Shown here in pieces: positions 1 to 64,000 of a stretch of 64,000 nt of DNA. Within the stretch, counting starts at the first letter, position 1, and each line of letters begins with the position of its first letter. A model generated the notes under the pieces. It did not search any database and was not told where the DNA came from. It worked only from the letters and a program-made list of their open reading frames with translations. Source of the DNA: Podarcis gaigeae (taxonomy: Eukaryota); the NCBI GenBank assembly GCA_964106915.2, contig OZ066916.1; one strand, written 5' to 3'. Both the position numbers and the translations under genes were made by a program.

Positions 1-2799
1 GCGGGCTCTTCTGCCCGCTTTTTCTTTTTTACTTTCTTTGAGGCTGTCCTGCAACCTGCTGCCCAAAATATTTCTGACTCAGCACATGTGGAAGGCGTTG
101 AGGCAGCAGGTTTGGTGTTGCCCTCTGTTTTCCTGAAATTAAAGACTATATGATTTTGAGAAGGGGTCCTCCAGATGTTTTGGTTCGTATCTTCCATTAT
201 CCCTTATCATTGGCTCTGCTGCCTGATGGGAGGTGACGTGTGGAGGGTATAGATTTCTTCTCTGGCTTAGTGGCATAGCAAAGCCAAGGAAAGACCTTTT
301 TACCTTACCTTACTGGCAGCAGTAGGATCACGCTACACTCATAGCATTTCACAGAGCCTCATACGTTTCACAAACTGCAGTATCATAGCAATGCAACAGT
401 CCAGAGTATCTACCAATAAGTAAACCTCACAGAGTTAAACTGGGCTTACTTTCAGGTGTGTATAGAAGAGCAGAATAAAGTGCTGTGTATTAAAAAAAAA
501 ATTAGGTTTGATTTTATAGTTTATTATATTGGTACTTTGGAATGCTACTTCATGTTACTTTAGAATAAAGACCAATAGGATAGGGTCTTATATTTGTACC
601 TAAGTTGGGAAGAAATTACAAGTCTTATGAACTGTGGTTTTCAAAATACCTATATTTAGGGGGGGGAATTCCATTACATGGTAAGATTTATACTCTATTT
701 GTACACTGTCCTCGGACCCCATGGCATGAAGGCAGCTTTAGAAATACAGTAAATAACAACTGGGGGCAAAATCTTAACCTCTGGATGCTCATGTCAGATG
801 TTAGTAGGATGGTGTGCCCGCTTATCAGCTGGTGAAAAGCACCACTGGTGGGGGTGCATGGTACCAGTGGCTCCAAGTTCTGTGAGGGCAGGTGTGAAGC
901 AACTGCTGCTGGTACCCAGAGAAGCTCCCCGCCCCTCACAAAAAAACCCCAGGACATTAAAGGCATTGGAGCTCCGAGATCCAAAGACTCGTAGGTCCCT
1001 GACAAGCCTAGTGCAAGGAAAAATGTATGAAAAACCACCCTTCACCCATGTGGCAGAGTTTTGGATGAGCTGATGGATCCATCCGTCTGTTGCTCCCTGT
1101 TAAGCATTTGGATTGCTCTGTGAGCCAGGTAATCATGGCTCAATACAGCATAACATTTGAATGAACAGGATTTCAATATCCCCATTCAACAAAGAGGAGG
1201 AAGACCAAACCAACAGTTTTTATCAATATAAACTTATATTTGATTAGCAGCTTATTCACTGAATTTAAATTTTATTACCTCAGCAAATGGTACATTAGAG
1301 AAAACCGATTTAAAAAGTGGAAAGAGATCCATAAGACACTCAAGGAATTTAATGGATTACCAAATAGTTATTACATGCAGAAATATGTAAAGATGATTGT
1401 TACACTGTCCGTCAAGGCACTTCTCTCACACTACAGAATTTTCTTAATAAAAGTGTAATGTTTACCAGCAGTGTTTACAATACAAAAGGCATATATACAA
1501 AATGCAATATAAAAGTAAACTTGAATAGTGCCTTTCACTAGAGGGTATATTAAGGCATTTTAATGTTTTACTATCAGATGTTTACCCAAATATACCATTG
1601 CTTTCCTTTGGCTGCATTACAGCAAATACTGATGTCTTGTTTAAAATACCGGAGATCTGCAGCCAAAAATTAACAGGTACTTTGGGTAACAGCAGCAGCA
1701 TCTATGAACCCACTCACACTGCATTCTCTAGCAGACGTACAGTATCAACAAAATCCAAAAAAACTGGTTCTCCATCACAGCTTTGCATACTGCAACAACA
1801 GATTTTTTTTAAGTTTCCAAAAAAAGAGAGAAAAGTTTTAGTCAAACATTCTGCAGGGTTGGTTACGAGTAAGGTAGAAAAGAATCAGCAAGAGGGCCCG
1901 CCCAAGGAAAGAATGTAAGCAAATAGTACAACCATATTTACAATACAATTACATGATTATAGAACATTTTATATAAATACAGGTCATATGTGTATGTGGA
2001 AAAGCAAAGCAATGACATTTTTAATGTTTTAACTGAAAAGTTTATTTAGAAACCAAGTGTGGAGCAAGTTTATGTTTTCTCTCTCTTTTGTTCGGTCCCG
2101 TCACAAACATTTTTGTTGAAAATACTACAAAACTAAAAAAATAGAATTTCTTCCATGAAGAAAAATGTAAATTGTGCAGTCTATAAAATATTCAAAATTC
2201 ACACCAGAGACTACTTTGAAAAAATTATGAGAAAATCTACACATGGACACAAGGCAACTATAACATCACAATTGCTTATGAGCATATCTTCTGTTTTTCC
2301 AAGGGCACAACTTTGCAATAAAGACACACAAACTGATGAAGTACATTGCTAATAAAAACTGATGCTACAATAAATCCAGTCTGACTACTGATATAGAATA
2401 GGTCCACCAAGAGTATAAGTCACAAAGAGTGGGAAAGCATGACATTCTGTTTATATGAGGACTCTCACAAACACCAGTTATCCTAATTTAGCACTCTTCT
2501 TCCCCAAGAAAAAGTAGCATTTGTTGGAATGTTTTGGATAGACAGTAGGGAACAAATGAGGCAGAATATTATTTTTAAAATGTTCCAAAATGCAGAGTCA
2601 CACATCACATTCCTAATTTCTCTGCATATAAATATTAACAAACTTAATTAAAATAATTAATTTGGGGTCTACATTTGTGAATGTTACATCATCATTCCTT
2701 AGCTGAAAACAGTAATGAGCAAAATTTAGAAAACTTAACAGGCCTTATTTGTGCACCTAAAACTTTTGATATGTTCTTTACATTTGGATTATTATTATG

Positions 2800-3725
2800 G
2801 TTAATTTTTATTTATCACTTGCCCTTCAACCTAAGGTCTCAGGGTGGGTCACAACAATTTAGATTACAACTTTGTAGTTTGTTGTAAACTTTTTAATCAC
2901 AAAAGTAGGGTAGGTTCTACAAATATACATCTCAAGTGTCAAAGGCCTGGATAAAGAGGTGTATCTTCGGCATTCTTCGAAAACTTTGTAGTGAGGGTCC
3001 CAGACACCCCTCTGTGGGGTGGGAGTTCCAGTTTAGGGGCTGTCACCAAGAATACCCTCTCTAAGCCTTGCCCAAAGTTCTTGGGGGCAACAAAACTATA
3101 AAGAGAGGCCTCCTCTGCCGATCTTAACACCTGAGAGGGTCTGCAGCGAAGGAGATGGTCCTTCAGGTATATGAGGACTAAGTAGTTTAGGGCTTTAAAG
3201 GTAAACAGTAAAGGACCCCTGGATGGTTAAGTCCAGTGAAAGGTGACTATGGGGTGCAGCACTCATCTCGCTTCAGGCCAAGGGAGCTGGCGTTTGTCCA
3301 CAGACAGCTTTCCGGGTCATGTGGCCAGCAGGACTAAACCACTTCTGGTGCAACGGAACACCGTGACAGAAGCACCATTTACTTTAAACACCAACATGAA
3401 CACCTTAAACTGGGCCCAGAAATGAACAGACAACCAATGCAGCTGCTTAAGAAAAGGGATTATATGATTGAAAATGGAATCCCAGCCAGTAATCCTGATC
3501 AATTGAGCTTTCTAAGTAATCTTTAAGGACAGACCAATGGAGAGTGCATTGCAATGATCCAATTGGGAAGTTGCCAGGGTCTGGAATACAGTGACCAAAT
3601 CATTTATTTTCAAAATGGTGCATAGCTGGAAAAAGGCACTCATAGCCACTAAGGCTACCTGAAACTTCAGTTGAATCCAGAACCCCTAAGCTATGAACCT
3701 GCTGCTCCTAGGACAGGGTAACCTT
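2800..3725 (-). mobile_element. Degenerate L2-like LINE 3' fragment, interrupted by a Sauria SINE
   Basis: Minus-strand translation HIIPFLKQLHWLSVHFWAQFKVFMLVFK matches the LHWLP..RAQFKVL motif at the end of L2-type ORF2. AT-rich tail near 2800. Confidence 0.65.
3198..3381 (+). mobile_element. Sauria SINE, 3'-truncated, nested in the L2 fragment
   Basis: Starts aaaggt...aaaggacccctggatggttaagtccag and contains gcgtttgtccacagacagctttccgggtcatgtggccagc, shared with the copies at 25668 and 61235. Confidence 0.85.
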
Positions 3726-6198
3726 CCAAAACAGGCCATCTCCTAGACTTGAGAACTCGGGATACATAAGATCTCTCTGTTTTCTCTATGAGTTTAGATG
3801 AAGAACATTCTGTTTTGAAACTGAGAAAGCAAGTTCACATATGTACTTAACTGTAGATAGCAGTTTAAATTTATCTGGCTTTAGCCAGGAATATATTATA
3901 TTTTATTGCAGGACAAAAAACAATAACTTGCCAGTTTAACTGGAACTCCTATCAATAATAAACAAGGGACAAGCTTCAAAATCCTCTTTAAAATAGGACT
4001 TTTTATTTTTACAAAAAACACATCTCAAAAGTTAGAATAACTGTACACTGCATCCTATATAATGCTAAAGTTAGACATTCCAAGGTCTGATTCACACTTC
4101 AGCTCCAAACACAGAACTTATGTTTTGTAGTGTAGGGGAGCAAGACAAGACTATCTGACCACCCACAGAACTTTTCAAAAGATTGTCTAGTTAAGACTAA
4201 AAGCTATATACCAGATAAGGGAGGGTGTATGAATTGGTTTTTTTATACCCATCATATGTAGGACCCACACAAGGTAAATTCTAAACCAGAATGTTAAATG
4301 ATGAAGGTGTTGGGGCAATTGTTTTTCTTGAAAACAGATATCTATATGCATTTTGCAGTAGCCTATACTCCATGAATATTACTGTTTTTAATAGAGAAAT
4401 ATTAAACATGCCTATTGCTCAAGAGGTAAGCAGGCATGAGAATGGTCTAAAGCCACAAGATCTGGTTCTAATGCTGAAAGCAAGCAGCCCTGACCATGTT
4501 TTCCTATATAGGCACAAGATTATCTAGAGTATTCTTATGAGCCATTTATGTCATTATCAGAGGAAAAGCAGGGAATCATAATAAATAATAAATTAACTCA
4601 TTGCAAAAGAATAAGCACTAGTCAGGGAAGGAGATTCTTCAGAGCACATCACATTATTTTTCACAACCAGAGAGATATATACATATTCTTAAGTAGTTGT
4701 ATGACTACTACAGGATGTTGAATCTGCTAATTCTTCAAGGGTGAAAAGGCTAGCATATGGGTTTGAGAGGGTAACTATTTGTGCATCTCTGTGTTAGAGA
4801 GCAGGATGTTTAGAATAATCTGTGCAGGGGGGAACTGCTTTCTAAAAAAATCAAGCAAGCAAAATTGTATGATCTGCCGTTTTTCCTCTAGTTTAAAATA
4901 CCTGGCTCTGGGATGAAGAACTATTTACCTTCTACAATCACTGAGGTACAAACAGATTTTGCGGGCACAACAGTTACCTGCAACAGCAGCATGTGCCCTC
5001 TATGCAGGAAGCAATAAATATCTTCAATCCAACATGTACCATGGAAACCAGGACTTAGCATGTTATTCTTGGAATGATGAAACAAGAAGCTGCAACTTCA
5101 AAGGTATCCCAGAAGCAGTCTACTGGAGAGATAAAATTATACCTAATCCCCAGTAAACAGGATTACTAGTTCAGTTCAAATTACCGGTAGTTAATGAATT
5201 TGGGAGTAAGGAACTGAACCACCTGTTTCAAAACAAGCCCTTTGTTTTGAAATGATACAGCACAAGGACAGTAATAATGGAAATGCAAGGAACCTGGTTA
5301 TGGCGTTTCTTATAGGGGTAGGATAAGAATTCATAGTAAGTATGTATCACAGGAACTCAAGTGTTTTCAGTTTCTTCTAATGCAGGATGAGATCAACCAG
5401 CAAAGACATTTTGTGATAGGCCAGTATCACTCTACACACACGTCCCCCCGCCTCAATTTTATGTTATGGCACCACAAAGCCAGTAATGCTTCACAAAACA
5501 ATCAAGCAAAATTAAAATAATTACTAATATGTGGACATCATCATTTATTGTCAGAAGAAACACAAACATTCCTATGCATCTTTACTCAGAAGTCAGTCCC
5601 ACTACATTCTCAACAGTTTACTTCTAAATGGGTTTCGGGTTATAATCCTACGCTTCTTTGTTCCAAACCCACAACCCCCACAGAGTGCCAGAAAATCCCT
5701 ACTAGTTTACTCTCTGCAGTCTCATCTAGAGTGAGAATTTGATAAATAGTCAGGAAAAACAACTATCAGTTTAGTAAGTACATGGTATTAATGATATTTG
5801 GTCAAGCTAAGGCAATTTTAAAAAATGAAAAATTATGGGAGGAAAATAAATGTATGTGGTCTATATACAAATAGACAAGCATCTAATTTCCTAAAGATAT
5901 TACAATTTCCTAATCTGAATACTTTACAAAGGTGTAACTATTTATTTTACAATTTATTTTTTCCTAATATTACTGTTTCCTATATTCCTCTTTAACAATG
6001 CTGGAAAAATTGAATGCTTGAAAAAGGACTTCTGTGTTGATAGGGAGAAAAGAAAGACAGGAAAAACCACTGGATCAACAATGATCATGCATCCTTTTTC
6101 TCCACCCCAAGTGCGCAGAAAACCAGCTTTCCAATTGTTTTTCAGGTTCTCTTGTAGCATACATCTTGGAAATCCCAAAGAATGGTTTAAGTCCTCCA

Positions 6199-6705
6199 CT
6201 AAATATAAACTAGATCATGATTTTGGGCCTCTCTTCTGGTCCTCTCCTCATCTTCATCTGATTCTGACTCCAATCTATGACAATTACTGTATTCATATTC
6301 AATAGGCTTGGGATAGCTGTAAGGGTAACCATTGTCATCAAAAAACCTTCGAAATGTAAATTCATAAAAAGCATGTTCAGGATGTTTGCCATTTTTATAC
6401 CACCCATTAAGTGTGTCATTTACATTCCCTTCCTTATCCTCACTCCATAATTTGTCTGGGTCAATTGGATCAAAATTTGATGTGTCTGTGGGATGCGTAA
6501 TTTTAGGGATGTAGGAAGCAGGTTGCTGCCGCAGATCACTTGAAAAATCAATAGATTTAAAAAACGGATGTGCTTTTATCTCATCTGCACCATTCTTGCC
6601 TAAGCGGTCTTCTGGCCCACGGCAGAGCTTAATAATAAGGTCAGATGCCTCTGGCGTTAGTTTTGCTTGCAGTGGAATGTGCAGTGATGTTTTCCAATTG
6701 ATAAC
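6199..6705 (-). CDS. LATS1: LATS1 last coding exon (kinase C-lobe end, AGC C-terminal domain, hydrophobic motif HAFYEFTF)
   Basis: aag|GTT ATC AAT acceptor; VINWKTSLHIP...EHAFYEFTFRRFFDDNG...DLVYI then TAG. Confidence 0.97.
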   Translation of the reverse strand, partial: VINWKTSLHIPLQAKLTPEASDLIIKLCRGPEDRLGKNGADEIKAHPFFKSIDFSSDLRQQPASYIPKITHPTDTSNFDPIDPDKLWSEDKEGNVNDTLNGWYKNGKHPEHAFYEFTFRRFFDDNGYPYSYPKPIEYEYSNCHRLESESDEDEERTRREAQNHDLVYI

Positions 6706-6776
6706 CTTTAGATTAAAAACACAAACAAGTGCAACAAAATTAGAAGACTGTTTCAGTAATAAAACACCTAACCTCA

Positions 6777-6965
<189 letters not shown>

Positions 6966-7333
6966 TCAATATTTCAATAAAAATTCTAGATTTAATTTGA
7001 GAATACACCAGCTATTTTTTTTATTTCATTTTTTTCCATCATGTTTTTCAATTTTCTACTGCATGTAGCTTTATTTTCAGGTCTTAAAAATGGGCTGATG
7101 GTTAGTGATGCTTTTGCATGTGGCACTTTAATGTGTATGCAGTTTGGCTTGATTCAATTTCAAAAATGTTGCTATATTCAATGCTTATATAAATTATTGC
7201 TGAAATGTTATTGAACATAATTTGTTTTGTGGAAAGGCAGCATATTAATTATTATGTAGCAGGACTGTTAAAAGTCAGGAGCTCTATCACACGTAGCACA
7301 ATAATACAAAATTTAAGATCATAAAGTGTCACA

Positions 7334-7386
7334 GTACAGTCGTATTACAATGTTACCTGTACAGTCGTATTACAATGTTACCTGTA
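7334..7386. repeat. Perfect 25-bp tandem duplication
   Basis: gtacagtcgtattacaatgttacct occurs twice head-to-tail, followed by gta. Confidence 0.9.
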
Positions 7387-7767
7387 TGATAAAAACATTT
7401 TGAAAAAATGGTAGGCTCACCAAACAGGGGAAAACCTTCATTGTTCATGTTTGCATTTGTAGTTGAAATGAGAAGCTACCTTAAAAATAGGTGCTTTTTC
7501 TATCCAGGTGTACTTTACCACAAGCAGAGGAATCTATACAATGTTGGATAACTGTAATCTTCCCCTATTAGGATGAAGAGTTCTTCACATGATACACTAT
7601 GTTGTGTTACAAAATATAGCACCATAAATTGTCATTTGTATCACCGTATACAGTCCTGTATTATAGCGGTGCTTCCTTATTATACCAGTTTGCGTTTTTG
7701 GGTAATCATTTTCAGAAATAAGCACCAAATTACTTTGCCAAGGAAAGGAACAACAGGAAACATTTAC

Positions 7768-7950
7768 CTGTCCGCAGCAATACTTCTGGTGCAATATAAT
7801 TTGGTGTCCCAACTAATGAGTGTGCCAGACAGCGCTGGTGCTGACGTGCTGCTCTACGTTCAAGTGGCTTCAACCTGTCTCCACATCTACAGCTTGCTGG
7901 ATCTCCCCATTCATTACTGAAATCCATGCTGTCCTGACGTGGGTGGTCAC
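7768..7950 (-). CDS. LATS1: LATS1 coding exon (183 nt; activation loop AHSLVGTPNYIAPE)
   Basis: cag|GT GAC...ACA G|gtaaat; phase consistent with both neighbouring exons. Confidence 0.97.
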
Positions 7951-8289
7951 CTGCAACAGAAAACATTTTGCAAACCAATAGAAGCAATTGTGAAGGGGGT
8001 GACTGGAAAGCAAAATCTTGCTCATCTTTGCTGTAAATATATTTTAAATGATGTCATTTCACAATAGTCATTAATATTTTTTGAAGTGGGACAAGATTAT
8101 ACAAAAGACATCTAATATTATATAATGGGTGATTGAGACTATCTCTGCTTTGATAATGACTTCACAAAATGTTATGGTGCTCCATCAGGCAGCAATGCGA
8201 AAAACCTGCTAGTAAATACAAGTAAACGCTGCTACTATATATGCTAATATGCAGTAACAAAATGCCATTATTGCAAACGTTTCTCTTAC

Positions 8290-8872
8290 CACTCTGGTAG
8301 TATTTGGAATCATGTGTCCACCGAAAGCCAGTACAAAGCCCAAAGTCAGTCAATTTGATGTGGCCATCACGATCAATCAGAATATTATCTGGTTTTATGT
8401 CCCTATGAATGAATCCCATCTTATGGACACTTTCAACTGCGCAGATCAGTTCTGCTATGTAGAACCGGGCCATATTTTCTGGGAAGACCCCCATTCGAAT
8501 TAACAGACTCATCATATCTCCTCCTGGAATATAGTCCATAACGAAGTATAAATTGTCTTTATCTTGGAATGAATAGTACAAACGAACTACCCACTCATTA
8601 TCAGCTTCTGCAAGAATATCCCGTTCAGCTTTAACATGAGCAACCTGATTCCGAAGTAACACATCCTTTTTACGTAGAGTTTTTGTTGCATATAAGGCAT
8701 TTGTATCCACCTTTCTTGCTAAGCACACCTCTCCAAATGCCCCAATTCCAAGGGTCTTAATCTTAACAAACATTGATTTATCCATTTTTGCCCGTTTCAG
8801 ACGGATGTAGTTAGATTCCTTTTGGCATAACATTTTCCTCATTTGATCCTGGGCTTCTTGGGATAACCCAAC
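8290..8872 (-). CDS. LATS1: LATS1 coding exon (583 nt; MOB1-binding region and kinase N-lobe, HRDIKPDN, DFG)
   Basis: tag|GTT GGG TTA...AGT G|gtaaga; matches ORF 8162..8842. Confidence 0.98.
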
Positions 8873-10937
8873 CTATGCAACAAATATGAAATTTGACAAG
8901 TGAAAAAAAATGAAGAATTGCTCATGGAAAATGTCTACAAACTCAGGTTTAGGACAAGCAAAGCACCAGTCCTTAAATAGGGAAGAATGCCTCGATTTTT
9001 TATTGTTTTAATTTCTGTATTGCAATATGTTAGGAGTCAATGAAAACACTTCAGAACAAATATGACACAAAATGTAGTATTCAGGGATGGTTAAAAGGAG
9101 TGATTATAACAAAGCCATACACTAAGAGCCATGCACAATGAGGCTCAGGATTTAAGGACAATTGGTTTGATGAGGGTCTTGACTGATGAAAATAGGCAAG
9201 CTGAACACAACATTCTGTTACTGCTAAGAGTTTGGGGGACAGGATGGCTATGACTACTTTCCTTCATAGAAATGTTCTTAATAGTCAACTAAAGCTAGAT
9301 CTCATTCACATTTCTTCTATTTACATGACAAGAAAAGTAGTCTTCTCCTGTCAGGATTCAAATCTTACTAAAGAAACTGCACTATTTCTTCCCATGTGAC
9401 TTTCTACCCTTCACTGTTAAAGGACTCAATTTATAATTGTGTTGAACACAATCTTTAGAAGAAAAGGAGGGTGGAAAGTTATACAAATAAGTGTCTGGCA
9501 AAATAAGTAATGAAAGTACTAAATAAACCAGCCACTTTTAAGTATATAGAATTAAGTAAAATACAAAAGTATAATTGTATCATTATCCCTGTGCTACTGC
9601 AGACCATAAATAATTTTATAAAACAGGAAAAGGAAGATTAGTAATCTGATATAAATACATTCAAGTACGGTGAAAGAATACATGCTTAATTCAAATGCAA
9701 GTAAGCATGCAGGGTCCCTAAGAAAGAGTCCATGCTATTCTGTAAATGCAACACTTGTCTCCAAAATATTACTTGCCTACCCAGTAACGAAGGGTAGAGA
9801 TGTCAGGAAAGGTTCCAACACCTTAATAGTTAAATCAGCTGTTAGTGAAAGTGAAAAGGAAAGAGACTAAGAATGAACATGTAGAAAAAACAAGAACTGG
9901 AATTTGATTTACACATCAGTTAGCTTACTATTACATAAAGATACAATTTAACAGGGATATTTTTTGAAAACAAAACTGCACTTCTAAAGAATGTCACAGA
10001 AGCAGAGAAAGGTGGTTCACCCTTGATTCCAGTGAAAGTGTAAACTAGAAATTAATAACATGCAACTGAAATTCCAATGCTTATTTTTAACACAGGTAAT
10101 AAAGGCAATTCCACTGCTTTGTCAAAATATATCTGTCTGTAACAAATCAAAAGAACTCACAACTGATTAAAACAGTTCCTTCCTACGTCACATAATTTTG
10201 GAGCGTATACAGTTGTTGTTTTCTTTCAAAGAGGCCTTTTACATTCCATCAAATAGCTTAACATAAAATTAGCAAGATTAAGGAAAACCCTTATATCTTG
10301 TTAGCCTGTATTCATCACAGGATTTATTAAATCTCTCAGTCTACTGAGTCACTTACTTCTAGGCCCATGTCTGCCACAAAAAATAGCTACAAAGCTCAGA
10401 TTTAGAAGTAATGGTCCTAGCAGAATCAGTGTTGCTAGAGTTTGGGGAAAATAATACTTAATCTCTTTGGCACATTCCTAGGGAAGCTGCCTGCTTCTGA
10501 CTACACTTGTGTATATCCTTGGTTGGGCACATATAAATAAGTTTCCGACTTCCCCATTCCCAACTCTCATGGCATCAACAATTTGTTTCTCTTCTGAGCA
10601 ATAAAGTTGAAAGTCGGCATACTGCATTTTTAGATCACTTGTTTCTACCCATTTTCCAGTGCTTCCTGATTGCATGCATTCCTTTTATAGTTTCTTGAAT
10701 GCACCAACTTGGCTTCAGCAGACATAAGGAGAAAGGTTCTTTTTTTGACCAAGAACCCTGTTTTCAAAAAGTAAGGTAGGCCTTTCCTACAAAGGTATAG
10801 ACAATGGCTAGAGAGCTTCAAGCTCTCCTGTGATTCCAGCCTGATACCCTGACCAGAGCAGCATTATTGCTGATTGTTAGAAGAGCTTTCGATTTTTCAG
10901 GGTTTCCCCCCTGCAAATGAGATTCCTTCCATTAGGA

Positions 10938-11075
10938 CAGGCTTCCTCAACCTCGGCAGCTCCAGATGTTTTGAGACTACAATTCCCATCATCCTGGACG
11001 ATTGGTCCTGCTAGCTAGGGATCATGGGAGTTGTAGGTCAAAAAATATCTGGAGGGCCGAGGTTGAAGAAGTCTG
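10938..11075. mobile_element. hAT-type MITE (138 bp, imperfect palindrome)
   Basis: Terminal inverted repeats caggcttcctcaacctcggc / gccgaggttgaagaagtctg; perfect 8-bp TSD cattagga at 10930-10937 and 11076-11083. Confidence 0.9.
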
Positions 11076-12250
11076 CATTAGGATCTTTAAGCCATTCTTA
11101 TTAGAATTCTCTTGTGCTTGAAACAAAGCCAATTGCTTGGACAAAGCTAATTGCTACATCTCACATCAGAACTTGATGCTTACTGCTTACATAAAGAGAT
11201 ATGTAACAACACCTGTGGTCTGAGGCTGAATTCTACCACTACTACAGTAAAGAGAGAAACAGAGTGAACAACAAAAATCCATAGGACAAAACAGTATCCT
11301 GGAAATGCTGCCCTGGGACTTTAATTGAAGGTGAAAGTATAAATTCTGCAAATATATTCTGGAACTGAATTTGAGATTGTACAGATACAGGTTTGGATCT
11401 TAGGCTCAGAGTCATTTCTGGTAGTCAAACAGCAACTCTGGATCAAAGCCATTTATCTGCTAGGTATAATATTTAATTATTTATTTATAGTTTTCAAAAG
11501 AGAGTAAATGTATAAATGCTGCATTCCTACAGAGCTAGACTATCATCAACTGTGCACATGGAAGAGGTAAGTTAGTAGCATATGTCACAAACGCCTGCTA
11601 TGAAAATGACCAAAAAACCTGAAACAACTCCTTGCAGGAGCTTAAGTATATTTTGCTCATGCAACATTACTTCAGAAACAATTTTTTATAACTTTTCTTC
11701 CTAGACACAAAATACCCAACACATCTACCTTGATACTGTTGCATAATATAATACATATAAGGGAAGCAACTCAGATTCAACAATTATCTAAGTATGAATT
11801 TTGGGGGGCTGTGGCAAATGATAGTATTGCATCTAACAGTAATGGCTGATGTGGTACGCTAGAGCCACAGACTTGTCCTTCAGAAACCAACTCTGCTGCA
11901 GCTTACCTGGATGTCATTGGACTGGAGTGTCAAAAAGTCAATCTGGTACTCCCATTGGGGCATTCATGGAGCCCCAACCTTGCTGATGCTCCACCCAAGC
12001 ACTGCCCTGGTAAGCTGCAGCACTGGTGCTGCCAAGAAGATGGCTCCACAGTTCTAACCCATCACACCAGCTGCTCCTGGCATTTGGGTATGAAAGATCT
12101 CAGATTCAGAGTGTTTGGCCATGAGTAAATCACTGGAGGTCAGCCTAGTTCACCTCAGAGATTTGACACAATGATACAATCAGAAGGCTTGAAAAACATT
12201 CCACACAGAAGCAACACGGAAATAGGAATTAAATAATTAAAAGGCTTTAC

Positions 12251-13746
12251 CCGCATCATTTCATTTTCCAGTTGTTTCTTACGATGGAGTCGCTGCTGGT
12301 GAGATTTCAGTATGTTTTCGACATGCTGCTCCATAAAGAACTTAAAAGCCTGAGGAGAATAGCTCTGAATGCGGGACTCCCTTCTTTCTTCATCTCTCTT
12401 GTTTTTCCTAACAGGGACTGGTGAAGTTGTTATTTGCTTCTTTTCTCTATCCATTCCCTCGCTGTTCTCATTCTTTTCACTTTCTTCTTCTTTAGGGAAA
12501 CTGGGCTGATCCTCTTTGCCAGGCTTTGCAACAGACTCGTAAGGAGTGACAGGTGGATTTGGGTGTAATAAATGCTTTGGGTAAGGTGGTGGTGGACCTT
12601 GATATGTTGGAGCCTCTGGCGCAGGTGACAGGACTGCCATATTTGTACATGGTCCCTCAGAAAAGGAGATGGGTTGGACAGCCTGCATTGGTTGTGACAT
12701 CCAAGAAGGGTGAGTAGGAGCTAAGGCAGTTTGCAACTCTGGTTTCAGTACACGCATGCTTTTTACTGGCTGCTGTATAGGAGCTGGAGTAACAGCAGTT
12801 ACTGTGGTGGCAGAAGTCTGTGAATTGGTAGCATGGCTTTGTCTGCTTCCAAGAGGGTTATTGAAGGAATTTGACCTTACTGGAATATTCGGTTGCCAAG
12901 TTGGAATTTCGTGCCCAGAGGACGATTGGGGCCAGGATGTTGGGATTCCAGGAACATTTATATTGTACAGCTCCATATTATGGCTGTTTCTGTTTGGAAC
13001 CATCATAGACTGAGGGATGTTCCCATTAGGATATGATGGGGCTGCAGAGCCTCCTGCTTGCATTTGCAAAGGTGTGGGGCTTTGCTGGCTTGCCGGAGAC
13101 ATGGGGTAAGGCGGTGGTGGTTGACGATTCGCTGAGTTACCAGGCACAATATTCTGATGAACAATATAATCAGTCTGACAATTGCCATTTTGCATTCCAG
13201 CCCTTCCAGATGAAAAACTAAATTTATTGTTAACTGAACTTTGCATGATGATTGGTTGCCTGCCAACAGGAACAGAACTAATACCTCTTTGTCCCTGTGT
13301 GGAAGGATTCATCGATGATGGATTTATAGGTTGCGGAGGATAGCCATCTTGCCATGCCCCTGGTGGCACTGGAGAAATGCGAGAGATCATATATTCCATG
13401 CTACCAGAATACCGTTTTGTCTGAGAATTTGTTTCCCAGGAAGGAGGAGGTGGAGTTGTTCCTCTGGGAGGTGGAGTTGTTCCCCTGGGAGGTGGAGGAG
13501 GAGGGGTTACACTCCTTACTTGAGGTGGAGGTGGGGGATTTGCTCTTTGTCCATTACCAGGATGAGCCTGAGCAAATCCTGTTATTCCAGAGCCAGACAA
13601 GGGTCTTCCTCCATCAGGCTGAGAAATGGGATTCTCGGAATGAAATGCCAGGCCATCTACCAATGCAGGACCATGTCTCTGAGGCACCAAGGATTCTTTA
13701 GAACCTTTCCAGCTCTGCCTGCGGTTGACTGACTGCTGCACTCCCC
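12251..13746 (-). CDS. LATS1: LATS1 large coding exon (1496 nt; proline-rich region, two PPxY motifs)
   Basis: tag|GG GGA GTG...ATG CGG|gtaaag; contains QPPPPYP, GPPPPYP and RIQSYSPQAFKFFMEQHVEN. Confidence 0.98.
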
Positions 13747-15107
13747 CTATTTGTTTTAAAAAGAAAACAGCAGTATGCTTTTTATTACACAGTGCACTGT
13801 TATTTCAGAACAGGAATTTCACAGGATTAATAAATGTGATGTTTCATGGAAACAGAAGCAAAGTTCAAATATAACTTTGAAAAAACAATATGAATGATTC
13901 ATTTGAGTTTAAAAACATTAATTTAAAAGAACTTACTTCTAGGAATAAGGGGCATGAATTAATTCAAATATATGCACAGAAAAAGACTGGAATATCCTAA
14001 AGGGTTTATACCCTCAGGCATGCTTTCCCCAACCAATTTTTTATTTTTAAAAGTTAAGTTTATTTTCCCTCTCTTGGTTGTTTTGTTGGGAGGCATTGTC
14101 CTTTTTTTTTTTAGGGGGTATTGCCTACTTCGTTTGTTTTATTTCTTATTTGGAATTAAGAGACCTGTCTGGGGTGGGGAGGACTCGAAACATCACAGGT
14201 GTTTCTTCTGTGAAATGGATATTTTGTGTAACTACATATTACAAACAACTGCATGTAACTGAGCCCAAACAGATTTTTTCCCCAAAAGGAAAGCAGCAAC
14301 AGGAGGGCACTATTTTTTCTATTCAGTTATTTATTTGCACTAAATTATTCCTATGCTCAAGAGGCTTTTCTCTCTTTTCTGGTTAATTTCTGAGTATGAT
14401 AGGACAAAGAAACTTGTGGAACTCCACAAAAAAGTCTCTGGGGGAAGGAGGCATTTGATTTTCAGCACAGACATGGCAGGTGGAGAATGGACTAAGCATC
14501 CCTCCCTCTTTCACTCTGAACACTCCTTTCCTGCGGCAGCTTTTCGTTTTTTAAAAAAAGGGTTAGTTATGCACATTGGAATATAATATGTTAAGTGACC
14601 CATTGCTGTAAAACTTGGTCCAGATCTCTATGTATTGTCTTTCTCTGGCTATACCCAGTTTTCCAGATGCCAACTCAAAGGTGGGAGAGAAATGGGGCTG
14701 GAGCTAGCCAGATGAGATGAGGAAGCATTCTCAATATACTTCCCTGGGGCTTCCTGGTGTATTGAGTTAGAATGAAAGCAATAGCAAAAAGACACACGGA
14801 CCCTGTTTCAACAGGCCTTTAATTAAATATCCACTTCAGAAGTTAAATAACACCCTCTCCATCCAACCCGGTGTCAAAATGAACTGAATACACAAAATTA
14901 ATTGAGCTGCAGTAGTTTGCTGTAACACTGTGTAACACTGAACATAAAATTTTATAGCATATATAAATGAAAATGCTACTTTTTAAAAAGTCTTGTCTTT
15001 ATTGTTTGGATGTTGAACTTATCTCTCTGTCCTCTGCCACAAGATTTCCAATCATGGCGGAAGTGGCCAATTTCATTTCTTGTTTCCAAGGCCATATATT
15101 AGAAATT

Positions 15108-15253
15108 GTTTAGTCATGCTAGCCACATTATCCAGAAAGCTGTCTGTGGACAAACGCCGGCTCCCTTGGCCTGAAGCAAGATGAGCGCCGCACCCCATAG
15201 TCGCCTTTGACTGGACTTAACCATCCAGCGGTACTTTACCTTTTTTTCTTTAC
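15108..15253 (-). mobile_element. Sauria SINE 5' fragment directly downstream of a LATS1 splice donor
   Basis: Reverse complement reads aaggtaaagtaccgctggatggttaagtccagtcaaaggcgactatgggg...gcatgactaaac. Confidence 0.85.
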
Positions 15254-15259
15254 ACCTAC

Positions 15260-15410
15260 CTGGTGGTTTTGTGCCAGCGTTAACAGGTCTAGCTGCTGCC
15301 GCTGCCATTTGTTCTCGCCGAGAATCTTGGTAGCTCATTTTACTTATGAATTCAATTGCTGCTTCTATACTGCGGCTGTTGGTTTGTCTTAGAGCTTGTA
15401 CAACCATATC
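15260..15410 (-). CDS. LATS1: LATS1 coding exon (151 nt; second half of UBA domain)
   Basis: tag|GAT ATG GTT...CCA G|gtaggt; DMVVQALRQTNSRSIEAAIEFISKMSY. Confidence 0.97.
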
Positions 15411-17996
15411 CTATTTGGGGAGTGGGAGGAGAAAGGGTTTAAAATAAAACCTCCAATAACTCACAACAAAAAAGGGTTGAAGGAACACATTCAAACCTTT
15501 AATGCATCATGATGATGACTAGATTAAGATCAAGATTTCAGTTCCCCAAATGTGGCCTAATTTGCATATTATGCAAAGTATTTGCTAATTATGCAAATCA
15601 TGTGGATGTATAAACCCCCTCCTGCTGGTATCTCCCTCCAAATTACACGTTCCAGATGGCAGGGCTTCTTATATACTTTTCCATGGAGAATATAATTGAA
15701 CGCTCAAAGACTAAATAAAAATTCAATATATTGTAAGAATTCTAAGACTGCAATCCTTTTCTGGGAGTAAGCCCCAATGGACACAATGAGTCCACTTCTG
15801 TACAGTATATGATTGAACTTACAGTTTAAGTTATTATCAACTCTCTTGCAAAGGCTGATGCATCCTTCACAATCTGTCCTTTTTCTTATGCACGGAAGTG
15901 CCTTACTATATTCTATCTCTCTCTGTAGCTTGGTGCTTCTTTTTTTGTCACTGCTTAAGACTTTTAAATGACATTTTATCTAACTCCAATACTGATAACA
16001 CTGTGAAGTTGAAAATGCAATACTATCCTATTCAGAAGTAAGTTCCATTAAATTCAATTTGGCTTACTTTCAATATGCAGGTACAGGATTGTAGCCTTAG
16101 GCTTCTTAGTGCATAGTGTTGTACAATTAGCTATTAAACTTGAGGCAAACTTTCCCCGAGCTCTATTAGAATTTAACATTTATTCTTCCTGGTACAATGT
16201 ATTTTAAGGTTGAGGATTAGCAGTGTGGGAGAAAGTGTGATGCGGGATTAGGAGGAAAGAGTGAGTGTGGGGATTAGACTGATGGCAGGGTGGGCTCAAA
16301 AGCACACTGAGCTGCTTCTTTCTCTCTCTTTAGAATACATAAGAGAGTGGTCTTAAAGAAAAACTCAAGGCAGACAAAAAAAGAGAGTGAAGGGGGAAAG
16401 GTAAAGAGCTAATGTCTGAGCTGTCTCCTGACGCGTCAGAAGACTGAGGGAAGGTGCTCTTCTTTAAAGGGTAGTTGTGCCCGATTTCAATAGCTCCACT
16501 TTCTGGAATAAACAGGAGCAGCAACCCAACTGAGGATATATTTATCCACCAAATCCATTCCTGCCACCCAGACAAAGGGATGCTTCCCAGCTGCAAGGGA
16601 GTGGGAAAGAAAACAGAGGGAAAACTCTCCCTTACATCATGCAGTAAGTTTCTCGATTCAGTGATGTATGTTGCAGGCAGCAGAAATAGCTGCAAGGGGA
16701 TATCTTGCCACTTTCCCTTGAAATTCCTACTCCCTAGCTCATTATATATTCCTTTCACCAGTGGCAACAAAAAAGCACTGGGTGTGAGAGGAAGTAAAGC
16801 AAGAGGTGAAGACTATGAGAAGACAAATAAAAGATAGATAAGATGGTGTCCATAAAGAAGAGGTTTAAGAAAAGGAAGTGACAGGTTAAACTGTCTCTGA
16901 TAAGGAACCCAATGAAGGCAATTGAAACAACAACAAATACAGTGGCCAAAATGAACTAAATTAGCAGCAGAGTTAAAAGGGTGGAAGAGACCAGAGGAAG
17001 CTGAGAAGAGGAAAGGTATAAAGCTATAAATTAATAATTAATACTACACCAGTGCCTTGGCAGTGGAAGAAGACAACAAAAAATACATCTTAGTTATATT
17101 AATGTTTGAACAATTTTTTGAAACAGCTTGAATAAAGAGAGGAATCAAAAACAACTTTAACATAAAAGAGAAGAATGATGCAAAGTAAAAGAAAATATAG
17201 TGTACGTAGAGAAGTAGAAAAGACCAATAGCCCAGTTTGGGAAACTTTAAGAGAAAGCGAATGGAAACACATCTAGCCAGAAATAGCAAAAACTCAAGCA
17301 GAGTTATCAGAAATGGAAATAAATATAGAAGTGAAGCTGTAGGTTCAGCATAAAACAAAATAACAGGATTGTGAGGAAAGAGATAAAGAGAAAATGATCC
17401 ACAGCAGATGATTGACAGACTCCAGAGAAGAGAGAAATATGGGAAAGAGACTTCCTCTGGTAAGCATGTCAGGAATGCAGCCTCAAAAACAAGATGCATC
17501 TTAAAAGTATACAAGTTACACTGAAAGAGTTGGGTACTTGGGCTGATTTGTTGCAACATCTAAAGCACTTGAATTTTATGCACTAATGAAATCCCAAAAA
17601 TAATAAAATACAAGAAATAGAAAACACAAAAAGAGCAACAGTGTATAAAATAATCATCTCATTAACATTACTTATGGTATTAACTTTAATCAAGTAAGAG
17701 GTTGCTAGCAATCTGAAATGCTTGTGGAAAAGACCTGAACCACAATCAATAAATAAAAACAAATCCTTTTGAAAACCAATAGAACTAACTAGAAAGCCAA
17801 AGTTATGCACTGTATTTTGGACTGAATTGTAGACAGGAACATTAAGCTTATACTAGGAATGTGCATAGGAAGCAGCAAAATATTACCAGCAACACTGAGT
17901 CCCCAATAACAAATTACAAGCAAAACATTCACAGTGATTTCATATGGCTTTTGCACTATCATTAATATAAGTAACCACTTAAATTTGTTATTTTAC

Positions 17997-18347
17997 CTCA
18001 TCAAATCCAGCAGCTTGTAGATCTTGTAACATCTGCCGATTAACTTCTGATGTTCCTCTTGTTGAAGAACTTGTTTCATTTGCAAAGGGAAGCAGAGAAT
18101 TCCGAATTTCTTGTAATGCTTTATGGTAGGTCACAAATTTAGGGGGATTTCGACCCTGTCTGGGATCATCAGTTGATATTTTACCCACATTTTGCTCAAC
18201 TTTTGCAGCTTCAGAGGGCTTAGGCAAATTTCTAAGGCTTTCTCGTATTTCTTGCAACATTTGCCGGCTGCTACCAGTGTAATTACTGGCAGGAAAAGTT
18301 TTAGGCCTCATTTGTCTATAACCTTCTGGCTTCTCACTTCTCTTCAT
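17997..18347 (-). CDS. LATS1: LATS1 first coding exon (CDS part; whole exon probably 17997-18474)
   Basis: MKRSEKPEGYRQMRPKTFPASNY is the recognisable LATS1 N-terminus; donor GAG|gtaaaa; upstream acceptor tttag|G at 18474. Confidence 0.97.
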
Positions 18348-20776
18348 GAAACTGTATGACCTCTAACGAAGAATCACCTTCAATATACTCAACAAGTTGG
18401 ATGGCAACTTCAAAATTGACGGTTGACCTTGATTCCAGGAGGATAACCATTCATTCAAACCTAGGTCAGCCAACCTAAATAAATAAATGTCATTGTTATA
18501 ACATTTTCCAATTGTTGTTTTCCTGCCAACAGCAAAATCCTATGCATGCTTAGTAAAAAATAACTCCTGCTGGGATCATTTGCTTTTACTCTCAATTAAG
18601 CGTGCATAGGATTGCTGCCAGAGTTTTATTTACATGTTTGTTTCCAAATGATTTGATCTGACAGCTTTAGCAAAATGCTTTATTCTTTATTACCTAGACT
18701 GAATTGAGGGAAGCAGGCATGGAGAGACTCTATAAAGAAGACACAACTTCAGAGATATGCATGTATAACTCACCCAACATAAGTGTTCTGTGTGCTGTCA
18801 AAGACTAGGGATTCTGCTGGCATTGTCTGCAGACTCTCAAAACAAACTAACCAAGTCCAAGACTATTATGCAAAAAAATTCAGACCTCTTTTTGCAAGAA
18901 GTCTTTTCTGTCGGAGAAAATTAAACGTATGTCTAGTTTGTGGAGAAAGAAACATTTAAAACTGCTTTTAAAATGGGGGTGGGGTGTCCCTGAAATGCAC
19001 TTTTGGAAAAGCTTTGTTGGAGGTTTACTTTCAGCAGCAGTAGTCCATTTTTCCCCTCTGAAATTTTTAAGTGAAGCTAACTCATCTGGTGCACATCTGG
19101 ATTTATAAAACACAACATAACTACCATTTTCTCTGCTCTACAATAGGCTTTTGCAACTGCTTTGTTGAGTTTTACACTCTCTGAAATGGACAAGTATGTT
19201 ATTGGTCTCTGAGCCTCACCAATCCTCAGTGAAATGGATACTTGAAACTTTTATTCCTATTGCAAATTTAATGAAAGTTCATTTTGATACCCAGATCAGG
19301 CTCCAAAACTGGATTTTCCATTCCTAGGTAAGTTACAGCTACTGAAAATCTGCTTCTCCTTGCAGCTGTAAAGGCACAATAATCCAGTGCGGAAAAGATG
19401 GTAATTCTACTTGTCCCCCAAGGCATCTTTCTAGACTAGCAGCAGGATTACCAACTTTATTTTCCTGCTTCCGTCAGTTTAGCAGTAGCCTGATATGAAA
19501 AGCAGGGTTTCTATGAAGGCTGTACTCCAATGCACTTAGGAATAAGGCCACTTCTAAGTACACTGGATGGAAACTTCTTTCCCCACAATTGATATAGCCA
19601 TGTTATGAAGAGCTTCACCTGTTTACTTTCAGCATGTTAAGCTACTGTCAAAGGCACAGGAATGCAATTCAATATACACTACTTTGGGAGCCAGTCATAT
19701 TCCATTCAATAAGTAATCATGCATTGGATTGAGCTGCATGTGGTAAAATAACTGTTCCTGAAGGTAACATTTTGCTGGTTCCTCTATAGGTATGATGTAG
19801 TGTCACTATGTAATGACTAATTATATTTCTGAAGTAGGACATAGTCAAGATTACTAACACAATCTTACTCAGAAGTCCCACTTTGTTCAATGAGGTTTAC
19901 CCTAAAATAAGTGTGTCTCACAAAACTGTAGTATTTCCCCTATCTTTAGTTCCATCTCGATGTACCTGGCCCCACCTCCCAATAGCTGCCCTATCCTCTG
20001 TCCCCCTAGTCACCTCTGGGGTTAAAGAGCCCTTTGGAGATTTGAAGGGCATTCAGGGTAGCTAAGGGAGCAAAGGAAGGGGAGTCCCATGGCATACACA
20101 GAAATCTGCTGCACAATCAGGCGGACATCACTGGATGTCGTCCTATATATTTGCTTTCAATGAAGGATGTTCAAGGTAGTGCTAAGAACATAGGCCATCA
20201 ATCCAGTTAAAATACTGCAAAGATAGTAGGTACACAAGAGGCAAAGACCTGTAGTACTATCCACTCACCTTTTAAAAAGGACTACCTACTTAAAGTCTGC
20301 ATTTTCAACAAAATGATCTACTTCCCACTTAAGTCAATGGAAAATCAAACTTTGATTTCAATGAGCCTGAACAGTCCTCAACGGAAAAAAGAACAGCTTC
20401 TAAAGTTTTTGTCCACAGTTTACCAATGGCACATTTCGTTCCACATTTCAAATGAGGTGTGGGCTTAAAAAACCCACCAAAGTATCAGCTACACTGCAAT
20501 TTGCTTTTGAAGCATAGTACAAATGCAGTAGTGTAAGAATGTGGGAGCCACACCTGTAATAAAGAAAGAAGGAAATCCTACTGGGATGGCCAATATGAAA
20601 ATACCTCTTTGAATAGGAATCAACTAGAAATGCTCAACACTATATGTGCACTAAAATATTACATGTTGTATTAACTTATTTTTTTAAAGCTGATAGGAAT
20701 TGGCTTGTGTCCATTCTGTTTTCTTTCAATATATTAAAGTTTAAAACTATTTTTCTCTTCCTGCTAAATATCACTA

Positions 20777-21120
20777 AAGGTAAAGGTAAAAGGACCCCTG
20801 ACCATGAGGTCCAGTCGCAGACAACTCTGGGGTTGTGGCACTCATCTTGCTTTATTGGCTGAGGGAGCTGGCGTTTGTCCGCAGACAGCTTCCAGGGCAT
20901 GCGGCCAGCATGACTAAGCTGCTTCTGGCGAACCAGAGCAGCGCACGGAAACGCCTTTTACCTTCCCACCGGAGCGGTACCTATTTATCTACTTGCACTC
21001 TGATGTGCTTTCGAACTGCTAGGTTGGTAGGAGCAGGGACCAAGCAACGGGAGCTCACCCCGTCGCGGGCATTTGAACTGTCAACCTTCTGTGGTTTAAC
21101 ACACAGCGCCACCCGCGTCC
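20777..21120 (+). mobile_element. Full-length Sauria SINE (different 5' variant)
   Basis: aaggtaaaggtaaaaggacccctgaccatgaggtccagtcg...acacagcgccacccgcgtcc; 7-bp TSD atcacta. Confidence 0.9.
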
Positions 21121-21620
21121 ATCACTAGTCATGTTTTAATTCACAAAGAGCTGGATTCAGACCTGCCATGTTACAAATGAAAAGGCTTCTCTAATGGAAA
21201 TGTGTTGATTAAAGGAAGCTGCTGCTCTGCAAACTGAACATTCTCGCAGGTAGAATGGAAGGATGGGAGATGCAGTATTTGCTGATTCCACTTATCGAGT
21301 CCTGAGCGCCAAGTTATTGTATTAAAATTTGAATTCCATATAATTTTAAAGAAATACTTCAGTATCTAGCACAGCACATTACAATTGCTAAACAAATAGA
21401 AAATCATTAAGTGGTCAGCCAAGACATCCAGCAATTTTCAGGTGGTCCAGGAGATAACAAGTTTGGGAACCACTACCTTAGATCACAAACACACTTGGGA
21501 GTACGCCCAATTTAAATAAATTAAACTTGAATAAACATGTGTAAGATCAAGCTGTTGGGAGACCTATAACAATGAAGCAAAAGTCCAATAGCTCATGAAT
21601 GCCAATGCAATACTATAAAC

Positions 21621-21873
21621 CAGGGGTTAGCAAACCTTTTCAGCAGGGGGCCGGTCCATTGTCCCTCAGATCTTGTGGGGGGCCAGACTATATTTGGAGG
21701 TGTTGGAATATTAAAAAATTCCTATGCCTCACAAATAACCCAGAGATGCATTTTAAATAAAAGGAAACATTCTACTCATGTAAAAACATGCTGATTCCCA
21801 GACCATCCGGGGGCTGGATTTAGAAGGCGATTGGGCCACATCCGGCCCCTGGGCCTTAGTTTGCCTACCCATG
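21621..21873. mobile_element. hAT-type MITE
   Basis: Terminal inverted repeats caggggttagcaaac / gtttgcctacccatg; perfect 8-bp TSD ctataaac. Confidence 0.88.
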
Positions 21874-23047
21874 CTATAAACTATGAGGACAAAAGACACA
21901 GCTAACTTTTATAACTGTTAATACCTACAATCATTCTGTCTCAAAAACACCACATTGAGGCACACTTTTAAAACAAAAGAAAATAAAGCACAATCATATT
22001 TTCATTCCTCCCCTCCTTAAGTAAAATTTATATATCTGAGGTTCTGTGTTTTTTGTTTACAATATTCCCTCTCTCCACCCTGGGCTCAATATAGTAAGCC
22101 ATCTAGGCAAAGGTTTGCCTGCTTTATTATTTGTATAGCATACAGCAGAATGTTAAGCACCTCATATTTAATAATGACAATCAATACCAAAATACTTTGA
22201 AGTGCAGCTGTGGTTTAAAGAGAAAAAAACTCCAACTGCAGGTTTTTCTTCACAATTAGGCTATTTATGACTATAGATCAGTTCAACTCAAACTTGCACC
22301 TAAGCAAAGTACTATACAGTACTGTAAACCAGAAAAAGAAAAGGCTATCAGCATCATATCAGTTAGATATGTTAAGTGATTTGATCTTGCAGATTAATCT
22401 CAGATTCACATTGGTGTTATACTTTGAACAGACATTCATTCTCATCTAATCATTATTCCAAGCAGTAAGATGAAACATAAAAAAAATTATAATACAGATC
22501 TGGCTGTGGAGAAATAGTAGGCAGGTTTCCAAACAATTTTGATCTGCCCTTGGAGAATGTTAACTACTACCCTTCTTTAATTATCATTTTTTTAAAAACC
22601 AGTCAGCAAGATAGAGAGATCTGACAGGAAAACAAAATACCAAATGGAGAAATAAAAGAGAACAGCTACTTCGTTAAGACGTTGCACTTACTTCTCGTCA
22701 GCACGGCATGAAAAAGTGGGGAACGGATGGAGAGCAGGAAATAAATAAGGTGGCTGCAAGCGGGTGTCTAAGGTTGAATGGGACGGATGGTCTAACAAGG
22801 AACGCCCACGACACCCAAAAGGCCAGAAACCTGCCTGAGAGAAGCTGTACGGAGACGGAGGAATGCGGGGGGAGGAAAGAGGTGAGACGCTCACCACGCC
22901 AGGGAGGCAGCGACGTTCTTGCCGTGGCAGCGAAGGACCCGTTATAACACCCCAGGCCAAGGCGTGCGGTGCGCAGGGCCTTCCCCATTAACTAGCCACC
23001 GAGTTTCCTTCCCTGAGGCGGAACTGCAGCCAAGCCTTCCTACCCAC

Positions 23048-23270
23048 CTGCCTGAGGGAGGAGGAGGAGGAGGAGGAGGAGGACGGCAGCGCCTCAAGGC
23101 GAGCGATTCCCAGAGGGGCGGGAGCGGCGCGTCTCTGCAGCGGCCAGCAAGGCTTCGGTCGCCGGTGCTGATGGCAGCAGTTGCTCGTCCCCTCCCCCCT
23201 GCAATATCTCCCACCCACCCCCTTTTTTCCGGGGTTCAGTTCCGGGCCGCCATTTTGTCGGAGGGCCTGT
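23048..23270 (-). other. LATS1: Putative non-coding exon 1 of LATS1 (5' end approximate)
   Basis: Good donor CAG|gtgggt at 23048/23047 inside the CpG island, downstream of the YY1 motif. Confidence 0.6.
23057..23083. repeat. (GGA)9 microsatellite in the putative LATS1 5' UTR
   Basis: Direct reading of the sequence. Confidence 0.9.
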
Positions 23271-24264
23271 CGCCCAAGGTTCCCGGATGTAAAACCTTTT
23301 CCCGTCTTCCTTTGCGTGTTTCGCCGGCTTTTGGCCTCCTCCTCCTCTTCTCCCCTCGCTTTGGAATGCGAGGAGTCAGAAGCCTCCGCCTTCTTGGGGG
23401 GGGGCGAGGCGGGTGATGCAACTGGCGAGAGAAGCTGGGCCAGGCGAGCAGTGGGGAGAAGGCAGGCGCGTGCCTCTCTCGCAGCGCCTGTGAACTGCTG
23501 CTGCTTCTCGGAGAGGCTGCTGCGGGTAGACGGCTCCCTCTCACCGAAGGAGCAGTAGCAGCAGCCTCCGCTTGCTTCTGCCAGGGAGGAGCACGCAGCG
23601 CAAGCGAGGGAAAGCGGCTGCTCAGCCGGGCGAGCAAGCGGGCCAAACAGTAGGGCCTGGGCAATATGAGCGTGCCGCTGAGAGAGCGAGAGATGGCTGC
23701 GGCAGCTGTTTCTTGCAACTAGTTTCGTTGCTCGGTTGCCGGCGAGCAGTAGGTGGCTGCACGGAACAGCTACAGTCTCTATTCATGGGTCACTTTCCTC
23801 GCCTGCTCACGATGTCGAGGGGAGCGGATTGGGTGGAACTAAGTAGAGGACAGAACCAGGCCAAGGCATTCCGATGCCTTCGGCTTAGCCTACCCCCCAT
23901 TCTTCAGGAAAACAGTTTTCAGACCCAGGACCCACTCTTCACCCAAACATGCAGTAGGGGACACATTCCTTAATCTTCTACAGTGCATTTGCATGGTGGT
24001 TGTGCTCCTTTGCGGCCCACCTTGGATCAGGCACAACTCACAAGCGGCATAGGGTTGTTTAGCCTAATCCTAACTGAAGACTTACTGTGGAGGTAAAACT
24101 ATGGCCTTCACATGGTTTCTGTAACAGGACAGCCTTCTTTGGAGTTCATCAGTGTCTTCCTACCCACCTGCCTACCCCAAACAGCTCTTGGTCCTATACA
24201 CCTGGAGGAGGGCTGGAACAAACTATTCACTTTTGGTTTAAAAAGCTCACTTGGACTCATAGAC

Positions 24265-24382
24265 TAAGGTTACCAGATGTCCCCAGATTTACAAATCAGT
24301 CCCCTGACAAAATCCATCTATGGTATTTAGTAGGAAGTTGAAAAGTGTCCCCAGATTCATTGAAAAAAATCTGGTAATCTTA
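24265..24382. mobile_element. hAT-type MITE (118 bp)
   Basis: Terminal inverted repeats taaggttaccaga / tctggtaatctta; perfect 8-bp TSD tcatagac. Confidence 0.88.
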
Positions 24383-25273
24383 TCATAGACCCTTCTGGCA
24401 GCCCTGCTTACAGCTATCAAAGACAGCTTTATTATTCAATAAATATGTTCAAGTCCTATAATAATTGGTTTGAGCACTCGAGTGTAGAAAAAAGAAAACC
24501 AACTTCTATTGACAGTTTAATAAAAAAGTTTTCTCATAAGTGATACATGCAATCAGTGATTTCTTGACAATTTTACAAGCAGTTGTGTTTCTTAAATTGA
24601 TAAGGCTATTGAACCTTAGCTTACTTAACTGGGAAAGAGTCTTCCTGAAATCAGTGGGACTTACTTCCAAGTAAAAATTCATAGTAACAGTGCTAATCTA
24701 AATGAAATTTGTATGACAGGCCAAAGATTGATCTTATTGTCAGATACAGTGTTGGAAGTATGCAGTGTCACATTAAAGTTACTATTTAAAACCATTTCAT
24801 GGCTTACTATTAAAATTTTGAAGCATTTTAACAGTCTACTGTTTCCATTTTCCTTTGCCAAGATTTATATTTTTTTCCAGCTTCGATTAGAAGTATTGTA
24901 ACCTAATCGGTACATAAAAATGCAACATAAGTCTCCCCAAAACAAGCATTTGTTCAGAAATTTAGCCTACTGCCACTATCAGTAACCTAAACATTAATTA
25001 TACTCTTCATGATTGCTGAAGAACTGTAAAAGTGGCTGAACTATCCTTTTAAATTTTTGAGCTTTAGGTAGCTTATTGCAAAGAGGAGTTGGTAACACAT
25101 GAACTAGAAAGAAATGGCAATTATTTTTCTTTTATGTAACATGGTTAAAGAATCGAGGCTGCAATGTGAATTGTAGTTTATCTGCCATTACAAATTATGC
25201 CCCTAGTTTATGACTAGAAAATGTATGTATTTCAGCATTTAGAAGTTCAAAACCAGCTTTTGTGGAGATAAAA

Positions 25274-25491
25274 TTATGCAAATAGGTTTTTTTTAACATA
25301 AATAGATTCTGCATCAGTTCCATATACAAGACATGATCCTAAAACATCTAAACTATTCACAGATAATGTTGGATTTGAAACTAAATTTGTGATCTCCATG
25401 CGGTCTTTAGTGGGATCATTGCTGAGCCAGGCACTTGTTACAGATTGATTAACTGCACTGTGAGGCAGATATGTAGTAGTACTTCTCCCAC
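25274..25491 (-). CDS. NUP43: NUP43 exon 8 (last coding)
   Basis: tag|GT GGG AGA...SAWLSNDPTKDRMEIT...LSVNSLDVLGSCLVYGTDAESIYVKKNLFA then TAA. Confidence 0.95.
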
Positions 25492-25667
25492 CTAAAATAA
25501 AACACAAAATGAGTTAATTTTTAACTTAACTGCAGAAATAAGAAAGTCATTGTTCTCCATAGCAAATGTGATGACTAACCGTTGTTCATGTTGTTAACAG
25601 TTTAAGTATTTGGCTTTGCTGCTAACATCCCAGAAATATAACCTACACCTCTTTCCTTCTCAACTTA

Positions 25668-26018
25668 GAGATAGGGTGGTGCTATGGTCTAAACCACTGA
25701 GCCTCTTGAGCTTGCCAATCAGAAGGTCGGCGGTTCGAATTCCGCAACGGAGTGAGCTCTGTCCTGCCAACCTAGCAGTTTGAAAGCACGCCAGTATCAC
25801 TGTGGTGGGAAGGTAAACGGCGTTTCTGTGCGCTCTGATTTACGTCACGGTGTTCCATTGCACCAGAAGCGGTTTAGTCATGCTGGCCACATGACCCGGA
25901 AAGCTGTCTGTGGACAAACGCTGGATCCCTTGGCCTGAAGGCGAGATAAGTACCGCAACCCCATAGTCGCCTTTGACTGGACTTCACCGTCCCGGATCCT
26001 TTACCTTTTTTACCTTTG
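25668..26018 (-). mobile_element. Full-length Sauria SINE
   Basis: Reverse complement of the copy at 61235; perfect 13-bp TSD ccttctcaactta at 25655-25667 and 26019-26031. Confidence 0.92.
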
Positions 26019-27309
26019 CCTTCTCAACTTATGAGAGCCTAGTACAACAGTGAGACATGGTCCCTAGAGCCAGCTCCAGTTAGTAGGCTATCAGCTGTAT
26101 TTTATACCAACTGCAGTTTCCAAACAGTTTTCAAAGACAATATACAGTCAAAGTTCAGTATACAGGTTACCAGACCACCCTATTCATTACCTATGAAGTC
26201 CTAAATGGTTTGGTACTTGGCTATCTGAAGGACTGCCTTCCAAAACATGAACGCTTCATTCTTCAGGTCTTGTCCATATCCCCTTGACAAGTTAGGCAAG
26301 TTGCCCTGAAGTTGGGCAAGTGGTAATGGGAAGAGGATTTTCTGTCACAGTGCCTCATATATTAAATGCTCTCCCAGGGAAACTTTCCTAGTGTCTACCT
26401 TAATTTCTATTTGGCGTCAGGCAAAGACTTCATTGCCAATATGTTTCAACATACTTTGTAGATGGTTTTAAGTTGTTATGACTGCTAAATTTTATGTTTT
26501 TTATGGGTTTTATTATTGGAAATTATATTTTCTATAGTGTTTTACGCTTCTCTTGGAGTCTTTCACCAAAGGGCTGCCTATAAATAAAATACAGAGTAGC
26601 GGCAGCATGGGCAAAACCACTGTTCTTCAGGTGCAACACATGTTATGCTACATAATGCAACACATTATTTCCTTCTCTTCCCCTGGCTCATCTCTGTTTT
26701 TATAATTCATTTGTAAATCAACCACTTGATTTCAAGGGGATCTCTTCCACCCAACTTTCAAAATTTGAGCCTTTCATTCTAGCACCTTCTTTTCTACATT
26801 TGTGTGTTCCCTTCAAGCACTACCAACCTTTCACTTCCTTTATCAAAGCAGTAAGTCACTGCTGAAAGTTTCATTCCCCAAACAGAGTGATTGTAAACAT
26901 ACCACATCACCACACCAACTTGGAAAATTGGCACCAGATACTGTACTGCTTTCACCACAGAATTCCTTTGAGATTTCTAGTATATGTATATATTTCCTCC
27001 CTCCCCACATTAACCACAGATGGGATAGCAGAGGAACATTAGGCCAGTTTACGAACTTGAAATGTAGATATTCCCAAGTTTTACTGCTCTGTCTTAATTT
27101 GGCTAGAGACACAGCACATTAGAAATAAACAGAAAATGCCAAACTGAATATCACAACAGAAGAACTCTCTGAAGATGAGCAGACACAAAAATGTAGTAAC
27201 ATCTATGCTTGATAAGCCCATGTTGTCCCATGCTTTTCCTTTACACTCACTCCCAAGTCTACTGACAGAAGATAAGCTCCTTCAAGTTTCTCAAAAATAG
27301 GAAATTTAC

Positions 27310-27432
27310 CTGTATGAAGGAATGATTTTCTTTCAGACACGTCAGTAGAAACATCCCAGTGCCACAGAGCTCCATCTTCCGAACAAGTGAACAGATGATC
27401 AGGATTGGAGGGATGAAAGTGAACTTCCCATA
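27310..27432 (-). CDS. NUP43: NUP43 exon 7
   Basis: cag|TA TGG GAA...ACA G|gtaaat; WEVHFHPSNPDHLFTCSEDGALWHWD (WD40 repeat). Confidence 0.95.
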
Positions 27433-28317
27433 CTGAACAAGTAAACAAATTTTATTGAAATATACACTAATCTGGACATAATAAAGATACTATATAGCAT
27501 GAAGGCGTGCAACATTTTACAATAATAGACTACGATTAGAGGCTGTCTAATACAATGAGCCTAAGTAGAACAGAAGCTTGAATTTTTACAAAGTAGACTC
27601 ATACATATATTTTTTCTATGAACTACCAAATGATTTTGAGTATGCACACTGCCTCTGGAATAGAACCCTCACATGGGGTGTGATTGTAGCTTTTCCTGAT
27701 ATGAGATTTTATTGAGAAAATACAGTGAAATCTCTATTGTTCCCTCTCGAGCACCTTATGAGGGCATTCCACTGCCTAGACTATGTTCCCAAGTTACAGT
27801 TGCTACGCTCTTGTATATTTTGTAAAATGTGTCGTAGTTTCTGTGCTAGCTCTCTTGTCTCCCAGCAGAACAGAGGGTGACTGTACCGGGAATAGGTTCT
27901 ATTTAAGAATTTTGTAATAAATTCTCTTATTTATTCATTCATGTTCTGGAAGGGCTAATTCCCTGATATGAATACACACACATGCTCCTAGGGGTCCCTT
28001 GCAATGCTACAATTCTATTACAGTACTCTATGAATCTGGGGACCCAATGTTAAGAAAGGCTGGCTTAGAGCAATTTCTCTTTTACCTCATAGCTCGTATA
28101 CATGGACACACCACAACCATTTGAATAACTGGAGGTTGTACAGACCTCCCAAACATATACCCATGTATATGCCAAGGAGGAGAGATACAAAGGTCTATTG
28201 AGCTCTATGGAAATCCTGCCTCGCCCAAGTACTGTACTCATGTGTGGAAGGCTTGTACCTCTAGTTGTTGACATGAGGACAGGCGCAAGAATTACGCCTG
28301 TTTGTTTCGGTACTTAC

Positions 28318-28469
28318 ATTCTGCGTCATGAGCATTTAGCAAGGAAACTGGCATGCCGCCTTGTCTTACATCCCAAATACTCAACATTCCATCTTGGCTG
28401 CCTGTGGCTACAATGTGCTGCTGACTAGGGTGCCTATCCACACAGTGCAGTGGAACTCTTTCCCCTGTC
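28318..28469 (-). CDS. NUP43: NUP43 exon 6
   Basis: cag|G ACA GGG...GAA T|gtaagt; LHCVDRHPSQQHIVATGSQDGMLSIWD. Confidence 0.95.
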
Positions 28470-28593
28470 CTGCAAGGCAAGAGGAACACACATTTTAATG
28501 GGGAATCAAACAGGCTGTAATCCAGGAAGCAAATGACATTTAGCTATAGTGCTTGGCTTTAACATCATTCCTTATCCGAGAGTACATACTTAC

Positions 28594-28729
28594 AATGAAA
28601 ATATCTGTGAAGGCTCATTTCCTTGCTGTCTGAAATCCCATACTTTTAGCTGACCAATGGAATTGACTGTCAGGATCTCTGTTGTGCGAAGTTGAGTAAC
28701 TGCATGGAGTGTACTGCTGTCAGCATTAT
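28594..28729 (-). CDS. NUP43: NUP43 exon 5
   Basis: tag|AT AAT GCT...TCA TT|gtaagt; NADSSTLHAVTQLRTTEILTVNSIGQLKVWDFRQQGNEPSQIFS. Confidence 0.95.
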
Positions 28730-29665
28730 CTACAGGAAATTAGAACAAAAAAGTTCATATCATCTAAAACTGTATCACTCTTAGCAAGCATTGTTTGTTT
28801 ATATATCAGAAAAGCAGAGTGAACAACTGTTTCTAAGAAGTAACTGTAGGATTTACCCCAGAGATTAAATGTTCTAGAGAGAATTTTCTGGCATGTAAAC
28901 TACTAGTTGGATATACTAATATACCTTCTCATTAAGGGTATACTAAGGTTGTAATCCTATAGCCGTTTACCTGGGAGTAATCCCCACAGAATTCAATATT
29001 ACTGTTTCTGATATATTGCTCACACTTCTGTCTACCAAGAGAGATGGGAATTTTTGTACAATGCTTATTAAAGTGCAAAGAATCCAATTAGAAACTTCAT
29101 GAAAGTAAAGGTCAAGTATTTTAGAGTGTACATGGCCCTTATCAGTGTCTTCACAAAAGATCAACACCAGAATAACTTCATTGGTGTATGAGAGAAGAGT
29201 GTTGCCTCCCTGAGAATTGCTCTGGTTTGTTATGCCACTATCTCATTATTAAGTATCTCAATACCTTGGTTAAGAAACCAGTAGCAATTTTAGATTTTTG
29301 TTAAATGACTAAACAGTTTTGGTCTACAGCTTCCATTTTGCTGAAGCTATTGTTTCTTGTTCACTTTTCTAACCATTACTACAAAAGCACTTTTTTAACC
29401 ATATTCTTTAGGATCTTACTGTTGAAGCTTTGCTGCATTCGCATATGAGTTCTTATGAAAACCACAGCAGAACATGTCTAAAAGTGTACTTAATATTCTT
29501 GTTCCCTACAGCTATGATTAAGTTCACATAAAAATGGCACTCATGGATCTTCCAAGGACTCCCCAGACAATTGATTCATTTTTATCCTGAGCTAGCAAAG
29601 GTGAGCAGGAAGGTTTACAACAATATGTTGCACAAATATTTAGGACTTGAGCTCAAATTACTTAC

Positions 29666-29834
29666 CTATAGTACGTTTAGCTTCCTTATGGTCAACTTCA
29701 AACACATTTATCCTACCATCTTCACCAACCGTAAAAATTTCAGGGCTGTTGCATATGATCCCAGTGCATGATGCACTGCCACCAGATGCATCATAGTAAT
29801 GTGCATTTTTCCATTTCTGGTTTAAAGACAGAGT
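29666..29834 (-). CDS. NUP43: NUP43 exon 4
   Basis: tag|ACT CTG TCT...ATA G|gtaagt; TLSLNQKWKNAHYY...CNSPEIFTVGEDGRINVF. Confidence 0.93.
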
Positions 29835-32030
29835 CTAAAAGACAAAAGAGAGGTTTAAACAGCCACCCTATGTGGAAAAAGTTAGTACAGTATCTGAATT
29901 TAGAGCGGCGATGCACACATTCAAGTTCAAAACCTCATCAGATATAAAAGGTTTTTGGGTAGCTTTATACAAAGTACTATTTAGGCTAAACCAATTTAGA
30001 GAGTGCAGTAAGACTGCATAAATGCAAATTGTAAATAAAATGGCACAATGAAAAATGCTACAGAAGCAACAACTACATAAGTTAGCTACTAAAGTTTCAA
30101 AAGTCAATATAACAATCTATGTATTATATAAATTGCCAGTAAATATATCTTCAGTTTTGTAAGCAGACACATAATATATTTCTGTCTGCTCCTAAACACC
30201 CCACATCTTCCAAAGGATTTTAAAAATGTTTGAAGTACAAATGCATGAGTGACATGTCCGAGTCTCAAGGAAGCAACACAGAGGTATTCTGTTTCCACCT
30301 TTCCTGGTAACTAGAATATGTTGGATGGGCAGCATCATGAAAACCTTAATTAATGGTTTACCACAGATGTGCAGGTGGCTCTCACTTCACTTCCTTTCTA
30401 ACACAGTCAGGAGCCACGCCACAAATCACAATCCCTAACTTAGTGTTACATCCAAACTGGCAATCGTGGTTTGTTTCACTCCAAACCACAATGTCAAGTC
30501 AAGGTTAGTTCTTGACTTAATCGTGTATTTTTCTGGAGAAAAAGACATGATACTAAACCAGGGGTGGTGGAATGTTGCTTCTTCAAGGGGAATAGAAAAA
30601 CAGACATAATCTCTATGTTCAGGGCAAACCATTTGTTATTGTTAACACAACAAGCAAATTGGGTCTGTGTGTACACACTCACAATTAGCTTGTCACAGAT
30701 AGCTTTCAAAAAGCCTACTGTTTTTCAAAGCCTCTGCAGCAAGAAGGCAGGAGAGAATGAATATGTGTATAATAATAAAAATAAACCTTTATTGTCACTA
30801 CACCACCTGTATGCAGTGAAACTAAATGAGCCCCCCCCCCCACATACACTCAGACAGCATCAGCAGATTTATGTTTGTTGGCCACACCATCAGCTCTGGC
30901 CTTGTCCACTCTGGTCACACTTACTTTCATTTTGAACCCATTGGCATGTGGCCCCAGAAAGCTGGCTATGAGGAAATGCAGCCCCTGGGTTGAAAAAGGT
31001 TCCCCACCCTGATTTACAACATTTCAGGTCAGTGCCTTGCAGTTATTTATAATGAGTAACCAACTCCAAGGAAATCAGATTGCCAGACATATCCCATCAA
31101 ACCATTCTGCAGGAATGGTTTTGCATTTAATCTGTAAGACTGATTACACACAGCAAATCAAATGGTAAGTTATCAGCAGACGTTCAAGGACAAGGGCAAA
31201 TAATTATGGATGGAATTCAACATAGCGGGGTATGTACACAGGGAGTGAGGTCCGCTCATGCAAACGGGTTTCCAGTTTCTTCTGCCTGCACACCTCCTAA
31301 TATGTTCCAGGAATTCCAACCCGAGAGAACAGATTTAGGGGGTGTGTGGGAGGGAAGGTCCCATTGCATGTCATTTAATGACTTAGCTGAATCCCATCCA
31401 TTGCTTATTTATACACTACCTTTAGGTCAAATAATCTCTCAGACAGCTTAAAATGCATTAAAAATACACAAGTACCCAATGCCCCTTATTCTTCTGGCCA
31501 GTGACAGAGACTGGCCCTTGCTTCAACAGTTCCATAACTGCTGATAGTTGGAGTGTAGCCTTTGATGAAGTCCCAGACACAACTGGGGGGGCGGGAACCC
31601 CCATCTAATATAGGACTACATTATAAGTGTTCTAATGAAGTAGAAATGTTTCACTGTTTTCTTTTGTATATTGAGCTTTATATTAACAGCACAATCATAT
31701 GCAGCAGTACTAAGAAGCACGTCTCACTATGATTAATGGTGATTAGAACTGCAGACTATTCCACAATGAAGGTTTTGTCAACATTAATGTATACTCAGCT
31801 AATATACATCAACACAAACCTGATGAGTTGTATGGGTATAGTTCTCATAAAATGTTCCTAAAGCTGCATAGGGACCACACAATTACACTTTAGTCAACTA
31901 AGTGCAAGAGAAAGAACTAACCACTTCTACTAGAGTTTTTTAGCTGTCATTTATATTTAACAGCTTCACACTTGTTTATTTCAGACATGCAGAGCAACTG
32001 TCATAGTAGCTGAAAGCGAATACTATATAC

Positions 32031-32108
32031 CTGATTATTTTGATGATGTCTGAATATGGTCACACTTCCAGTGGATGAAGCAGTCACAATTCTCTCCTGA
32101 TCCAAAAA
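32031..32108 (-). CDS. NUP43: NUP43 exon 3
   Basis: tag|TTT TTG GAT...CAG|gtatat; FLDQERIVTASSTGSVTIFRHHQNNQ. Confidence 0.95.
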
Positions 32109-32316
32109 CTAAGGGAGAAGAAATCCTCAAAGATGTTAACACACAAATCTGTATTTACACAATATTTGATAAGCAAATTGTACCAGTGTCCCATATTTAA
32201 TTTCCCCAACTGTAGAGGTTAGGAACTCCCTTTCTTACTGGTATAACTGCAACACCTTAAACTTTCTTAACATGGAAATTAAATGTCATTAAGAGCTATT
32301 TTTATAGCACTTTTAC

Positions 32317-32439
32317 CTCCATATCCATAACATCACCACTGTGTTCAATATCACATAGCAGATGTGGTTCTCCATGGTATTCTCCATTTGGGGTCAAACT
32401 TCCAAAGTCTCCAACAGACCATATTGAAATCTTATTTTC
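32317..32439 (-). CDS. NUP43: NUP43 exon 2
   Basis: cag|GAA AAT AAG...GAG|gtaaaa; ENKISIWSVGDFG...HSGDVMDME. Confidence 0.95.
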
Positions 32440-33368
32440 CTGTAGGATTACAAGAAAAGCAAGCTCTTGTACCAGTATAAGAAAAACCAAACTTGGATAG
32501 CAACCTACTTCAGCTACATTTTCATTTTTCTTGCAAGCTAAAAAAGTGTCCCAAATACCATACTATCATCAACAAATATATGAAGTTAAAAGGTAGATAC
32601 AAAACACTATATATTGTGCACACTACATAGAGGTAAAAAGAATGGAAACACCAAACTGCTGGATTTTCTTTTTTACATACGTAGTACCTACTGAACTGTC
32701 AATAGACAGCTTACCAGGTTTCTATAATTTTGTACAAAAGCTTTCAGTGATCACATAATCTACCTTATTGCATTAGTGAGGAGAGGGAGCAAACAAACAG
32801 AGAGAAAGCTATCAAATTACACTTCCAAAGCAGAATGAAATGATTATTAGTATATGCCAGTTATTTCTAAGCCACCCCACACCTTAATTACAAATGGCTA
32901 GTAGTTGTTTTAATCGTTCATTTTTTAAAACAAAAAAGAGGGAAAGGGGGGGAAGAGTTCATTTTCTAGGGAAACCCAGCCAGATGGGCGGGGTATAAAT
33001 TATTATTATTATTAATTATTATTATTATCCTAACATTCTCACTGGCTCGGGGAGCTCAACAGTTAAATAAGAACAGGCAGAATGACACAAAACACAAAAA
33101 CCGCCCAGTTAAATCGTAACTACTACTACAAGTTGAATAAACTAAATAAAAAATATGGGGTCTGGGGCTTCGACGGACCTCTGAGTCTAAGCGAATACAG
33201 CTCCACCCCCGAGATTCAGACATGGAAAACGTGCACGTAGGAACGGAAAGCACCGAAGACGGGGGGGGGGGAGGAGTGCTGCACCCCCCTTTCCAAGGCA
33301 GCTCACCCTGAGGCCACAGGAGAGAGGGGCGGGGTGGAAAGGGGTGACGGGGTGGAAAACCGCGTTAC

Positions 33369-33488
33369 CTCGTTATCCCACGAGCCGGTAGCGAAGACTT
33401 CGGGAGGTTGCAGGGCAGCGGCAGACACGGGTCGCCAGCGGGCCTTACTAACTTTCTGGGACACGTACTTGGCGGCCACATCCTCCAT
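33369..33488 (-). CDS. NUP43: NUP43 exon 1 (start codon)
   Basis: ATG at 33488; MEDVAAKYVSQKVSKARWRP...FATGSWDNE|gtaacg. Confidence 0.96.
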
Positions 33489-33499
33489 GCTTAAGCGGG

Positions 33500-33680
33500 G
33501 AGAACCCGCCGCGTCTCTCTTACCTCCGCCGGCTTTCAAATGCGCCCTCTTGATTGGCTGACACACGTCACGGGAGACGGCGAAGGACGCGGGACAAAAG
33601 CCTGTCAGGACTGCGCTGCTCTCTCTCAAGGAGGCGTTAGGTTCCCGAGATTACTGGGGGGAGTAACGCGGAATGCTCTA
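33500..33680 (-). promoter_or_regulatory. NUP43: NUP43 core promoter (CpG-rich) with CCAAT box, CRE/E-box-like CACGTCA and TTTGAA element
   Basis: Minus strand reads ...tgacgtgtgtcagCCAATcaagagggcgcaTTTGAAagcc..., about 50 nt upstream of the ATG. Confidence 0.6.
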
Positions 33681-33918
33681 TCTTTGGCTTTTCCTTTCGT
33701 TTTCTAATAGCTAGAATTGGAGGAAACGCTGAGGTGGGATGTAAAGCATCTCCAGACGTTCCTTCCATGTCGGTTTTTCCCAGGACGTGGTGGTGATGCC
33801 CCACATCTCGTGATATATGTCAATACTGAGCACCCTAATAAAGACGAAGGACCCAATGGCACGAGGGAAGGCTTGGTTCCCTGCAATCCTTCTTGGCCAC
33901 CATCCCATTATGTGCTGC

Positions 33919-34135
33919 TATGGGCGTAGCCAGGATTTATGTTGGGGCAGGACACCCACCTGTCATCATCAACTGTCTAGCAGATTTGGAATAAAATGTT
34001 GTTTTAAATTACTTTCTTTTCACCCCAAGTTCTCGGAAAAAATCTCTCAAAATCTCTGCAATTTCTACTTTTAGTTAAGTATTTTTATTTATTTACTTAT
34101 GGGGGGGGCAGCTGTACCCCCTGGCTACACCCATG
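33919..34135. mobile_element. hAT-type MITE
   Basis: Terminal inverted repeats atgggcgtagccagg / cctggctacacccat; near-perfect 8-bp TSD tgtgctgc / tgtgctac. Confidence 0.75.
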
Positions 34136-35542
34136 TGTGCTACAGGGGCAACTGTAAACACACCTATTAGGAAATTCTAGTGAACAGAGTGGCTTTTACT
34201 TTGGAGTAAACATGCAAGGGATCATGCTATGCAGTGTCATTCAAAACACAGTTCCTATGGAATAAGCCTCATTGAACTCCCCGTCAGTGGAATTAGCTGA
34301 AGAGTACAGTATTCATAGGCCTGTAAAGCTCCTTCCTTGTTTCTTCTACAGTTTCTAAAGCTAGACCTTGATACTTCAGAAACCACGTCATGGTTTTCCT
34401 GATATGTTGCTTCAAAATTATGGGATGATAGTGGTATTTGTATGGGTTGACGGATGTTTGCTCAGTTCTGGGAGAAAGAAGTGTGTACTGTATATACGTA
34501 AGTAAAATATGAGTGTTAGTACTGCATCAGCAAAAGAGAACGAAATGTGTTTGGTTTGGAGGATTCATTTTTGTGCAAGACAAAAACAGCACTCGATTTC
34601 ATGTGACAATCTCAATAGCATCGCATCCATGCCCCCAGATCTTACTTGCTCACTGTGTTCAATGAGGTTTATTCTCAGATACATAGGGTTGTGGCTGTAA
34701 ACTCAAACTGGGCCAGGAGTTATTGGTTATTATTTACTTTCAAAAATTATAATGGCTGATGGGTACTTAGCTCTGCATAGAAAAGGACTGACAAATAGTA
34801 TAGCATACATATCGGATAGCTTCTTGGCAGCTACTCTAGGCTCTATAAAAACTACATGATTTCAAGTGGTGTAGTTAGGTAATTTTAGACTCTGGACTTA
34901 AAAGTATTATGGAGGGTACCCTCTTTAGAAGGCAGTGTGTATTATTTTGTTACTTCAAAATGTGGTAAATCAGCCCTGAGTGGGGCCTTGAACTTCTGTT
35001 CCAAAGTTCTGCCCTCTAAGCAGTTTATGTAAGGTAATATTAAATATTCATAGGAAAATACTGATAAAATCAACACAACAAAAGTAGGCATAATATAATT
35101 ATATTTATCATAATATAGACAAAAATCAACCTTCTTAAAAACAAATATATACAAAAAATAACATTTTTAGCAGACATTGCACACAGTACAACAAAGAAGT
35201 TTGTCTATAGGCAGGGAGTTCTGAAGAACAGTGCTGCCATAATAAAATATTTATTTATCTCAAGTGTGCAATGAACAGTAAATGGCTCTTGTTAAAATAA
35301 TTCTCCCTCTCAGGTACATAAACTGCAGATTCTGGGATTCTTCCTCATCCAAATCTAGGCAGAGTTGAGGAAGTGTGAGCAATTACCAATAAATTAATTA
35401 AAGAAGCAGGTTTCCCTCATTCTCCTCACAGGTTAGATGGAACAGCATTCTTGACCCTTTCCTTGACTTGGCTGTTTAACAAGAGTGCCTCTTCCTCTTT
35501 GGGTGGGCCTTATAACTTTAACCTATAAGTGCTATGTGCATA

Positions 35543-35784
35543 CAGTGGTACCTCCGGTTACACATGCTTGAGGTTACAGATGCTTCAGGTTACAGACTCC
35601 ACTAACCCAGAAATAGTACTTCGGGGTAAGAACTTTGCTTCAGGATGAGAAGAGAAATTGTGCTCCGGTGGCGCAGCGGCAGCGGGAGGCCCCATTAGCG
35701 AAAGTGGTGCTTCAGGTTAAGAACAGTTTCAGGTTAAGAACGGACCTCGGGAACGAATTAAGTACGTAACCCAACGTACAACTG
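35543..35784. mobile_element. Tc1/mariner (Tigger-like) MITE
   Basis: TA|cagtggtacctccggttac...gtaacccaacgtacaactg|TA; internal ttcaggtta repeats. Confidence 0.82.
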
Positions 35785-36449
35785 TACTTTAGGTGTGCCC
35801 TGCCTGGGGAGCTAAGTGAGTGCTGTGTTGTGTGTGCTCCCCTTCCTGTTCTTGGTGGGTTATGCTCCAAAACAGTGGTTGTGAGGAGCATAAAAGGATT
35901 CAGATCCCTGCCTGGAGGGATGCTTCAGAACTGGCAGTAGGGGTCAGTTTTGGCTGTGCAGCTTGGACTGATAAGAGTGGGGGCAGAGTGGCATTGCCAT
36001 GGCTGTTGTACGTACGGTGATGCAATGGTGTGTGCTGCAGATACACCTATCTTGCTGAGAGTTCATTGGCTCCCTCCATGGGTGGGCAGCATATGGGCAT
36101 ACCTGGCATCGCAGTCGCAACTTAGTGGGCACTGGCTGTTTTCAGGGGTGTTGAGGGCTTTTTTGCCATTTTTGTAGTGCATTTTCTCATTGGATGTGTT
36201 GTCCCTCCCAGCTGAGCACACACCAGATCCATCAGCAATTCCACAAACATTCCCCAGCTCTATCGTTTTAGTGGGCAACATCCTTGTAGCCCCTTTCTGT
36301 TGTTTCCACTGTCTCTTTTTGTATGTCACTGATTTTTTGTTGTTGTTAGGATTTTCTCTATGTTGTACCCAGTGCTGGGATTGGTGGGCTATGAATCTTT
36401 TTTCTTGATACATAAAAATCATGTGGCCCCATTACATATACTGTATGTC

Positions 36450-37760
36450 CTATGTGCCGCCGCCGCCGCCACCACCACACGACAGAAAGCGTTTTGCGTC
36501 CAGCCAGGCGCGTATGTTGCGCTTTGCTCCCTGCCGGCGACGCTGCGAGACTTTTCATCCCCTAAAACTCAGCTCTGCCTCAAAAGCCTACCCACATTGC
36601 ACTGCAAATAAAACTGCAAATGTGCCTTATAGGCCATGCCACGGTTATTTATAGCCCGACAGGAGAACCAGTCACATGCTTCCGTTTAAAGGAGCAGCCA
36701 GCTTCCCACAACCTCGGCTGCGAAGCCCCTCGCCGTCCTCCGCAACCCCAAGAACCCAGCCTCCTACTCCGCCCATCACCAAGAGGTTCCCCCCTTCCCG
36801 GCCCGCTCCCCTTTATTCCATGTACTGCGCCTGCGCACACCAGCCGCGGTTGCCCGGCGGCGGCGCCCGTTCAGAATGTCGAGCGCGCGGGGGGGCGGGG
36901 GAGCAGCCCCTCCCTCCGGCGGACGCGAGGCGGCGGCAGCGGCAGCTGCTGCTGCGGGAGGGAAGGAGGCGGCGCCTGTGTCGGCGCTGGAGGTTGTGTC
37001 CTTCCTGGGGAAACTGCTGTGCGCAGTCGCGGCACTGAAGGCGGCTCTCTACCTGCTCCGCAGAGTCTGTCTAGCTATGGCCTGGAAGTCAGGAGGCGCC
37101 AGTCACTCCGAGCTCATCCACAACCTCCGCAGTGAGTGCGTCTGTGGTGTGCGCGCTGGGGCCGGTGGCCAAGGAAGGGGGTGGGAGGAGGAGGAGGCAG
37201 AAGGAGGGGCCAGGGCGCGCGCAGTCCATTCATGTACCACACATACACAAGCGCGCGCGAACCCCGTCGCTAGGGAGTGACCGTTAGTTGTCGGCCCTCA
37301 GAAGCGCGCGCTGGGGTGCCTTCGCCAACGGCCTTCGCGCCTGGCGGCTGCTGGAGACGTGGGCGGGTGGGAGGTCGCGAGCACCGCGAGGGGGGGGGGA
37401 GAGAAAAGAGAGTCCCCGCAGTCGAGCGGGTGTGTCTCGGTGCGGCGGGAGCTTGCTTGAGGGCGGTGGCTGCTGTCGCCACTACTGGAAGAGAGCAGGG
37501 CTGAGTCCCTCCGCTGTTTCGCAAGCGGGGAAGCGGCAGCCTCGGCTGTCCACCCAGCTTCGCCGCTGGGCCCGGCAGTCGTGGTAGAGGTGCCTCTCTC
37601 TCTCTCCCCCTCTCTCTCCCGGTTCCGTTTCCGCTTCCCGCGTCTTAAGGGGGAAGGCAGCTAAACGGCCGGCTCTCAGCTGTGAGCATCGCGCATCGGA
37701 CCTGCCAAACGCCCTTTTAATATAAAATAAATAAACATTATGCGGGTTACCTACTGCAGC
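36450..37760. promoter_or_regulatory. PCMT1: CpG island / PCMT1 promoter and exon 1, with NRF1-like site TGCGCCTGCGCA at 36826-36837
   Basis: Very high GC and CpG content around PCMT1 exon 1; GC boxes. Confidence 0.85.
37077..37131 (+). CDS. PCMT1: PCMT1 exon 1 from the canonical ATG (protein-L-isoaspartate O-methyltransferase)
   Basis: MAWKSGGASHSELIHNLR; donor CGC A|gtgagt. An in-frame upstream ATG lies at 36876 (see findings). Confidence 0.97.
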
Positions 37761-38109
37761 AGGCATGTGTTATGTAGTTTCCCACCCACAGGTAAACAAC
37801 CGATGCATAGCTCACAAAAGCCGGAAAGTTCCAGGTTTTTCAAGTCGTTAAAGGCAAAGTTAGGTTTCAGCTTCATGTGACTGCAGAGAAGAATGAAACC
37901 ATCTAAATCTAAAATGTCCCTTGGATAGTGTGGCAGCTGCTCTTTCGCTCTCCCCTCAGTCATTATGCAACTGTCTAGTGAGTCTCTTGGGGTGCTTCTC
38001 ATCGGTTCAGGTGTTAACATCTTTGTTTGTCTGGGAGCCACCACCCATGTTAATGTGTGCTGCAAATGTGAATCCCATAATGAGAAAGTTGGATGAAATG
38101 GATAAGTTG

Positions 38110-39720
38110 TTGTTTTTATTTATTTACAATAATTGATTAACAGCCTAATTAAAAAAATGTCACTTATTGGTGCACACAAAACAGATATCAATATACAATT
38201 CAACAAAATTTAAAAGCAAGTACGCATAAGTTGTTTACATGGCCGGGTAGGCTTGCTGAAACAAAGTTTTTAGTCGGTGTCTAAAGCAACATAATGAAGT
38301 TGTTTGTTCAGTGCAAGTTTTGCGCATTGAAGCTGTGGAAGTAGGCACATAAGGGGCTAGATGACCCCACAGACAAACTGCTCCCAAGCTGTTACAGGCT
38401 TTATATGCTAATAGTAAGACCTTGAACTTGGCCTGATAGCAAATCAGCAGCTAGTGCAGTTCTTTGAGTTGCAGTGTAATATGCTAGTAGGTTCTCACTC
38501 CTGTCAGCGATAATGCTATAGCATTCTGCTCTGACTGCATCTTTCAGAGCAATCGCAAGGGAAGCCCTGTATATATCATACTTTAGTAATCCACTTTCAG
38601 AATTACTAATTCCCTGGGTTTCTTTGGGCAAGCTATCCTAGTTGAGGAATGGCTGAAGCTGGTGTAAGGTGCTCCTAGCTACGGAGATCACCTGAGCCTA
38701 GTTAGTGAGAGCTGGGTCCAAGAATAACTCCAGACCATGTACCTGCATCTTCTGAGCAAGTGTAACTCCCATCCTTGGAGGCAACTGGCCCATTTCTGCG
38801 ACACAGGAACCACTCACCCACAGAGCCTCAGCCTTGCTTGGATCAAAGTTCTGTTTATTTGTCCTCATCCAGCCTACCATTGCATCCAGGCACTAGGCCG
38901 CCGCTTGTGAAACCTCTCCTATTTTAGATTTTATTGAGAAATAGAGCTGAGTGTTCTAATAGTCTTTTTATATGCTTTTTCTTACCCTGAGACCATCTTT
39001 TGAGGGGTGGGAAAGGCATACAATAAATTATTATCAGCACCTTGCTTCAAATGTCCTAATGACCATTCCTAGCAGCTTCATATAGATATTAAACAACATT
39101 GGTGATAGTATAACAAACACCCTGTGGCACTGTCATGGGACCAAAAACCAGTTCCCTAGTCTTACTTTCTGGACTCGGTCCTGTAGGTAAAATTGCAACC
39201 CCCCGTAAGCTATTTAGGAGGATAGCATGGTTAATGGTAGCAAAGGAAGGACTTATTCCTCTTGTCCCATTCTCAGTAAAAGTGATTTATCAGGGCAGCC
39301 AAGGCAGATTTGGTCACATGGCCAGGCCTAAACCCAGATTGGAATCAGTAGATAAACAGCATCCATAAATGCTTACTGCCACCTCCCCACCCCCCAATGT
39401 TAAAAGTGTGGCACTTACTGTATCAACTTCATGGTGAATTCTGGCACAGGGTTGATTTCTTTAGGACTGGGTGTTGTTTCTTTCAAGTCAGGGATCACCT
39501 CCTCACGGTATGAAGTGTTAACCATGCCCTCAGTCCAGCCAGTCACACCCCTCTGCTAGATTTAATAAGCCAAGAAGGAGCCATGGTTGGGCACAGAGCA
39601 GCAGGTGCCTTGTCAACATCACCAGGCTGCATAAATCGAAAGTAATCCCACAACATATGACAATCTTCGGTAGTGATACCACAAATATAAATTAGTGATG
39701 TCATTTGTTTGATGGAGTTG
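38110..39720 (-). mobile_element. Degenerate L2-like LINE ORF2 fragment (boundaries approximate)
   Basis: Minus-strand remnant WMRTNKQNFDPSKAEALWV resembles the RT thumb motif WM..NKL.LNP.KTE; many stops and frameshifts. Confidence 0.65.
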
Positions 39721-40174
39721 TTATTTTTGTTTATTAAAGCATTTGGGGCTATTACTAAATTATATGGGTTTGTACAAAAAGCACCCAAATAAATGAGCAG
39801 CAGATCTCGAAAGTAAGAATTCCCATTCCTGTTCCATGAAGTATTTTACAGGAGAAGCTGGTTGGAAAAGATTTATAGGTCTTAGTCAAAAATCATTTGC
39901 AGCAGCTCTTGCTGTCTGTTCCTGTTTTCGTATTGCAACTAAGCAAATAGCTTTAGTATCCTGTTTGTCGTATTTGGGAATGTAGCAAGTGATTTAAAGA
40001 GCAGAGTGAAAAACAGTTGGAAATTTTTTGAGATATGTTTTATATTACATTGTATCTTAATACTTTTCCTGTTATATATGTCTATAAACTCATTATAGGA
40101 CAGCAGCTTTTAAATTTTGGAGGCAGTTTTAGTATGTGTCAGTCTCTACTTGCGAAATAATACTGATAATTTTA

Positions 40175-40250
40175 ATTTATTTATTCCCCGCCCATCTGGC
40201 TGGGTTACCCCAGCCACTCTGGGCGGCTTCCAACACATATAAAAACACAA
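40175..40250 (-). mobile_element. Short L2-type 3' tail fragment, inverted relative to the copy at 40414
   Basis: Reverse complement of 40794-40843. Confidence 0.8.
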
Positions 40251-40413
40251 AGAACATCAAATATTAATAGTAACAATCTGATATAATGTAAAAAAGTCAC
40301 AACATATCAAATAAAGGAATATTCAATAATCCATTAGAATCTAATAGTAAGCAGTTTTTTACCATAAATAAATTGGGCGTGTGGCTTTTTTTATGCCTCT
40401 GACAACAGAGGAA

Positions 40414-40862
40414 TTAGACCGCCAAGACCACATAACACCGGTCCTGAAAGACCTACATTGGGTTCCAGTACTTTTCCGAGCACATTTCAAAGTGTTGGTG
40501 CTGACCTTTAAAGCCCTAAACGGCCTTAGCTTAGTATACCTGAGGAGCGTCTCCACCCCCATCATTCACTGAGGTCCAGCTCCAAGGGCTTTCTGGTGGT
40601 TCCCTCACTGCGAGAAGCGAAGTTCCAGGGAACCAGGCAGAGGGCCTTCTCGGTAGTGGCGCCCGCCCTATGGAATGCCCTCTCATCAGATGTCAAGGAA
40701 ATAAACAACTATCTGACTTTTAGAAGACATCTGAAGGCAGCCCTGTTTAGGGAAGTTTTTAATGTTTGATGATTTATTGTATTTTTTATATTTTGTTGGA
40801 AGCCGCCCAGAGTGGCTGGGGAAACCCAGCCAGATGGGTGGGGTTTTATTTATTTATTTATT
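40414..40862 (+). mobile_element. Relatively young L2-like LINE 3' end
   Basis: DHITPVLKDLHWVPVLFRAHFKVLVLTFKALNGL; ends gccgcccagagtggctggggaaacccagccagatggg plus (TTTA)n. The same tail occurs near 32969-33027. Confidence 0.85.
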
Positions 40863-42331
40863 TGAGTGTACTTCTATAAAGGAAACATAACTTTGCAACA
40901 TTCTGACTTCAACAGCACATGCATAGTTATATTTTATGACTGTGTATGTCCATAACACTCATTTTATTTTGTTTCTTATTTATCTATTTCCAGTATTTTA
41001 TACTTATCCTTTGTAGAAAAATATGCGTAGGTAGCCAAAAGGATCTAGGTTAATAAATATACAAAAATAATAATTAAGTGCAGAACAGGAGTCAAAGACA
41101 GCACCAGAAAGATTTAACTTAAGGAATTTAAATTTAACTAAAAAGAGAAGGTATGCTGAAGTTAATCTTTTCTGCCTGACCTGCCAAATATTTAAAAACA
41201 TTTCTCTGTTAAGAACATATGGCTTCCTCCACCAACCCATCACTGGAAAATCAATGATACTGTCTAGCAAAGCAATAGCGTTTCCTGAGAATAGTGTAGG
41301 GAAGGTGGGCTTGTGTTATTTCTCTCCCTACGCCCCTCTCTTATTCTTGATGTTGTAGGGATGAAGAGTTAAAAGCTACATCATAGTTTATTAATAAGGT
41401 AAGGGTGTGAGCAGGGACTTAAATAAGCTGCAGATTTGTTTCAGAACCTTTTGCAACATAAATATGTATGATGCTTGCAGGCAGGACAACAGCATGATGT
41501 AGTTTGAATTCTGCTACTAAATAATGAATATGACTCTTAGTACTTAAAAACCTTGGAAAGTGTTACATAAATTCTAGTGCTGCTTTGCAAATTTTGGGTG
41601 ACAATTTCAGAATGATTTTCACAGCCCTAAAATGATAGAAATGTGATAAAATGAAATAGTAAATATCCAGAAATATGACACAGATAGGGTGGTATTCAGC
41701 TAGGTATTAGTGAACTCATTGAAATTAATGAGCATGACTAAATATTATTTTAGAACCTGATTCTTCCCCTGTAAAATCATGCTCAATTGTCGTTTTTAAA
41801 TCTTCTGATCAAGAAGCTAACCAATCACTATGTCAAAGAGCACATTTACTTTCAAAATTCACCCCTAAAACCATTCTAGTTTAAAGTCTAGGGAAAAAAA
41901 TGATCTGAAAAATATATCTAGGCTCTTACAAAGCTCTGTTTTCTGTTGCAGCTACTAGTATGTGTTTTTGAACTTGTTTTTCAGGAACTCTCTAAAAAAA
42001 GAAAGAATTTTTTTTACTAGTAGATAGTGCTCCACATCTGGGGTGAAATGTTAGTTATCAGACTGTTATTTTTCTCCCCTTCCCCCTTCTTATCTTCTAG
42101 TCATTTCCAGATTTAAAGAAAACTGTTTTTCAAAATGAAATGTATTGGTGTTCCAACCCCCTTGCCTATGACTATTTTGTTCATTCTCACAGCAACGTTG
42201 AACATATGGGTTTGAAGATTATTAAACAATTCATAGTTTCTTGAACTCTCTTCTCAGGTTTATCTATAACTTGTACTATTGCTGAACCACAATACAGTAG
42301 TGTAGTTCTTATTTTATGACATAGTTGGGAA

Positions 42332-42520
42332 GAGACCATAGTTCAGTACCTGAGCGCATTATTTCACACAAAAGGTTCCCAGTTCAATCCCTGCCACCAC
42401 CTGTTAAGCGGGTCAGGTAGCAGATGAGAAAGACATCTGCCTGAGACTCTGGAGCTGCCAATCAAAGTAGACAGAACTGGACTATGTGGACAAATAGTCC
42501 AACCTGGAATAAGGCAGTTT
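42332..42520 (+). mobile_element. Degenerate tRNA-derived SINE
   Basis: A-box-like ccatagttcagt and B-box-like agttcaatccc followed by a non-tRNA body. Confidence 0.55.
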
Positions 42521-44072
42521 TTATTATCTTAGATGTTGCATAATTATTTCTTCTGCAAGAATATAGTTCTGCAATCCACAGAAACAGGGACAAGCCTTAA
42601 TTAGTTTAAAGTGAGGTAAGGAAGCTGGACCAAGAAGCAAATATTGCTAAAGCAATATTTTAAGGAATTGGGACCATAGAGGTACTGTATTCTAATAATG
42701 AAACACGGTTATCATATCTAGTTGCAAATCTATTTTTATGCTGTTTCAGATGTACGCTGAAGCTTTTCTCATTTGTTCTTCTAAAAAATGGGAGGTTAGG
42801 AACTGGTTGACCAAAAAATAAATAAAACAACACACTTATTGAGGGGGTGGGAACCAGCATGACTTGGTCTCAGCGCTAAACATGTGCTGATATAATGCTT
42901 GTCAACAAAGGTACCATAGTCCCAGCCACTAAATCAGTAATCAAGGCAGGCAGGAACTGGATTGTACATTGTGGATGTTAATTCAATTTTTCCTCATTGA
43001 CAACTATGCTGAAATAAGATTAGAAGATACACTCTCAGGGTAAAGCCCCATCTAGAGTTCACATACTGTATTTTCTTTCTGAAAACTGTGGCACATTTTT
43101 CAGAGTGTGGAACTGAAGAGACTCAGATGTGTTGATACACATTGGATTTGCTAGGCTTTATATAACTCAAAGAGCTGCAGTGGTCTATTCTTTGCTGTGT
43201 TAGAACAAGTATAGCTGAATTTTGGTTACATGTGTTCTCTGCTGCAGTCCCATTCCTGCCTGTATTTCAGTGCTCTATGTGCTTAGCTGCTCTGCTAAAG
43301 AAGAACTTAGGAAATGTGGCACATAACCTTAGCAAGGGGGAGATCAATCCAGCAACAGTCAATCACAGGCCAAAGTCCTAGATGAGGAATTTGTCCAAAC
43401 AGGCAAGACTAATATTTGGCCCACCCCAAAATTCAGGTTTTATCTGGAAGCACTTACACCCAGGCCATCTCTAGAATAACAAAGGGACTGGCAGGGATAG
43501 GATAAAGCGCTTTCCCCACTCTGAACCCTTAAATAGCTGACTGTAACAATAACATCAGCACTATGCAGTCCAGAAGACTCATGGTCCAACTCCTAATTTA
43601 TTTTGACAGTGGGTTTTCATAGTAATGTTGAAGTGATGAATTTCAGCTTCCATAATTTGCAGATAAACTAACATGGGCATAATGTATATCACTGCTGTAG
43701 GCTATATTTTAAAGTAGCATCTTCCTGAAGTTCCCCGATGTGAGTTGGTTCACCTCAGAGCCGCTGAAGAAGGGAAAAGCCAAAACATTTTGCTATAAGA
43801 AAGTAATCTCTTTTTTATAATCTCTTTTGTAATAAATATACTGTATTGTTTCAGTAATTAACTCAATCCTTCCTGGATTCATAGCAGACATTTGCATTAC
43901 TGTTTGATGCTTGAAAAATTCTCTCCTATAAACTTTTACAACTGAGCATTACATCAGTTGACTGACCACTTGTGTTTTTTTCTGAAGACTGTGGTACATT
44001 TTATTTTGTAGTTTCAGTATAATGGTATTGTGGAATAATATTCCCTTATATTTTGATTTGCCTTTCTTCCAG

Positions 44073-44177
44073 AAAATGGAATAATCAAGTCAGATAAAGT
44101 ATTTGAAGTAATGCTTGCAACAGACCGCTGCCATTATGCAAAATGCAACCCATATATGGATTCTCCTCAATCAATAG
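44073..44177 (+). CDS. PCMT1: PCMT1 exon 2
   Basis: cag|AA AAT GGA...ATA G|gtatga; [34 protein letters not shown]. Confidence 0.97.
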
Positions 44178-44490
44178 GTATGAAAATTATGTATTCAAAG
44201 TCTTTAACGATGACTAAAAGCTTTATTTTCCTAAGGCCTTGTTGTGTTGAACCAAAGGTGAACTGTTCCAAAAGTGTTGCAAATGCTATCTCGGTAGTCA
44301 AGATAACTCCACAATTAATTGGTGGTTGTTGTAGCAATGATTTGCTCTTGGAAACTGTTTCTTTGTCATTATAATTCTTCAGAAATGATATATCTAAGTC
44401 CTCACTTGTTGTCTAGCAAAGGTGCTAATGTTGAACATTTTGATAAGTGAGCTGTTTTGTTACTCATATCATTCTTTAAATGTTTTATAG

Positions 44491-44522
44491 GATTTCAAGC
44501 AACAATCAGTGCTCCACACATG
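44491..44522 (+). CDS. PCMT1: PCMT1 exon 3 (32 nt)
   Basis: tag|GA TTT CAA...ATG|gtaagc; FQATISAPHM. Confidence 0.96.
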
Positions 44523-44663
44523 GTAAGCGTTATATTTATATTCTGTCAGCCTGACTCCTTTAACAACTAAACTTTCATTTTCCTCTTTCTACCCTGATGA
44601 AACACCCCAGTGTAGTACATGGTGGGGGGAACCCTAATGCTTATCCCCCACACCCTTTTTAAG

Positions 44664-44822
44664 TTACAGATAGGTAGCTGTGTTGGCATGCCATAGATAC
44701 ACTGAAACTGAAACAGTTTCATTGTTTCTGAAGAAGTGTGCATGCACACGAAACCTCATACTAATGACAAACTTAGTTAGTCTCTAAGGTTGTACTGGAA
44801 GGATTTTTTTTGTTTTGTTTCG
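44664..44822. mobile_element. Penelope-like element pseudo-LTR remnant with hammerhead motif
   Basis: Flanked by the 12-bp direct repeat accctttttaag; contains CTGAAGA-agtgtgcatgcacac-GAAA. Confidence 0.7.
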
Positions 44823-45494
44823 ACCCTTTTTAAGGATACTGTTAGTTGTTAGTGGTTTGAGAAGGTAGGTTTTTTTCTCTCCCTCATGTTTTTCTTTGTG
44901 GGTGGGGTTGGCTTCCAACTGTGACACCTGTTAACATTCCATATCATAGTTGCTGTCAATAGTAGACTTGATTGATAGATTCACAGTCTGCCTGGCACAA
45001 GTTTCTTTTGAATGCTTTTCTGTCTTTCTGTGTCTAGGCTCATTCTGTAAGCTCAATAGATTTTATTAGGGTTTATAGAGAAAAATACAAAACTTAATAG
45101 CAAATATTAAGCTCATTATTAACCTTTGGGGGTCCTAAAAGTTATTTTTTATTTAGTAACATATTTCTGTGTATCCTGGGCTTGATCCTCTGAACTGTTA
45201 TTGTGTAAATGGACAATTCTGAAATCAAATTTGGGTAGATAAAGGGTTTGGGGATCTTTCTACATTTACAAATTGACAGTTGACATACTTATCTTTATGT
45301 GGTTTGAAACTGCAGCTGTTAAATTGTGAAATTGTTTGATATCTATAACAGCTTGATTGAGTTCAGTTACTGGATTCTCTGTAGGGAATTGCATAGTTTG
45401 AATTCTTTATGAAAGAACATAAAATCATAGCATTGTACATTGGGCAAAACCAAAAATAAAATACCAACATCTTTTCCTTTTTTCCTTCGGTCAG

Positions 45495-45599
45495 CATGCA
45501 TATGCTCTAGAACTCCTATATGAACAATTACATGAAGGAGCCAAAGCCCTTGATGTAGGATCTGGAAGTGGAATTCTTTCTGCATGCTTTGCACGAATG
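45495..45599 (+). CDS. PCMT1: PCMT1 exon 4 (SAM-binding motif I, LDVGSGSG)
   Basis: cag|CAT GCA TAT...ATG|gtgaga. Confidence 0.97.
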
Positions 45600-47230
45600 G
45601 TGAGAGGACAATTCTTAACCACTTACAATAAATATATGACTCTTGTTAGGTTTCTGTGTGCATTACAAAATGCTTTATTTTTTATGTCTTTACAGGAGAA
45701 TTGCAAGGACTTGATTCTGATATTATTTTATACTTTTAGAAGGATAGGTCTTTTTGGGTACCTTTACAGCAATGCCTTACTGTTTCAATAAAGTCCAGCT
45801 CATAAACTTCAGTAAAGAACATGAAGCAATACTAGCTCAAATCAGCTCATATTTTTGTTTTTTGTATTTAATGCCACCTAATAGTTGGATTGAATATTTT
45901 GAAGAAAGAACAGCCTATGAAGTATGGAAGTACTCCATTCTGGGGCAAGTTCCTGTGTAATGCTTAGTAATTATAACCTGAAAAAGGATGCTTTAAAACA
46001 GGGCTAGGGATCCTCAGGGCTAAGGGATCCCTCCAGACCTCTCTGTCTGGCTTTTGGGACTCTCTCCCAGTGAAGCCCATCCTCAGACCTCACTGGCCCT
46101 GCTCTGCACCCTCCTTAAGTGCTTTTACCTTGCTGGAATATGCATTGTGAAAATGCCTCTTGTCTGCCTGAGTAGAAGATGCAGAGATGTGTAGAAGCAT
46201 TTGACTTGTATGTGGCTGGAATAAAGCTTACTGTACAAATGTAAGAATTGCATCCATTGCTCTGCTGACTTTTTGCCTTCGGCCCATTGACCATCAGCAT
46301 GCAGGTTCCCCAGAAGGTTTCTCATGAGGCATTCATGCTGCAAAATGTTTCACATCCCCACTTCATTATCTTCCTCAGTGATTTTTCTTACTGATCATGT
46401 AAGAAAGCAAGCAGGGGTGTGCAGGATTTTCTGTTTCTATTTTCTTTTGCAGAGTGTGCGATGTGTATGACATGCCATTAATATAGAAGTAGAATCCAGA
46501 CTCTGCATTCTTTTTTTAACATCAACTTGCAACATGGAACACACTCTTATTTTTTTTAAAAAACCCACCATATTTCTTTCCCATAATCTTGTAAGAAAAT
46601 AAGAACTGCCAAGGTCCATCTAGTTCAGTATTCTTTTTCCAGCTAGTGGCTTCTTTCCATCATCTCAGTATATCTTAAGAAACCCTGAACTTTAAAAAAG
46701 TTGCCTTGTCACCTGTGTAATCCTGCTTAGGAGAATCAGCAGTCAATACTAGTGCTGAATAGATTATATTCTATTATATTTCAAATGCCAATAGAATGTT
46801 AAGTTTAAAAAAAAGTTCTGTACATAACAAAATAAGTTGCTATTCATGTATTTCATAGTAAAACTGCTAACATGCAGCACTGGTTTGAGGCCTTAAAATA
46901 TTCATATCTTCTTGGAATGTTAATTACAATATATTAATATGAAAAAATATATTGGGAAATGACTTCGTAAGTATGGACCATGAGAAACTCTAAAGTATTT
47001 ATGGCAATAACTTTATTAGAAGAAACTTGCATGCCAAACATTCTAAGGCAAAATGGATGTGGTGAAACTGGGGGAAGAGAAACAGATAGACAGATAATAG
47101 GAAAACCCCGTATTAGGTTTTATCCTTCATCTCCTGTAGCCTTTGCTTATAACTTCAATTGAAAGTAAAAGTAAGAAACTGAATACATACATAGTACATT
47201 CCATACCAAAATAAACTTGTTTTGTTTCAG

Positions 47231-47351
47231 GTTGGTCCCAAAGGACAAGTTGTAGGAATTGATCATATCAAAGAGTTGGTAGATGACTCAATAAATAATG
47301 TTAAAAAGGACGATCCCCTATTGTTATCTTCAGGAAGAGTGAAACTGATTG
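47231..47351 (+). CDS. PCMT1: PCMT1 exon 5
   Basis: cag|GTT GGT CCC...ATT G|gtaagt; [18 protein letters not shown]. Confidence 0.97.
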
Positions 47352-48070
47352 GTAAGTACTGGAGTATATTAACAGTAAAAAATAGGTATAGGAATATGCT
47401 TGTTCAATGCAGGGTCTTTTTGTAGTAGGTTTTCTATGAAATATAAACAACTAGAATAGTTAGGTTTACTATCCAACTTATATAATTCTATTTATTATGT
47501 TTACTTTTTGATGGGGTTTTTTAAACAAAAACCTTCCAAGCCCACTAATAACTTCATTTTCAGTTACATGTGCTTAGGTCTGTAATATTTTGCAAGCCAC
47601 TGTGCTTAGTGACCAGGTCATGGGATCTGATCTAAGAAGTTTAGCGTTGGCACAGAGAGTCATAGTCTTTCAAACTGGGTTTCATTTGTGGGTCCACTCT
47701 GTAAAAGTGTTTCCTCTTTATGGCACTGCAGTTGCACAAGAGCAGAAATCACTAGGAGCCCTTTCCAATCCTCATATACAGCTGCCTTTTGTTGTGTCCA
47801 CATCTGGCTGCATTTAGTGAACTACTGCTGTTTGGTACTAATTCCCTGGAACCCAGGTCGTTCATTCCCAGTAGAAATTTGTTGGGAATCTGATTAAAAT
47901 TTAGGAGGCTAATTATGGTTATTTTTAATTTCAACATTTTTTTGCTGGTTCCACATAAACTCATAAACTTAGTTAAGATTTCATCTATGAGTTCAGTGTC
48001 TTGAATAAGCCGAGGACAATATGAAGTCAGCTTTTCCTCATCCTTGTATATATCTTTTCCCCCCTTGTAG

Positions 48071-48156
48071 TGGGAGATGGAAGGTTGGGATATTCTGAAG
48101 AAGCTCCATATGATGCTATTCATGTAGGAGCTGCTGCACCAGTTGTTCCCCAAGCA
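48071..48156 (+). CDS. PCMT1: PCMT1 exon 6
   Basis: tag|TG GGA GAT...GCA|gtaagt; [22 protein letters not shown]. Confidence 0.97.
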
Positions 48157-48772
48157 GTAAGTGATTTATACATATATATGGTACATATTGTTTGCTATGA
48201 TTTTTCTTTATTAATTGAAATGATTAATTGGATGCTTATACCTGCTTTAAACGATGGGCTTTTTAATTAGATTTCATTAAATGAAACACATTCCAACAGT
48301 GGAATTTGATTTGGTATACTAATAGGTGATGTTGATGTTTTTTGGAATTGGGAGTGCTGGTGGTTTGGAAATGAAAAGCTTTGCACAGTGCAGGCCCAAA
48401 TCCCTTTTAATTTTGTCAAGGCAAATAAAGACTGGGGCATTCCAAACTATCCCCTCTCTTTTTACCTGTTTCCAGAACTTAGCTTCCAGCAATTTTTCAG
48501 GGGGAAGGGCTAGAACTGTGGGCTGTGTCTCAGACCATTAGGCCTAAAAGCTCTTACCATCAAGGAGTATAATTCTTTGTTATTTTACATTGTACAAGGT
48601 AGGGATCTTAGAGTTGTATCCAACTAAGTAATTAAGACTCAAAAGCAGGCCCATTGAAATTAATGGACCTAAATTAGTAATTTCCATTAATTTCAATGGG
48701 TCTGCTTTGAGTATAACTAACACTGCTTAGGAGTACACTTGCTGTGAATAATTAACTTTTTTTAATTTATAG

Positions 48773-48952
48773 CTTATAGATCAATTAAAGCCTGGTGGAA
48801 GGTTAATATTACCTGTTGGACCCGCTGGAGGAAACCAGATGCTGGAACAGTACGATAAGCTAGAAGATGGCAGTGTCAAAATGAAGCCTCTGATGGGAGT
48901 GATATATGTGCCTTTAACAGATAAGGAGAAGCAGTGGTCCAGGTGGAAGTGA
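48773..48952 (+). CDS. PCMT1: PCMT1 exon 7 (isoform ending -RWK; total CDS 684 nt, 227 aa)
   Basis: tag|CTT ATA GAT...[12 protein letters not shown]...KQWSRWK then TGA; two candidate donors, after 48942 and after 48995. Confidence 0.96.
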
Positions 48953-51900
48953 TTTTCTGTTCAACTTTCTTCTTCCACACACTTACACATACAAGGTGAA
49001 AGGGTCTTGAATCTTGATTCTTAAGACATAGCTTGCCAAGGCTGCTTTTGCTCCCTGCTTTCTGCTTGACTGTACCACCAAAAGCAACCTCTTGCATTGT
49101 TACATCACCACATGAAGGTTTTTGTGTGTCTCATTAAATGCTGGGGAAAATACCATTGCATTGATTGCGTTTATTTCATTTTTCATTGTAACTTGTGTCT
49201 TCTTGAGCTTCTCTAGTATAAGCTAAAAATATTACCTACATTTTGAGACTAAAGTATTCCCAAAATAAAAAAAGTTTTTATTGCTGTCTTGGGTTAGATT
49301 TTGATAAGTATGCATTATATGCAAGGTGCAATAGATCAGACTGTGTTTCACACTGCAAGTGTCTGCCTGACTTCTATAAAGGAAAGGGATTTCCCAGTTT
49401 TCAAAAGTTAAACATTGCTCAGAAACCTTTAGAGCAAGCAATCTAATTACGGATATTTTTACATGTTAGTTGTTTAGCTATAAGACAAGTTCACTATAGT
49501 TGATCAAAAGCAACCCAAGCCAAATACTTTACATTTGCTATTTTAAAAGAAGATGGTATTGGATGTGTGATAATGTTTGTAATATTTTCTTCAAGCTGAC
49601 AAACTGTTCATTTTCAACAAGCTACCAGGTCTCAGAGATTTTTAACTCTGGGAGCTGTCAGGGTTTGTGGATAGCTTTGTAGTTTAGGGCACACATAACA
49701 GAGTAGTCAGTGCTAAAAGGGTGCCTATCATTAGCATGCATATGAATAAGCCAGCAGTCCTTCACTGCTGGCTAGATAGAAATGCTTGTGAACTGTCTTT
49801 GTTGATGAGACAAACACATGCCTGATTAGCTCTCCAAATCTATAAAGTTTTACTTTGACATTTAATAAAAATGTCGCATTTCTAGACACTTTACAGCTGT
49901 AGAAATGTCTGTGCAAAAATAAACTAATTAATTTTGCTTTTCTGCCTTCAATGGAAGGCCCCCTGTTTTGTGAGAACAGTATTGAGCTACTGCGTAGCAT
50001 ACCGATACCTTCATGAATGAATTGCTGCTGACCAAAAGCTGCTACAGAAAGCTTGTTTCATATTCAGAGACCTAGATTCTGCTGAGCAAATTAATATTTG
50101 CTATTTGTTTAAATTCTGTATTAATATTTTATTGATGGATAGGCTTTGCTTCCGAAGTAGATTTAGTACAGCCTTATAACTTATTACTGCTACTAAAAAA
50201 ACTAAAAAAAATGAGCCTAGTTACCTCTAGGTTAGTGTGCAATTTCCCATTTTCATCAAAATAGTGTTTGGGGTTTTTTGCTGATAATGGAGAGATAGCT
50301 CTACACAGCTAGTATAGGCTGTGTATAGCCCTCTTAGCCTCAAAAAACTGCTGGCAACAGATGCATGGTATTCACATTCTCCCACTCAGTGAAGGTTGCA
50401 TATTTGGTTATGTCCTTGTAACGTCCTGCGTAGAAGCAGAAACCTTCACCCCTGCAGTTGCTGTTTGGAAGGCAGATAGCTATATTTTCTGTTTTTATGT
50501 AATAGATAGATTAAGGAGATATGGTGTAGTGTGTCATAAAATAGGAAGGTCTTTTTTTCATTAAAATCTCCATTAAAGCTAAACACTTTTGAACTTAGCT
50601 ATTAGTCTATCCATTATTTGAAAACTGACTGAAGTGCCTCAAACAGAACCTCCATTTGGAAATTGGTTATAAATATTGACAGATCTGAATGAAGCCTACT
50701 GAAGATCATGAAGGTGTTGCAACAGTCATTAATACAGATATTGCTTAAAGAATTTAGAAACATCAGAGCAACTGGAAGAAGATTCAGTTTACAAAAATGT
50801 CAGCTAGCACTCCCGAGATACAAGCTAACAGCTAGTGCAGTGAAGAAAATGCAGAGTGAGTAAGCTGGTCAGTAGGTTTTATGCTTAACATTTCAATTAA
50901 TCTCCAGTATTTCCCTACCTGTAGGGATTAAGCCATGTGTCTAGTTATTTGCACATTGGACACTTCGTTGTGAGAGAAGCTGGATTGGGGCCAGTTCACA
51001 TAACTGCTTTCTTTTCCCAAGCGTTACTTTTTACAGCACTCTGTTGTGGTGATAGATATGGCTGTCATCACAAGGTGATTGCATAAATCAGTCTATTTAA
51101 ATACTGCTCATCAAAGTAATTGTATTTCAGAATGAGCTCACAAACTAAAATGTACATCCGTTTATTTGAATGTATGTAAAATTCTAAAAGGTTTCAATTT
51201 GAACCACCACAAATATAATCATGAGGAAATCAGGGTTGTGCTTCTGCTGCAAAAGTTCTTAAGCCACAAAAATGCAAGTCTCCAGAAGACCATGACCACA
51301 AGACACAATTCCACCTCAGATGTCCTTGCTGCTGCTCCTTTGCTCTGCTTTACATCCCAAATCATTGCATGGCTTTTTCTTGGATTATATTTCCCCCCAC
51401 AACCAGTGACTGCATCAGAAAAAAATGGGGGCACAGAAGGGGCTGAGCATATAGTGGGCGAGTTGTTTTCTGAAATTAACATAACAGAACATGCTAATGA
51501 CAGCAAGGGGGAGGCATGTGGAGGTGGGTCAAGCTCCTTGTTTCGGGGGGGGGGGCACTCCAAAGAGTTGATAGAGTAGCAGTAGTATGAAGTCGTGTAT
51601 ATGGTTTCTGACATTTATGTACGCTTTTACTTTGCCTGTTAGAAAGATACTTGAATACTGTATTTGTATAATCACTATTGATATAGAAGAAGCTACCCAC
51701 ATCTATTCCACTCTGAATCTTTGTCCTTGGCTTCAGGTCTTTCAGTGGTATAGGTACTATTTAGTCCTGGATCAGTTAAAATCAGTTGAGAAAGATGTTC
51801 TGAAAAACAAGCAGTATTTTATAATTTGTATTGCTCTGTGATTGGATATTGCTTTGGTCCATGCCTCATCCTTATAACAGTGGAATCAAAGGCTCTGTTC

Positions 51901-52577
51901 TTTCTGGTTTGTGGATAGGGAACTATAGCTGAAGCAAAGTAACTAGTAGTTCAAACCCCCTCGGCAAGTCCATGACTTGAACTGAACTCCTCAGATTTAA
52001 GTCTACCATATTGCGGGCCAACTAGACTTCAAGTGCAGATGCAGACCCTGTTTCCTTTTCAAAAAAACAAATTAGCATTAAGAGGCAATGAAAAGCAGCA
52101 GGAGTAGTTGAAGAGTTTAAGCCTCACAAACTCAATGCCTTGTTTGCCCCAGGGTGGTCTGCATTCCTCTGGACAGAACAGGGTCTCCCTGTTCACTGGA
52201 TGGGGAGCCTGTTATCAACACTGTGAAGTCTAATTTTGAACTTAGGTTTCACATTTTGCAGCCTTTGGTGCAGGTTCCAAGAATAACTGGACTATAATGG
52301 CAAATGAATCTACAGTATATGGTTTACAGAGAGCCAAGGCATTCTATTCTTCAGTAAAAAGGTAGACTTGTGATTTTACAGCTAATGGTATTTTAAATGA
52401 CATTGACAGAAGCATAGGAGGTATTTTTGCTTTGATTTATGTGCACTACTAGTTTGATGTTCTTGACCCTTCTTTTGGCTTAAGTACCTTAACAGGCTTA
52501 TGCAATTTTGCTGCAGTATCTGAGAACGAGTTTAATTTTGAGGAGTTAAACTTGTAATTTTTGTCCTCTTTTTGCAG

Positions 52578-52590
52578 GGATGAAATGTAA
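52578..52590 (+). CDS. PCMT1: PCMT1 exon 8 coding tip for the alternative isoform (-RDEM); 3' UTR continues to AATAAA at 53348-53353
   Basis: Pyrimidine tract + tttgcag|G GAT GAA ATG TAA; joins exon 7 donor TCC AG|gtggaa in phase. Confidence 0.82.
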
Positions 52591-54080
52591 AAGCTACGTC
52601 ATCTGACCCAAACATAGTGTTAACAGTGGACTGCTCATCTCCAATTCTTAAAAGCTTTTCAAAACCAACAGCATTGCAGCTTGTTTTGGACTTTGTTACA
52701 CTGTTATCAGCATGGAAAAGTGTGGTGTTTTTTATTTTGTAGAAGTTAATGCAAGTTTGATAATGAACTGATGGAAAGTTTAAATTTGGGCAAATGTTTC
52801 TTTTCAACATGCCCTTATTTTCACCTGTTTAAAGAAGTGAAATATGTCTGCAGAAAGCCAGACAGACCTGCAATTTGTTATCTTCTTTATTTTGGATTGG
52901 GAAATGTTCTGAACACTTCTTTCAGCTCCAGTGTTCGTCCATCAAACCGCTTATCTGCACTTTCTGACACTACATGCACACTATATGGTTCCTGTGTTCA
53001 GCTGTCTTCTAGATGCTACTAAAATGAGATGACGTTCTTCAAAGCTTTCAGCGTGGTGTCATAGACTAGCATGTAGTATATACAATCAGCTGCTTTCTTC
53101 CCTTTAAAAATCAGATATCGTGTATATAAACTTCAAGACATCAGAAGTGACAGCTCTTGTTGAATACACTGCTGTTCAAGATGGACATAACTGACATAGT
53201 TTTCTCCCTTTTACTTGTAGAATAACTTAGAGGTTTATAGTAGAGTATTGTTTGCAAATTTGATGTACCTGAATTTAAAACTGTATAACAAATACTGTGT
53301 AAGCTATGTCCTAATCATTGAACAGTTTATGCAATGCTGCTTTGCCAAATAAAATTCAAAACAAAAAGGGTTTGCAAGTGCTATTTTTAATGAGAAAGTG
53401 TCTGGGTAGTTGACCCATTTGCTAAACATTAGAAAAGACTTTTACCAACAGCTAATTTTCAGAAGTGTGAAAGTTCTCATGTGATCCTTATGTTGTTTTT
53501 GAAACACATGTTCACTTTCTCCTGTTGTACCTGCAAGGAGACGCTTGCTTTTTTAAAAAAAGCAACACGCCTTGAGTGCTTATTGTAACAGAAGGGTGTG
53601 ATTTTGTGTGCATCTGTTGCTACCTATCAGTTAGTGTACATAATCCCTGATGTTTCAAAGATAGGGCATAGATCTGCACAGAATTTGCATATGATTTGTG
53701 TCACATGCAAATTTGTGTCCTTTTTGTAGGTGGAGTGCTCAAAAAATAAATAGGTGTCCATAAAAATAATAAAAGGCACACAGAATGTGACTAGGTAAAG
53801 CTAGTCCCTTCATATTATTTCCATAATGGAAAATATTTAACCTGTTGAACTCTTCTGCCTGCCACGCAGCTATTAAAGACACAATAACCATGCTTTCCCC
53901 CTATGCCAACCCTAAACCAAAGCCTAGGTGGCAATCCTATATTCACTTAACCACAGAATGAGCTCCATTAAACCCAAAGACATGTAATCTATAAATTTCA
54001 ATGAAAGCAGCAATGTGTAGTAATTGTTTTACTGTTTTAACTGTTTTATTCTAATTGTGATGAATCATCAGTATCAAGAC

Positions 54081-54216
54081 CAGGGCTTTTTTTCAGCTGG
54101 AACTCACTGGAACTCAGTTCTGGCACCCGTCAGGTGGGCACCATTGCCATTCTAAGGGAACAAGGGAGGTGTTCATGGTGAGTTCCAGCGCCTCTTTTTC
54201 TAGAAAAATAGCACCG
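54081..54216. mobile_element. hAT-type MITE (degenerate)
   Basis: Terminal inverted repeats cagggctttttttc / gaaaaatagcaccg; 6-of-8 TSD atcaagac / atcaatat. Confidence 0.6.
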
Positions 54217-57200
54217 ATCAATATGACCTTTTGAAAAGCATAGCTAATACAGGAACAGGATGAGAGAAGAGATCCCAAAGATTTGAGCATTACAGAAGTA
54301 CATTGTGAGGATCAATATATTTGCTGTTGCTTGTCAGATACTTTTAAAGGCAAATAGAGTGTTAGCTTATTTTCCAGACAATACAAATCATTATGCAAAC
54401 AGAGGTTTAGGGGAATGGAGAACACTGGCATGATTGTCTTTGCAGGCATTGTTGTTACGTGGTGATGAATAAATCACCAGTTCCAATAGCCCTGTTGAAC
54501 ATCTTTTAATTGTTCAAGCACGTTTACAAATGCTGCAAAGGGCCTCATTTATTTTTCTTCATAAAATGCATGCAATATGTAATGGCTCCATTGTTTTTAG
54601 AATGTTTGCAAAAATGATTATGCTACAGCTTGCCTAGCAAAAGGCTGGTAGGCCTGACAGGAGCAAACAGAACTTGAGAAGCACTGAAACAATGAGAAAT
54701 GTTTTAAGAAAGAAAAATTAAGGTGAGTATTTAAACCAAAAAGTGCTCTTTTGCACTGTCTCTTAGTTTGGAGAAATAAGTTCACAGCAGTAGAAAAGGA
54801 CTGCCTTGTACAATGTTAGCTAGTCCGTCCTAGGTTTTATGTCTTCAGTTAAATAAACGAGAATGAGGCTATGGGCATGGCAGGGTAGATTTAACTCATC
54901 TCTCCCCCAACCCCAATGATCCCCAGCTATATTTTTACTCATTTATTTAGATTGAGCCTAACAGTTTGGGCCAGGCAATAAGGTTAATCATTACCTCAGT
55001 TAAATTATTAAACTTTCATCATGCTGCATTCCTGGCCAGCAAAAGCCAGCTTGAATACAAATGTCCTACCTTGCTTCCAAAAGATATGTGAAGTGACTCA
55101 AAATGCAGCCATGGGTCACATCCTAAAGCAGGAAAGAGGAAACATGGGTGATATCCAGTTAAGCAGTTCCGTAAATGCAAGAAGTTGAAGGACTTCCTTC
55201 CCCACTGCTTGTGCCCCTCTTCCCAAATCTGCTCTGGAGGTTTCGGGTGGGGGAAACCTCAGAACAGGTACACTGGGAGGAGAAGAGAATAAGTTCCACT
55301 GTAATCAGAAGTCTTTGCACTGAGGAAAGCACTGGCTGGTTGAGGCTGATGGGAGCTGGAGTCCCAATGGAATCAAGAGGGCCCCATATTCTCTGTACCT
55401 GCCCTTAAAGGATTCTGTGAATTGTGGCCTTCAGCTTTGTAGATAATTGTAAGATTAAGAAGGGACAGAATTGGTAGCCTCATAGAGCAGGAGTTTCTTG
55501 TTAAAATGGATCTGCAGTGAAAATAATGCGAAGAAGGGGGAAACACATTCGTAATAGCACTGCCAATAGTAAGTCCACTAGTTACAGCCCTGCCCCTGTG
55601 AAAAATTACAACAATTATTTGTAAAGCTTAGCATTTGGACAAAAAATGGGGTTGTAATTTCAAACTGATAAGCAAGGAAAGGCAATCAAAGATGATGGAA
55701 CAAAGCAGCGTGCAGCTACATTAGCATGTAGTGGGGCTTTTCCTTAACAGCAGCACTTCCACCCTGGGTCACATGATTTCTCAAAGTAGAAGGTTCACAA
55801 GACACTTGAGAAGCAGGTGCAAAAGTATACATTAACGCCACATACCTGAAAGTACTGTCAATTTACTGTTAAAAGTCACATAACATTCACCATAATTTTG
55901 TGACAAACAAGTAATTTGTACATGGGACTAGAACTAACAGCATAGCCTTAACACAAATGTTTCTCTCTTTAATCAGTTAATAATGCAAAGCAGCTGGTAA
56001 CAGCAGCAGACCTGCTGCTTTCAAACTCCACAGAGGCCTGCTTCTTAGCAAAGTGGTAATAGGCAAACTGGCTGTGAAGGAGAAGGTTTCAAGCCTAAGC
56101 TTCTCAGTATGTTAATTTGCTATGTGAGGAGATCATTTTGGGTGCAAGTGTCCTTTGAGAACCGCATGTTCAGCAGTAAAGCCCAGCCCCAGGCAGCAGG
56201 TTTTAGAACCCAACTAGGCATGATGAGGCCATCTTTTGTGCGTCTGGCCAGTTTGCATATAAAGCAGAAACTGGGTGAGGGGCTGAGCTAATGAAATGCA
56301 GGAGATCAATTATATGCTAAGAATAAAAAGAGCCCTGGCTACCTCTCTTCTCCTTAGTCAGTTTCTCCAGAACCCTTCCTCTGTTCTCAGCTCTGACACT
56401 GGCTCCTTTTACTGTTTAAGACACAACTTCTTATTATAATGGGGCAGAAATGTGAAAGGAATGCATGTGCAGCTATCACAGACTAGATTACTTGTGTGGT
56501 CCCTTCCAACTCTGTAATTCTACGGTTCTAGAAGTGGTTCTATAGTTCCACTGTTTTGCAACAATACAGAACCCTGCTAACATAGGTTTTTGTTTACATA
56601 GTTACTGAAAGGAAAACAAGTATTTTGCAAGGTATTAAGAATAAAATAGGTTTATTATCTCTTAGTTTACATTATCAGGTTGGGACATTGGCAATGTAGA
56701 GGTCTGCGGTAGGATTCAAAGTTGTAAGTTCGTTAGAATAAGAGAGACATACAGAATCATTGCATGCCTTTTCTGCATTGATTTGTACCTGGGTCCTCGG
56801 ATGGGAACTTCTTTGCACAGATGGATAAAGAGGAGGGTTCACACACAAAAACTGATACGCAGACTACAAACTTTACTGTATAACGAACACTTCCGACAAT
56901 TCAGTCATACATTGAATTCATCAGACGACGGGATGAGCTTTAAAATTGATGCAGCTACTGAAACTTTAACTTCGCTGTGAGGGTCCAATTAGCAAGAATC
57001 TTTCAAGCTCCATGAAAGCAGGCAGCGTTGTATCAATAGCAGCAATGGGATGTGTTGCTGAACATATGGCCTAGTCCATATCTGTAGCACAATGAGGTGG
57101 CAGAGTCCTGAGCTATTAGCATAGAGTGTACAACTTCAGACTGCTGGGGATGCTATCATCTTTTTGATCTTCAGTTTAAAGCGGGGGATAATGCTGCTCA

Positions 57201-58292
57201 TTGCCCATGATAAAGAGATTGCTTGAAGGGTGGGAATCCTCACGGTGTTTAGAAAAATAGCATAGCAGAGGGCAGTTTCCCCTACGGTCCTTCGGCTTGT
57301 GCTGCTAGGTTTGTTTTTGTGTAACGGAACACTAAAACATCTCTCTTCCCTTTTCCACTGTCTGAAGTGATACAAACCACTCGTACCACTTTAAGATCCA
57401 AGTACTTCATTTTGCTGCCTGTATAGACCAAGCCTAATGTTTCACCTTGGGAAACTCTGCACTTTAACAGGGTGGCTTGTAAATAATCCCATGCCTGTGA
57501 CAAGTAAGAAGCAAACCTAGGCAAGTAGGTGAGTAGAAAAATATGCTTCTATTTGAACCAATCTTGAAGTGATAATAGTGCCATGTTATTTTAAAATAAA
57601 GTAAAATAAAATACTGGTTTTAAAGTAGTAAATAAATATCCTTTCTGTAAAAGGAAGCTAAAGAAAGATCATTTATGTCAAAGGAATCTAATTTCTCACC
57701 TAAGGCCAGATGCAGAGAGCCAACACAACAGGAAATAGATGTGTCTAGGATCTTATATGGCTGCTATATTTTTCCATGCCCTGACCTGTGCCATCCCTTG
57801 TGACATGGGAGAGGTGCAGCAATGTGGATCATCAGCCACCCAGAAACCAATATTCAAAGTGGTGCTGTAACACTGCATGATGCTTCTTTGCAAAACAGAA
57901 CTGAGTGAGTATTATGGATTACAAGGAGAGGGCAGTTCTTGGAGAACATGGCATTTCATCCATCGCAGGGCTAACTCCAGCCATATTACCTTAGATATGG
58001 CAGTATTTTCATGGGACTGAACCGATACACAACCCAGTAAGATGGAATTTGCCTTATTGACAAGCACAGGATAGTCCTAGAGCTCTGGCAGAGGGAAGCC
58101 GGTCTGTCTGCTGGTGCAGCTACAAACATCTCTACCACTGATGTTAGAAAGAATCTTTTAGAAGGTGGCTGCTGCATTTTCTCTTTAAACATGAGTTTTT
58201 ACTTTTTTTAAAAAAAGAGGAAAGTGTAAGATGCAAGAGGCACACTTTTTTTGAGGAAAGCTCAAGGAAAGGGAAGTCACCTGAACCCTGCT

Positions 58293-58447
58293 TTAGAGAT
58301 ACATCCCATTTATGAGGTAATCGGATTCCTCAGACATCAGGGGCCGAGCTTTCTTAAGTTTCTGTCTCACTAACCGAAGTCGGCAAGCTACCATGAGCAG
58401 CAGCATAGCGGTGATGGCCAGCCCAAGAGCCAGAGGGAGGACAGCAC
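58293..58447 (-). CDS. LRP11: LRP11 last coding exon (transmembrane helix and cytoplasmic tail)
   Basis: aag|GT GCT GTC...AVLPLALGLAITAMLLLMVACRLRLVRQKLKKARPLMSEESDYLINGMYL then TAA; not in the ORF track. Confidence 0.95.
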
Positions 58448-58525
58448 CTTTGAAAGGGAAAGAAAGGAGCAGTTAAACAATGTTAACACCAGAACTAATA
58501 AAGAATGTGCTATATAAAGCCAAAT

Positions 58526-58564
58526 TAATAATAATAATAATAATAATAATAACAACAACAACAA
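58526..58564. repeat. Compound (AAT)n(AAC)n microsatellite
   Basis: Direct reading of the sequence. Confidence 0.9.
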
Positions 58565-60674
58565 TTCACCAGCATGTTAGTGTATATTTCTTCTAATCCA
58601 TACATTTTTTTATTTGCTGAATATACATTTCCCCCCCAAGCGATTTCCCCCCTAATAGTTTTGTACTTTATTTTTCCTAACTAGCGTTTTTTGGTTTTGC
58701 ACACTTTCCCCCTAATATACGTAGTTTTGGGTTGGAGAGATGTACCACAAAACTTGGAGAAGTGTGAATTTCAAAAGACAGCTGTCTTGTGGTTTGTGTG
58801 TTGCTTTGGGAACTGCAAAATACGTAGGTTTGCATTAAAATGTGAAATGAACCAAATTTATCTTTCAACCCTAATGTCAACCCACTTAAAAACATTCAAC
58901 ACCAGTTGCTGTCCCAATTACTATAAAAGGATTTTCTTAAAAAGTTAACAGATAATGCTTGGTCTCCAGTAAAACAATTCCACGTTTTGCAAGAGTGCCT
59001 TGCGGGTATGATGCTCAGTGGGAAAGGTGCCTTTGAAGAGCCAGGCAGCTACTATGAATTGTAACAGTGCTTTTCTCCCCTTGGGCACAAAACGTAACTT
59101 TTGCCTAGTGAAACTGTTTTAAAACAACCTTGCCATTGAGACTCTGTTGCAATATTATCAGATGGTTGTCTATCGCACTTTGATAAACAGAATGCTGTTT
59201 ACTGTCTGAGCATGCACCTAGATAAAGCTTAGGCCAGTTTTCAACACATTTCTTTTTTATTTGCCATGGCTGCAAGTTACATCAGAATTTTGACTTTATA
59301 TCTGATCATGAAAATTGGATCCTCTACTTCTAGAAAAGAAATGTGACCATATGAAAGTTAGTGCTTAGGGCTATCAACACTGCAAACAGCTGTACCTACA
59401 ATAAGGAAAACAGTGTTGCAGATTTCTCTCTTCTTGCCTTCACTCTGAAAAATATGGGCACACAACCTCCAAGCTGAAGGCTGATCTCCACCTGTGTTCC
59501 TCCCCATTCTGAGCATCCTGCATGTTTAGCTGATCAATCTGCCCCTTTTTCTTATAATAGTAACACTTGCTTTACGCTTTTTGCATACTGGATAAGCTTG
59601 CAGGCTTTGGCATAGACACAGTACCCTTGAGAACTGTGCAAAGCTGGCATTTGCTGCAAACTGGAAGAACAGGTTTTCCCTGAGGTCAATAGGAGGGAGA
59701 AGACTGTGTGTCTAAAATGCAGCTCATATGCTTCTGCAGTGTGGTTGTGCAAAAATTATGTAAGTCCGTATGCACCTTCACACAGGGGTCATTACCAGGA
59801 AATAAGCCCACCATTGCTTTTGTGATTTAAAAAGTTTTTCTTTAAGGTCCAGCTTGTTCTCCCTTAGGAAACTGAATAGAGGGCCTCTTCCTTAAACAAA
59901 TCTTTGTCAGAAAAGAAGTGCACACCATCAATTGTCAACTGCTGTAAGAATATTTTGTGCTAACCTACATGTCATAGGGATGATATTATAAACCTAGCTC
60001 CCATATATTATCTAAGGATCATGCTGAGTTTTCTGCAGGACATCTTTCTGTCCTTGAAGGGAAGGACCGCATACCAGAAGCCCAATAGGTCAGGAAACCC
60101 ATCTATTATCTACACTGAGGGCCAAAGCAGACACTATGTTATCTACATATCTGTGCAGGGTGGGGGTTGTTTAGTTTTATGAAAAGACAAATTGCTGGCA
60201 GTGCTGGATTTAGGGTGGTGTAAGCAGTTCCCTCTAACAGAGTGCCAAATTGAGGGGGTGCAAAATTGAGAGGATCCATTTGGGGGTGCCAAATTGTGGG
60301 CTCGTACAGGGCGCCATATTACAAAGGATTCCCAAAGTCTGCCCCCATTGCTGGAATAGAAGGTCTGATCTGGAGCAGGATCCCCCTGTTGGAGATAGGG
60401 GAGTTTTAACCCTCTTCCCCAACTATGGTCCTGATCTGGATCAGACCCCCCCCCCATATCTTCAGTTTGCATACGACAATAACAGCACTGAAATGAGTGG
60501 AAGCTTTCCCCCAACGCAAACTGCAGGTGCAGTATTCTAGATCCAGATTGGGACAACTGTGAATAAACCACCCTTACCTATCCTAGGGTCCCAATCTGGA
60601 CTGAGGGTCCTAGCCTGGCAATTTATGTAAAAGCAACAACGAGAGCCTGCACATAAAGGCACAGCTATGGAGTT

Positions 60675-60933
60675 AGAAGAAGAAGAAGGAGAAGGGTTTG
60701 GATTTGATACCCCGCCTTTCACTCCCTTTAAGGAGTCTCAAAGCGGCTAACATTCTCCTTTCCCTTCCTCCCCCACAACAAACACTCTGTGAGGTGAGTG
60801 GGGCTGAGAGACTTCAAAGAAGTGTGACTGGCCCAAGGTCACCCAGCAGCTGCAGGTGGAGGAGCGGGGAATCAAACCCGGTTCCCCAGATTACGAGACT
60901 GCCGCTCTTAACCACTACACCACACTGGCTCTC
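60675..60933 (-). mobile_element. Full-length tRNA-derived SINE with (CTT)n tail (Squam3-like)
   Basis: Minus strand starts gagagccagtgTGGTGTAGTGG (A box)...GGTTTGATTCC (B box); ends in (TTC)n. Confidence 0.85.
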
Positions 60934-61234
60934 GTTAAAATAACGTGTAGTTTTGCCCTGATACATTGGCACAGCCAGCCTGGCAGCCTTGATGCCAGGC
61001 TTCCTGGAGGCAAGCCAGACACGAAGAGAGTGACTGGGCAAATCAGGTTGTCTCTCTGGCAGAGAATGGACTTCTTAGTGTGCCTGCTTCTGAGGAAGAA
61101 GAGTGTACACAGCCTAATGCAAAGATACAGACCCACCAGAGTAGGCAGAAATAAAAACAAGATGCAAGCCATCGGCTGTTGTGCTAGAAGTCCTTGACAG
61201 GTTTAAAACCAATCTGTGGTCTTCAGACTAGCTA

Positions 61235-61616
61235 AAAAAAAAAAAGAGTAAAGGACCCCTGGACAGTTACATCCAGTCGAAGGTGACTATGAGGTGCGGC
61301 GCTTATCTCGCTTTCATACCAAAGGAGCAGGTGTTTGTCCATAGACAGCTTTCCTGGTCATGTGGCCAGCATGACTAAACCACTTCTGGCACAATGGAAC
61401 ACTGTGACAGAAACCAGAGCGCATGGAAATGCTGTTTACCTTCCTGCCACAGTGGTACCTATCTATCTACTTGCACTGGCGTGCTTTTAAACTGCTAGGT
61501 TGGCAGGAGCTGGGACAGAGCAATGGGAGTTCACTCTGTCACGGGGATTTGAACTGCTGATCTTCTGACTGGTAAGCCCAAGGGGCTCCGTGTTTTAGAC
61601 CACAGTGCCACCCATG
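61235..61616 (+). mobile_element. Full-length Sauria SINE
   Basis: Perfect 12-bp TSD tcagactagcta at 61223-61234 and 61617-61628; homologous to the other copies. Confidence 0.92.
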
Positions 61617-61884
61617 TCAGACTAGCTACAACACAAATGCAAGAAGCAAAGGAACCTTAGGCAGCGTACATGGACATGCTGGCCCAATCCAGGACATAAC
61701 CACCATCCAGGGATGTTATTCCTATAGTTTGTGATTACTTGGTGATGCAAGTTGTTAAGATTGTATCGTTAAGGCATTTTGTTTTGTTTCTAATCAATCC
61801 CACTCTGCACATTAATGGGAATTAAAACGTTCAGTGACACCTAACTCTCTGAGGGTTAGTTTAAAAATATAGCATTGTAATTAC

Positions 61885-61986
61885 CTGCTTCTGGAACCGG
61901 ATGGCTCTTTTCGATGGGCGTGCCCTTTAACACCACAATGTTATTTTCATTTTCATAATCTGTGTCTTTCCCTGAGGTTTTAGAGT
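61885..61986 (-). CDS. LRP11: LRP11 juxtamembrane exon (102 nt, phase 1-1)
   Basis: cag|AC TCT AAA...GCA G|gtaatt; SKTSGKDTDYENEN...HPVPEA. Confidence 0.85.
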
Positions 61987-62337
61987 CTGTAAATATGGAG
62001 CAGGATATATAGCTATAAGTCATATTCCATATACATAACAAATCATTTGCTTTACAGTCTGCCCTCCCTTCTATGTTTTTTCCAGTAACTACAGCACATA
62101 GAGTGCTGTCATCGAGCAGAAGCATAGGGGCTCCTCTTTGGCATCTCTTAACAGGCTGCAGATGCATTAGTATTGTTCCTGGCTGCCACTGCAAATTTCC
62201 TGTCTTCTAATAAGAGGATTATTCAAGCAGCTCCTGGGATTTCAAGGGGCTTATTCTGAGCTAAAAAAACAAGAGATTCTGCAGTTATGTTGTACTGCAA
62301 TATTCCCCTTCTATAAAAGAAGGTGACTGATTATTAC

Positions 62338-62508
62338 CATGAGCTTTTACACATTCAGCAAGGCAGTCTGATTCTTGAAGGAAGTTGTTTTCATTGCCTT
62401 TGCAGCCGCCATAGATGAAATGTATGCAAGTGCCAGAAAAAGCATCAAAATGCCAGCGAGGGAAATGGCCATTGCAGGGGCCAGCAGCAGGAGGCACCAA
62501 GCACAGCT
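62338..62508 (-). CDS. LRP11: LRP11 exon encoding a complete BPTI/Kunitz domain (171 nt, phase 1-1)
   Basis: cag|AG CTG TGC...CAT G|gtaata; six cysteines with canonical C-8-C-15-C-7-C-12-C-3-C spacing and FIYGGCKGNENNF. Confidence 0.9.
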
Positions 62509-63455
62509 CTGCGATTAAAGCAGGAAAAAGAAACTATAAACATGATGTCTTCTAAAGCATCTAAAAATAAGCCAGGGTTTAGCTTTTCTAAAGTTTGGTA
62601 CTTATTGCTTTAAGTATGTGATTTAATGGTTGTCACTATTTTAGAACACTTCAGTTTCTTAACTACGAAACTGATGGATTTTGTTTTTGCTTTAACATGC
62701 CTGACTACTTCTGCTCTTTCCGCATCAGTGGCTCGAACTGTGTCCATCTCACGTTATTAATTGAATCACAGCAGAAAAGGCAAAAGAGTAATTTGCAGGC
62801 AAAAGAAATCGGCTATGGAGACCATATGGCACCTATTAGAGCCAGATGCTGAGTGAAATGTGTATTGGAATATGCAGCAAAATGGGAAGAGGTATAGGCT
62901 CAGGGTCATTTTGACAATATTTCCCGTGTCTAAGATGAAGGTGTATCAGGTTACACCAGCCAAGGAAGACTTTCTATGTAGACCCTGGCACTCTGAATCT
63001 TGTGCAACACTATGAGGTTTGATAATTCAGAAATGCGGAATACAGCTCTAAATTTGCACATGACAGCAGTAAGAGTTATCAGAATTAACCAGGGTGAGAA
63101 CACGTTTTTACTCATAGAATACACAATGATAAATACTTCCATGATCAGAGATGTGGGTGGGAGGGAAAACAGTGCTTCTATGATCAGGCTCAGAACACGC
63201 AACATTTTCTTCAAATTTCATTGAGATCAATGGGCTTAAGTGTATTTAATTCTGCACCGGAGGGTGGTCTTTATTTTTGTCCAAGTTAGTCTTGCAAGTA
63301 CAGGTGCTTATCAACATAGTGTTGCCTGTATTGGTTATAAGTGCTTAGGAAGAGGCATACTGAGAACTATACTAATGCTGCAAAACATGACATCAAACTT
63401 GCACTGTGGTGGCAGTGTGCTAATGTCAGAGATATTTAAGGTACATTCATTATAC

Positions 63456-63659
63456 CTGGCATTAACCCAGTAATTTGTTTCTTTGGTCCCTGAGAGGATG
63501 ATTTGTTGATCTTCTCTGCATCAGATGCTTGATTGCTTACAGTAGTTTTCTGGGTGATTTCAAATGCAAGTTCCTTGTTGACATCATTAGTTTGTCCAAT
63601 GCTGTTTTGCTGGATGAAGCTAGTGGCTGGGTGAGTTATTGTCTTTTGTCCTGAAGTAA
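63456..63659 (-). CDS. LRP11: LRP11 Ser/Thr-rich stalk exon (204 nt, phase 1-1)
   Basis: cag|TT ACT TCA...CCA G|gtataa; open frame TSGQKTITHPATS...GPKKQITGLMP. Confidence 0.85.
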
Positions 63660-63693
63660 CTGAATAAATTAAAACACAGACATTGTCTTTATG

Positions 63694-63713
63694 GTGTGTG
63701 TGTGTGTGTGTGT
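63694..63713. repeat. (TG)n microsatellite
   Basis: Direct reading of the sequence. Confidence 0.85.
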
Positions 63714-63969
63714 ATATGTTGTTTAAACACTCAAATAATCAGATGACTGACACTGAGAATGCACTTTCAAAGGAGCTCACTTGCAATGCTGATCAGGAGA
63801 TTGCTGGTGACAGCAAGCCCCATTGAAATTTTCCATCTGCAGGTGTGATTTGAATTCAAACCCCTCCTGTCAACAGACATTTTTCCTCTGCAAGTCTGTA
63901 GAGGAAAAATGTCCATTTGAAGGTGCATAAGTAAAAGATGCATGAAAACTCAGTGTGCTGTTTACTCAC

Positions 63970-64000
63970 ATTTCTGACAAAAAGCTTCATCAGACCCATC
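63970..64000 (-). CDS. LRP11: LRP11 LDL-receptor class A exon, 3' end (cut by the window edge)
   Basis: GAT GGG TCT GAT GAA GCT TTT TGT CAG AAA T|gtgagt = DGSDEAFCQK, the LDLa DxSDE motif. Confidence 0.88.

What the first reader, a model, noticed from the sequence alone, without database searches (positions are those of the whole stretch)
36876..37076. 67-codon in-frame N-terminal extension of PCMT1 ending in a hydrophobic/amphipathic helix
Seen: ATG at 36876 (A at -3) is in frame with the canonical ATG at 37077 with no stop. It encodes a Gly/Ala-rich linker (Ala9), then EVVSFLGKLLCAVAALKAALYLLRRVCLA (36990-37076). From memory, the human PCMT1 5' leader encodes a near-identical segment (EVVSLLGKLLGTVVALKVVLYLLRVCLA), differing by conservative changes and one whole-codon indel, which is a pattern of coding constraint. 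Established: PIMT is described as a mostly cytosolic 227-aa repair enzyme. Inference: amniotes may make a longer, membrane-anchored or organelle-targeted PIMT that repairs isoaspartate in another compartment. A CTG in good context (gcgCTGg, 36987) offers a second possible start just before the helix.
Basis: partly seen in the sequence, partly recalled or inferred. Interest (0 to 1): 0.7.

Follow-up and report, generated by a model that had tools for sequence, protein, structure and literature searches.

The report
Overlooked membrane-anchor form of PCMT1
The gene for the protein-repair enzyme PCMT1 has an upstream in-frame start that adds a hydrophobic helix, kept from sharks to humans, which likely makes a minor membrane-anchored form of an enzyme usually treated as only soluble.

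Summary
Observation confirmed: ATG 36876 is in frame with the canonical PCMT1 ATG 37077 (67 codons, no stop). The open frame alone is unremarkable (23% of shuffles), but the last ~33 codons are conserved far beyond amniotes: 181 database proteins from sharks, rays, bony fishes, coelacanth, amphibians, reptiles, birds and eutherians carry the segment, 173 behind an in-frame Met. It is predicted as one helix with a moderately hydrophobic core followed by Arg-Arg. In a close relative's 5'-tagged single-cell reads the main start lies inside the helix-coding stretch (37023-37026), so most mRNA makes the soluble 227-residue enzyme; only 0-2 reads per run reach the upstream ATG. Best reading: alternative start sites give a minor N-anchored PIMT with its catalytic domain in the cytosol, like MB-COMT; organelle undecided (mitochondrial outer membrane by published rules, ER by a published predictor). 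The CTG start is not conserved. The extension is already in RefSeq models (human isoforms 1-5), yet one PIMT laboratory calls the start unused, and my literature searches found no test of it. Protein-level proof is missing.

The parts
36826..36837 (+). NRF1-like promoter motif (motif recalled, not tested)
   Evidence: regex match; a match is not evidence of function
36876..36878 (+). upstream in-frame ATG, start of the long form
   Evidence: an upstream Met is present in 173 of 181 homologues; 0-2 reads per run cover it
36876..36977 (+). Gly/Ala-rich linker, residues 1-34, variable in length and predicted disordered; the DNA also holds a GC box at 36892-36900
   Evidence: 29% mean column identity; pLDDT 43-51 for residues 1-30 of the monitor-lizard model; GC box
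36978..37076 (+). conserved segment, residues 35-67, predicted single helix running into the canonical Met
   Evidence: 76% mean column identity over 38 jawed-vertebrate sequences; helix 39-70 of P0010, pLDDT 93-97 for 41-60
36987..36989 (+).
   Evidence: column is L 29, W 5, V 2, A 2 of 38
37014..37058 (+). hydrophobic core, Leu47-Leu61 (with Lys55 in tetrapods, Thr in fishes)
   Evidence: mean Kyte-Doolittle 2.06, range 1.53-2.71 over 38 sequences; column counts
37059..37070 (+). basic C-terminal flank (Arg62, Arg63) and conserved Cys65
   Evidence: net charge of the five residues after the core is +2 in 28, +1 in 9, -1 in 1 of 38; Cys in 37 of 38
37022..37027 (+). initiator-like element and main mRNA 5' end (37023-37026), inside the helix-coding stretch
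   Evidence: 75 reads with the Smart-seq3 5' tag begin at 37023, 37025, 37026 in run X21; tag identity from paper 10.1101/817924; Inr pattern recalled, match
37077..37131 (+). canonical ATG and rest of exon 1; splice donor GT at 37132
   Evidence: reads leave the genome after 37131 and continue into exon 2 sequence in X21 (140), X23 (41), X24 (27)
44066..48952 (+). downstream PCMT1 coding exons (about 44066-44197, 44490-44530, 45492-45602, 47225-47350, 48064-48156, 48767-48952), -RWK end
52578..52590 (+). predicted alternative last exon giving an -RDEM end (RDEL-type isoform), acceptor AG 52576-52577
   Evidence: same ending in Anolis models P0016, P0020; junction inferred, no reads laid

Best explanation
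PCMT1 has a conserved upstream in-frame ATG and a main mRNA start downstream of it, so the gene likely makes two enzymes: the abundant soluble 227-residue PIMT, and a minor long form whose predicted N-terminal helix would anchor it to an organelle membrane with the catalytic domain facing the cytosol. Shown: the frame, the conservation, the main 5' end inside the helix-coding stretch in a relative's run. Predicted: one 32-residue helix after a disordered linker. Inferred: rarer upstream transcription starts include ATG 36876 (A at -3, but T at +4, so leaky scanning would also yield the short form); the helix acts as an uncleaved signal anchor; the positive flank after the core keeps the enzyme on the cytosolic side, where SAM is available, to repair isoaspartate in proteins at that membrane. 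I lean slightly to the mitochondrial outer membrane over the ER (about 0.3 versus 0.25 within the total).
For: Conservation: 117 hits, 84 hits and 11 hits, 181 distinct proteins, span sharks/rays, bichir, sturgeon/paddlefish, teleosts, coelacanth, frogs, axolotl, caecilians, turtles, crocodile, birds, squamates and eutherians; 173 of 181 have an in-frame Met 30-76 residues upstream, 7 of the other 8 are models that begin without Met. Helix 76% versus linker 29% versus enzyme 91% column identity. Apolar positions change to charged/Pro/amide residues in 7 of 59 distinct substitutions against 33% under random nucleotide change (p about 2e-4, but sequences are related and were found by similarity). 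AlphaFold2 on a 121-sequence alignment: mean pLDDT 90.7, helix 39-70. Topology: charge difference C minus N flank is +2 or more in 35 of 38. Kanaji 2000 (PMC2192658, abstract and passages): moderate hydrophobicity (1.97-2.16 over 18-20 residues) plus a positive charge within five residues after the segment targets the mitochondrial outer membrane, N-in/C-cytosol; here the 15-residue core averages 2.06, the 22-residue span 1.87, and 37 of 38 have a positive flank. Ly 2025 supplement file 1 lists the annotated human PCMT1 isoform as predicted ER with a differently localised truncation. Human RefSeq has long and short N-termini from different 5' UTRs (PMC7696048 figure legend; NP_001238979-81 versus NP_001347381/85). 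Reads upstream of the main start exist: depth about 22-27 at 37001-37013 in X21 and X22.
Against: No protein-level evidence was seen. Reads over the upstream ATG number 2, 1, 0 and 1-2 in X21, X22, X23, X24, no more than the intron-1 background of 0-1.5, against about 174, 38 and 22 at the canonical start in X21, X23, X24. The tagged upstream 5' ends listed (36897, 36925, 36960; 3 reads each, X22) lie downstream of the ATG. Kim 2018 (PMC5983485, table footnote) states that database numbering assumes an unused initiation codon. PCMT1 is absent from the 5,072-row table of HeLa genes with several detected starts in Ly 2025. Mean BLOSUM62 of substitutions did not differ from the neutral model (null reached the observed median in 34%). 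Tetrapods have Lys in mid-core (longest uncharged run 8, against 15 in fishes), which suits a surface-lying helix as well as a spanning one. Many birds and fishes also have 227/228-residue models; whether these are annotation choices or losses is unknown. Codon-level tests could not be run.
Confidence: 0.55

Rival explanations
1. The segment is a signal for entry into the ER lumen (type II anchor or cleaved signal), and the long form spliced to the -RDEL/-RDEM exon is the ER-resident repair enzyme that explains the old RDEL puzzle.
For: RDEL ends in 32 of 181 homologues, RDEM in 2 and a predicted RDEM exon here; the short form has no predicted signal (PMC7859441 passage); published prediction is ER; the paralog PCMT-like combines a hydrophobic leader with xxEL ends.
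Against: Flanking charge points to C-cytosol in 35 of 38; the residue before the canonical Met is not kept small (A 16, I 11, T 4, M 3, others 4 of 38); 19 of 19 listed cartilaginous-fish PCMT1 models end -RWK/-KWK, none -RDEL, though 18 carry the helix; luminal SAM supply is not established (own knowledge).
Confidence: 0.13
2. The extension is not translated to a useful degree: the DNA is kept as core promoter, initiator and 5' UTR, and gene predictors simply extend to the first in-frame ATG.
For: The main start and an initiator-like element lie inside the conserved stretch; reads at the upstream ATG are at background level; frame openness is common in such DNA (23%); specialists call the start unused; protein searches cannot show frameshifted copies; BLOSUM test inconclusive.
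Against: Residues upstream of the main start (35-49) are conserved too, including an invariant Glu; an in-frame Met is kept at 30-76 residues although linker sequence and length differ between groups; hydrophobic character is kept; no RNA structure (z +1.27) or Rfam family explains it.
Confidence: 0.14
3. The long form is made, but the helix is a surface-lying or partner-binding element (lipid droplet, membrane surface, a specific protein, or a degron) rather than a membrane-spanning anchor.
For: Conservation is higher than a plain anchor needs (11 of 29 columns 85% or more identical); mid-core Lys in tetrapods and hydrophobic moment 0.69 in the second half; conserved Cys next to basic residues could be acylated (inference).
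Against: Fishes keep an uninterrupted 15-residue uncharged core; hydrophobic moments of the two halves point different ways; no family or look-alike found.
Confidence: 0.18

Closest known systems
MB-COMT versus S-COMT
   Same: One gene, two promoters, a SAM-dependent methyltransferase with about 50 extra N-terminal residues holding a membrane anchor and the enzyme on the cytoplasmic side (PMC6162781 passages).
   Different: MB-COMT is shown at protein level and is abundant in brain; the PCMT1 long form is untested and minor in the runs seen; its helix is Ala-rich with a mid-core Lys in tetrapods; no sequence relation was tested or claimed.
Arabidopsis PIMT2 isoforms
   Same: Same enzyme family; alternative transcription starts and splicing add N-terminal targeting sequences (PMC3847293 passages).
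   Different: Plant forms use a chloroplast-targeting peptide for import; the vertebrate segment looks like an uncleaved anchor and a profile of it matched only two amphibian-type PCMT1 sequences among 147 new family representatives.
Annotated long isoforms of human PCMT1 (RefSeq isoforms 1-5; e.g. NP_001238980.1)
   Same: The orthologous 58-residue extension with the same helix; predicted ER in Ly 2025 supplement.
   Different: Annotation and prediction only; called unused by Kim 2018. The lizard linker is longer and Ala-rich, and mammals lack one codon in the basic flank.
Tom20-type mitochondrial outer-membrane signal anchor
   Same: Moderate hydrophobicity and positive charge just after the segment.
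   Different: Core of 15 uncharged residues in fishes is shorter than the 18-20 tested; tetrapods have an internal Lys and a 35-45 residue N-terminal linker.

Membership tests
PCMT1 / PIMT (PF01135) | PCMT domain and fold downstream of the extension | tested here: met
   Pfam E 7.8e-86 and Foldseek 1i1n rmsd 0.7, 92% identity, on P0010 as stand-in for the window's spliced protein; window exons
Alternative-start membrane/soluble enzyme pair (MB-COMT type) | upstream in-frame AUG adding a hydrophobic segment | tested here: met
Alternative-start membrane/soluble enzyme pair (MB-COMT type) | a short mRNA that starts downstream of the first AUG | tested here: met
   75 tagged 5' ends at 37023-37026 in X21, a close relative, one run
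Alternative-start membrane/soluble enzyme pair (MB-COMT type) | a long capped mRNA that includes the first AUG | tested here: inconclusive
   0-2 reads per run cover the ATG, at background level; RefSeq human variants imply one
Alternative-start membrane/soluble enzyme pair (MB-COMT type) | long protein detected and membrane-integrated | not testable with these tools
   needs ribosome profiling, proteomics, fractionation
Mitochondrial outer-membrane signal anchor (Kanaji 2000 rule) | [quoted passage not shown] | tested here: met
   37 of 38
Mitochondrial outer-membrane signal anchor (Kanaji 2000 rule) | 18-20 residue segment of mean hydropathy 1.97-2.16 | tested here: inconclusive
   15-residue core 2.06, 22-residue span 1.87, best 19-residue window 1.94 here and 1.51-2.23 across 38; internal Lys in tetrapods
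Cleaved ER signal peptide | small residues at -1/-3 of a conserved site, positive n-region rather than c-region | tested here: not met
   position before the canonical Met not conserved small; charge lies after the core; a site after Met-Ala is not excluded; no SignalP available
Conserved non-AUG (CUG) extension | conserved near-cognate codon at the start of the conserved stretch | tested here: not met
   Leu column is Trp, Val or Ala in 9 of 38

The most novel reading that the evidence does not exclude
All jawed vertebrates, humans included, make an unrecognised organelle-anchored PIMT from an upstream start, and a second paralog (lost or unannotated in mammals) enters the ER by its own leader; isoaspartate repair is thus compartment-targeted in animals as in plants, and the long-unexplained RDEL tail and the mitochondrial defects of PIMT loss trace to these forms.
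Probability: 0.35. Interest if true: 0.75.

Novelty: new variant of a known kind. Interest (0 to 1): 0.55.

Why it matters
PIMT is a well-studied ageing and brain-protection enzyme handled as a soluble 227-residue protein; one leading laboratory treats the upstream start as unused, and a 2021 paper notes that extended isoforms may exist and that targeting is unresolved. Conservation of the added helix from sharks to humans argues for a real, untested proteoform. It gives a direct test of how PIMT reaches membranes and what the RDEL tail is for, and it means human variants in the 58 extra codons (four missense entries are listed in the Ly 2025 supplement) could affect one form only. It is not a new kind of system: MB-COMT and plant PIMT2 work this way, and the extension is already in database models.

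Tried and rejected
No RNA holder on record was listed for the stretch; four raw-read runs and one contig run of related organism A were laid instead, and contig run X1 gave only short unrelated pieces. Reads at 36918-36963 were partly from another repeat-bearing locus and were discounted; one search used stricter likeness. Organism A differs from the window at 4 fixed places in the linker (3 at third codon positions) and none listed in 36960-37131: too few for a codon test. Two metagenome scans found no vertebrate exon-1 DNA (611 pattern matches, none confirmed; 118 matches in 80 loci, 0 PCMT1-like), so dN/dS could not be computed. BLOSUM substitution test inconclusive. First AlphaFold2 run on 38 sequences was poor (pLDDT 59.5) and was replaced. 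ESM Atlas gave no hit; Pfam has no family for the extension. No jawless-fish or invertebrate homologue of the helix appeared; sensitivity is limited, so this is not absence. RNA structure, Rfam and long antisense ORFs do not explain the conservation. An in-frame 'RDEL' at 56.9 kb was rejected as chance; the likely exon is at 52.58 kb. The Ly 2025 row for PCMT1 is a location prediction for the annotated form, not proof of its translation. No earlier finding of this scan matched. No complex prediction was run. Literature: ten searches found no experimental study of the long vertebrate form; older subscription papers on PCMT1 promoters and membrane-bound carboxyl methyltransferase are not held, so 'not in print' is not shown.

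Full report
Observation. The window shows ATG 36876 in frame with ATG 37077, 67 codons apart without a stop; the next upstream in-frame stop is at 36687. The region is a CpG island. The downstream ATG opens PCMT1: exon 1 ends at 37131 and reads splice to exon 2, further exons lie at 44.1-49.0 kb, and the stretch is single-copy in the genome. The nearest homologues are lizard proteins, so the window is likely from a squamate (inference). An open frame alone is weak evidence: 1163 of 5000 dinucleotide shuffles stay open, but only 1 of 5000 also gives so hydrophobic a window.

Conservation. Three searches, with the window's helix region, a salmonid one and a skate one, returned 117, 84 and 11 hits, 181 distinct proteins. 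They cover sharks and rays, bichir, sturgeon and paddlefish, many teleosts, coelacanth, frogs, axolotl, caecilians, turtles, crocodile, birds, squamates and eutherian mammals. No marsupial, monotreme, jawless-fish or invertebrate hit was listed. 173 of 181 have an in-frame Met 30-76 residues before the canonical Met (about 37-42 in fishes, 58 in eutherians, 58-76 in reptiles and birds); a few of these are gene-caller starts at non-ATG codons, and 7 of the 8 others are models beginning without Met. In 38 chosen sequences (one or a few per group, full-length models preferred), mean column identity is 29% in the linker, 76% in the last 33 residues and 91% in the enzyme. Apolar positions stay apolar (7 of 59 distinct changes to charged/Pro/amide, 33% expected), but mean BLOSUM62 did not separate from the neutral model. 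These proteins were found by similarity, so frameshifted copies are invisible, and many species also have 227/228-residue models. No second vertebrate DNA was obtainable for a codon test. RNA structure and Rfam do not explain the conservation.

Shape. AlphaFold2 on the monitor-lizard protein (same helix) with a 121-sequence alignment gives a disordered linker, one helix 39-70 and the normal PIMT fold. Fishes have a 15-residue uncharged core between Lys/Arg and Arg-Arg; tetrapods have a Lys in its middle. The core averages 2.06 on the Kyte-Doolittle scale and is followed by net positive charge in 37 of 38; the C-minus-N charge difference is +2 or more in 35 of 38. By the positive-inside rule (own knowledge) the enzyme would stay cytosolic. 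Kanaji 2000 (abstract and passages read) reports that moderate hydrophobicity plus a basic C-flank sends an N-anchor to the mitochondrial outer membrane, and higher hydrophobicity to the ER. A DeepLoc-based table in Ly 2025 lists the annotated human form as ER (one supplement row). The organelle is therefore open.

Transcripts. Raw reads exist only for organism A, a close relative with four fixed differences in the linker. In single-cell run X21 (about 6% read), 75 reads carrying the Smart-seq3 5' tag (tag confirmed in passages of 10.1101/817924) begin at 37023, 37025 and 37026, on an initiator-like CGCAGT (pattern recalled) inside the helix-coding stretch. Depth is about 174 at 37066-37102, about 22 at 37001-37013 and 2 at the upstream ATG; X22 gives 27 and 1, X23 2 and 0, X24 2 and 1-2. 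Intron background is 0-1.5. Thus the short mRNA dominates, about one read in eight comes from further upstream, and coverage of the ATG itself is not above background. GC-rich 5' ends are under-recovered and tagged ends at 36897, 36925 and 36960 (3 reads each, X22) may be early template switches (inference); if real, such mRNAs lack the ATG. Tissues are unknown and only two studies are involved.

What is known. Human RefSeq carries long N-termini in isoforms 1-5 and short ones, from another 5' UTR, in isoforms 6-7 (figure legend of PMC7696048; accessions). Kim 2018 says database numbering assumes an unused initiation codon (table footnote). Soliman 2021 notes the RDEL motif, no predicted signal on the short zebrafish proteins, and that extended isoforms may exist (passages). 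PCMT1 is missing from the Ly 2025 table of HeLa genes with several detected starts (supplement searches; method passages). PMC13084699 and PMC13626670 (passages) and PMC5462536 (passages) added nothing on the long form. Ten searches found no experimental study of it, within a library that lacks most older subscription papers. Precedents are MB-COMT (passages) and Arabidopsis PIMT2 (passages).

The RDEL question. The gene here has a predicted alternative last exon giving -RDEM, and 32 of 181 homologues end in RDEL. A helix that imported the enzyme into the ER lumen would explain this, but the charge pattern argues against it and 19 of 19 listed cartilaginous-fish PCMT1 models lack RDEL while 18 keep the helix. 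The paralog PCMT-like, present in this genome on contig C1, has its own shorter hydrophobic leader in 32 of 33 models with a recognisable start and xxEL ends in 21 of those 33 (38 examined, 5 without the start motif), and is the better candidate for a luminal enzyme.

Verdict. The feature is real and older than proposed. Best explanation (0.55): a minor, upstream-started PIMT anchored by its N-terminal helix with the enzyme facing the cytosol. Rivals: surface or partner-binding helix (0.18), untranslated promoter/UTR conservation (0.14), ER-luminal form (0.13). It is a new variant of a known kind, already present in annotations but untested and explicitly doubted; interest 0.55.

Noticed in passing
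L006:1501-1613 (G000:C1:42.74 Mb): The PCMT-like paralog in this genome has a 19-residue hydrophobic leader before its own canonical Met; the leader is kept in skates, catfish, tarpon, snakes and a bird, often with RDEL/RGEL/QDEL/GHEL/GGEL ends, and some fish splice forms end in a Cys cluster instead. Candidate ER-luminal PIMT.
   Followed up: partly
window 52576-52590: Predicted alternative last exon gives -RDEM rather than -RDEL, as in Anolis models; junction not checked with reads.
   Followed up: partly
window 36897, 36925, 36960: Minor tagged 5' ends (3 reads each, run X22) lie between the upstream ATG and the helix; if real caps, only GTG 36978 or CTG 36987 could start a helix-bearing form from them.
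   Followed up: no
window about 6200-13800 and 27200-28550, minus strand: Exons of a protein kinase (Pkinase, Pkinase_C) and of a WD40 protein run away from PCMT1; the order fits LATS1-NUP43-PCMT1 (names recalled, not tested).
   Followed up: no
window 36620-37135 and 36676-37038, plus strand: Out-of-frame upstream ATGs (36620, 36676, 36820) open frames that overlap the extension; a transcript starting far upstream would meet them first.
   Followed up: no
P0189, P0204, P0201 and other non-vertebrate PIMT representatives: 34 of 54 family representatives with a locatable start have 15 or more extra N-terminal residues, of varied type; only 3 reach the hydropathy cut-off, two of them vertebrate. 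Many may be mis-predicted starts.
   Followed up: no
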